A stretch of 27,890 bases of DNA, taken from assembly GCA_964347045.1 (NCBI GenBank), contig CAYFXC010000014.1:1-27890 (forward strand). The letters are read 5' to 3'. Origin of the DNA: an uncultured archaeon (GTDB taxonomy: Archaea; Asgardarchaeota; Hermodarchaeia; Hermodarchaeales; Hermodarchaeaceae). Numbering within the stretch: the stretch's first letter is position 1; the number at the start of each line of letters is the position of its first letter. Position numbers and translations under genes: made by a program. Below the pieces are notes generated by a model. That model saw nothing but the letters and a program-made list of their open reading frames with translations, made no database searches and had not been told where the DNA came from. Below are positions 1 to 27,890 of the stretch, piece after piece.

Positions 1-141
1 CCTCGGAATAATAACCGTAAACAACTGCGCCGACAATTGATTAGTGAGGAGGACTTGAAGGCATTTCTCCAAGCGTGTGGCAACGACCATCGGAGTGCCC
101 TAGTCGGAGCCATCCTATGGGAGACAGGCTTACGGGTAAGT
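1..141 (+). pseudogene. Truncated tyrosine recombinase/integrase (XerC/D-like) fragment, 5' part outside the window
   Basis: Frame from nt 1 reads PRNNNRKQLRRQLISEEDLKAFLQACGNDHRSALVGAILWETGLRVS, matching the L(S/T)xEE...L...TGxRxS box I with the catalytic Arg. Similarity stops at once and the frame runs into AT-rich promoter sequence with no HxxR or Tyr box II. Confidence 0.7.
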
Positions 142-149
142 GTGAATTA

Positions 150-172
150 CTTGATATATATTTATATACTAA
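150..172 (+). promoter_or_regulatory. Archaeal TATA-box promoter region for the cooS operon
   Basis: TATATATTTATATA at about 155-168, roughly 47-60 nt upstream of the cooS ATG. Confidence 0.5.
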
Positions 173-214
173 TCAAAAGCTTAGTTTCCGATTACCTCAA
201 AGGGATGGATATGA

Positions 215-2113
215 ATGGAAAAAAATGTAACAACAATAGATAAAGCAGTCAAACAAGTTCGCAGGGAGATCCCTCAAGAGGCAACTACAGTTTTTGATAG
301 GTACGAGGCCCAATTGCCCTTATGCGGTTTTGGCGAATTGGGTTTGTGCTGTAATAACTGTATGCAAGGACCCTGCAAGATTGACCCCTTCGGAGAAGAA
401 CCTACCAAAGGCTCGTGCGGAGCCACGGCGGATACAATGGTTGCGAGGAACTTCGTACGATCTTTAGCCGGAGGCACAAGCGCTCATCTAGACCACGCAC
501 GCCATACACTAGAAGTCTTGGTGAAAGCGGCTAAGGGTCAGGCTCCATATTCCATTAAGGATGAAGGTAAACTCAAGGGTCTTGCTGGAAAGCTTGGAAT
601 TGACACGTCATTGCCCACGAAGGAGATGGCCCTCAAATTCGCTGAAGCAGCGGAAAAGAACTTCACAGACTTGCATGGACCACTAGCCTGGTTGACATTG
701 CATGCACCAGAAAAATGCCAGGAAACGTGGATGAATCTTGGAGTTACGCCTATGAATGGGCCCTTGGATATTGTGGAAGCGATGCATAGAACAACGATGG
801 GAGTAGATGCTGATCCCGTCAACCTCATTCTAGGAGCTATTAAGCTTTCCTTGGTCGACGGCTATGCGGGACTCCAATTAGCAACTGACCTTCAAGACAT
901 TCTGTTCGGCACTCCCCAGCCAGTAGTATCTGAAGCGAATCTTGGGGTAATCAGAGAAGATGCCATAAACATTGTAGTGCACGGTCATGTTCCGCTACTA
1001 AGTGAGAAGATAGTTGAATGGGCTGGCAAACTGGATGACACAGGTAAGAAAGCAGGAGCTAAGGCTGGCATTAATGTCGTAGGAATCTGTTGTAGTGGCA
1101 ATGAAGTACTGATGCGCCAAGGGGTGCCTTTAGCCACCAATTATCTGGGTCAAGAGTTTGTTATCGCCACAGGTGCAGTTGATCTCATTGCAGTTGATGT
1201 GCAATGCATAATGCCTTCAATTGTGGATATGGCAAAATGTTATCACACAAAAGTGATTACAACCTCGCCCATAGGCAAGATTCCGGGAGCTGATCACTTA
1301 GAGTTTTCTGAAGAGAAAGCAGATGACATTGCAAGAAACATCGTTGAGAAAGCTATTGAGAACTACGGGGACCGAGATCCAACTAGAGTAAGTATTCCGC
1401 AAGAGAAATCTGAAATGATGGGGGGCTTTTCAGCAGAGGCACTGATATCTGCACTTTCGAATCTGGATTCAAAAGATCCTCTTCAACCTTTAATCGAGAA
1501 TATAGCTAATGGTAACATTCTTGGAGTAGTCGGAATCGTTGGATGCAATAACATAAAGGTTACGCAAGACTCTCTCCATACTGCGATTGCCAAGGAGCTC
1601 ATCGAGAACAATGTCCTAGTTGTTGGTACAGGCTGTTGGGCGGTTGCCGCCGCTAAGGCAGGCCTCATGGCACCAGTAGCTACAGAACAGCATGCTGGAA
1701 ATACTCTAGCTGCAGTCCTATCAGCTATTGGAAACGCCGTAGGACTAGATAAACCCCTACCTCCGTGCCTTCACATGGGGTCATGCGTAGACAACAGTCG
1801 TATTCATCAAGTATTAGCTGCATTGGCTGACAAACTAAAAGTAAGCATCAGTGATTTACCAGTGGTAGCTTCGGCTCCTGAAGCAATGACTGAGAAAGCC
1901 CTGGCTATTGGCACTTGGGCTGTTTCGATTGGGCTACCTGTTCACTTAGGCGTAGTGCCGCCAGTCCTTGGTAGCAAGTTAGTAACAGAGCTGCTAACGA
2001 GTACAGCTGAAGACCTTCTCGGTGGGAAAGTCGTAGTGGAGCCAGATCCAAAGAAGGCTGTCCAGTTTATGATCGACCATATTAAGAAGAAGCGGCAAAA
2101 ACTGGGGATTTGA
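215..2113 (+). CDS. cooS: Anaerobic Ni,Fe-carbon monoxide dehydrogenase catalytic subunit (monofunctional CooS type)
   Basis: 632 aa. D/B-cluster motif CGFGELGLCCNNCMQGPC...GSCG, catalytic SAHLDH, C-cluster ligands HGH, GICC, DVQC, GCNN, GTGC, GSCVD, and catalytic Lys in MTEKA. Confidence 0.97.
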   Translation: MEKNVTTIDKAVKQVRREIPQEATTVFDRYEAQLPLCGFGELGLCCNNCMQGPCKIDPFGEEPTKGSCGATADTMVARNFVRSLAGGTSAHLDHARHTLEVLVKAAKGQAPYSIKDEGKLKGLAGKLGIDTSLPTKEMALKFAEAAEKNFTDLHGPLAWLTLHAPEKCQETWMNLGVTPMNGPLDIVEAMHRTTMGVDADPVNLILGAIKLSLVDGYAGLQLATDLQDILFGTPQPVVSEANLGVIREDAINIVVHGHVPLLSEKIVEWAGKLDDTGKKAGAKAGINVVGICCSGNEVLMRQGVPLATNYLGQEFVIATGAVDLIAVDVQCIMPSIVDMAKCYHTKVITTSPIGKIPGADHLEFSEEKADDIARNIVEKAIENYGDRDPTRVSIPQEKSEMMGGFSAEALISALSNLDSKDPLQPLIENIANGNILGVVGIVGCNNIKVTQDSLHTAIAKELIENNVLVVGTGCWAVAAAKAGLMAPVATEQHAGNTLAAVLSAIGNAVGLDKPLPPCLHMGSCVDNSRIHQVLAALADKLKVSISDLPVVASAPEAMTEKALAIGTWAVSIGLPVHLGVVPPVLGSKLVTELLTSTAEDLLGGKVVVEPDPKKAVQFMIDHIKKKRQKLGI

Positions 2114-2129
2114 CGGAGGGACTCAATGT

Positions 2130-2855
2130 ATGGTAGCTCGGACTATAATTGCGGACCCTGAAAAATGCCAAGCGTGCAGAATCTGTACATTCCAATGCGC
2201 TGTGACCAAGTCCGATGGGAAAACCTTACTTGCAGCCATTCAAGAGGGCGTACCACCACGAATCAGGGTCATTGGTAACGTATTGGCAATTCCGAATATC
2301 TGCAGGCATTGTGAGAGTATTTGTATCTCGAACTGTCCTGCAGAGGCGATTCGAAGAACCACCGAAGGAGTTGTACGAATTGACGATGACAAATGCATCA
2401 AGTGTCTTCTGTGTCTATCTGCTTGTCCATTTGATGTCATTAAAGTCATGGAAAATACTGTGACTAAATGCGACCTATGCTATGACAGATTAGCCGAGGG
2501 AGAGATACCCGCCTGTGTGGAAAGCTGCCCGATATCTAGGGCACTGGCATTTGAGGAACCGGGAATTATGACTAATCGAAGATTCATCCTCAAGAAAGGG
2601 TTTAAGGCTCCACCCCGTCGACATGATATGAATGTGATGGCATTAAAGATGCCTCAGCAGATTTTTGATCGAATATCAAACATTCGTAAATTAGCTAGAC
2701 CTTCCAAAGTTTCTTCTGCTACGATGAGGAAGAGAGAGGAGTTCACGCTGCCACCGATTCCTCCTGATGCTTTCGATGAACTGGAAAAAATCATTAGTAC
2801 TACTGAGGTAGCTGGAAGGATAGCTAAAGTGAAGATCTGGAAGAAGGAGGACTAA
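2130..2855 (+). CDS. cooF: CooF/DmsB-like four-[4Fe-4S] electron-transfer protein with a C-terminal HdrC-like tail
   Basis: Motifs CQACRICTFQC, CRHCESICISNCP, CIKCLLCLSACP and CDLC...PACVESCP. GGAGGG RBS at 2116-2121, 16 nt after the cooS stop. About 100 extra aa follow the last Cys motif. Confidence 0.85.
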   Translation: MVARTIIADPEKCQACRICTFQCAVTKSDGKTLLAAIQEGVPPRIRVIGNVLAIPNICRHCESICISNCPAEAIRRTTEGVVRIDDDKCIKCLLCLSACPFDVIKVMENTVTKCDLCYDRLAEGEIPACVESCPISRALAFEEPGIMTNRRFILKKGFKAPPRRHDMNVMALKMPQQIFDRISNIRKLARPSKVSSATMRKREEFTLPPIPPDAFDELEKIISTTEVAGRIAKVKIWKKED

Positions 2856-2858
2856 TCG

Positions 2859-3749
2859 ATGTCTCAGAAGTTTAGTTTGTTCCCTGGTTGCATAGTCACT
2901 GGAAGATACCCTCATTTAGAGAAAGCCTCTAGACTAGTTGCCAGTCACTTCAATATAGAACTTATTGACATGAATTCCGTCACATGTTGTCCTGAGCCCT
3001 TTAGTATGCAGAATATTAGCCCTTTAACGCATCTATCGATTGCTGCCCGAAACATTAGTGTCACTGAAGAGATGGGATTAGATATGATGGTGTTGTGTGG
3101 TGGATGTCTTAGCACCTTGTTCCATGCAAATACAGCTTTGAAGAATAGCTATCAACTAAAAAACCTAGTGAATGACGTTATTGGAGAGGCTGGTCGAAAG
3201 TATAAGGGAGTGTCGGATGTAAAACACATCTATCAAATTTTGATTGAGGATGTGGGAATCCAAAGAATAAGAGAGAGTGTGAAGAAACCTCTCCGCGAAG
3301 TGAAAGTGGCAGCTCACTATGGGTGTCACTTGATGGATATTGCATTTTCAACAACTCTTGATGAACCAAATCAACCAATGGGTTTTGAAAAATTAATAGA
3401 AGCGATCGGAGCGCAGAACGTACCTCATGACAAACAACACGTCTGTTGCGGAGGGCCTATGCGTGACATCAATGATGACATTTCCAGATCCGCTTTGGTA
3501 GGAAAACTAGATGCTCTTAATATGGCTGGTGCAGATTGTATCGCCGTTCTTTGCCCTCTTTGCTACATGCAGTTCGATTCGGGTCAGTTAGTAGAACAGA
3601 GGAAGACCGGCAAAGAGTATAACATTCCGACGTTTTACTACACAGAACTTTTGGCTTTAGCATTAGGCTATTCAGAAAAGGAAATTGGGCTTACGGAACA
3701 TAGAATCACAAAGGGCCTCGAAGAAATAACTAAGAGCATCACGGCATAA
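2859..3749 (+). CDS. hdrB: Heterodisulfide reductase subunit B family protein (two CCG domains)
   Basis: FPGC, CCPEP, AARN, CGGC, HYGCH, CCGG, CPLC..QFD..Q and IP..YY.ELL.LALG motifs. AAGGAGG RBS lies inside the end of the upstream gene, with a 3-nt gap. Confidence 0.93.
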   Translation: MSQKFSLFPGCIVTGRYPHLEKASRLVASHFNIELIDMNSVTCCPEPFSMQNISPLTHLSIAARNISVTEEMGLDMMVLCGGCLSTLFHANTALKNSYQLKNLVNDVIGEAGRKYKGVSDVKHIYQILIEDVGIQRIRESVKKPLREVKVAAHYGCHLMDIAFSTTLDEPNQPMGFEKLIEAIGAQNVPHDKQHVCCGGPMRDINDDISRSALVGKLDALNMAGADCIAVLCPLCYMQFDSGQLVEQRKTGKEYNIPTFYYTELLALALGYSEKEIGLTEHRITKGLEEITKSITA

Positions 3750-3817
3750 CACTCCTGGTGATCTATTCGTACGTGCTATCTTCCACAAGACAAGAGATGC
3801 CACAATTCTGAACACTG

Positions 3818-4130
3818 TTAGCTATTCATGAAGTAGTGCCAGATATATTCACGTGTTTTCTTTAAGCCAACCTTTTCAGCTACACCAATAGATTCATAGT
3901 TTTCGATGTTGGTGTGCCAGCCGACCTGAGAATAACCATGTGAGAGGGCATAGTCAACCGTGGCGGCGGCTGTGATAGTGGCGAGTCCGCGTCGTCGATA
4001 TTCCGGGTGCGTTCGTATGCCAATTTCACACGCACTTCCACTAACACAATCTGTCAGACTCCATGATACAACTTTGTTACCATGCAGCGTGCAGAATCCA
4101 AAACCACGTTCAAAAAAACCTGTGAATGGC
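3818..4130 (-). pseudogene. GNAT acetyltransferase, C-terminal part only (probably 5'-truncated)
   Basis: FFERGFGFC...SWSLTDCVSGSACEIGIRTHPEYRRRGLAT...VGWHT...N.ES..VAEKVG is a GNAT acetyl-CoA-binding region. The residues upstream in the called ORF (to 4213) do not look homologous. Confidence 0.6.
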
Positions 4131-4220
4131 GTCAGTATGTCTGGACTCCTGACTAGAAATTTAAGTAAATTGGACATCCTTACAAAGATTCCATGTCTTG
4201 AAACGAATCCCAAAAACTGA

Positions 4221-4556
4221 TTACAACTCTTGGAACACTACCTCGTTCAAGAGCTCTCCATCTAATTCTTTATCACTAGCCTCAATTTCATAATAGCTCA
4301 CTAGCGAATAATCGAAGACGACTCGAAATGTGTCACCACCACATTTCCTACATGGCTCTTTAGCCGAATTAGACTAAAAGAACTCTTGATTCAACTCAAA
4401 TGGAGGCTCCCACTAGAACTCCTTCAATCCCATTTCACCCAACTCCACTCTCATCGGAAATAGAGCAACTGGTTCAAAAAAGTAGTTCTAGTTTGTCTTT
4501 CCTCTGCCCGTTAGGGTAATAAACCATAAGTCACAAATGACGATAGTGGTGGGCAT
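4221..4556 (-). pseudogene. Degraded reading frame with a CxxC zinc-ribbon-like motif, interrupted by three TAG codons
   Basis: ATG 4556 to TAA 4221 is 112 codons, with TAG at 4490, 4415 and 4376. Contains EPCRKCGGDTFRVVF and an acidic tail. Confidence 0.35.
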
Positions 4557-4891
4557 AAGCAAAAACGGTTATAGCCGCCGTGCCGTTGGGCAAGGTAGGC
4601 ATGACACCAGCTAGATTCAAGAACCGACTGCACCTCGCCAAAGAAGTGAAACGGGATGCATCACTGTTCAAAATATTTTTAGACCACTGTCAATCTCACA
4701 TGGTAGATGCCTGCGTGCAGGTGTTCACGCGCATCTTCGGAAATTTTCAGCTATGTCTCAAAAATCTCAATATATAGTTCCAAAAGATTTATTTAATTAA
4801 ATTAGATTGATTCGCGGAAATCTTCCTCATGCGATTATGTGTATTTTGATCGTTGATGGGTAATTCAAGTGGAAATTGAGAGAAAAAATCA

Positions 4892-5587
4892 ATGAGTCAG
4901 CTCGAAAAGAAACAGATTCAGTTAACTACTTCCCAATTGAAAGAATTCGACGGAAAGGAAGGAAGACCGGCATATATCGCCTACAAAGGAGTAATTTATG
5001 ATGTCTCCAAGAGCCCTTTATGGAAGAAAGGGAACCATCCAGGGGCACATACCGCTGGTAATGATTTGACAATGAGTATTATGAATGCACCTCATACTGA
5101 AGAATTATTGATGAAGTTTGAAGTTGTTGGTGAACTAATTCAAGAAGGATATACTAGACAGAAATTTGTGAACAGGATACAGAAGCTTCATATGCATTCT
5201 ATGGTAGTTCACTTTTCTCTCGCATATTCGGTCATTGTGCCGCTACTGGCTTTTCTATTCTTATTGACTCGTGAAGTTTTTTTCGAATTTGCATCGTATT
5301 TCATGTTATTGCTTGGCCTATTGGCAGGACCAGTTGCAGGATTTTCTGGGATTTTCAGCTGGAAAGTTACTTATGAAAGTCGTATGACTAAAGTATTTTC
5401 ACGGAAAATATTACTTACTTTTGTGCTCGTGCTAGTCATTTTTTTAGCGTTTGTATGGCGAACATTGGATCCAAATATTCTAATAAATACAACCAGTATG
5501 AGCTTTGTTTATTTGGCTTTAAGCATAAGCCTTGTGCCTCTAAGTGTGATGCTTGGGAATTATGGAGGAAAAATAGTATTTCTCTGA
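4892..5587 (+). CDS. Cytochrome b5-like heme/steroid-binding domain fused to a 4-TM DUF2231-like membrane domain
   Basis: L.EFDGKEGRPAYIAYKG.IYDVS.S.LW..G.H...H.AG.DLT.....APH (cyt b5-like), then H.MVVHF and four hydrophobic helices ending in G.YGGKIVF. Confidence 0.85.
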   Translation: MSQLEKKQIQLTTSQLKEFDGKEGRPAYIAYKGVIYDVSKSPLWKKGNHPGAHTAGNDLTMSIMNAPHTEELLMKFEVVGELIQEGYTRQKFVNRIQKLHMHSMVVHFSLAYSVIVPLLAFLFLLTREVFFEFASYFMLLLGLLAGPVAGFSGIFSWKVTYESRMTKVFSRKILLTFVLVLVIFLAFVWRTLDPNILINTTSMSFVYLALSISLVPLSVMLGNYGGKIVFL

Positions 5588-5612
5588 GACTTTAAGTAAT
5601 AGGTGATGAATT

Positions 5613-6314
5613 ATGATGAAGAAAAAAAAGGGACAAGCTCGAGAGAGAGAACTTGAGGAGATAGCTGAACTTCTATCAATTGGAATTGCCCATGAAAGAG
5701 AATCCTTTAGCTTTTACCAAAAAGCATATGGAAAATGTCTAACTTCATGCGAATCGCCATCGGTTCAAAAAGCCCTTTCCGCTTTATTAGAGACAAAAAA
5801 ACATCACGAAGAAGAATTGCGAAAGCTCCTAAATACAATTAATCTCGAATTAATGAAAATACGAGCCCATACAATAGAAAAGTCTACTGTGATAAAGGCA
5901 TCACCCGAAGATGTATTTACATTTTTAACAGATCGTACAAAAGTGCCAGAATGGAACGAGTTAATTAAAGAAGCCAGGATCACTTCAAAGGAACCTATTG
6001 GGGTCGGATCAACTGTTCACTATGTTGGAGTGGCAGGGGGAACTCAAGCTGAATGGGATATTGAAACAACAGAGTGGATACCTAGCAAAAAATATGCATG
6101 GCGCACAACTTCAGGTGACGTTTCAATGATTGTAACCTGGACTCTAAGAAAAGTGGAAGCCGGTACTGAACTCACATATGAATTGCGATATGTTTTACCA
6201 TATTCAATTCTCGGAAAGATCTTAAATAAACTGAAGGTTAGCAAGGATATGAAAAAAGGGATGGCAAAGGCTTTGCAGAATCTGAAAGAACTTTTAGAAA
6301 AAAACTCCACCTAG
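5613..6314 (+). CDS. Fusion of a rubrerythrin/ferritin-like helix pair with an SRPBCC (START/CoxG-like) domain
   Basis: N-terminal LL..GI.HERESF.FY...L..L.E.KKHHE..L helix pair. C-terminal IEKSTVIKASPEDVF.FL.D....PEW...IGVGS...GTELTY...L.NLKELLE is SRPBCC. AGGTGA RBS at about 5600. Confidence 0.75.
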   Translation: MMKKKKGQARERELEEIAELLSIGIAHERESFSFYQKAYGKCLTSCESPSVQKALSALLETKKHHEEELRKLLNTINLELMKIRAHTIEKSTVIKASPEDVFTFLTDRTKVPEWNELIKEARITSKEPIGVGSTVHYVGVAGGTQAEWDIETTEWIPSKKYAWRTTSGDVSMIVTWTLRKVEAGTELTYELRYVLPYSILGKILNKLKVSKDMKKGMAKALQNLKELLEKNST

Positions 6315-6597
6315 GCTAATCCGCACACTATTCCAAGTAAACTCACCAAAAGTCAAATCCTGGTTTACTCTTCTCCAATCGATTTTCTACAATTGGATTG
6401 AAGCCATGAAAAGAACCAGTATTTTCGTTTTGCACGAACCCGGAAATATGTTAACTTCTTGTGCTCTGTATGAATGACCGCGTCTTAGCATCATCTGCTT
6501 GCCTTTTTTGAGTAGGTGAGCTCGGTTCCTAAAAACTACCACATTTATATTCCGTAGCAACCCAGAATCCCCCGGAGCTGATGGCATACCACGCAAG

Positions 6598-7608
6598 ATG
6601 GGCTTGGGATACGCAACGAGAACGGTGGGAGGGCTGCTCGAGCCATTCACCTACAAACCGCCCAAACTGGGGGAACATGATGTCTGTGTCTCGGTCACGC
6701 ACTGCGGTTTGTGCCATACCGACATCCACGCCATCGACGACTACTACGGAATAACCACCTTTCCCTTTGTCCCTGGTCACGAGATTGTTGGGCACGTGTC
6801 GGATGTGGGCCACGCGGTATCTGACTTGAAGGAAGGAGACCGAGTTGGTATAGGCTGGCAGGGCCGTTCTTGCATGAAATGTGAGTGGTGCTTAAAGGGC
6901 GAAGAACAGCTCTGCCTGGACATTGTCGCGTCGGGAACCTGGGTTCCCTATGGTGGTTTCTCGTCGTCTGTCCTTGTGGATAGCCGCTTTGCCTACCCAT
7001 TGCCTAACGCCATGCCCTCCGAGGTGGCTGCGGTACTCATGTGTGCCGGGATTACAGTTTACTCCCCACTCCGATCATACGCAGTGCAACCCGCTCAGAA
7101 AATTGGCATCATCGGCGTAGGAGGGCTGGGCCATCTTGCATTACAGTTCGCCAGCGCTCTCGGCTACGAAGTCACCGCCATTTCCTCCTCTCCAGAGAAG
7201 AAGAAGCAGGCGCTTGCCTTCGGCGCAGACCACTTCATCGTTTCGAACGACCAGACAAGCTTGCGGCAGGTTGAGTTCGGCTTCGACTTATTGTTATGCA
7301 CTGCCTCCGGAAGAATCAATTGGGAGCCGTTATTGAACACCTTGAAGAAAAATGGGAGGTTCGTCCTTATCGGCTTCCCAGAGGTGGCGCTTAATCCAAC
7401 TGACCTTGTGGCACACCAACTATCGATTACCGGTTCCTTCCTTGGCAATCGAGCCACAATGCGGGAGATGCTCTCGTTCGCACAGACGCACGGCATCGTG
7501 CCCAAAGTGGAGTTGATGCCCATGACGGAGGTAAACGAAGCGATTCGGAAGCTGAAGGAGGGCAGGGTACGCTACCGAATCGTTCTATTCAACGATGACA
7601 CAAAATAA
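6598..7608 (+). CDS. Zn-dependent NAD(P)-dependent alcohol dehydrogenase (cinnamyl ADH/Ahr-like)
   Basis: CGLCHTD, PGHE, structural Zn motif CMKCEWC...EQLC, MCAG.T, GVGGLG and C-terminal RYRIV. Confidence 0.93.
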   Translation: MGLGYATRTVGGLLEPFTYKPPKLGEHDVCVSVTHCGLCHTDIHAIDDYYGITTFPFVPGHEIVGHVSDVGHAVSDLKEGDRVGIGWQGRSCMKCEWCLKGEEQLCLDIVASGTWVPYGGFSSSVLVDSRFAYPLPNAMPSEVAAVLMCAGITVYSPLRSYAVQPAQKIGIIGVGGLGHLALQFASALGYEVTAISSSPEKKKQALAFGADHFIVSNDQTSLRQVEFGFDLLLCTASGRINWEPLLNTLKKNGRFVLIGFPEVALNPTDLVAHQLSITGSFLGNRATMREMLSFAQTHGIVPKVELMPMTEVNEAIRKLKEGRVRYRIVLFNDDTK

Positions 7609-7636
7609 TTATGTTTCTTGCGAAAAATGTTGTTTT

Positions 7637-7843
7637 ATGCCAAACAATATTCCTATGGGGAAAGCTGTTGAATTATGCAGAGAGCATAGGGACAAGCATA
7701 AGGTTTGTATTTTCAGCCAATGTTGGGGTTGCCTGAAATATTCAAAAGAAGAACCCAGCAAAATGTGTTTTTCCAATGAAAGCAATCCTACAGAAAATCG
7801 TGGATTCAAATTTGTCAACAAAATATTCGATGAATCAGGATAA
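7637..7843 (+). CDS. Small Cys-rich hypothetical protein
   Basis: MPNNIP...ELC...C..SQCWGC.KYSK..P.KMC...NRG...VNK. ATG 7637 is preferred over 7595, which overlaps the ADH gene. Confidence 0.5.
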   Translation: MPNNIPMGKAVELCREHRDKHKVCIFSQCWGCLKYSKEEPSKMCFSNESNPTENRGFKFVNKIFDESG

Positions 7844-7960
7844 CATGCACTCAGGTGTTTCCTTTAACGTATTCTATCCATTTCAGTTGCCATCAAAAAA
7901 CAAAAAATCTGAATGACAATTCTTTTGACTCACCAGTTCCATGATATCTTTTGTGATAAT

Positions 7961-8353
7961 ATGTCAGCCGATCCGAAAGACCATGTTGTGGACAACCTCA
8001 TGGGCTGTGCGGCATCCTTATGCGCCTATAGTCTGGTTTCGGATTTAAACAAAAAACTTGCATTATTACAACAGATCAACAAAGAGTACGGTGCCCTAAC
8101 CAACAAGCTAGAATCGGAAAATATAACTCTAAATGATTTGGATATCGCGGCTCCAGTCGCAAAAGAAAAGGTTGCTTCCGAAATTCAGCGACGGGACGAT
8201 TTTGGTCTAGATGCAGAAGCTGCTGAACGGTTACGTAAAATGTGCCCTTCGAAGGTGGATCAAATCATTAATTTCTTGAAACAGAACCGTGAATTCGAAA
8301 TCGTGATGTCTTTTTCGTTCAAAGAACCTCCAAAAGAATCTCAGGATGGCTAA
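7961..8353 (+). CDS. Hypothetical helical protein
   Basis: Open frame 7913-8353. ATG 7961 is preceded by a GTGAT RBS-like element. No recognisable motif. Confidence 0.55.
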   Translation: MSADPKDHVVDNLMGCAASLCAYSLVSDLNKKLALLQQINKEYGALTNKLESENITLNDLDIAAPVAKEKVASEIQRRDDFGLDAEAAERLRKMCPSKVDQIINFLKQNREFEIVMSFSFKEPPKESQDG

Positions 8354-8464
8354 CAGCCCTTTGTTATCTTTATCTGCTTCTCCTACTAGCCAGGCGATAG
8401 ATTATTTTTTAATCTGGCTTAGGTGAATTATTGTATTCTGAATCCTACCTAATCAGCTCAACCC

Positions 8465-8890
8465 TCAAGACGAAATCAAAGCAGAAAAAACCTTAGTTTT
8501 TTCCATCTCACCTTCAGCGAGTGGCCCTTCCTTTCCGATAACGATGAAGCTCACTGGTTCCATAACAATTTCAAAATCGAGTTTTAAGAGCTTACTCTGT
8601 ATTTTCTTTGCCGCGCTCCCAGCAAACCGCGATTTGAATCTAGTGTCAAAGGTCGCCGCTTTTTTACCCAAAAAGGAATCACCTTGCAACTTCTTAAAAA
8701 GCCCTTTCATCCCTCCGGACATATTCCATGCTTGCGTTGGACTGCCAAAAACAATCACGTCATACTCCTTGAGAGTGGAGACTTCAACATCGGATGCTTT
8801 GATGGCTTCTGCCTTAAGAACTTCTGCAATGCCATTTGCAACCTTTTCAGTGTTGCCAAACTTTGTGTCATAAATAACAAGTGCTTTCAT
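8465..8890 (-). CDS. Flavodoxin
   Basis: MKALVIYDTKFGNTEKVA FMN phosphate loop, YD.IVFGSPT, ATFDTR and GPL.EGE. Confidence 0.9.
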   Translation of the reverse strand: MKALVIYDTKFGNTEKVANGIAEVLKAEAIKASDVEVSTLKEYDVIVFGSPTQAWNMSGGMKGLFKKLQGDSFLGKKAATFDTRFKSRFAGSAAKKIQSKLLKLDFEIVMEPVSFIVIGKEGPLAEGEMEKTKVFSALISS

Positions 8891-8979
8891 GGAAGAAAAA
8901 CCAAAAGAGATTGGCTATAAACATTTCTAAGAACTGTTAAATGAAAAAACTAGCACAAAATGATATTCTGCATTTCAAA

Positions 8980-9924
8980 TCATAAGTCGGCTTTCTCGAT
9001 CATCTCTTTCAGACGCTGAAAACAAGGAAATGTACATTGTACATGTCGTGGATAAGTAACGAAATCTTCGATTGATGTGATATATGAATTTGTTTTGATT
9101 TGATGAATTATGGGAGGCACTTGATTGGCATCTTTAATGACTAAACCCACATCCAAAATGGGTTCATTGGTGGTGATACTTGACCACCAAAATTCAGCCG
9201 GATAAAGAACTGCTATCTGTGTGGCGAGGTTCCGACCCGAAATTTGTGTTGAGTCAAACCAAATTTTCAATCGATATTCCATGTCCCCTGCAGCAAATAT
9301 GTCGTACCCGGTTATGAAATGGACACCGCCCCCCTCTTGCAAATCCTGAAGAATTTTTCGTACTCTTCTCGAGGTCAATTTAGTCCGTTGGGCAAGCTGT
9401 GAGACCGGCATCCGAGAATCTTCAATCAAATGACATAAGACTTGTAATTGAACCTTGGAAAATGTTACTTTCTTTCCGGGAGAATTCATAAAATAGTCGG
9501 GGGGCATATTAGGAAACACAAAGACTATGGGGCGCATTTCTACATCAATTACACAATCGAGGTTTTCTAGAAATCGCTTGAGTCCAAAAGCCTCACTTGA
9601 CCCTCCAACCTGAGCCCATAGCTCATAGCGGCGATCACCAGTTCGATACACCTCACACGACGTGGGTTGAGCCCCAATTTGGTGCATCAGCTCAGCTCCC
9701 TTTTCCGAACCATCGGTCGAAATCACCGAAACAACATCTTCAACACCGAGCATCGCCCTACTTAAAACCACCACAGCTCTTCTTAACACGCCTTGATCAC
9801 GAAGTTTTTTGAGACGCTTTTTAATAGTATTCGTAGAGAGTGCAAATTTGTTAGCCAGTGTTTGATAAGACACCCTCGAGTTATAGTTGAGTTCACGAAT
9901 CAGTGCAAAATCTTGAGGGTCCAA
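8980..9924 (-). CDS. Tandem (duplicated) Lrp/AsnC-type winged-HTH transcription regulator
   Basis: Two HTH units, D..D..LI.EL..NSR.SY..LA....LS...IKKRL.KL and Q.QVL..L..DSRMP...LA....LT.RRVRK.L..L. GTGGTGA RBS before the TTG start. Confidence 0.85.
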   Translation of the reverse strand: MDPQDFALIRELNYNSRVSYQTLANKFALSTNTIKKRLKKLRDQGVLRRAVVVLSRAMLGVEDVVSVISTDGSEKGAELMHQIGAQPTSCEVYRTGDRRYELWAQVGGSSEAFGLKRFLENLDCVIDVEMRPIVFVFPNMPPDYFMNSPGKKVTFSKVQLQVLCHLIEDSRMPVSQLAQRTKLTSRRVRKILQDLQEGGGVHFITGYDIFAAGDMEYRLKIWFDSTQISGRNLATQIAVLYPAEFWWSSITTNEPILDVGLVIKDANQVPPIIHQIKTNSYITSIEDFVTYPRHVQCTFPCFQRLKEMIEKADL

Positions 9925-10271
9925 TCATTTCACCACGTATCGCTTGGAAAAGGAAGTCCAATTACCCTCTAAACAAAGCAAGAGACTAGCTATTTGGCCT
10001 CATTCCCTACATTACTGTAATTATATCCTGTAGCTTATTAAAAAATTCCCTTTCTGCGGTCAAATTTCTTAAAGGACGCAATTAATTTCTTACAAAAAAG
10101 CTGTGTTTTTGTAATTTTCGGACCTAGTTTGTTCCCATCAATTGAAATTATGGGCAAATAAATCACCCTCAGCAATACACCAGTGAACACGAGTAATCTT
10201 GTGTATTGTGCTGCTGTGAAAAAGCAGTCTTCCACGTTCGTTGGTTTCTAAAAACGGTTCGGGAGGTGAAC

Positions 10272-10763
10272 ATGCTGAATAAATTTAGTATATCTAAAAT
10301 ACTCGGTGTCTCTCTCCTTGCATTAATGTTCTTCATGGGCTTTGTCCCAGCTGCTCAAGCGAAACCGTATAAATGTACAATCGAAGTCTACTTCAATTCT
10401 GAATTTTGGAGCGATCCAACTGTATACATATGGAACGGAACCATTCATGGAGATCTCGAAGGAGTAATGACATTTTGGGCCACAGGTTATGGCGGTCCAG
10501 GGAGAGATGTAGGTAATGTCCATTTCTTCACTGAAGACTGGGTAATTGTGACAGAGGATGGTATAATCGCAGGTATTGACAGTGGATTAACGGGGTTTGC
10601 CAACTGGAAGTATCGAATGAACGGTGAAGTAACCTACGCAGATGGAGAATATGATGGTTTGGTAGGTCGCCGGGTACACATGCATGGTCAAATAACCTGG
10701 ACCTCAGTTGTTAATGGTGTTCCAATGGAAGGTGTTGCTCTGGGTCCGGTTAAAATAACCTAA
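10272..10763 (+). CDS. Secreted beta-rich hypothetical protein
   Basis: GGAGGTGA RBS at 10262-10269, ATG at 10272, signal peptide ending AQA, and a mature part rich in Gly and aromatic beta-strands. Confidence 0.75.
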   Translation: MLNKFSISKILGVSLLALMFFMGFVPAAQAKPYKCTIEVYFNSEFWSDPTVYIWNGTIHGDLEGVMTFWATGYGGPGRDVGNVHFFTEDWVIVTEDGIIAGIDSGLTGFANWKYRMNGEVTYADGEYDGLVGRRVHMHGQITWTSVVNGVPMEGVALGPVKIT

Positions 10764-10788
10764 GAAACAATGAAAGGCGAAACAAATT

Positions 10789-10825
10789 GGCGCTTGGAAA
10801 TATCCAAGACGCCTCTCCTTTTTTT
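10789..10825 (+). terminator. Hairpin plus T-tract terminator
   Basis: GGCGCTTGGA-AATA-TCCAAGACGCC followed by T7, 25 nt after the stop at 10763. Confidence 0.65.
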
Positions 10826-10928
10826 GTTTCTTGTCTCTGTATCAATTTGTTAAATTCGCATTACTATGGAGGGGTGGGGACCAAATAAAAATGATAGGAT
10901 TGAAAGTCATAGAGAATCGGGTGCTGAA

Positions 10929-11927
10929 ATGGTGAAGCAGGAAACAAAGACAATTGTGTCCATTGTGCAACATGAGGATGTTCGATTCGCAGTCCGGGAA
11001 GCGATTAAACTTCTAGACAGGATGAACGCTTTTGTTCAACCAGAGGATAAGGTGGTTATCAAACCCAACCTAGTGTTTGCATTGCACCCTTTTACTGGGT
11101 TTACAACTGATCCGACAGTTATCCGAACAATAATTGAGTTGTGTCAGACCGCGAACCCTTCAGAAATAATTATTGGTGAAGGTTCTGGTGGAATTAATAC
11201 ACATCTGGCTTTCATGAGTTGTGGTTACACTAACCTTCTGAAGGATTACGATGTCAAATTTGTGGACCTTAATACATCTCCAACAACAAACATTGAAGTT
11301 CCAAATGGTGTAGTCGTTCAGCAGTTGAATGTTCCGAACCTGATTCTCGAGTGCGACGTGTTGATTAATGTGCCCAAGCTTAAACTCTATAAACGGATTC
11401 CGCAAAGAAGTGACTGGGTAAGTCTAGCAGTAAAGAATCTATTGGGAGCAGTTCCTGGCAAGGGTGAATACTCATCGACTCGACCTTCTGGAATGGCGGT
11501 TGAATGTTCCCGTCAATTTTGGAAACCAGATGGGGAATATTATCATCCGGCATATCGCCAATGGTGGAGACCTCGTGGTGAAAGGAAACGAATTCATGCC
11601 AACCTTGCAGATGGATTAGTTGATGTGAACATGGTATTCAAACCGACTCTCAACATCATTGATGGGTTTATTGTTAGCAATGACGTAAATATGACCACCA
11701 CACGAGCCGAGAAACCCGTTCCCCTCAATACAATTCTTGCCAGTCAAGACCCGCTGGCCCTTGATTGCATTGCTGCAAAAATTGCTGGGCTCGACCCCTT
11801 TGACATAAATTATCTTTTACGTGCGGCGGAAAGAGAAATTGGGGAATCTGATTACGATCGTATTCAAGTGCGGGGAACTCCACTGAAAAAAATAAAACAA
11901 GATTGGGAAATGCTGTTTAATTGTTAA
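10929..11927 (+). CDS. DUF362 family protein
   Basis: VVIKPN, TTDP, GEG, LINVPKLK, SLAVKN..G, P.LNIIDG and ASQDPLALD motifs. Start probably ATG 10929; the ORF is open from 10866. Confidence 0.85.
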   Translation: MVKQETKTIVSIVQHEDVRFAVREAIKLLDRMNAFVQPEDKVVIKPNLVFALHPFTGFTTDPTVIRTIIELCQTANPSEIIIGEGSGGINTHLAFMSCGYTNLLKDYDVKFVDLNTSPTTNIEVPNGVVVQQLNVPNLILECDVLINVPKLKLYKRIPQRSDWVSLAVKNLLGAVPGKGEYSSTRPSGMAVECSRQFWKPDGEYYHPAYRQWWRPRGERKRIHANLADGLVDVNMVFKPTLNIIDGFIVSNDVNMTTTRAEKPVPLNTILASQDPLALDCIAAKIAGLDPFDINYLLRAAEREIGESDYDRIQVRGTPLKKIKQDWEMLFNC

Positions 11928-12001
11928 TCCTTCTTGTTGTAAATCATCTCTGAAAGGAGTGCTCAGTCAACTCAAAAATTATTAATGGTGATATAGGAAA
12001 A

Positions 12002-12507
12002 GTGCCCTTGGGTGTATTCGAATTGCAATTTCCTCTCACACTTGAACAGATTAGGGTTATTATTGCTGTCATTAGCATCGTGGTTGGTGTAATTTTAGGA
12101 TTGCAGTCTGCCAAGGATTGGTCAAAGGATCGAAATGCCGGGCTGTTCCTTCAATATCAGCTTCAAGCATTCAATACAAAATTTCTCGAGCATTATCTTG
12201 AAATAATCACTAAATGGCCATGGAAAGATAGTGAAGAATTTTGGAAGAAGTATGGTGATCTAAAAATTTTGCACAATTTATCTCGGTAGGAACGATTTTT
12301 GATAGTATGGGGCTTCTTGTGAAGCAGAAATACATTCCCGTGAAGATGATTCCGGAATTAATGATTGTCGCCGCCAGGGATTTCTGATTAAAGGTGGAAC
12401 CAATTGCTCGTCAACTCGGTGTTGACGTAAAACGATCGAATACATTTCAGAACGTCGAATACCTTTTCAACGAAATTCAGAAACTGGATGCCCCAAAAGA
12501 ATCTTGA
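12002..12507 (+). pseudogene. DUF4760-like membrane-anchored protein, frameshifted with an internal nonsense codon
   Basis: First frame gives a TM helix ...W.D.EEFWKKYG. The -1 frame from about 12262 continues KNFAQFISVGTIFDSMGLLVKQKYIP...RDF*LKVEPI...FQNVEYLFNEIQK to TGA 12507. Internal TGA at 12385. Confidence 0.75.
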
Positions 12508-12519
12508 AATTCAGGATAA

Positions 12520-13095
12520 CTAGAATTCTTTTCCAAGCTGATAAACGCTCTCTAGATATTGCTTGCGAGTGGCATCATCAACAGATGCAACGGAATAAAG
12601 GTAGACAATGTTTACAGATTTAATTCCACATTCTGACATTGTGGAATTGAGAATATTGCCCATGGCGTTGCCTAAGCCTTTTGTCTTATAGAATTCTTCA
12701 GGGTTACCTGTTGTAAAGATGTACATTCCTTTTTCTTGTGTTAGATGACCATGCATGCCATCCCTATCGGCAGTCCAGGCGAATCCCCAGGAAAACACGC
12801 GTTGGAGCCATCCTTCAAGGATTGCAGGTACAAACCATCCGAGGACTGGCCCAATGATGACTAGCCCATCAGCGTTGACTAATTTCTTTTGCTCGGCTTG
12901 GATATCAGCAGACATGGGTTTGCCTTGGAATTGAGCGAAATCTTCAAGTTGGAAGCTGGGATTGAAATTCTGGGCATACAGGTCTGAGACTTCGAATTCG
13001 TGTCCGCCGTCTTCGAGTCCTTTTGTAAAGGAGTCAAGAACGGCACGATTAAACGATTGCGGATTGGGATGGCCAAATACAACTAATACTTTTAT
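12520..13095 (-). CDS. NAD(P)H dehydrogenase (quinone), flavodoxin-2 fold; apparent start codon is ATA
   Basis: The frame extends in-frame 60 codons upstream of the called ATG 12915: (I)KVLVVFGHPNPQSFN...DLYAQNFNP, then P..W..PAILEGW..RVF..GFA and TTG motifs. Confidence 0.8.
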   Translation of the reverse strand: MKVLVVFGHPNPQSFNRAVLDSFTKGLEDGGHEFEVSDLYAQNFNPSFQLEDFAQFQGKPMSADIQAEQKKLVNADGLVIIGPVLGWFVPAILEGWLQRVFSWGFAWTADRDGMHGHLTQEKGMYIFTTGNPEEFYKTKGLGNAMGNILNSTMSECGIKSVNIVYLYSVASVDDATRKQYLESVYQLGKEF

Positions 13096-13256
13096 GACGA
13101 ATCACTATATTTCCCAATACCGCTGTTTTCCTTTTAAGCTTTAAATCTTTAAAGACCTCTACGTTAAATGCTTTCAAAGAAATAGTAGCATCTGTTAATA
13201 ATAGGTGCCAATAGAATAACAAGTACCTCAAAGAAGTTCTCTATGGGTGAATGTGT

Positions 13257-15209
13257 CTAGCCTACTGATTTTTTATGATATAACCAATATCCCACAACTG
13301 TGACCACTACTATGATTACAATTGCTGCTGCTATTGGAATGGCATAGAGTAGTAATGGATTTATGGCAAAACCGGGGAGAACGTCTAATGTGGTGGAAAC
13401 GGTTTTCCGCCAGTTATTGTTCGTGTCATAAGCTTTGATGTAATAGGTGATATTGGTTCTCAGAGCCGTTTCGGTTCCTGGAATAATTGCCTGATAATCC
13501 GCGTCCAGGAGTTGGGTCATTGCAAGGGTTTGTTCAGGTCCATTGTCCAGTTGATAGAATACTGTGACGTTCTCTACACCTGCCGTGTCATTTACCGTTG
13601 CAGTGATGGTAAAAGGCTGCCCTCCCGTAGGGGTCGGTGGGTTGTTTGCTACATTCGAAATGATTGGACCATATACATCGATGGCTTGTAAGGACGTATT
13701 CAGTAACCACTCGATGGCTTGCCTAACAAGGAGGTCGTTTTTCATGTCGGTGGCTCCGTAATCGAAATTGCTAAAGAAGGTCGTACCCGATACATAAATT
13801 CGAGAATCACCAATCGTTTCCACAGCCATCAATGGTATCGAATCTCCACCGGTTGTATCTGCAGTGGTATCATAGATGACAACAGGTGGCGGTGGATTCC
13901 CTGGAAAGTCTTGATAGAAGGTCGGGTCGCCAAAGGTGATGTTAGTGATCGCCGATGGATCTGTATACCATAAGCTGCTGGTGGAAAACATTCGGATCTT
14001 ATTCACGCCGGTCGTAATGCCATACGTCACAGTTCCGGGTAAGACATTGTCAATGTCACAGTACCAGGGTCTTCCTGGATCAAAACTATCTGAAGCAAAG
14101 ACTTGGTCATCATTTAATTGTATATGGCTTGTTAGATTATCGAGAAGCCAATTCATTTCCTGTCGGCGAAAACTAGAGTAAAAATCCGAATATCCTGTAA
14201 GGAGCATGTGGCCGTCGGTTTGGTTGACTATCCAATTTGCAATCGCGTTAATTTCAGCTGTCGTAAAGGCAAGAAATGGTGCGGTGATGATGAGTAAGTC
14301 AACGGCTTGTAGGTCATCAGGTGTAATCGTATCATCATTAATAATTATATTCACCGAAAATTGATTTAGGAAGCTTTTAAATGAGGAAAGTTGGTCCTCT
14401 GGTGCAGTGGTATAAGCATTATCATGACCTTCATCAATGAGGACGGTCCATGTTGAAATTCCGCCCGGAATGTTAGGGGGGTCGAGTCCTTGAATGGCCG
14501 AATACCATAGATTCCGAAGGCCTGTTATGGCTCGGCTTGTCTGGTTTTCGATGATGCTATGAAATGTGGGATCATTATCAAGTGGACTTGGTGAAGGAAT
14601 CGTGCCTGTCGGATAGAGCGCTCGGCACTCGTCGTAGTAGTCATGTGCAATCGTTGCATAGTCGATTAAGTATTGGCTCGGATCCCCAACGAGTGCCAAC
14701 TCACCAATCGTCGGTGAAAAAGTGGCCAAATGATAGTTAATATCCGTTTCTAATGCTGCGTGTCCAGCCCAATTATCATCAGTGTGTACAGGGATATTAG
14801 GATCAGTGAAGTAGTGGGACATGACGCCCGCTGCAAACATCCCCTTGTCCCAGGCGCCAACAGACAGGTTCTGCCGGAGATAACCATACCAGCGGTCCAC
14901 AGCAATGTGTGCTGAACGCTCTTCAGTATGTGGATAATAGAGGTGGTTATCCCAATCTTGCCAGACGACATCAGGCGTAATTGATCCGGCTTTTATCTGG
15001 GCTTCAAAAAATTCAAAAGCATCCTTCCAATCGCCTGTAGGCATTGCATCGATTGCATATTCGACCATCCACATATGCGTCGCCAGTCCCCACGCCTGAG
15101 TTGTTGAAAGTTGCGGTAAACCAACAACCAGCGAACAAGCAAGAACCGTAATAATCATGAACGCTTTGACAGATTGTTTGGGTTTGATACGATTCCACCC
15201 CTGCAACAT
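13257..15209 (-). CDS. Membrane-anchored surface enzyme: Zn-dependent phospholipase C/P1-nuclease domain, GldG/DUF4350-like domain, Ig-like domain and C-terminal TM
   Basis: Signal peptide ending TQA then WGLATH; GS..PD, NH, G.MSHYFTD...P.H and H...E zinc ligands; VLIDEGHDN domain; ITATVND.AGV.NVTVFY Ig-like domain; hydrophobic tail followed by HKK. Start uncertain (15272, 15209 or 15158). Confidence 0.85.
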   Translation of the reverse strand: MLQGWNRIKPKQSVKAFMIITVLACSLVVGLPQLSTTQAWGLATHMWMVEYAIDAMPTGDWKDAFEFFEAQIKAGSITPDVVWQDWDNHLYYPHTEERSAHIAVDRWYGYLRQNLSVGAWDKGMFAAGVMSHYFTDPNIPVHTDDNWAGHAALETDINYHLATFSPTIGELALVGDPSQYLIDYATIAHDYYDECRALYPTGTIPSPSPLDNDPTFHSIIENQTSRAITGLRNLWYSAIQGLDPPNIPGGISTWTVLIDEGHDNAYTTAPEDQLSSFKSFLNQFSVNIIINDDTITPDDLQAVDLLIITAPFLAFTTAEINAIANWIVNQTDGHMLLTGYSDFYSSFRRQEMNWLLDNLTSHIQLNDDQVFASDSFDPGRPWYCDIDNVLPGTVTYGITTGVNKIRMFSTSSLWYTDPSAITNITFGDPTFYQDFPGNPPPPVVIYDTTADTTGGDSIPLMAVETIGDSRIYVSGTTFFSNFDYGATDMKNDLLVRQAIEWLLNTSLQAIDVYGPIISNVANNPPTPTGGQPFTITATVNDTAGVENVTVFYQLDNGPEQTLAMTQLLDADYQAIIPGTETALRTNITYYIKAYDTNNNWRKTVSTTLDVLPGFAINPLLLYAIPIAAAIVIIVVVTVVGYWLYHKKSVG

Positions 15210-15381
15210 TATGAGTGTATGACAGCTTTGGTTCTGTTTATACATTAAAATCCCACTCCTACTACACGTCAAGTAAAAATGTTCTACTAAAATAATTATT
15301 CAAGACAAAGCGAAAACATTTAGATATAATATGAACAAAAGCAATGATTCCTAGAGGGTTTAGTCTACGTTTGTGAAAATA

Positions 15382-16740
15382 ATGAAAAAAATGAAAATTT
15401 CCTCAACACTGCTGCTTGCTCTTCTTATGATACTTCCGATAACGCTGTTTACAATGACACCAACAACTTGGCTGACTAATGAACTGGCGCCGCGAGTTAG
15501 TGCACAATTTGAGCTGTGGGATAGTACATATGGTACAATTGGACGAGACGAAGCAGGTTATATGATTGAAGTGAGTTCAGGTGGATTTCTTATGGCCGGT
15601 GGCTCAGATGCTGGAACGGGTACTAATCGAGATGCTTGGTTAGTCCGGATAGATGACGACGGTAACCAACTCTGGAATCAATCGTATGCGCGAGTAGGGG
15701 GCTACGTTGAAAGGTTTTGGCACGTGGTTGAATGCAGTGATGGTGGCTTTGCAGCCACTGGTAATGCTCCTGCCGATATCTTAAGTCTCAATGATGACGT
15801 GTTGGTCCTTCGAACTGACGCGAATGGGAATCAATTATGGAATCGCACCTTTGGCGGGTCCAACTCTGAAGTTGGGTGGGGAATCGTAGAAGTCAGTGGT
15901 GGCGGCTACGCAATTATTAGCGAAACAGACCAATATGGTGCTGGTCTCGCTGATATGTGGTTAATCCGCTTAGACGCGAATGGTAATCATCTCTGGAACA
16001 AGACCTATGGTGGAAGCGGTGTTGATACTGGGTTTTCGTTAGTGGAAACGAGCGGTGGCTTTGCACTTTTTGGACGGACTGAGAGTATCGGTGCTGGTGG
16101 TTCGGATTTGTGGCTGGTTCGTGTTGATGCATCTGGTAACCACTTATGGAATCAGACATACGGTGGAACAGATCATGAATGGGGGTTACAGATTCAAGAA
16201 CTTGATAACGGGGACTTTGGACTCAGTGGTGACACGTTAAGTTTTGGTATCAACTCAGGTTCATATGAGAACGCTTTCTTTCTCCGTGTGACTGCAACTG
16301 GAACTCACCTCTGGAACCATACGTACGGTGGAACTGATACTGAGTACGCTTTTGATTTCAAAGAACTAAGTGATGGAAGCTTTGTACTCGCTGGATCCAC
16401 TCGTAGCTTCAATGTTGGTAACTATGACTTCTATGTCATGCGCACAGACGCCAATGGAAATCTGTTATGGAATCAAACCTATGGTGGAGCCGAGAACGAA
16501 TTAGGTCGTTCCGTTATAGCTCTCAGCACAGGAGGCTTCATGGTTTTCGGTCAAACAGCCACCTATGGTGCAGGACTTGAAGACTTTTGGCTTCTGAAAA
16601 TCTCTGATGGTCCAACAACGCCTACGACTCCAACTCCCACAACTACGTTCCCTATACCTGGTTTCCCCCTTAGTGCCATTGCCATTGCTCTCGTTCTCTC
16701 GCTCGGAATTGGAATCATCGCCCGACGACGAAAACGCTAA
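15382..16740 (+). CDS. Cell-surface 7-repeat beta-propeller protein with Thr/Pro linker and PGF-CTERM-like anchor
   Basis: Signal peptide, seven ~53-aa repeats (WNxTYGG...E...GGF...G...D.WL.R.D..GN.L), PTTPTTPTPTTT linker, and IPGF + TM + RRRKR. Start uncertain (15373, 15382 or 15391). Confidence 0.88.
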   Translation: MKKMKISSTLLLALLMILPITLFTMTPTTWLTNELAPRVSAQFELWDSTYGTIGRDEAGYMIEVSSGGFLMAGGSDAGTGTNRDAWLVRIDDDGNQLWNQSYARVGGYVERFWHVVECSDGGFAATGNAPADILSLNDDVLVLRTDANGNQLWNRTFGGSNSEVGWGIVEVSGGGYAIISETDQYGAGLADMWLIRLDANGNHLWNKTYGGSGVDTGFSLVETSGGFALFGRTESIGAGGSDLWLVRVDASGNHLWNQTYGGTDHEWGLQIQELDNGDFGLSGDTLSFGINSGSYENAFFLRVTATGTHLWNHTYGGTDTEYAFDFKELSDGSFVLAGSTRSFNVGNYDFYVMRTDANGNLLWNQTYGGAENELGRSVIALSTGGFMVFGQTATYGAGLEDFWLLKISDGPTTPTTPTPTTTFPIPGFPLSAIAIALVLSLGIGIIARRRKR

Positions 16741-16750
16741 TCTATTTTAT

Positions 16751-16784
16751 TGAGGAGGCGATATGTCCTCCTCATCGTTTTTTT
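16751..16784 (+). terminator. Hairpin plus T-tract terminator
   Basis: TGAGGAGG-N8-CCTCCTCA followed by T7, 10 nt after the stop. Confidence 0.7.
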
Positions 16785-17061
16785 ATTTGTTAGAAATAAT
16801 TATCACGTAAAATGCGATTCTCCTAAGGTTAGAGTGAGTACAAGATTTCTAATTGACTGGTCACTAGACAAGTGTTCAAGCGTATTCACATGAAAAGTCA
16901 AAATAGGCCATTATGAATCTCATGGTGTTTGACTTTATAAGTAATGATTTAAACTATTTAGAACCTTAGATGGTTTCGAATGGCTTCGATGAATTGAATT
17001 TAGCTTCTTGACTTAATCCACTTCAAGAAATGCAAAGTCATTCTAACGAGGTGGGTGTTCT

Positions 17062-17685
17062 GTGGAAAAAAACTCATTGAATAGAATGTTGTTTCTCCTT
17101 GGTGCTCTTGGCAGCATGTTACTCGTAATCGAAGCGGCATACTATCTTATAGCCTTTTACTTACCTCTCCCTGACTTCGCCACAATATTTGGATGGTTAA
17201 ATGTCTGTGCACTAATCATGATCGCATTCGCGATCATCAGTATCCGTCGGAAAACAGAAAGATTAGTCCCGCTCCTAACAATTATCTTCCTTTTCATTCA
17301 AGTTGTTTTCAATACCCTAAGACTTCTCAATATCCTTCGACCATTAATGATCTCATTCATAACAGAGAATTTCTTCCTTGTTACTTATTGGCAGCCTCCA
17401 TCCATCCCTGTCACAGCTGATTGGATTATAGCATGGCTTGATTGGATTCTTTGGCTGGGCGCCTTCCTTTTTCTAGGTTATTCAGTGAAGGTCTCCCAAG
17501 AGGATATTGGAGACTTTGCTAGGCTTTCAGGGCTCATTATAATGCCCTGGGGAGTCGTTCAGTGGATATTCCGATTCTTTGATTACGGTTTGGGTCCTTC
17601 AATCTTAGATATAGTTGTGCTTACCGGCATGATTACAATTTTTCTACTAATTTTTTCCTACTTTATCCTGATGATATTAGTTTAA
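17062..17685 (+). CDS. Hypothetical multi-pass membrane protein (about 6 TM)
   Basis: GAGGTG RBS, GTG start and alternating hydrophobic segments. Confidence 0.75.
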   Translation: MEKNSLNRMLFLLGALGSMLLVIEAAYYLIAFYLPLPDFATIFGWLNVCALIMIAFAIISIRRKTERLVPLLTIIFLFIQVVFNTLRLLNILRPLMISFITENFFLVTYWQPPSIPVTADWIIAWLDWILWLGAFLFLGYSVKVSQEDIGDFARLSGLIIMPWGVVQWIFRFFDYGLGPSILDIVVLTGMITIFLLIFSYFILMILV

Positions 17686-18070
17686 CTTAAACGCTTGTCT
17701 ATTTTGGGAAGTAGGGGAAACAAAGTTTGGACTCACCTTTTCATTTAGAGTTGCTTTTTGTTAATGAAATGAGCTCGGAATAGCTTGATACTTTGGAGTC
17801 GAATTGCTTTGGTGATATGACCAACTTTGAGTGTTTTTCGTTTTCTATTTGATGCCAAGGGCGATGGACAAAATTGATGTCTTGTGGCGATTGGCCTCAT
17901 CTAGCGAAATAATACCACCACTGGGCGCGGTTGTGTTGATCTAGTGGTCAATCTGCTTTGAGGGGCGTGTTTCAAAAATCAAGAAAACTGCCTTGAGCGA
18001 TTTGGTGTTCCTTCGCGATTGCTTGGAGTCTCGCTGTTGTGTTTGTGGATTTATTAGCGTTGGTTTGGAG

Positions 18071-18128
18071 GGAAAAGTTTTAAATACTACAAAGTATACT
18101 CATACTACTGATTATACTGAGTATAATC
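18071..18128 (+). promoter_or_regulatory. BRE/TATA promoter with palindromic operator
   Basis: GGAAAAG-TTTTAAATA at 18071-18086, a perfect inverted repeat GATTATACT-G-AGTATAATC at 18110-18128, and repeated ATACT pentamers. Confidence 0.6.
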
Positions 18129-18151
18129 GTTATAAGGGTGTGAGACATACA

Positions 18152-18430
18152 ATGTTTGATGAAGATTTACGTGAACCACTTGAGCCCCCTCATCCACCAG
18201 GAATGCACAAAATGAAGCCCAAACGTGTCCGAATTATCGTGAAAGGCTATATGCGCCCAGACGGCTCCTCATATCATGTTGTTATTCCAAAACAAATTCG
18301 TGAAATGATGGGCTTAGAAGGTGGCGAATATTTCTTGATGGCGGCAAGTCCCAGGCGTGATGAAATTAGTCTCCGAAGGGTTGACTTTTTCGATGACGAA
18401 GATGAAGGGCCAAAACCAGCGAAAAAATAG
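18152..18430 (+). CDS. AbrB/MazE/SpoVT family DNA-binding protein
   Basis: G.SYHVVIPKQIREMMGL.GGEY is the swapped-hairpin signature. ATG 18152 is preferred because the longer ORF from 17993 runs through the promoter. Confidence 0.8.
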   Translation: MFDEDLREPLEPPHPPGMHKMKPKRVRIIVKGYMRPDGSSYHVVIPKQIREMMGLEGGEYFLMAASPRRDEISLRRVDFFDDEDEGPKPAKK

Positions 18431-18654
18431 ATTAAATTGCTGTTTGACCTTTCATTCACCTATTTAATATTCCTCTAGTGGTTTCAAAAGCCAAGATGAT
18501 TGTCAGCAGATAGGAACCCAACGGGTTTCCTTCAATCATTGATGTTTTTGTAATTCAATTTATTGGTGTGATAGCTGAAGATAGGGTTCCTGTTCACCTC
18601 TAGACTCATCTTGATATCAAAGCGCAGAATTTTCAGTAGAACGTGGATTCATAT

Positions 18655-19059
18655 TTAGTCTTTAAGCGGTATAATTGTATACTTAACTTGCTGTAAACCT
18701 CTCATCGCACGGATCCGGCTAACAAACTCTAATACCTCTTCGACGTTACCCTCGGTGATAAAGACCTCAAGACAATGGGGTTCTCCTAGGTGTAAGTGCA
18801 TGTTTCCTGACACAATGTGATTGTAGCTGTGTCGAAGACGGGTAAGCCGCTCATCTACGCCTGGCTGTTCGTGTGCTGAGATTGCTGTGACTGTGGCAGT
18901 AACTCTCCCTCTTTCAAATTGCTCAAGCTCAAATTCTGAAAGGGCTGTGCGAACGGCATCGCGAATGGCTTCTGAACGGCTTGAGTACCCTCGGTCTCGC
19001 ATAAATTTATCCAATTGTTTGAGTAGTTGAGCAGTTAGAGATATACTAATGATTGGCAT
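18655..19059 (-). CDS. nikR: NikR family ribbon-helix-helix metalloregulator
   Basis: IISISL..QLL..LD......GYSSRSEAIRDAVR (RHH). C-terminal H-x10-H-x-H-x5-C (RHSY...MHLHLGEPHCLEV) Ni site. Confidence 0.9.
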   Translation of the reverse strand: MPIISISLTAQLLKQLDKFMRDRGYSSRSEAIRDAVRTALSEFELEQFERGRVTATVTAISAHEQPGVDERLTRLRHSYNHIVSGNMHLHLGEPHCLEVFITEGNVEEVLEFVSRIRAMRGLQQVKYTIIPLKD

Positions 19060-19154
19060 GCTATCACTTTGTTAATATTTGTAGCAATCTTTATTAAATA
19101 TTATTAAAAATCAATTCTGTATTAGCACTACCTTAATAAATGGAATAGTATCTA

Positions 19155-21164
19155 ATGTTTTCAAACAAATTTCAAGCTTATTTGGGGATATCACAAGTGC
19201 AAGATCATCACAGTGAAATCGAGAATAACTGTACTGTTTGTGAGACTAACTACGATTCGGCTACCAATGGGATTTCTTTGTGGCGTGACCCTCGGTTTTT
19301 CGTCATTATTGCTTCTATGGTGTTTTTTATCATAGGCCTTGTTTTTGAGTTTCTGATGGGGCAGATGTTTTTAGCTCTAATCTTTTTTCTAATGACTGCA
19401 ATCATCGCGGGCTATTCCATACTGATAGCAGGAGTTAAAGGATTGGTCAATCGTCGACGATTAAATATTGCATTCTTAATGACGATTGCTGCAGTAGCAG
19501 CGTTTCTAATTGGACATGCTGCAGAAGGCGCTGCAGTACTAGTATTGTACTTCATTGCGGAATTTTTAGAAAGCAAGGCAAAGGAAAATGCACAGCGGTC
19601 CGTCGCTTCGCTGATGAAACTTGCTCCCGAAATAGCAATTGTTAAACGCGGTAGAGTTGAAGTCCGGGTCCATGTTCATGAAGTGCTGGTTAACGAAATA
19701 GTAATTGTTAGACCCGGCGAGAAGATACCTTTAGATGGTATTGTTGTCAAAGGATCGACAAGTGTCAATCAGGCTCCAATCACGGGTGAATCGCTTCCGA
19801 TTACAAAGGATGTTGACGACGAAGTATATGCTGGCACCATGAACAACGAGGGGTATCTGGAAATTCAGGTTACTCGTCTTTCTGATGAAACCGTTTTGGC
19901 GACGATTTTAGCGATGGTTGAACAGGCTCAGAAATCGAAGTCTTCCGCTGAACAGTTTATTGACCAATTCGCTAAATATTATACCCCCTCAGTAGTTCTT
20001 ATTGCGATTCTAGTGGCGATAATCCCTCCTCTTCTTTTAGGTGTCCTTTGGAGCGATTGGGTTTATCGAGCTCTTGTACTTCTAGTGATATCATGTCCAT
20101 GTGCTTTTGCGATTGCGACTCCTGTAGCGATGGTTTCAGCATTGACAAGTGCAACGCAAAGTGGCGTATTGATCAAAGGGAGTCAGCACATCGAAACACT
20201 AGGTCGTGTGAAGGTTGTGGCTTTTGATAAAACTGGAACATTGACTACTGGGAAGTTAGAAGTTACTGACGTCATTCCGTTTGAGGAATCTGAAGAGTTA
20301 GTTCTCCAGGCTGCTGCATCGATTGAAGCTTACTCTGAGCATCCCATTAGTCAAGCCATTCTTTCAAAGGCGATGAATCCTGGATTGCAGCTCATCGATG
20401 TGGATGATTTTTCCGCTATCACTGGATTAGGTGTTTCGGGCACAATCGACGGCGAACAATACTATGTTGGGAATGAAAGGCTGTTTAAAGAAATGGCTAT
20501 AACCTATCCAAAAGAACGGTTTAGCCAACTCGAGAAAGAAGGGAAAACAGTCATTCTAGTGGGGAAATCCAAACGGGCGATTGGTGTAATCGCGGTTAAT
20601 GATACAATTCGTCCAACAAGTACTCGGACCCTCAAAGCATTGAAGAAAATGGGTGTAAAAACGGTCATGGTCACAGGTGATAATTCTTGCACTGCAGAGG
20701 CGATAGCAAAACAACTTGGTATTGATGAATTTTATGCCGAACTGATGCCTGAGGGTAAGGTAAACGTTATCAAATCATTGCAGCAAAAATATGGGTCTAT
20801 AGCAATGGTTGGGGATGGTGTAAACGATGCGCCCGCATTGGCCAGCGCAGATATCGGGATTGCCATGGGTGCCATTGGAAGTGATGCCGCCATTGACACT
20901 GCTGATATTGCCCTAATGCTCGATGACCTTTCGAAACTTCCATATCTATTTCAGCTAAGTAAAAAGACACGAAGTATTGTGCGTCAAAATATTGGAGCAT
21001 CGCTCTTAGTGAAATTCAGCCTTGCCGCTTTTGTATTTCCAGGATTGGTTACCCTTTGGTTTGCAGTAGCAGTTGGTGATATGGGATTATCATTAGCTGT
21101 CATTCTTAACGCGATGCGGTTATCACTAGTAAAACCTGAAGAACACCATAACCAAAAAAGCTAG
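19155..21164 (+). CDS. Heavy-metal-translocating P1B-type ATPase (ZntA/CadA-like, P1B-2)
   Basis: TGES, SCPC, DKTGT, SEHP, TGDN and GDGVNDAP motifs. TM Lys (QNI...VK) and GDMG fit Zn/Cd/Pb exporters. Short N-terminal HH/CxxC segment. Confidence 0.93.
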   Translation: MFSNKFQAYLGISQVQDHHSEIENNCTVCETNYDSATNGISLWRDPRFFVIIASMVFFIIGLVFEFLMGQMFLALIFFLMTAIIAGYSILIAGVKGLVNRRRLNIAFLMTIAAVAAFLIGHAAEGAAVLVLYFIAEFLESKAKENAQRSVASLMKLAPEIAIVKRGRVEVRVHVHEVLVNEIVIVRPGEKIPLDGIVVKGSTSVNQAPITGESLPITKDVDDEVYAGTMNNEGYLEIQVTRLSDETVLATILAMVEQAQKSKSSAEQFIDQFAKYYTPSVVLIAILVAIIPPLLLGVLWSDWVYRALVLLVISCPCAFAIATPVAMVSALTSATQSGVLIKGSQHIETLGRVKVVAFDKTGTLTTGKLEVTDVIPFEESEELVLQAAASIEAYSEHPISQAILSKAMNPGLQLIDVDDFSAITGLGVSGTIDGEQYYVGNERLFKEMAITYPKERFSQLEKEGKTVILVGKSKRAIGVIAVNDTIRPTSTRTLKALKKMGVKTVMVTGDNSCTAEAIAKQLGIDEFYAELMPEGKVNVIKSLQQKYGSIAMVGDGVNDAPALASADIGIAMGAIGSDAAIDTADIALMLDDLSKLPYLFQLSKKTRSIVRQNIGASLLVKFSLAAFVFPGLVTLWFAVAVGDMGLSLAVILNAMRLSLVKPEEHHNQKS

Positions 21165-21799
21165 AATCGACCATAACGAGTTTTTAATTCCTCAATCAGT
21201 GATTCATCAACTTCAAATTTCTGAAAAATATTAGGGGCAATCTCTTTTACAAGCCGAAGCATTTCATTGGCCACTGCTCGAATTTCAAACTGGGCTGTTC
21301 GGTGCAAGCGAAGAGGAAAATATGACTCAAGTAATGTACGTGCGTTAAACGTCGCAATGATGGCAGTTTCAGAACCCATTGGTGCGAGATATCGAGCATC
21401 TTCCATGGAAACACCTCGCCGATAGTATTCGCGATAAAGTGTGTCAGCGGCTTTATGTAATTGCTTAGGATCTTCAGCCGCTTGTATCACTGATGGGGGA
21501 AGAATGATTTTCTTGATTTTAGTACGACGAAATGATTTTTGCAAATAACTGGCAATTCGGTGTCGTACAAATTGGTGTGTAAACACCCTAGATACACCAG
21601 TTATTTCAAAAGTAAACACAGCATGTTCGAGAACTGATGTATGGCCCATCTTTATGACTTTTTTAAGGAATGTTTCCCATCCGCCGCTAGGGATTTTCCG
21701 ATCAAGCTCGTCCCAAGATTCCGAAACATAGGAATACCGTGCAATTTTTGCACAAAGCAATTCTGGATTCTCTGTATAGGCTAGAATTTTGACATTCAT
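21161..21799 (-). CDS. thyX: Flavin-dependent thymidylate synthase
   Basis: GHTSVLEH, SRVFTHQFVRHRIASYLQKSFR (RHRx7S), EDARY and AQFEIR. Confidence 0.93.
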   Translation of the reverse strand: MNVKILAYTENPELLCAKIARYSYVSESWDELDRKIPSGGWETFLKKVIKMGHTSVLEHAVFTFEITGVSRVFTHQFVRHRIASYLQKSFRRTKIKKIILPPSVIQAAEDPKQLHKAADTLYREYYRRGVSMEDARYLAPMGSETAIIATFNARTLLESYFPLRLHRTAQFEIRAVANEMLRLVKEIAPNIFQKFEVDESLIEELKTRYGRF

Positions 21800-22034
21800 G
21801 AATTAGCTTCTCCTTCAATATTGCTAATAGGGTTTGAATAGGTTCATGTGTCTTTAGAAGTAAAAACTCTTTAGGGAAATTGATGTTACTAAAAATCAAG
21901 AGGTTAACTCAACAAATTTTACTTGTTTTTCATTGATCGAAGAATTTGAACTCGATAGAATATTAAAAAATGAGATTTGAATTTGTAGACCCAATTAATG
22001 ATCATCGTTCATTATTCTTTCAAATCATAGGTTA

Positions 22035-23051
22035 CTAAGTCACTCCTGGAAGTTTCGGAAAAGGTGAACATTCCCAAATATGTGAAGATCCACATATGTA
22101 CCGAGTTAATCGTTCCAATCCAACACCAAATCCTGCAGAAGGGGGAATGCCTTCCTTTAACATATCCAGATACCACTCATATTTCAATGGGTCTTCACCG
22201 GTTTCTCGCATCCGCTGGATTACGCCCTCAACGGTATATTCCCGCTCCCCTCCACTCGATATTTCTCCATACCCTCCGGGTAGCAGTAAATCCATTGAAC
22301 GAACCAGTTCGGGATGGTCGGCATCCCGTAGATAATAGAACCCACGGGATGTGGCGGGATAGTCAGTAACCCAGAAGGGTGTACTAAAGCATGTAGAAAG
22401 ATGTTGCTCGGCTTTCCAAGAGATTTCCTCTGTTGAATCTAGAGTAATCCCTTCATTTGCAAGAAGTTCTAAAGCCTCAGTATAGGTTATACGCGGTAAC
22501 CGCCGAGGAGGTAAGGGGAGGGTGCGTCCGAGTTCCACTAATTGTTCTTTGCACTTTTGACGGACGGTTTGGATGACCTCGAACAACAGCATGTCTCCGA
22601 GAGTCATCATGTCGTCACAGGTTCCATGGGCTACTTCTAAGTCGAGTTGGTAAAACTCGGCAAGATGACGACCAGTTTCGCGGCTTGCTGATGGTTCCAA
22701 CCGAACATTGGGAGAAAATGCATACACGCGGGGGCAACTCGCCATGGTCATCTGCTTATACAAGATCATGCTGGTCATCAGCACATAGGTCTTCCCATAG
22801 AAGGGCACCTTTATAGTTCCCGCTCCCCGGATTCCTGGATCGGTTACAGGACCAATGATGGGTGCGAGTACTTCTAAGAACCCAAGGCTGTCCAAAACTC
22901 TTCGAGATACACGAAATATCTCGTGTTGTATTTGGAGAATGGCTCGGGCTCGAGGAGAACGAATGGAACGGTAACGTAATCGAACACCGCTTTCCACGTC
23001 TGAGGCTACTTCGCGTGAGAGCTGACGATGCGGAATTGATTTCATTTCCAT
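22035..23051 (-). CDS. Archaeal-type asparagine synthetase (AsnRS-like catalytic domain, no anticodon-binding domain)
   Basis: 338 aa. SMILYKQ, SPNVRLE, TGRHLAEF.QLDLE, GEISSGGERE and PSAGFGVGLERL motifs. No N-terminal OB fold. Confidence 0.9.
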   Translation of the reverse strand: MEMKSIPHRQLSREVASDVESGVRLRYRSIRSPRARAILQIQHEIFRVSRRVLDSLGFLEVLAPIIGPVTDPGIRGAGTIKVPFYGKTYVLMTSMILYKQMTMASCPRVYAFSPNVRLEPSASRETGRHLAEFYQLDLEVAHGTCDDMMTLGDMLLFEVIQTVRQKCKEQLVELGRTLPLPPRRLPRITYTEALELLANEGITLDSTEEISWKAEQHLSTCFSTPFWVTDYPATSRGFYYLRDADHPELVRSMDLLLPGGYGEISSGGEREYTVEGVIQRMRETGEDPLKYEWYLDMLKEGIPPSAGFGVGLERLTRYICGSSHIWECSPFPKLPGVT

Positions 23052-23089
23052 ACTGACGCACCCACTGCATATAAAATAATTTGAGGATA

Positions 23090-23124
23090 TTAGCTTTTTG
23101 CTAACGGCATAAGCAAAATGCTGA
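23090..23124. promoter_or_regulatory. Two tandem 15-bp semi-palindromic boxes, candidate Lrp/AsnC operators
   Basis: TTAGC-TTTTT-GCTAA (23090-23104) and TAAGC-AAAAT-GCTGA (23110-23124), 20 bp apart, in the divergent intergenic region. Confidence 0.55.
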
Positions 23125-23167
23125 AATATAACAATAATTAAATACTAATATTGGTATTTTGCTAATT

Positions 23168-23611
23168 ATGATTGATAACAAAGATAGAAGAATTCTTCAA
23201 GAGCTTCAACAGGATGCAGATCAATCAGCCCTCAAAATCTCACGAAAACTTCGCCTGCCTCGATCAACCGTTCAGCATAGGATTGACCGCATGAAGTCGA
23301 ATAAAATTATTCAGCGAATCGTGGCTATTCCTGATTATCATCAGATAGGTTTACCTGTAACCGCCTTCGTGCTAGTGACGTATAATCCAGTTAACAACAT
23401 TTCTCAACAAGATGTTGCACGGCTAATAGCAAAATTAGACAATGTGGTTGAGGTTCATGTGGTTGCGGGACAATGGGACCTTATCTTAAAAGCGAGAGGC
23501 GGTTCGCTTCAGGAGATCGGTGAACTTGTAGTGAATCAATTACGTCAAATTCCCGGAGTAGGACAAACTGTTACATCTGGAAGCTTTTTTATCATTAAAG
23601 AAGAACCTTAA
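23168..23611 (+). CDS. Lrp/AsnC family transcription regulator
   Basis: IDNKD.RIL.ELQ.DA......ISRKL.LPRSTV..RI..M HTH, and RAM domain V.EVH.VAGQWDLILK. Confidence 0.92.
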   Translation: MIDNKDRRILQELQQDADQSALKISRKLRLPRSTVQHRIDRMKSNKIIQRIVAIPDYHQIGLPVTAFVLVTYNPVNNISQQDVARLIAKLDNVVEVHVVAGQWDLILKARGGSLQEIGELVVNQLRQIPGVGQTVTSGSFFIIKEEP

Positions 23612-23621
23612 CAGCCGTCCA

Positions 23622-24119
23622 CTAAGCCTCTCTTTGGATTTCTTTAAAGAGTGGGCGAAGTTTAACATAGTGTTCATTAGTTTCAATGTCATCGAAAAGA
23701 GTGTCTTCTAGTGATTGTTCGAGTGCCTGGCGGAGTTGCTGTTTGGCTTGATCTTGTTTTCCAAGCTCTATGAGTGCCCATGCGTGGTTGAGAAAAATCG
23801 TGGGCGTGGGGTTAGGGAGACTTGCAGCTTTGGCATAGCATCGCTCCCCAGCAGTCCAGTTACTTTGAAGTAAATAGAGATATCCAAGGTTGTTCCAGTG
23901 TTGGAGATTCTTGGGATCGAGATCAGTAGCTTTTTCCGCTGCTTGGATGGCCAATTCATTTTGTCCTTTTTGCTGGTAGATATTAGCCAAAAGAGTCCAT
24001 CCATCGACGTTTTGTTCATTGAGATCAAGGAGCTCCCTCGTAAGCTTTTCTGCTCGGTCATAATCTTCGTCACTCAAGGCGATTACAGCTCGTTGAAACA
24101 AATCACTTTCAGGTCCCAT
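23622..24119 (-). CDS. Tetratricopeptide repeat protein
   Basis: Repeated W..LA..Y...G..E.A..A..KA..LDP / WNNLG.LY / N.A.AL..LG TPR units. Start 24131 or 24119. Confidence 0.88.
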   Translation of the reverse strand: MGPESDLFQRAVIALSDEDYDRAEKLTRELLDLNEQNVDGWTLLANIYQQKGQNELAIQAAEKATDLDPKNLQHWNNLGYLYLLQSNWTAGERCYAKAASLPNPTPTIFLNHAWALIELGKQDQAKQQLRQALEQSLEDTLFDDIETNEHYVKLRPLFKEIQREA

Positions 24120-24392
24120 AGCCTGCACCAATCCATATTCTTTCCCGTTTTTCTTCCTCTTAAATGGCTCTTAATGGTTTAACAGTATTATTAAATATCA
24201 ATTTTTAGAAGCTCTCATAATGGCTTGAAATATGTTTTCAACCGGCCTTTGCCTCCATAGGGAGCAGCTTTCGATCAATCATTCATTTGCAACACGCTCT
24301 CTTTTGACGCTTAGATTATTTTGATGGTTTATGGGCTCTAGCCGTTTAGATTTGTCGCTTATAAATGAGAGATGATATTCATTATACCGTGG

Positions 24393-24710
24393 TTAATCCA
24401 TTTTGATGCCGTAGATGGCTAGGGAGTCTTCCATGGTCATGAGGGGTTCGATGAGCGCTTTCACGCCCTCAATGGGTAAATATTGGGCGACGATTTTGTA
24501 GATGTAGCGCAGTCCGTCAGCAACTTTGTCGTCATCGATTTCCCAGATGGAATAGGATTTGACGTTCTTTTTGAGGACGTTGAAGATGTGGAGTTGTTTG
24601 ACGTATTTGGGGCCTTTTGTCGCTAAATCGGATTGGCTGACGGTCATGAATTTCTTGGCGATTTCCTCCCCTTTATGGGGTGGTAACTTGAACGTAAGCA
24701 TAAAGTACAT
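24393..24710 (-). CDS. Small hypothetical protein (alpha/beta, DUF3303-like)
   Basis: MYFML.FK.PP.K.EEIAKKF...IEG....IEPLMT.EDSL. GGAGG RBS upstream and strongly C-ending codon usage. Confidence 0.75.
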   Translation of the reverse strand: MYFMLTFKLPPHKGEEIAKKFMTVSQSDLATKGPKYVKQLHIFNVLKKNVKSYSIWEIDDDKVADGLRYIYKIVAQYLPIEGVKALIEPLMTMEDSLAIYGIKMD

Positions 24711-24958
24711 ACCATTATCTGCCTCCAACTAGTTGCGTCACTTTACCAGGTATATCTGGCAAAGTGGCGTCTCTCTTTATGTTGCTGCTCTTTAAATAAC
24801 TAATGAGGCAGAGCAGGTTAGTCGCCTTTTTGGTCTGCCCGAACTTCGTAGTGCTGGAAATGAGAATCAAACCGTAACAGCAGGGCTCCTTGGGTTTACG
24901 GTGAAATGCGGAGTCCATTCATGAATTTCTCCCCCGAAAAAGATTGCTTAGAATAATC

Positions 24959-25003
24959 GAAAAAATTTGGGAAGGAACCCTTTTCGAAGAAAAGAAGGGT
25001 CCG
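24959..25003 (-). terminator. Possible hairpin plus T-tract terminator of the 25115-25522 gene
   Basis: Minus strand reads ACCCTT...AAGGGT as a stem, followed by a T6 run. Confidence 0.35.
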
Positions 25004-25114
25004 TTTAGGTGAAACAAAAGCATTCATGTACCCAAAAGGCACCCATAAGTGAAAAGGAAAATTCATCATCATAATTACAATCAGTTCTAAGATGCGTTTC
25101 CCGTTTTTTCATCT

Positions 25115-25522
25115 TTATTTGTCGTCTTCGATATCGCGTTTATCCAATCCTCTCATTTGACGATAACGCCTATACCGCTCTTGGTCCATACGATCGAAGC
25201 GTTTCTTGAATTCTCGTTTCAAGAATGATCGCATAAAATAATATGTCAAACCTACTGTAAATCCAACTCCAATACTCACCCATATTAGAATTACAGCAAA
25301 CATGAAAATTCCAAGCGCAATTGTATGAAGACCCATTTGCCCCAAGAGATAGCTTACTCCAACAAGGATAAGGCTAACAATAAGTAATCCAACAAATAGA
25401 AAGATAATATCACGTGTTCGAGAACGTTGGGAGTGGCTATCACCTTCTCTGCTTGGAATTCGTCTTGGAGGACGATAATACTGGATATCATTAGAAGTCA
25501 CATATTTCACCGAGACCTTCAA
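25115..25522 (-). CDS. Hypothetical 2-TM membrane protein with basic flanks
   Basis: Two hydrophobic helices flanked by Arg-rich segments. GGGTGG precedes the TTG start. Confidence 0.65.
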   Translation of the reverse strand: MKVSVKYVTSNDIQYYRPPRRIPSREGDSHSQRSRTRDIIFLFVGLLIVSLILVGVSYLLGQMGLHTIALGIFMFAVILIWVSIGVGFTVGLTYYFMRSFLKREFKKRFDRMDQERYRRYRQMRGLDKRDIEDDK

Positions 25523-25683
25523 TCCACCCGCACAATGAAATGTTAAATTTATTTGGGTAGCGGATTTTTCACTTCAATTCTAATTATATTTCAAAATTTC
25601 TCTGTTTTTTCTCCTACACGAAAGCCTTTTCTAGACATTCAATACAAGAAATGACAACCTCGCTTTTTGGAGGCTGATAAACG

Positions 25684-26028
25684 TTGGCTTACGAAAATTA
25701 TGTTAAACTATTGAGCTTTTGGGGTTCAATTATTGCTATTATTGCTGCATTAATTGCGATTGCATTTTATAGTGTTTCAATTGCACTGGCTGGAATCTGG
25801 GCTGTCTTTCTTCTCCCAAGTTACATGCTTAACATTGTCCTAGAGATAATTGCTTTAATTGCAGCTTTCTTGGTGTGGCGCAAGTATGTTCCAATGCTCG
25901 AAGCAAATTACCAGGCAACTTGGATTCCATTAATAATCTTGGGAATCCTTTCCTGGGCTGCCATTGGTGGTATTCTCATCTTCATTGCTGGAATCTTGGT
26001 GGTTCTAGACAAAGAAGGAGTGAAGTGA
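25684..26028 (+). CDS. Small multi-TM membrane protein (paralog 1)
   Basis: GGAGG RBS, TTG start, ends GGILIFIAGILVVLD. Confidence 0.75.
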   Translation: MAYENYVKLLSFWGSIIAIIAALIAIAFYSVSIALAGIWAVFLLPSYMLNIVLEIIALIAAFLVWRKYVPMLEANYQATWIPLIILGILSWAAIGGILIFIAGILVVLDKEGVK

Positions 26029-26061
26029 AAGCAGAGAATTTAGCGGAATTTAACTATCGAG

Positions 26062-26105
26062 GAAACTAGCGAAAAATCCGCTAGTTTCTTCTTTCTTTTT
26101 TTCTT
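26062..26105 (+). terminator. Hairpin plus T-rich terminator between the tandem membrane genes
   Basis: GAAACTAGCG-AAAAATC-CGCTAGTTTC (perfect 10-bp stem) followed by a T-rich run. Confidence 0.7.
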
Positions 26106-26172
26106 CAGGGTATGCAATTAATCGACTCTAAATTGAATAACAATTTATAGCATTGAGAGGAAGGGTTGTTAT

Positions 26173-26523
26173 ATGGAATTGATGAAAGCGGCCGAAAACC
26201 TTGTAAAGTATGGAGCAATCTTGGGGCTCGTCTTGGGACTTCTTTCTACCCTTTTTTGGGGCTATGTTATTCTAATAGGAATAGGACCTCCATTCTTTGT
26301 AGTGAATTATTATGAAATATTCATGGTGATTGTAAGCCTTGCAGCCATGTTACTTTCATATCTCGTATTAACTCGGTTTCCCCATCAAATTGAAGCGGAT
26401 CCATCACGCGCTGCACTTTTTCTTATTGGCTTAGGTATCATCATTGCAATTGGTTCATGGGGCGTGGCCGGACTACTTCTTGTTATTGGGGGTGTACTCA
26501 TACTTATCGATGAAACAAGCTGA
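26173..26523 (+). CDS. Small multi-TM membrane protein (paralog 2)
   Basis: GAGG RBS. EN.VK..G.I...and ...AGLLLVIGGVLILIDE parallel the upstream protein. Confidence 0.78.
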   Translation: MELMKAAENLVKYGAILGLVLGLLSTLFWGYVILIGIGPPFFVVNYYEIFMVIVSLAAMLLSYLVLTRFPHQIEADPSRAALFLIGLGIIIAIGSWGVAGLLLVIGGVLILIDETS

Positions 26524-26542
26524 TCTAGTGAAATTTACTGGG

Positions 26543-27631
26543 CTATAACGTCAGTTTTTTATCCATAATAATCGCAGTGGGTCCAATACTAACTATCGCA
26601 TCATTTAGGGTATGACTGTAATTTAGATTGCTGCGACTTCGACCACCAAGAAAAATATTATCGCCTAATCCGAGGGTTATTGATCCTGGTATCAATTCGT
26701 CGAGTGGCTGCCCAAGTGGCGTTGAAGCATTGGAGTTAATTCCAAATGTTAAATGTGTTAAGCGATCCTTATCGCCTGTTCCTTCACGAAGAGCATGTTC
26801 GAAGGTTTTTTCTCCTTTCAGTACTCGCGTTGCAGTTATCTTCCCTTTTTTGAAATCTAGTCTAAGATTTTGAATTGTGTCACCAAGATAAGCTCTGGGC
26901 CAATTGAATACTACGGTCCCTTCAGCGCTCGATGCGTCGATGGGAATTGAAATTGATCCTGCTGGTAACTGAGCCAGGACATTTTTATTTTGAACATCGG
27001 TTTGGTCGATAATGCCATCATCGATACGCGGTGTTCCTTGGGTTCGAAATCGGAGATTCGTTCCCTCACTTGAACTTAGATGGATTTCCCGATGTCTTCG
27101 AAGGAGTGTTTTAATTTGGCGACCTAGATCAATCATGGCTGACTGGTTTGCTGTCATACAACGATTATTTTCCTGCATAAGGTTTGAATGGGAAATGCCA
27201 TAGGTTTTGGCTGCTTGCTCTGTAAAACCCGTTGTATGTACAAGAAGTGTTCGGACGCGATTCGAAAAGGCTTTGCCTAAAAGCTGAGTGATTTGCCCAG
27301 TTACATGAAGAGCTTTTCCTTTATCTGCTAATTTGAAAATGCCAGGATCATTTGGTCCCTCTAACACCACTAGAACATTTGATTTTACAATCCCTGAATA
27401 CCAATGTGTGGGTACAGTCGTCACAGCTTCTTGAGGCGCTTTTTTCAAAGCGTGAGAAAGTAGAGTTTCTGTCATGACGCTTATAGACACAGTGGCACCA
27501 TGAAGCTGGGCTTGTTGGGCGATTTCCTGAGCTAAATCTAGTGAGTGGTTCCAAGTATGAATCCAAACCCGCTCCTGATCTCTCACACGGAGTGCATCAC
27601 GAATTATTTGACGGGCGACTACAGTTGTCAT
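26543..27631 (-). CDS. M29 (thermophilic metalloprotease/aminopeptidase II) family homolog, metal ligands degenerate
   Basis: L.V...E.V.I, S..GTNLRF, DDG.I, QLPAGS, AEGTVVF, L.F.KGKI, FGIN, DE..PG.ITLGLGDN..LGG..RS. GTGGTG RBS. Confidence 0.85.
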   Translation of the reverse strand: MTTVVARQIIRDALRVRDQERVWIHTWNHSLDLAQEIAQQAQLHGATVSISVMTETLLSHALKKAPQEAVTTVPTHWYSGIVKSNVLVVLEGPNDPGIFKLADKGKALHVTGQITQLLGKAFSNRVRTLLVHTTGFTEQAAKTYGISHSNLMQENNRCMTANQSAMIDLGRQIKTLLRRHREIHLSSSEGTNLRFRTQGTPRIDDGIIDQTDVQNKNVLAQLPAGSISIPIDASSAEGTVVFNWPRAYLGDTIQNLRLDFKKGKITATRVLKGEKTFEHALREGTGDKDRLTHLTFGINSNASTPLGQPLDELIPGSITLGLGDNIFLGGRSRSNLNYSHTLNDAIVSIGPTAIIMDKKLTL

Positions 27632-27804
27632 TTAAAAACACCACATAAAAGCACGACACACGTGTTCAATAAGTAATGGACTTTAAAACGTCTTTCTACC
27701 TTACCTCCTTTTGTTTTTAAAGGCTAACAATTTGCATCAGTTTGCATCCTCCCTCTCCATCTATTTATACAACTAAGTCAACTGAAACATGATGGTGAAC
27801 TAGC

Positions 27805-27890
27805 ATGGATTGTGACCCTCCACTCGACCCCCAACGCCCTTATCTCAATCCGCAGAAATGGCGAATAACCTATCTTCCCGACGATGACAA
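27805..27890 (+). CDS. 5' part of a possible CDS running off the window
   Basis: TATTTATA at about 27762, GGTGA RBS at 27794-27798, ATG 27805 with the frame open to the window end (MDCDPPLDPQRPYLNPQKWRITYLPDDD). Confidence 0.4.
   Translation, partial: MDCDPPLDPQRPYLNPQKWRITYLPDDD

Follow-up and report, generated by a model that had tools for sequence, protein, structure and literature searches.

A cooS-cooF*-hdrB cassette of uncultured archaea encodes a CooF–HdrC chimera and a candidate CO:disulfide oxidoreductase

Introduction

Soluble HdrB is held to need HdrC, and usually HdrA too. How, then, might HdrB receive electrons at a locus where its gene follows those of a CO dehydrogenase, CooS, and a ferredoxin-like protein, CooF*? 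The question is raised by 27,890 nt of DNA from an uncultured Asgard archaeon (the window, meaning the whole stretch analysed). A preliminary description proposed a direct route from CO to CooS, an Fe-S protein, HdrB and a disulfide. Here, we analyse the genes, their relatives and a predicted complex of their products.

Results

Three intact genes form the cassette

The window bears three open reading frames on the same strand, encoding CooS (632 aa), CooF* (241 aa) and HdrB (296 aa). All three are intact and every cluster ligand is present. The features are listed below; the TATA box and ribosome binding sites were read from the sequence.

1..141, + strand: truncated Xer-type tyrosine recombinase gene, last part (NF040815 match, window residues 6–47)
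161..168, + strand: archaeal-type TATA box TTTATATA, putative cassette promoter
202..208, + strand: GGGATGG, Shine-Dalgarno-like, ahead of cooS
215..2113, + strand: cooS, monofunctional Ni-CO dehydrogenase (TIGR01702 and 6ELQ matches, invariant ligands, tree)
2115..2119, + strand: GGAGG, ribosome binding site of cooF*
2130..2534, + strand: cooF*, N-terminal part, CooF/HycB-type ferredoxin, residues 1–135 (16 Cys, grouping with CooF)
2535..2855, + strand: cooF*, C-terminal part, a ~40-residue linker and a Cys-free helical arm (homology to the HdrC C-terminus)
2652..2831, + strand: HdrC-like arm of CooF*, residues ~175–234, predicted to dock on HdrB (hhalign, Foldseek, complex model)
2846..2850, + strand: GGAGG, ribosome binding site of hdrB, within the 3′ end of cooF*
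2859..3749, + strand: hdrB, cassette-specific subfamily (ligand sets, His157, Arg16 and Arg202; changed CoM-side pocket)
3818..4213, − strand: GNAT acetyltransferase gene (PF12746 positions 151–241 of 243, C-terminal part only)
4554..4770, + strand: second, shorter integrase 5′ copy of ~55 codons and a leader (82% identity with the one upstream)

The gaps are 16 nt between cooS and cooF* and 3 nt between cooF* and hdrB. These gaps, the shared orientation, the internal ribosome binding sites and the upstream TATA region are as the preliminary description had them. Other cassette copies also have a G/A-rich Shine-Dalgarno-like stretch at the cooS/cooF* junction. The window's list of open reading frames shows no evident hdrA, hdrC, mvhD, acsB, hydrogenase or FNOR gene. 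The earlier statement that none is adjacent therefore stands for the window and needs qualifying for the genome, which elsewhere encodes three HdrA, three HdrC/HdrB pairs, MvhD, Mvh-type hydrogenase genes and Cdh.

CooS retains its cluster ligands and catalytic residues

CooS scored 721 bits against TIGR01702 (cut-off 478). Its closest solved relative is CODH-IV of C. hydrogenoformans (6ELQ), with 810 bits compared to 656 for the next. We aligned six full-length cassette copies. The D/B-cluster ligands (C37, C45, C46, C49, C54 and C68), the C-cluster ligands (H258, C293, C331, C444, C474 and C524), H91 and K561 were invariant in all six. This bears out the claim that the B, C and D clusters and the catalytic His and Lys are kept. 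In the trees, cassette CooS proteins formed a single clade (support 100/100). Their sister group was CooS of Desulfosporosinus and Coriobacteriaceae (84/87; the tree had 20 rows and no clade references). We take CODH-IV to represent clade E of the Ni-CODHs.

CooF* combines a CooF ferredoxin with an HdrC arm

Judged from its sequence, CooF* is chimeric: a four-cluster ferredoxin of the CooF type (residues 1–135) is joined to the C-terminal arm of HdrC (residues ~175–234). The first part, encoded beside cooS, has 16 Cys, which correspond to four [4Fe-4S] clusters of the HycB/DmsB type. It clustered with cooS-adjacent CooF proteins (SH-aLRT 89). The two-[4Fe-4S] alpha-helical domain of HdrC is missing from CooF*; TIGR03290 matched seven places in the genome and none on contig C14. 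The HdrC trait present is the C-terminal helical arm.

Comparison of the arm with HdrC using hhalign gave 96% and E = 1.6e-9. Among 5482 open reading frames of its own genome, the best non-self match of the tail was HdrC (E = 7.9e-10), and its closest relative is HdrC from an hdrA-mvhD operon. A tail profile had 12 matches among 1.84 billion representatives: two family members, seven HdrC-scoring proteins and three short fragments aligning with HdrC tails. Foldseek returned HdrC chains as all top seven matches of the arm, at E above 0.1 and from an alignment seeded with HdrC tails. Solved HdrC sequences were not reached by the unseeded tail profile; they were reached only once HdrC tails were used as seeds, so this step is partly circular. 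Against 5.8 billion proteins, the tail alone matched only itself, and an ESM Atlas search gave generic ferredoxin clusters only. The model of the full-length monomer was poor (pLDDT 58), and fold searches with it picked up the ferredoxin part only.

CooF* is predicted to dock on HdrB

A complex model docked CooF* on HdrB with a score of 0.84, compared to 0.00 for the best of three controls. The score mark was attained by 58 of 80 solved pairs and by 2 of 110 mismatched pairs. Model runs shared at least 81% of contacts, and partner pLDDT was at least 78. Docking of HdrB on the Fe-S protein, on which the earlier proposal depended, is thus predicted, and the HdrC-derived arm is present. The modelled interface takes in CooF* residues 61–72 and 92–102 and HdrB C156/C196. 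It contains no ligand of the first CooF* cluster; the cluster expected to face CooS stays free. The contacts of best confidence all fall within the HdrC-like arm. Hence, the model's pass may reflect likeness to solved HdrBC.

The gene order is conserved in at least nine archaeal lineages

A genome search for conserved gene order, as proposed previously, recovered cooS-cooF*-hdrB from another eight lineages; the copy is complete in five of them and cut or broken in three. The module is rare: all nine lineages are metagenomic, uncultured archaea, including Njordarchaeota and Bathyarchaeia-like contigs, and the neighbouring genes are unrelated. Chance adjacency was rejected, given an order common to nine lineages. 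CooF* sits between cooS and hdrB in all eight CooF* clusters found, and in one broken copy; it was never found without cooS. Gaps range from 11 to 18 nt (cooS/cooF*) and from −4 to 3 nt (cooF*/hdrB). Each of the three genes gave its own cassette clade, and all are under purifying selection, the CooF* tail included (pN 0.13–0.30 vs pS ~0.8). CooF* was not found in 399 genomes of the same phylum, where only HdrC tails matched, in 401 Bathyarchaeia-class genomes (searched without a positive control) or in a plasmid search. Named GTDB contigs held no orthologue of CooF*, cassette HdrB or cassette CooS.

The cassette is flanked by integrase remnants, and its distribution is patchy. The truncated recombinase gene starts ~350 nt upstream of the window, on contig C6, which joins C14, and in an independent assembly (L129). 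The L129 reading frame matched NF040815 with E = 1.6e-12 over model positions 10–129 of 263. Recombinase homology ends just past the TGLR motif, at the start of the cooS promoter. The second 5′ copy marks the right edge of the cassette, so that the module lies between two truncated copies. We rejected an integrase split at a tRNA in the SSV manner, because both fragments are 5′ parts and L129 has no tRNA. Cassette GC tracks host GC, from 0.41 to 0.54. Binning contamination was also rejected: the GC content matches that of the flanks, and L129 joins the cassette to genus-conserved genes. Decay of one broken copy (L128) was rejected likewise: the assembly in which its breaks fall contains runs of N, and L129 is similarly broken relative to the window. 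The GNAT gene is a passenger outside the operon. A GNAT gene also lies downstream of hdrB in L128.

HdrB keeps its clusters and has a remodelled pocket

We compared HdrB with 5ODC chain B, numbering reference residues after PMC13261682 and bioRxiv 10.64898/2026.08.25.746951. The ten Cys noted previously (11, 43, 44, 80, 83, 156, 196, 197, 232 and 235) are all retained and line up with the ligand sets of both non-cubane clusters. His157 (equivalent to His154) is also kept, and the CoB-binding residues Arg14 and Arg201 are conserved as R16 and R202. The protein scored 283.5 bits against TIGR03288, the methanogen CoB-CoM HdrB model, below the cut-off of 345, and cassette HdrB falls outside the CCGAGGG clade.

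The CoM side is altered in all seven cassette copies. Gly46 is replaced by F48 and Phe233 by L234, and the GAGGG loop around Gly198 has a two-residue deletion with P200 (a CCGGP loop). Lys157 is Asp (D160) in the seven copies, and K/R in 89 of 95 other HdrB. Arg240 is missing, at a position also variable in M. marburgensis. Neither mcrA nor comA was found in the host genome, which is 89% complete. Given the remodelled CoM-side pocket and the failure to find mcrA, the substrate is probably something other than CoM-S-S-CoB. Overall, the proposed path from CO through CooS and the Fe-S protein to HdrB is supported, with an end point that is probably not CoM-S-S-CoB. The Hdr of Mcr-lacking Asgard archaea has been described as acting on an 'unidentified heterodisulfide' (PMC11291895).

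Discussion

A proposed CO:disulfide oxidoreductase

Our preferred reading, at a probability of about 0.6, is a CO:disulfide oxidoreductase that neither contains flavin nor bifurcates electrons and that serves to scavenge CO or regenerate thiols. The three products would form one soluble enzyme. The CooS dimer would oxidise CO at the C-cluster, and the electrons would move via its B- and D-clusters to the first CooF* cluster, CooF* being docked directly on CooS. CooF* would stand in for HdrC, and also for the HdrA/MvhD input, making the enzyme independent of HdrA encoded elsewhere. HdrB would act on a small-molecule disulfide that probably bears an anionic tail like that of CoB, but not CoM. 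Replacement of Glu87, part of a proposed proton path, by His89 counts against this reading, and so does the rarity of the module. Its role would probably lie in scavenging CO, a poison of the host [NiFe]-hydrogenases, and in regenerating thiols. If the acceptor resembles CoM-S-S-CoB, the energy drop would be about −46 to −81 kJ/mol (potentials partly from PMC5296606 and PMC13518236), and would not be conserved in the CO:disulfide step because there is no bifurcation. A fuller version is more tentative, and we put it slightly below an even chance: a stand-alone, laterally spread enzyme, with CooF in place of the HdrC input domain and HdrB tuned to whichever thiol/disulfide pair serves archaea that are not methanogens (Asgard, Bathyarchaeia).

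The same wire could end differently. HdrB may act as a relay to an ETF, quinone-linked or membrane partner, or reduce a protein disulfide, persulfide or polysulfide. The pocket changes (Gly46, Phe233, Lys157 and the Pro-bearing loop) and the failure to find mcrA and comA are consistent with this, and a related CCG domain may serve electron transfer alone, as in EMO (bioRxiv 10.64898/2026.08.18.745454). EMO and DsrK use such domains as relays or on protein-bound sulfur; however, they lose ligands, whereas cassette HdrB keeps ten Cys and the His154 equivalent, together with both CoB-binding Arg. Moreover, no membrane, ETF or sulfur-carrier gene accompanies the cassette at any locus. We consider such an end point unlikely.

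Alternatively, CooF*-HdrB could be a variant HdrBC that joins HdrA, or HdrA-MvhD, encoded at another site; CO would then supply a bifurcating or confurcating complex. Partners in trans exist, since the host has three hdrA genes and, at the related locus L118, hdrC-hdrB-hdrA lies apart from the cassette, ~1.5 kb downstream. In M. acetivorans, hdrA2 is remote from hdrB2C2 and its product forms an active complex, lifting the HdrB2C2 rate from 0.62 to 3.6 mol/min/mol (PMC5296606). The tail's kinship with HdrC of an hdrA-mvhD operon points the same way. However, CooF* lacks the two-cluster domain that sits between HdrA and HdrB (PMC5861303), and the hdrA genes on C9, C15 and L118 are each paired already with their own hdrC and hdrB. 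The cassette travels without hdrA, which is absent from the operon at all loci; L118 is the sole cassette locus with such genes nearby. Recruitment of HdrA is distinctly improbable.

Looser coupling would require co-regulation only: CooS would reduce the ferredoxin pool, and CooF*-HdrB would be a general ferredoxin:disulfide oxidoreductase, serving as an overflow valve. Ferredoxin-mediated transfer from CO to HdrBC is known in vitro; CO, CODH/ACS, ferredoxin and HdrB2C2 slowly reduced CoMS-SCoB without HdrA2 (PMC5296606). Against this, the ferredoxin domain of CooF* stems from CooF proteins dedicated to cooS, which receive electrons from the D-cluster (PMC6344411), and CooF* was never found apart from cooS. 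We give this arrangement little credence. Reverse operation, in which thiols would drive the reduction of CO2 to CO and so supply the host Wood-Ljungdahl pathway, is very improbable: the host has Cdh and both enzymes are reversible, but the reaction would be uphill by ~46–81 kJ/mol, the cassette provides neither flavin nor membrane coupling, and CooS is nearest to the CO-scavenging CODH-IV.

Comparison with known systems

If the CO:disulfide oxidoreductase reading is correct, HdrB would take its electrons directly from a dehydrogenase by way of a four-cluster ferredoxin. The module would add a terminal partner to the CooS-CooF outlets known so far (hydrogenase and FNOR). The HdrC arm, given its predicted docking, may be a portable tag by which HdrB is connected to a different donor. 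A CO-driven three-protein system, with no ferredoxin or flavin, would also offer a simple assay for the Asgard heterodisulfide in extracts or libraries.

The literature searched offered no description of such a complex, in keeping with the earlier statement that none had been characterised. Surveys of Ni-CODHs link Ni-CODH and Hdr genes in category-level mentions (PMC6344411; PMC13240472), the former naming HdrA, HdrC and MvhD COGs; the portions of both available to us describe neither an HdrA-less three-gene module nor a CooF-HdrC chimera. According to a recent survey, the domain family of HdrB occurs consistently with a two-cubane domain of the HdrC type (bioRxiv 10.64898/2026.08.18.745454); the cassette appears to be a natural exception.

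Like MvhADG-HdrABC of hydrogenotrophic methanogens (PDB 5ODC/5ODR, 8RVU, 7BKB), the cassette has two non-cubane ligand sets and the equivalents of His154, Arg14 and Arg201 in HdrB, and an HdrC C-terminal arm that the model places on HdrB. Unlike that complex, it has no HdrA, flavin, MvhD or hydrogenase, and its donor would be a CO dehydrogenase. A four-cluster CooF domain replaces the two-cluster domain of HdrC, the CoM-side pocket is changed and Mcr was not found in the host. C. hydrogenoformans CODH-IV (6ELQ) and the clade-E cooS-cooF-FNOR clusters (Desulfosporosinus, L114) provide the closest solved CooS and, in the trees, sister CooS and CooF proteins, and there too a monofunctional CODH supplies a terminal reductase via CooF. 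By contrast, the cassette ends in HdrB rather than a FAD-NAD(P) oxidoreductase, and its CooF has the extra HdrC arm. HdrB2C2 of M. acetivorans, with CODH/ACS and ferredoxin, provides CO-dependent, HdrA-independent heterodisulfide reduction at 0.62 mol/min/mol (PMC5296606). That is a slow in vitro side route using free ferredoxin and a normal HdrC, whereas the cassette, a dedicated operon, appears to be hard-wired by gene fusion.

A conserved three-gene cassette

The window is the start of a contig from a 2.58 Mb archaeal genome (89% complete). It contains three ORFs, with Shine-Dalgarno sequences and a single TATA box upstream read from the sequence:

215-2113, cooS ORF, first of three, co-oriented with the next two
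2130-2855, cooF* ORF, co-oriented, 16 nt gap after cooS
2859-3749, hdrB ORF, co-oriented, 3 nt gap after cooF*

This layout agrees with the preliminary description, as do the full ligand set of CooS and the ten Cys of HdrB. The CooS assignment scores 721 bits against TIGR01702. The nearest solved structure is C. hydrogenoformans CODH-IV (6ELQ; 810 bits versus 656 for the runner-up), and every cluster ligand is retained together with H91 and K561. In HdrB, the ten Cys and His157 match 5ODC chain B. There is no cooC in the cassette. Contig C6 of the same genome carries Cdh and a gene that looks CooC-like by eye.

The cassette is real and conserved. The gene order extends beyond the source genome, to nine lineages with the source included; six are complete and three are broken or cut by contig ends. 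It occurs in all 8 CooF* clusters found and in a broken copy (L128). All seven close HdrB homologue clusters (56-80% identity, then a drop to 42%) stand after cooS and cooF*, as does hdrB of a near-identical copy from another assembly (L129). Gaps are 11-18 nt, then -4 to 3 nt. Identities are 74-83% for CooS, 53-73% for CooF* and 55-78% for HdrB, and each protein is monophyletic. In all three genes, cooF* tail included, pN is far below pS, which is saturated. Cassette GC tracks host GC and the neighbours differ between all lineages. Other hdr genes are close by only at locus L118, where a distinct hdrC-hdrB-hdrA set encodes a full HdrC. This complete second set lies downstream of the cassette with a thioredoxin reductase gene (L118:10266-14376); its hdrC is under-called (84 aa) and a longer intact frame is present.

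CooF* is a CooF-HdrC chimera

Residues 1-135 of CooF* (241 aa) contain 16 Cys arranged as in CooF/HycB and cluster in a tree with bacterial and archaeal ferredoxins encoded beside cooS (SH-aLRT 89). The last 106 residues, the tail, contain no Cys and have no Pfam match. Using a tail profile built from seven homologues, the best non-self match among 5482 ORFs of the genome was its own HdrC on contig C9 (E=7.9e-10). Profile-profile comparison with HdrC tails gave 96% probability (residues 175-234). Searching 1.84 billion representatives gave 12 matches: two family members, seven proteins scoring as HdrC and three short fragments aligning with HdrC tails. The tail model was built from an alignment that included HdrC tails; its top seven Foldseek matches were HdrC chains, with probabilities of 0.60-0.97 against 0.06 for the next match and E values above 0.1. 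Because the N-terminal part is CooF-type, the tail is HdrC-like and the HdrC two-cluster domain is missing, CooF* is CooF carrying the HdrC C-terminal arm.

A rare, probably laterally moved module

The NCBI proteins that match locus L119 belong to Ca. Njordarchaeota. By single-gene evidence, genes flanking L160 (67-73%) and L123 (62-64%) are nearest Bathyarchaeia. We did not find cooS in 18 same-family relatives, or CooF* in 399 same-phylum and 401 Bathyarchaeia-class genomes. On either side of the cassette and a GNAT gene lies a truncated copy of the 5' part of a Xer-type integrase gene, the two being 82% identical:

1-141 and 4554-4770, same orientation; L129:1598-2220 in the independent assembly

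Synteny in the genus ends here, at a shared motif, GCATAAGTGTTT (L129 about 1567-1578), with species-specific cargo beyond. Weaker matches to the integrase leader occur in three other genomes (G011, G012, G014). The site looks like an insertion hotspot. The cassette is self-contained and rare, and has probably moved laterally.

Other features were seen. The hdrB stop lies in a 13-mer, TAACACTCCTGGT (3747-3759), that is single-copy in the source genome; it recurs in G004 shortly after synteny breaks off (L340), perhaps by chance. An 81 bp inverted repeat pair (81% identical) lies 14 kb apart at 16654-16734 and C14:30711-30791. A gene fusing rubrerythrin-like helical and SRPBCC/polyketide-cyclase domains (5613-6314) adjoins a cytochrome b5-DUF2231 gene (4892-5587).

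Predicted docking of CooF* with HdrB

Docking of the Fe-S protein with HdrB is predicted. The complex model scored 0.84 (0.00 for the best control), passing a mark that 58 of 80 solved pairs reach, as do 2 of 110 mismatched ones. At least 81% of contacts are shared between runs, and the partner has a pLDDT of 78 or more. It is the HdrC-like arm (217-227) that makes the highest-confidence contacts and, therefore, the pass may partly mirror solved HdrBC. Further confident contacts link CooF* 61-72 and 92-102 to a face of HdrB that carries C156 and C196, ligands of its proximal cluster. By the fold of DmsB, NarH and PsrB, we take these segments to be the third and fourth clusters, at the exit end, and the first cluster (C13, C16, C19, C133) to be where catalytic subunits dock. 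The first-cluster ligands are not among the named interface residues. The modelled interface would fit a linear wire from CooS through CooF* to HdrB.

Proposed mechanism and substrate

We propose, with a probability of about 0.6, that CooS would oxidise CO and pass electrons along the four CooF* clusters to HdrB, which would reduce a disulfide without flavin or bifurcation, for CO scavenging and thiol regeneration. The proposed mechanism is well constrained, and these roles suit a host with CO-sensitive hydrogenases.

In 5ODR, the backbone of Gly46 and Gly198 binds the CoM sulfonate, Arg14, Arg201 and Arg240 hold CoB, and the tunnel lining includes Phe233 (PMC13261682). Arg14 and Arg201 are conserved in all seven cassette HdrBs. 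Each of the seven has Phe in place of Gly46, Leu in place of Phe233 and Asp in place of Lys157, and its loop is shortened by two residues and contains Pro. Among 95 other HdrBs, 89 have K/R at position 157. Cassette HdrBs fall outside the methanogen-type clade; the host's C15 HdrB falls inside. Neither mcrA nor comA was found in the host genome (89% complete). From sequence, the likeliest substrate is an anionic disulfide other than CoM-S-S-CoB. That HdrB is instead a relay, or acts on protein sulfur, is unlikely, if the strongest alternative.

A possible disulfide source is a cluster on contig C48 (C48:1-4405, L345). This single operon holds two small Cys-rich genes (MetV-like by eye), hdrC, hdrB, a 2Fe-2S/4Fe-4S protein and a TfrA/SdhA-like flavoprotein, and is a candidate thiol:fumarate reductase that might make the disulfide. 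Elsewhere, the genome has a methanogen-type hdrC-hdrB ... hdrA-mvhD-mvhG-mvhA cluster (C15:40841-48010), an hdrA-mvhD fusion with hdrC-hdrB (C9:19950-23985) and a third hdrA-mvhD (C6:16635-19085). On an archaeal-looking contig, cooF-cooS precede genes that by eye are NuoE/NuoF/NuoG-like (HydCBA-type) (L161:6092-11584), another CooS outlet.

Dependence on HdrA in trans is improbable, and loose coupling through ferredoxin slightly more so. In vitro, HdrB2C2 lacking HdrA2 supports CO-driven reduction by way of free ferredoxin, at about one sixth of the rate reached with HdrA2 (PMC5296606). Potentials of -520 to -558 mV for CO and -140 to -281 mV for heterodisulfide (PMC5296606 and PMC13518236 among the sources) give, by hand calculation, a drop of about -46 to -81 kJ/mol. 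On these values the proposed step is fixed in the direction of CO oxidation and would itself conserve no energy; operation in reverse would be uphill and is highly improbable.

Comparison with known systems

The relevant portions of two Ni-CODH surveys place hdr among neighbour genes at category level only (PMC6344411, PMC13240472); the portion of another (PMC13056359) yielded no mention of Hdr. The literature searched, which covered few subscription papers, contained no CooF-HdrC chimera or HdrA-less cooS-hdrB module and, as first supposed, no characterised complex of this kind. In the HdrB2C2 route free ferredoxin carries the electrons, whereas in the cassette CooF* is the proposed carrier. 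The cassette is assembled from known modules in a new combination.

Follow-up and report, generated by a model that had tools for sequence, protein, structure and literature searches.

A gene trio with a two-part middle protein

The window (the whole stretch of DNA analysed, 27,890 nucleotides, which begins where its contig begins) carries three co-oriented genes close to its start. A gene for the catalytic subunit of Ni-CO dehydrogenase, cooS, is followed by an ORF referred to here as the chimera and then by an hdrB-like gene. These genes and their parts are listed in Table 1. The stop codon of the chimera (2853–2855) is separated from the hdrB ATG at 2859 by a 3-nt gap. hdrB forms an ORF of its own with a separate start, and the chimera has no CCG domain. 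An integrase-like fragment is found at 1–243, at the contig edge and immediately before cooS. The GC content shows nothing distinctive.

Table 1. Positions of the trio genes and of the parts of the chimera in the window
Feature	Position	Strand	Evidence or remark
cooS, Ni-CO dehydrogenase catalytic subunit, 632 aa	215–2113	+	TIGR01702, 720.9 bits (cut-off 478); Pfam Prismane, 1.2e-169
Chimera ORF, 241 aa	2130–2855	+	Four Cys motifs, then a Cys-free tail
Chimera residues 1–138, CooF/HycB-type polyferredoxin domain	2130–2543	+	16 Cys in four [4Fe-4S] motifs; Fer4_11
Chimera residues 139–170, family-specific linker	2544–2639	+	RRFIL..F..PPRRYD conserved in 9 family members
Chimera residues 171–241, HdrC-like C-terminal arm	2640–2852	+	Homologous to the last ~65–70 residues of HdrC
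GGAGG upstream of the hdrB start, within the last chimera codons	2846–2850	+	Read from the sequence
hdrB-like gene, 296 aa, two CCG domains	2859–3749	+	TIGR03288, 283.5 bits, under the 345 cut-off

A four-cluster polyferredoxin carrying an added module

The Cys motifs of the chimera lie at C13/16/19/23, C58/61/65/69, C89/92/95/99 and C114/117/129/133, the last of them reading PACVESCP. The N-terminal domain matched Pfam Fer4_11 with 63.2 bits (cut-off 26.2), and the best PDB relatives of this ferredoxin domain are four-cluster subunits, namely 6cz7_B, NrfC 2vpw_B, FdnH 1kqf_B and 9mqx_E. A whole-genome search with the HdrC model TIGR03290 returned eight places, none of them the chimera. The same model, which has a cut-off of 160 bits, is absent from the best 25 of the 73 NCBIfam families matched, and Pfam Fer4_8 scored 19 bits, under its cut-off of 27. 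Judged by these matches, the chimera belongs to the four-cluster Fer4_11 polyferredoxins and carries a module in addition.

The nearest paralogues of the N-terminal domain in the same genome are polyferredoxins of 165–168 aa that adjoin aldehyde:ferredoxin oxidoreductase (AOR) genes. Because these paralogues are AOR-linked, CooF-like is used here for fold and position, not for orthology to R. rubrum CooF.

A preliminary description of this DNA had reported about 100 Cys-free residues past PACVESCP and had read them as an HdrC-like tail. The count is 107, and the C-terminal sequence quoted there is exact. The likeness to HdrC was borne out by hhalign and HMMs for about residues 171–241 and did not extend to residues 139–170. 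An HMM of this linker found no other match in the same genome, and searches of the genome and the phylum detected no relatives of residues 139–170 outside the family. The linker may set how far the last CooF cluster lies from HdrB, or it may contact CooS.

The C-terminal arm and the C-terminus of HdrC

Elsewhere, the same genome encodes HdrA(-MvhD)–HdrC2–HdrB2 and HdrC1–HdrB1. An alignment of 50 canonical HdrC proteins was assembled from relatives of HdrC1, which passes TIGR03290 with 211.7 bits. The named relatives belong to Thor-, Loki-, Hel- and Promethearchaeota. Comparison of the tail-family alignment with these 50 proteins by hhalign gave probabilities of 89–92% and E-values of 2e-6 to 7e-7. 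Tail positions 61–91 were placed on HdrC1 residues 135–171, which is exactly the HdrC C-terminus. The score of 43.8 compares with a mean of 12.5 (sd 2.2, maximum 20.8) over 300 column shuffles and with 17.7 for the reversed alignment.

An HMM of the C-terminal part of the tail was run against all stop-to-stop frames of at least 50 aa in the same genome (n = 16,951). Besides itself, it found HdrC2 with E = 2.7e-11 (residues 107–171 of a 189-aa frame) and HdrC1 with E = 0.32, the rest having E > 2. Among 779 ORFs from HdrB loci of the phylum, the tail HMM gave 24 matches outside the family (E 1e-12 to 3e-3). All 24 were also matched by the HdrC HMM, and nothing else was matched. Tail positions ~31–102 were aligned with the last ~65 residues of HdrC, always at the C-terminus.

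The search was extended to 101 genomes of the phylum, in which 87 tail matches were found at E ≤ 1e-3 per genome, the window genome's own chimera included. Every other match lies in an open frame of 146–220 aa, the size of HdrC, the sole exception being a frame of 66 aa where a contig ends. Those matches that were cross-checked by coordinates lie immediately upstream of an hdrB. Apart from the chimera, no match in these 101 genomes covers tail positions 1–14, and nearly all begin at position 26 or later. A six-frame search with the tail only, carried out on the 19 genomes of the order, returned besides the tail itself only C-terminal parts of ~190-aa frames, among them that of HdrC2 of the window genome (identities of 33–38%, with per-genome E-values of 3e-4 to 7e-3).

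In the chimera family the arm follows the pattern P.QI..R..NI, then KKREE(L/F)(G/T)LPPIP.DA.(E/D)L.KI...T, and closes with a helix whose last residues are V/I-K-x-W. When the arm family and HdrC are aligned column by column, the common pattern is P..I......I...(TG[WH] or LAR)......KKR.ELGLPPIP.D...L.KI...T.L followed by the final helix, and NI precedes the TG/LAR site in these shared columns. The HdrC-arm signature R-x2-(L)G-L-x2-P-P ... A-x2-E-x3-I/L-x3-T is present in the chimera. The Gly-His pair of HdrC (G124, H125) is invariant in the 50 HdrC proteins; at the corresponding columns, members of the chimera family read L-A/G-R.

The HdrC pattern that the preliminary description had given is real, the methanogen HdrC chains 8rvv_C and 8rvu_c (Methanothermobacter type) ending in ...ATMELRKAVGLGELPPTTHQFPEALEEVQKIIKATGFDQLI.... 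Its statement that this pattern lines up with the chimera is correct without a gap for the Asgard HdrC2 type, whereas against the methanogen type a 6-residue gap is needed, which corresponds to the TVHSxP insert of the latter. The stronger match of the arm is with Asgard-type HdrC (HdrC2) and spans ~65 residues, compared with 31 columns for the methanogen type.

Searches with Pfam and NCBIfam assigned no family to the tail alone; only SpoIIID appeared, at E = 0.038, and was dismissed as noise. Neither phmmer nor profile hmmsearch of the tail against the PDB returned an HdrC at E ≤ 10, despite the presence of 5odc_C, 7bkb_C, 8rvu_c and 9sfi_E. The top lines were SpoIIID, NIPM and ATP synthase gamma, all with E ≥ 0.09. 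Against 1.8 billion representatives, phmmer found no HdrC and only two true relatives of the tail, a third match (P0004) being a repeat-protein false positive, and a word-indexed search with the tail found the chimera itself only. As the PDB searches return no HdrC at E ≤ 10, HMMER alone cannot bridge the tail to methanogen HdrC, and the link to solved proteins therefore rests on the 31-column profile–profile match.

On the evidence of these profile comparisons, the last ~70 residues of the chimera share their origin with the HdrC C-terminus and are derived from its arm. The check that had been proposed, a comparison of the tail with HdrC profiles, gave a match of residues ~171–235 to HdrC C-termini that is both significant and specific (hhalign, HMM searches). 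We infer that the evolutionary event ran in the direction of a graft of the arm onto a ferredoxin.

Conservation of the family and its gene neighborhoods

The chimera family consists of about eight full-length sequence clusters (220–244 aa, 53–65% identity) plus fragments, and one member is labelled Njordarchaeota. R202, L207, L218, T225 and W237 are invariant. Scores in the family search fall from 320 bits for tailed members to at most 75 bits for shorter, tail-less ferredoxins. An assembly or frameshift artefact was rejected, since independent assemblies repeat the architecture at a length of 239–244 aa.

The order cooS–chimera–hdrB (Prismane–chimera–CCG) is found in all seven readable contexts (the window, L029, L030/L031, L032, L146, L147/L148 and L149/L150), with no hdrC between the genes. 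This gene order fits the earlier suggestion that the chimera replaces HdrC. The L029 assembly is of low quality and contains frameshifts and runs of N. An eighth context, L028, is partial, its contig ending just past the HdrB start. The chimera and hdrB overlap or abut in L030, L032 and L149. The genes flanking the trio are different in each context.

No orthologue of the chimera was found in the 18 other genomes of the order, the best match having 42% identity over the ferredoxin domain only. CooS was likewise absent from these 18, which leaves the window cooS as the only one among the 19 genomes (72–91% complete). A contig scan with the single chimera protein returned generic ferredoxin domains only (31–52% identity); its tail patterns were window-specific, and little weight is placed on the absence of further matches. 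The constant trio, the differing flanks, the occurrence in a single genome of the order and the integrase-like fragment suggest a rare, possibly mobile cassette.

Predicted docking of the arm on HdrB

The window HdrB matches solved HdrB chains in the PDB with E of about 1e-66. Its ten cluster Cys residues (C11, C43, C44, C80, C83, C156, C196, C197, C232 and C235) show no variation among 31 HdrBs. In a tree of these 31 proteins the CODH-linked HdrBs form a clade of their own (support 100/99), and the best other HdrB in 201 genomes of the phylum is 44% identical to the window HdrB.

Complex prediction was carried out with HdrB (31-row alignment) and the chimera tail-family alignment, and thus covers the tail only, without cluster-to-cluster distances. 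A confident contact between the tail and the adjacent HdrB, which had been proposed as a further check, was predicted with an ipSAE of 0.76 (runs 0.79, 0.76 and 0.75), compared with 0.00 for the best of three controls. Of 80 solved complexes, 58 attained the score mark applied, as did 2 of 110 mismatched pairs; with own alignments as input, these counts apply only approximately. At least 53% of the contacts are common to the runs, and partner pLDDT is at least 50. The confident predicted interface involves tail positions 32–96, corresponding to chimera residues 170–234, i.e. the HdrC-homologous stretch. The lowest predicted errors are between chimera E217–T225 and HdrB 56–64 and 107–113. A63, R64 and N65 belong to the predicted contact surface of HdrB and show little or no variation across the aligned HdrBs. 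An AlphaFold2 monomer of the full chimera (9-row alignment) was poor (pLDDT 43.6, pTM 0.23). Two outcomes had been named beforehand as counting against the chimera, lack of a profile match and lack of an interface; both were examined, and both results favor it.

The model supports an arm–HdrB interface. Since HdrBC complexes have already been solved, its pass may partly reflect likeness rather than independent evidence, and it backs an arm that sits where the HdrC arm would more than it backs binding itself. In the solved HdrABC attributed to Wagner et al. 2017, the C-terminal arm of HdrC reportedly contacts HdrB. A search of the open literature yielded no explicit statement of this contact. 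According to a 2026 structure paper, ferredoxin-domain residues of HdrC (Y81 and others) lie at the active-site interface with HdrB, in a proton path (PMC13518236). HdrC residues of the Y81 type have no counterpart in the CooF fold, which excludes an interface copied in full from HdrBC. As the proton-path residues of HdrC have no counterpart, the active-site surroundings may also differ from canonical HdrBC.

A putative CO:disulfide complex

We consider it likely that the chimera is a subunit in which a CooF/HycB-type polyferredoxin is combined with an HdrC-derived arm clamping HdrB, and that the three proteins form a CO:disulfide complex without HdrA. The four-[4Fe-4S] CooF-like domain would take electrons from the Ni-CO dehydrogenase CooS encoded upstream. 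The arm would clamp the polyferredoxin onto the HdrB encoded downstream, giving the affinity that HdrC normally supplies. The main contact is expected from an amphipathic helix, L218/I221/I222/T225, on a conserved surface of HdrB (A63-R64-N65 and 107–113). CooS, probably a dimer, would form one soluble complex with the chimera and HdrB.

In the proposed complex, CO would be oxidised at the C-cluster of CooS, and the electrons would travel along the four CooF clusters until they reach HdrB, at whose two non-cubane clusters a disulfide would be reduced. Neither HdrA, a stand-alone HdrC nor flavin-based bifurcation would be needed. The redox potential of CO2/CO is about -520 mV, and those of disulfides are far higher. 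From these textbook potentials, electrons would flow from CO to disulfide; reverse flow, with thiol oxidation driving CO2 reduction, was rejected as thermodynamically implausible. The window genome probably comes from an Asgard archaeon, as the Njordarchaeota label of one family member and the named relatives of HdrC1 suggest, and Asgard archaea are not known to make CoM or CoB. We infer both complex formation with CooS and the direction of electron flow, and any identity given to the disulfide would be of the same standing.

It is also conceivable that the arm docks on HdrB while the trio is the core of a larger complex, possibly bifurcating, with HdrA, MvhD-type and TrxB-like flavoprotein partners encoded elsewhere. 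In L030/L031 the trio precedes a 310-aa pyridine-nucleotide-disulfide oxidoreductase (TrxB-like), hdrC, hdrB and a 591-aa hdrA, and extra partners are therefore possible; the HdrA(-MvhD)–HdrC2–HdrB2 and HdrC1–HdrB1 sets of the window genome point the same way. Nevertheless, in five other contexts, the window included, the trio is flanked by unrelated genes both before and after it, and in the contexts other than L030/L031 nothing related follows it. The HdrC ferredoxin domain, which is the normal connection to HdrA, is moreover missing from the chimera. We regard a larger complex as unlikely.

It is more doubtful still that the HdrC-like stretch, though real, has no function and is left over from an ancient cooF–hdrC fusion or deletion, the ferredoxin serving soluble acceptors and HdrB working independently. 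Such decay would be in keeping with the loss of the HdrC Gly-His motif and with the identity of the tail between members (36–55%), which is lower than that of the ferredoxin domain. However, length and motif positions have been kept over eight clusters at 53–65% identity, and the invariant residues map to the contact helix of the model. The tail always has hdrB directly downstream, often overlapping, and an HdrB without an Fe-S partner would have no electron input. We hold a remnant to be very improbable.

Chance resemblance, or convergent evolution of a short helical motif rich in proline, is largely refuted and scarcely credible: the canonical methanogen-type match spans 31 columns only and no HdrC turns up when HMMER searches the PDB with the tail sequence or its profile, yet the Asgard HdrC2-type match covers ~65 residues with E down to 1e-12 (2.7e-11 genome-wide), the best shuffle reached 20.8 against the observed 43.8, and every match falls at the same place in HdrC.

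With regard to the docking of the polyferredoxin on HdrB, a broader proposal may be added, on which we are evenly divided: the trio may be a self-contained, horizontally mobile cassette for a soluble, non-bifurcating CO:disulfide oxidoreductase, with the arm acting as a portable 'HdrB adaptor'. Such a cassette would be a previously undescribed outlet for CO-derived electrons in Asgard-type archaea, opened by the transfer of nothing but the ~70-residue HdrC arm to another ferredoxin.

If the proposed three-protein complex is correct, it would be a clear natural case of moving a short docking arm, not a whole subunit, with HdrB gaining a new donor. The proposal implies an enzyme of three subunits in which CO oxidation and disulfide reduction are directly coupled and HdrA has no part, and it bears on the role and the disulfide substrate of the many Hdr homologues in non-methanogenic Asgard archaea. 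The arm profile could be used as a probe for other proteins plugging into HdrB. No description of a CooS–CooF–HdrB enzyme or of a CooF–HdrC-arm chimera was found in the literature searched; Inoue et al. 2019 list Hdr-like COGs only within Wood-Ljungdahl contexts (PMC6344411).

Comparison with known systems

HdrC of HdrABC (TIGR03290; 5ODC, 7BKB, 8RVU, 9SFI) shares with the chimera the homologous C-terminal ~65–70 residues. In both cases the gene lies directly upstream of hdrB, and the protein is presumed to be the Fe-S wire to the non-cubane clusters of HdrB. HdrC is a two-cluster helical ferredoxin (Fer4_8/17), whereas the chimera is of the four-cluster CooF/HycB type (Fer4_11) and fails TIGR03290. 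Unlike HdrC, the chimera lacks the invariant Gly-His, and it is also without the TVHSxP residues inserted in HdrC of the methanogen type. Upstream, the chimera is partnered with CooS and HdrC with HdrA. From its domains and position, the chimera would work like HdrC, as a small Fe-S partner of HdrB, while standing outside the HdrC family.

CooF of Rhodospirillum rubrum and Carboxydothermus, HycB, HydN, NrfC and the AOR Fe-S subunit have, like the chimera, 16 Cys in four [4Fe-4S] motifs, and the gene for CooF is likewise found right behind cooS. The chimera differs from its tail-less CooF relatives in the ~100-residue Cys-free extension. Its downstream partner is HdrB, in contrast to the Ech-type hydrogenase, FNOR or soluble ferredoxin served by CooF.

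HdrD, TfrB, GlpC and DsrK resemble the proposed chimera system in being non-bifurcating, with a dedicated Fe-S module feeding a CCG-domain catalytic unit. In these proteins, an HdrC-like ferredoxin is fused covalently to the CCG domains in one polypeptide. In the chimera, by contrast, only the HdrC arm is present, on a different ferredoxin, and HdrB is encoded by a separate gene.

Relatives of the two parts of the chimera

The closest relative of the HdrC-like arm of the chimera was HdrC2, encoded at the second Hdr locus of the same genome (L002), where the HdrA gene is followed by those for HdrC2 and HdrB2. The closest paralogues of its N-terminal domain in the genome (about 39% identity) are four-cluster polyferredoxins of 165–168 aa encoded in L144 (G000:C7:90000–106000), each adjoining one of two aldehyde:ferredoxin oxidoreductase genes. 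A small Ras/Arf-like GTPase gene sits between these two pairs.

Surroundings of the trio

The first gene of the trio, cooS, lies directly 3′ of an integrase-like frame, and the trio was not found in 18 sister genomes of the same order. Taken together, these two features of the sequences hint that the trio may have been acquired horizontally. Downstream, an opposite-strand GNAT acetyltransferase gene separates hdrB from a cytochrome b5-like/DUF2231 gene about 1.1 kb 3′ of it. The match of a more distant 670-aa protein to the IFT52 GIFT domain was sub-threshold (E 9.8e-5, 22 bits; cut-off 27.2).

Features at the second Hdr locus and in the window
Feature	Locus	Positions	Strand	Remarks
HdrA	L002	2-1444		C-terminus with MvhD/FlpD-like Cys-rich part and Lys-rich tail
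Tyrosine recombinase/integrase-like frame, C-terminal part	window	1-243	+	sequence reads so (...ALVGAILWETGLRVS...); open at contig start
Cytochrome b5-like haem-binding domain fused to DUF2231 membrane domain	window	4892-5587	+	
670-aa protein with Zn-dependent phospholipase C domain	window	13257-15272	-	E 1.9e-10

The trio in relatives

The trio most closely related to that of the window was found in L029 (GCA_012975005.1, JABAOC010096312.1), where frameshifts and N runs break it into several called genes. P0003, a supposed protein of 44 aa, amounts to no more than the end of the chimera's arm. A GNAT gene follows the trio here as well. In one relative (L030 10044-14154 and L031 6419-10529), the gene downstream of the trio encodes a TrxB-like pyridine-nucleotide-disulfide oxidoreductase (310 aa); after it come a canonical hdrC, another copy of hdrB and an hdrA encoding 591 aa, a set that may represent a larger CO-linked Hdr island.
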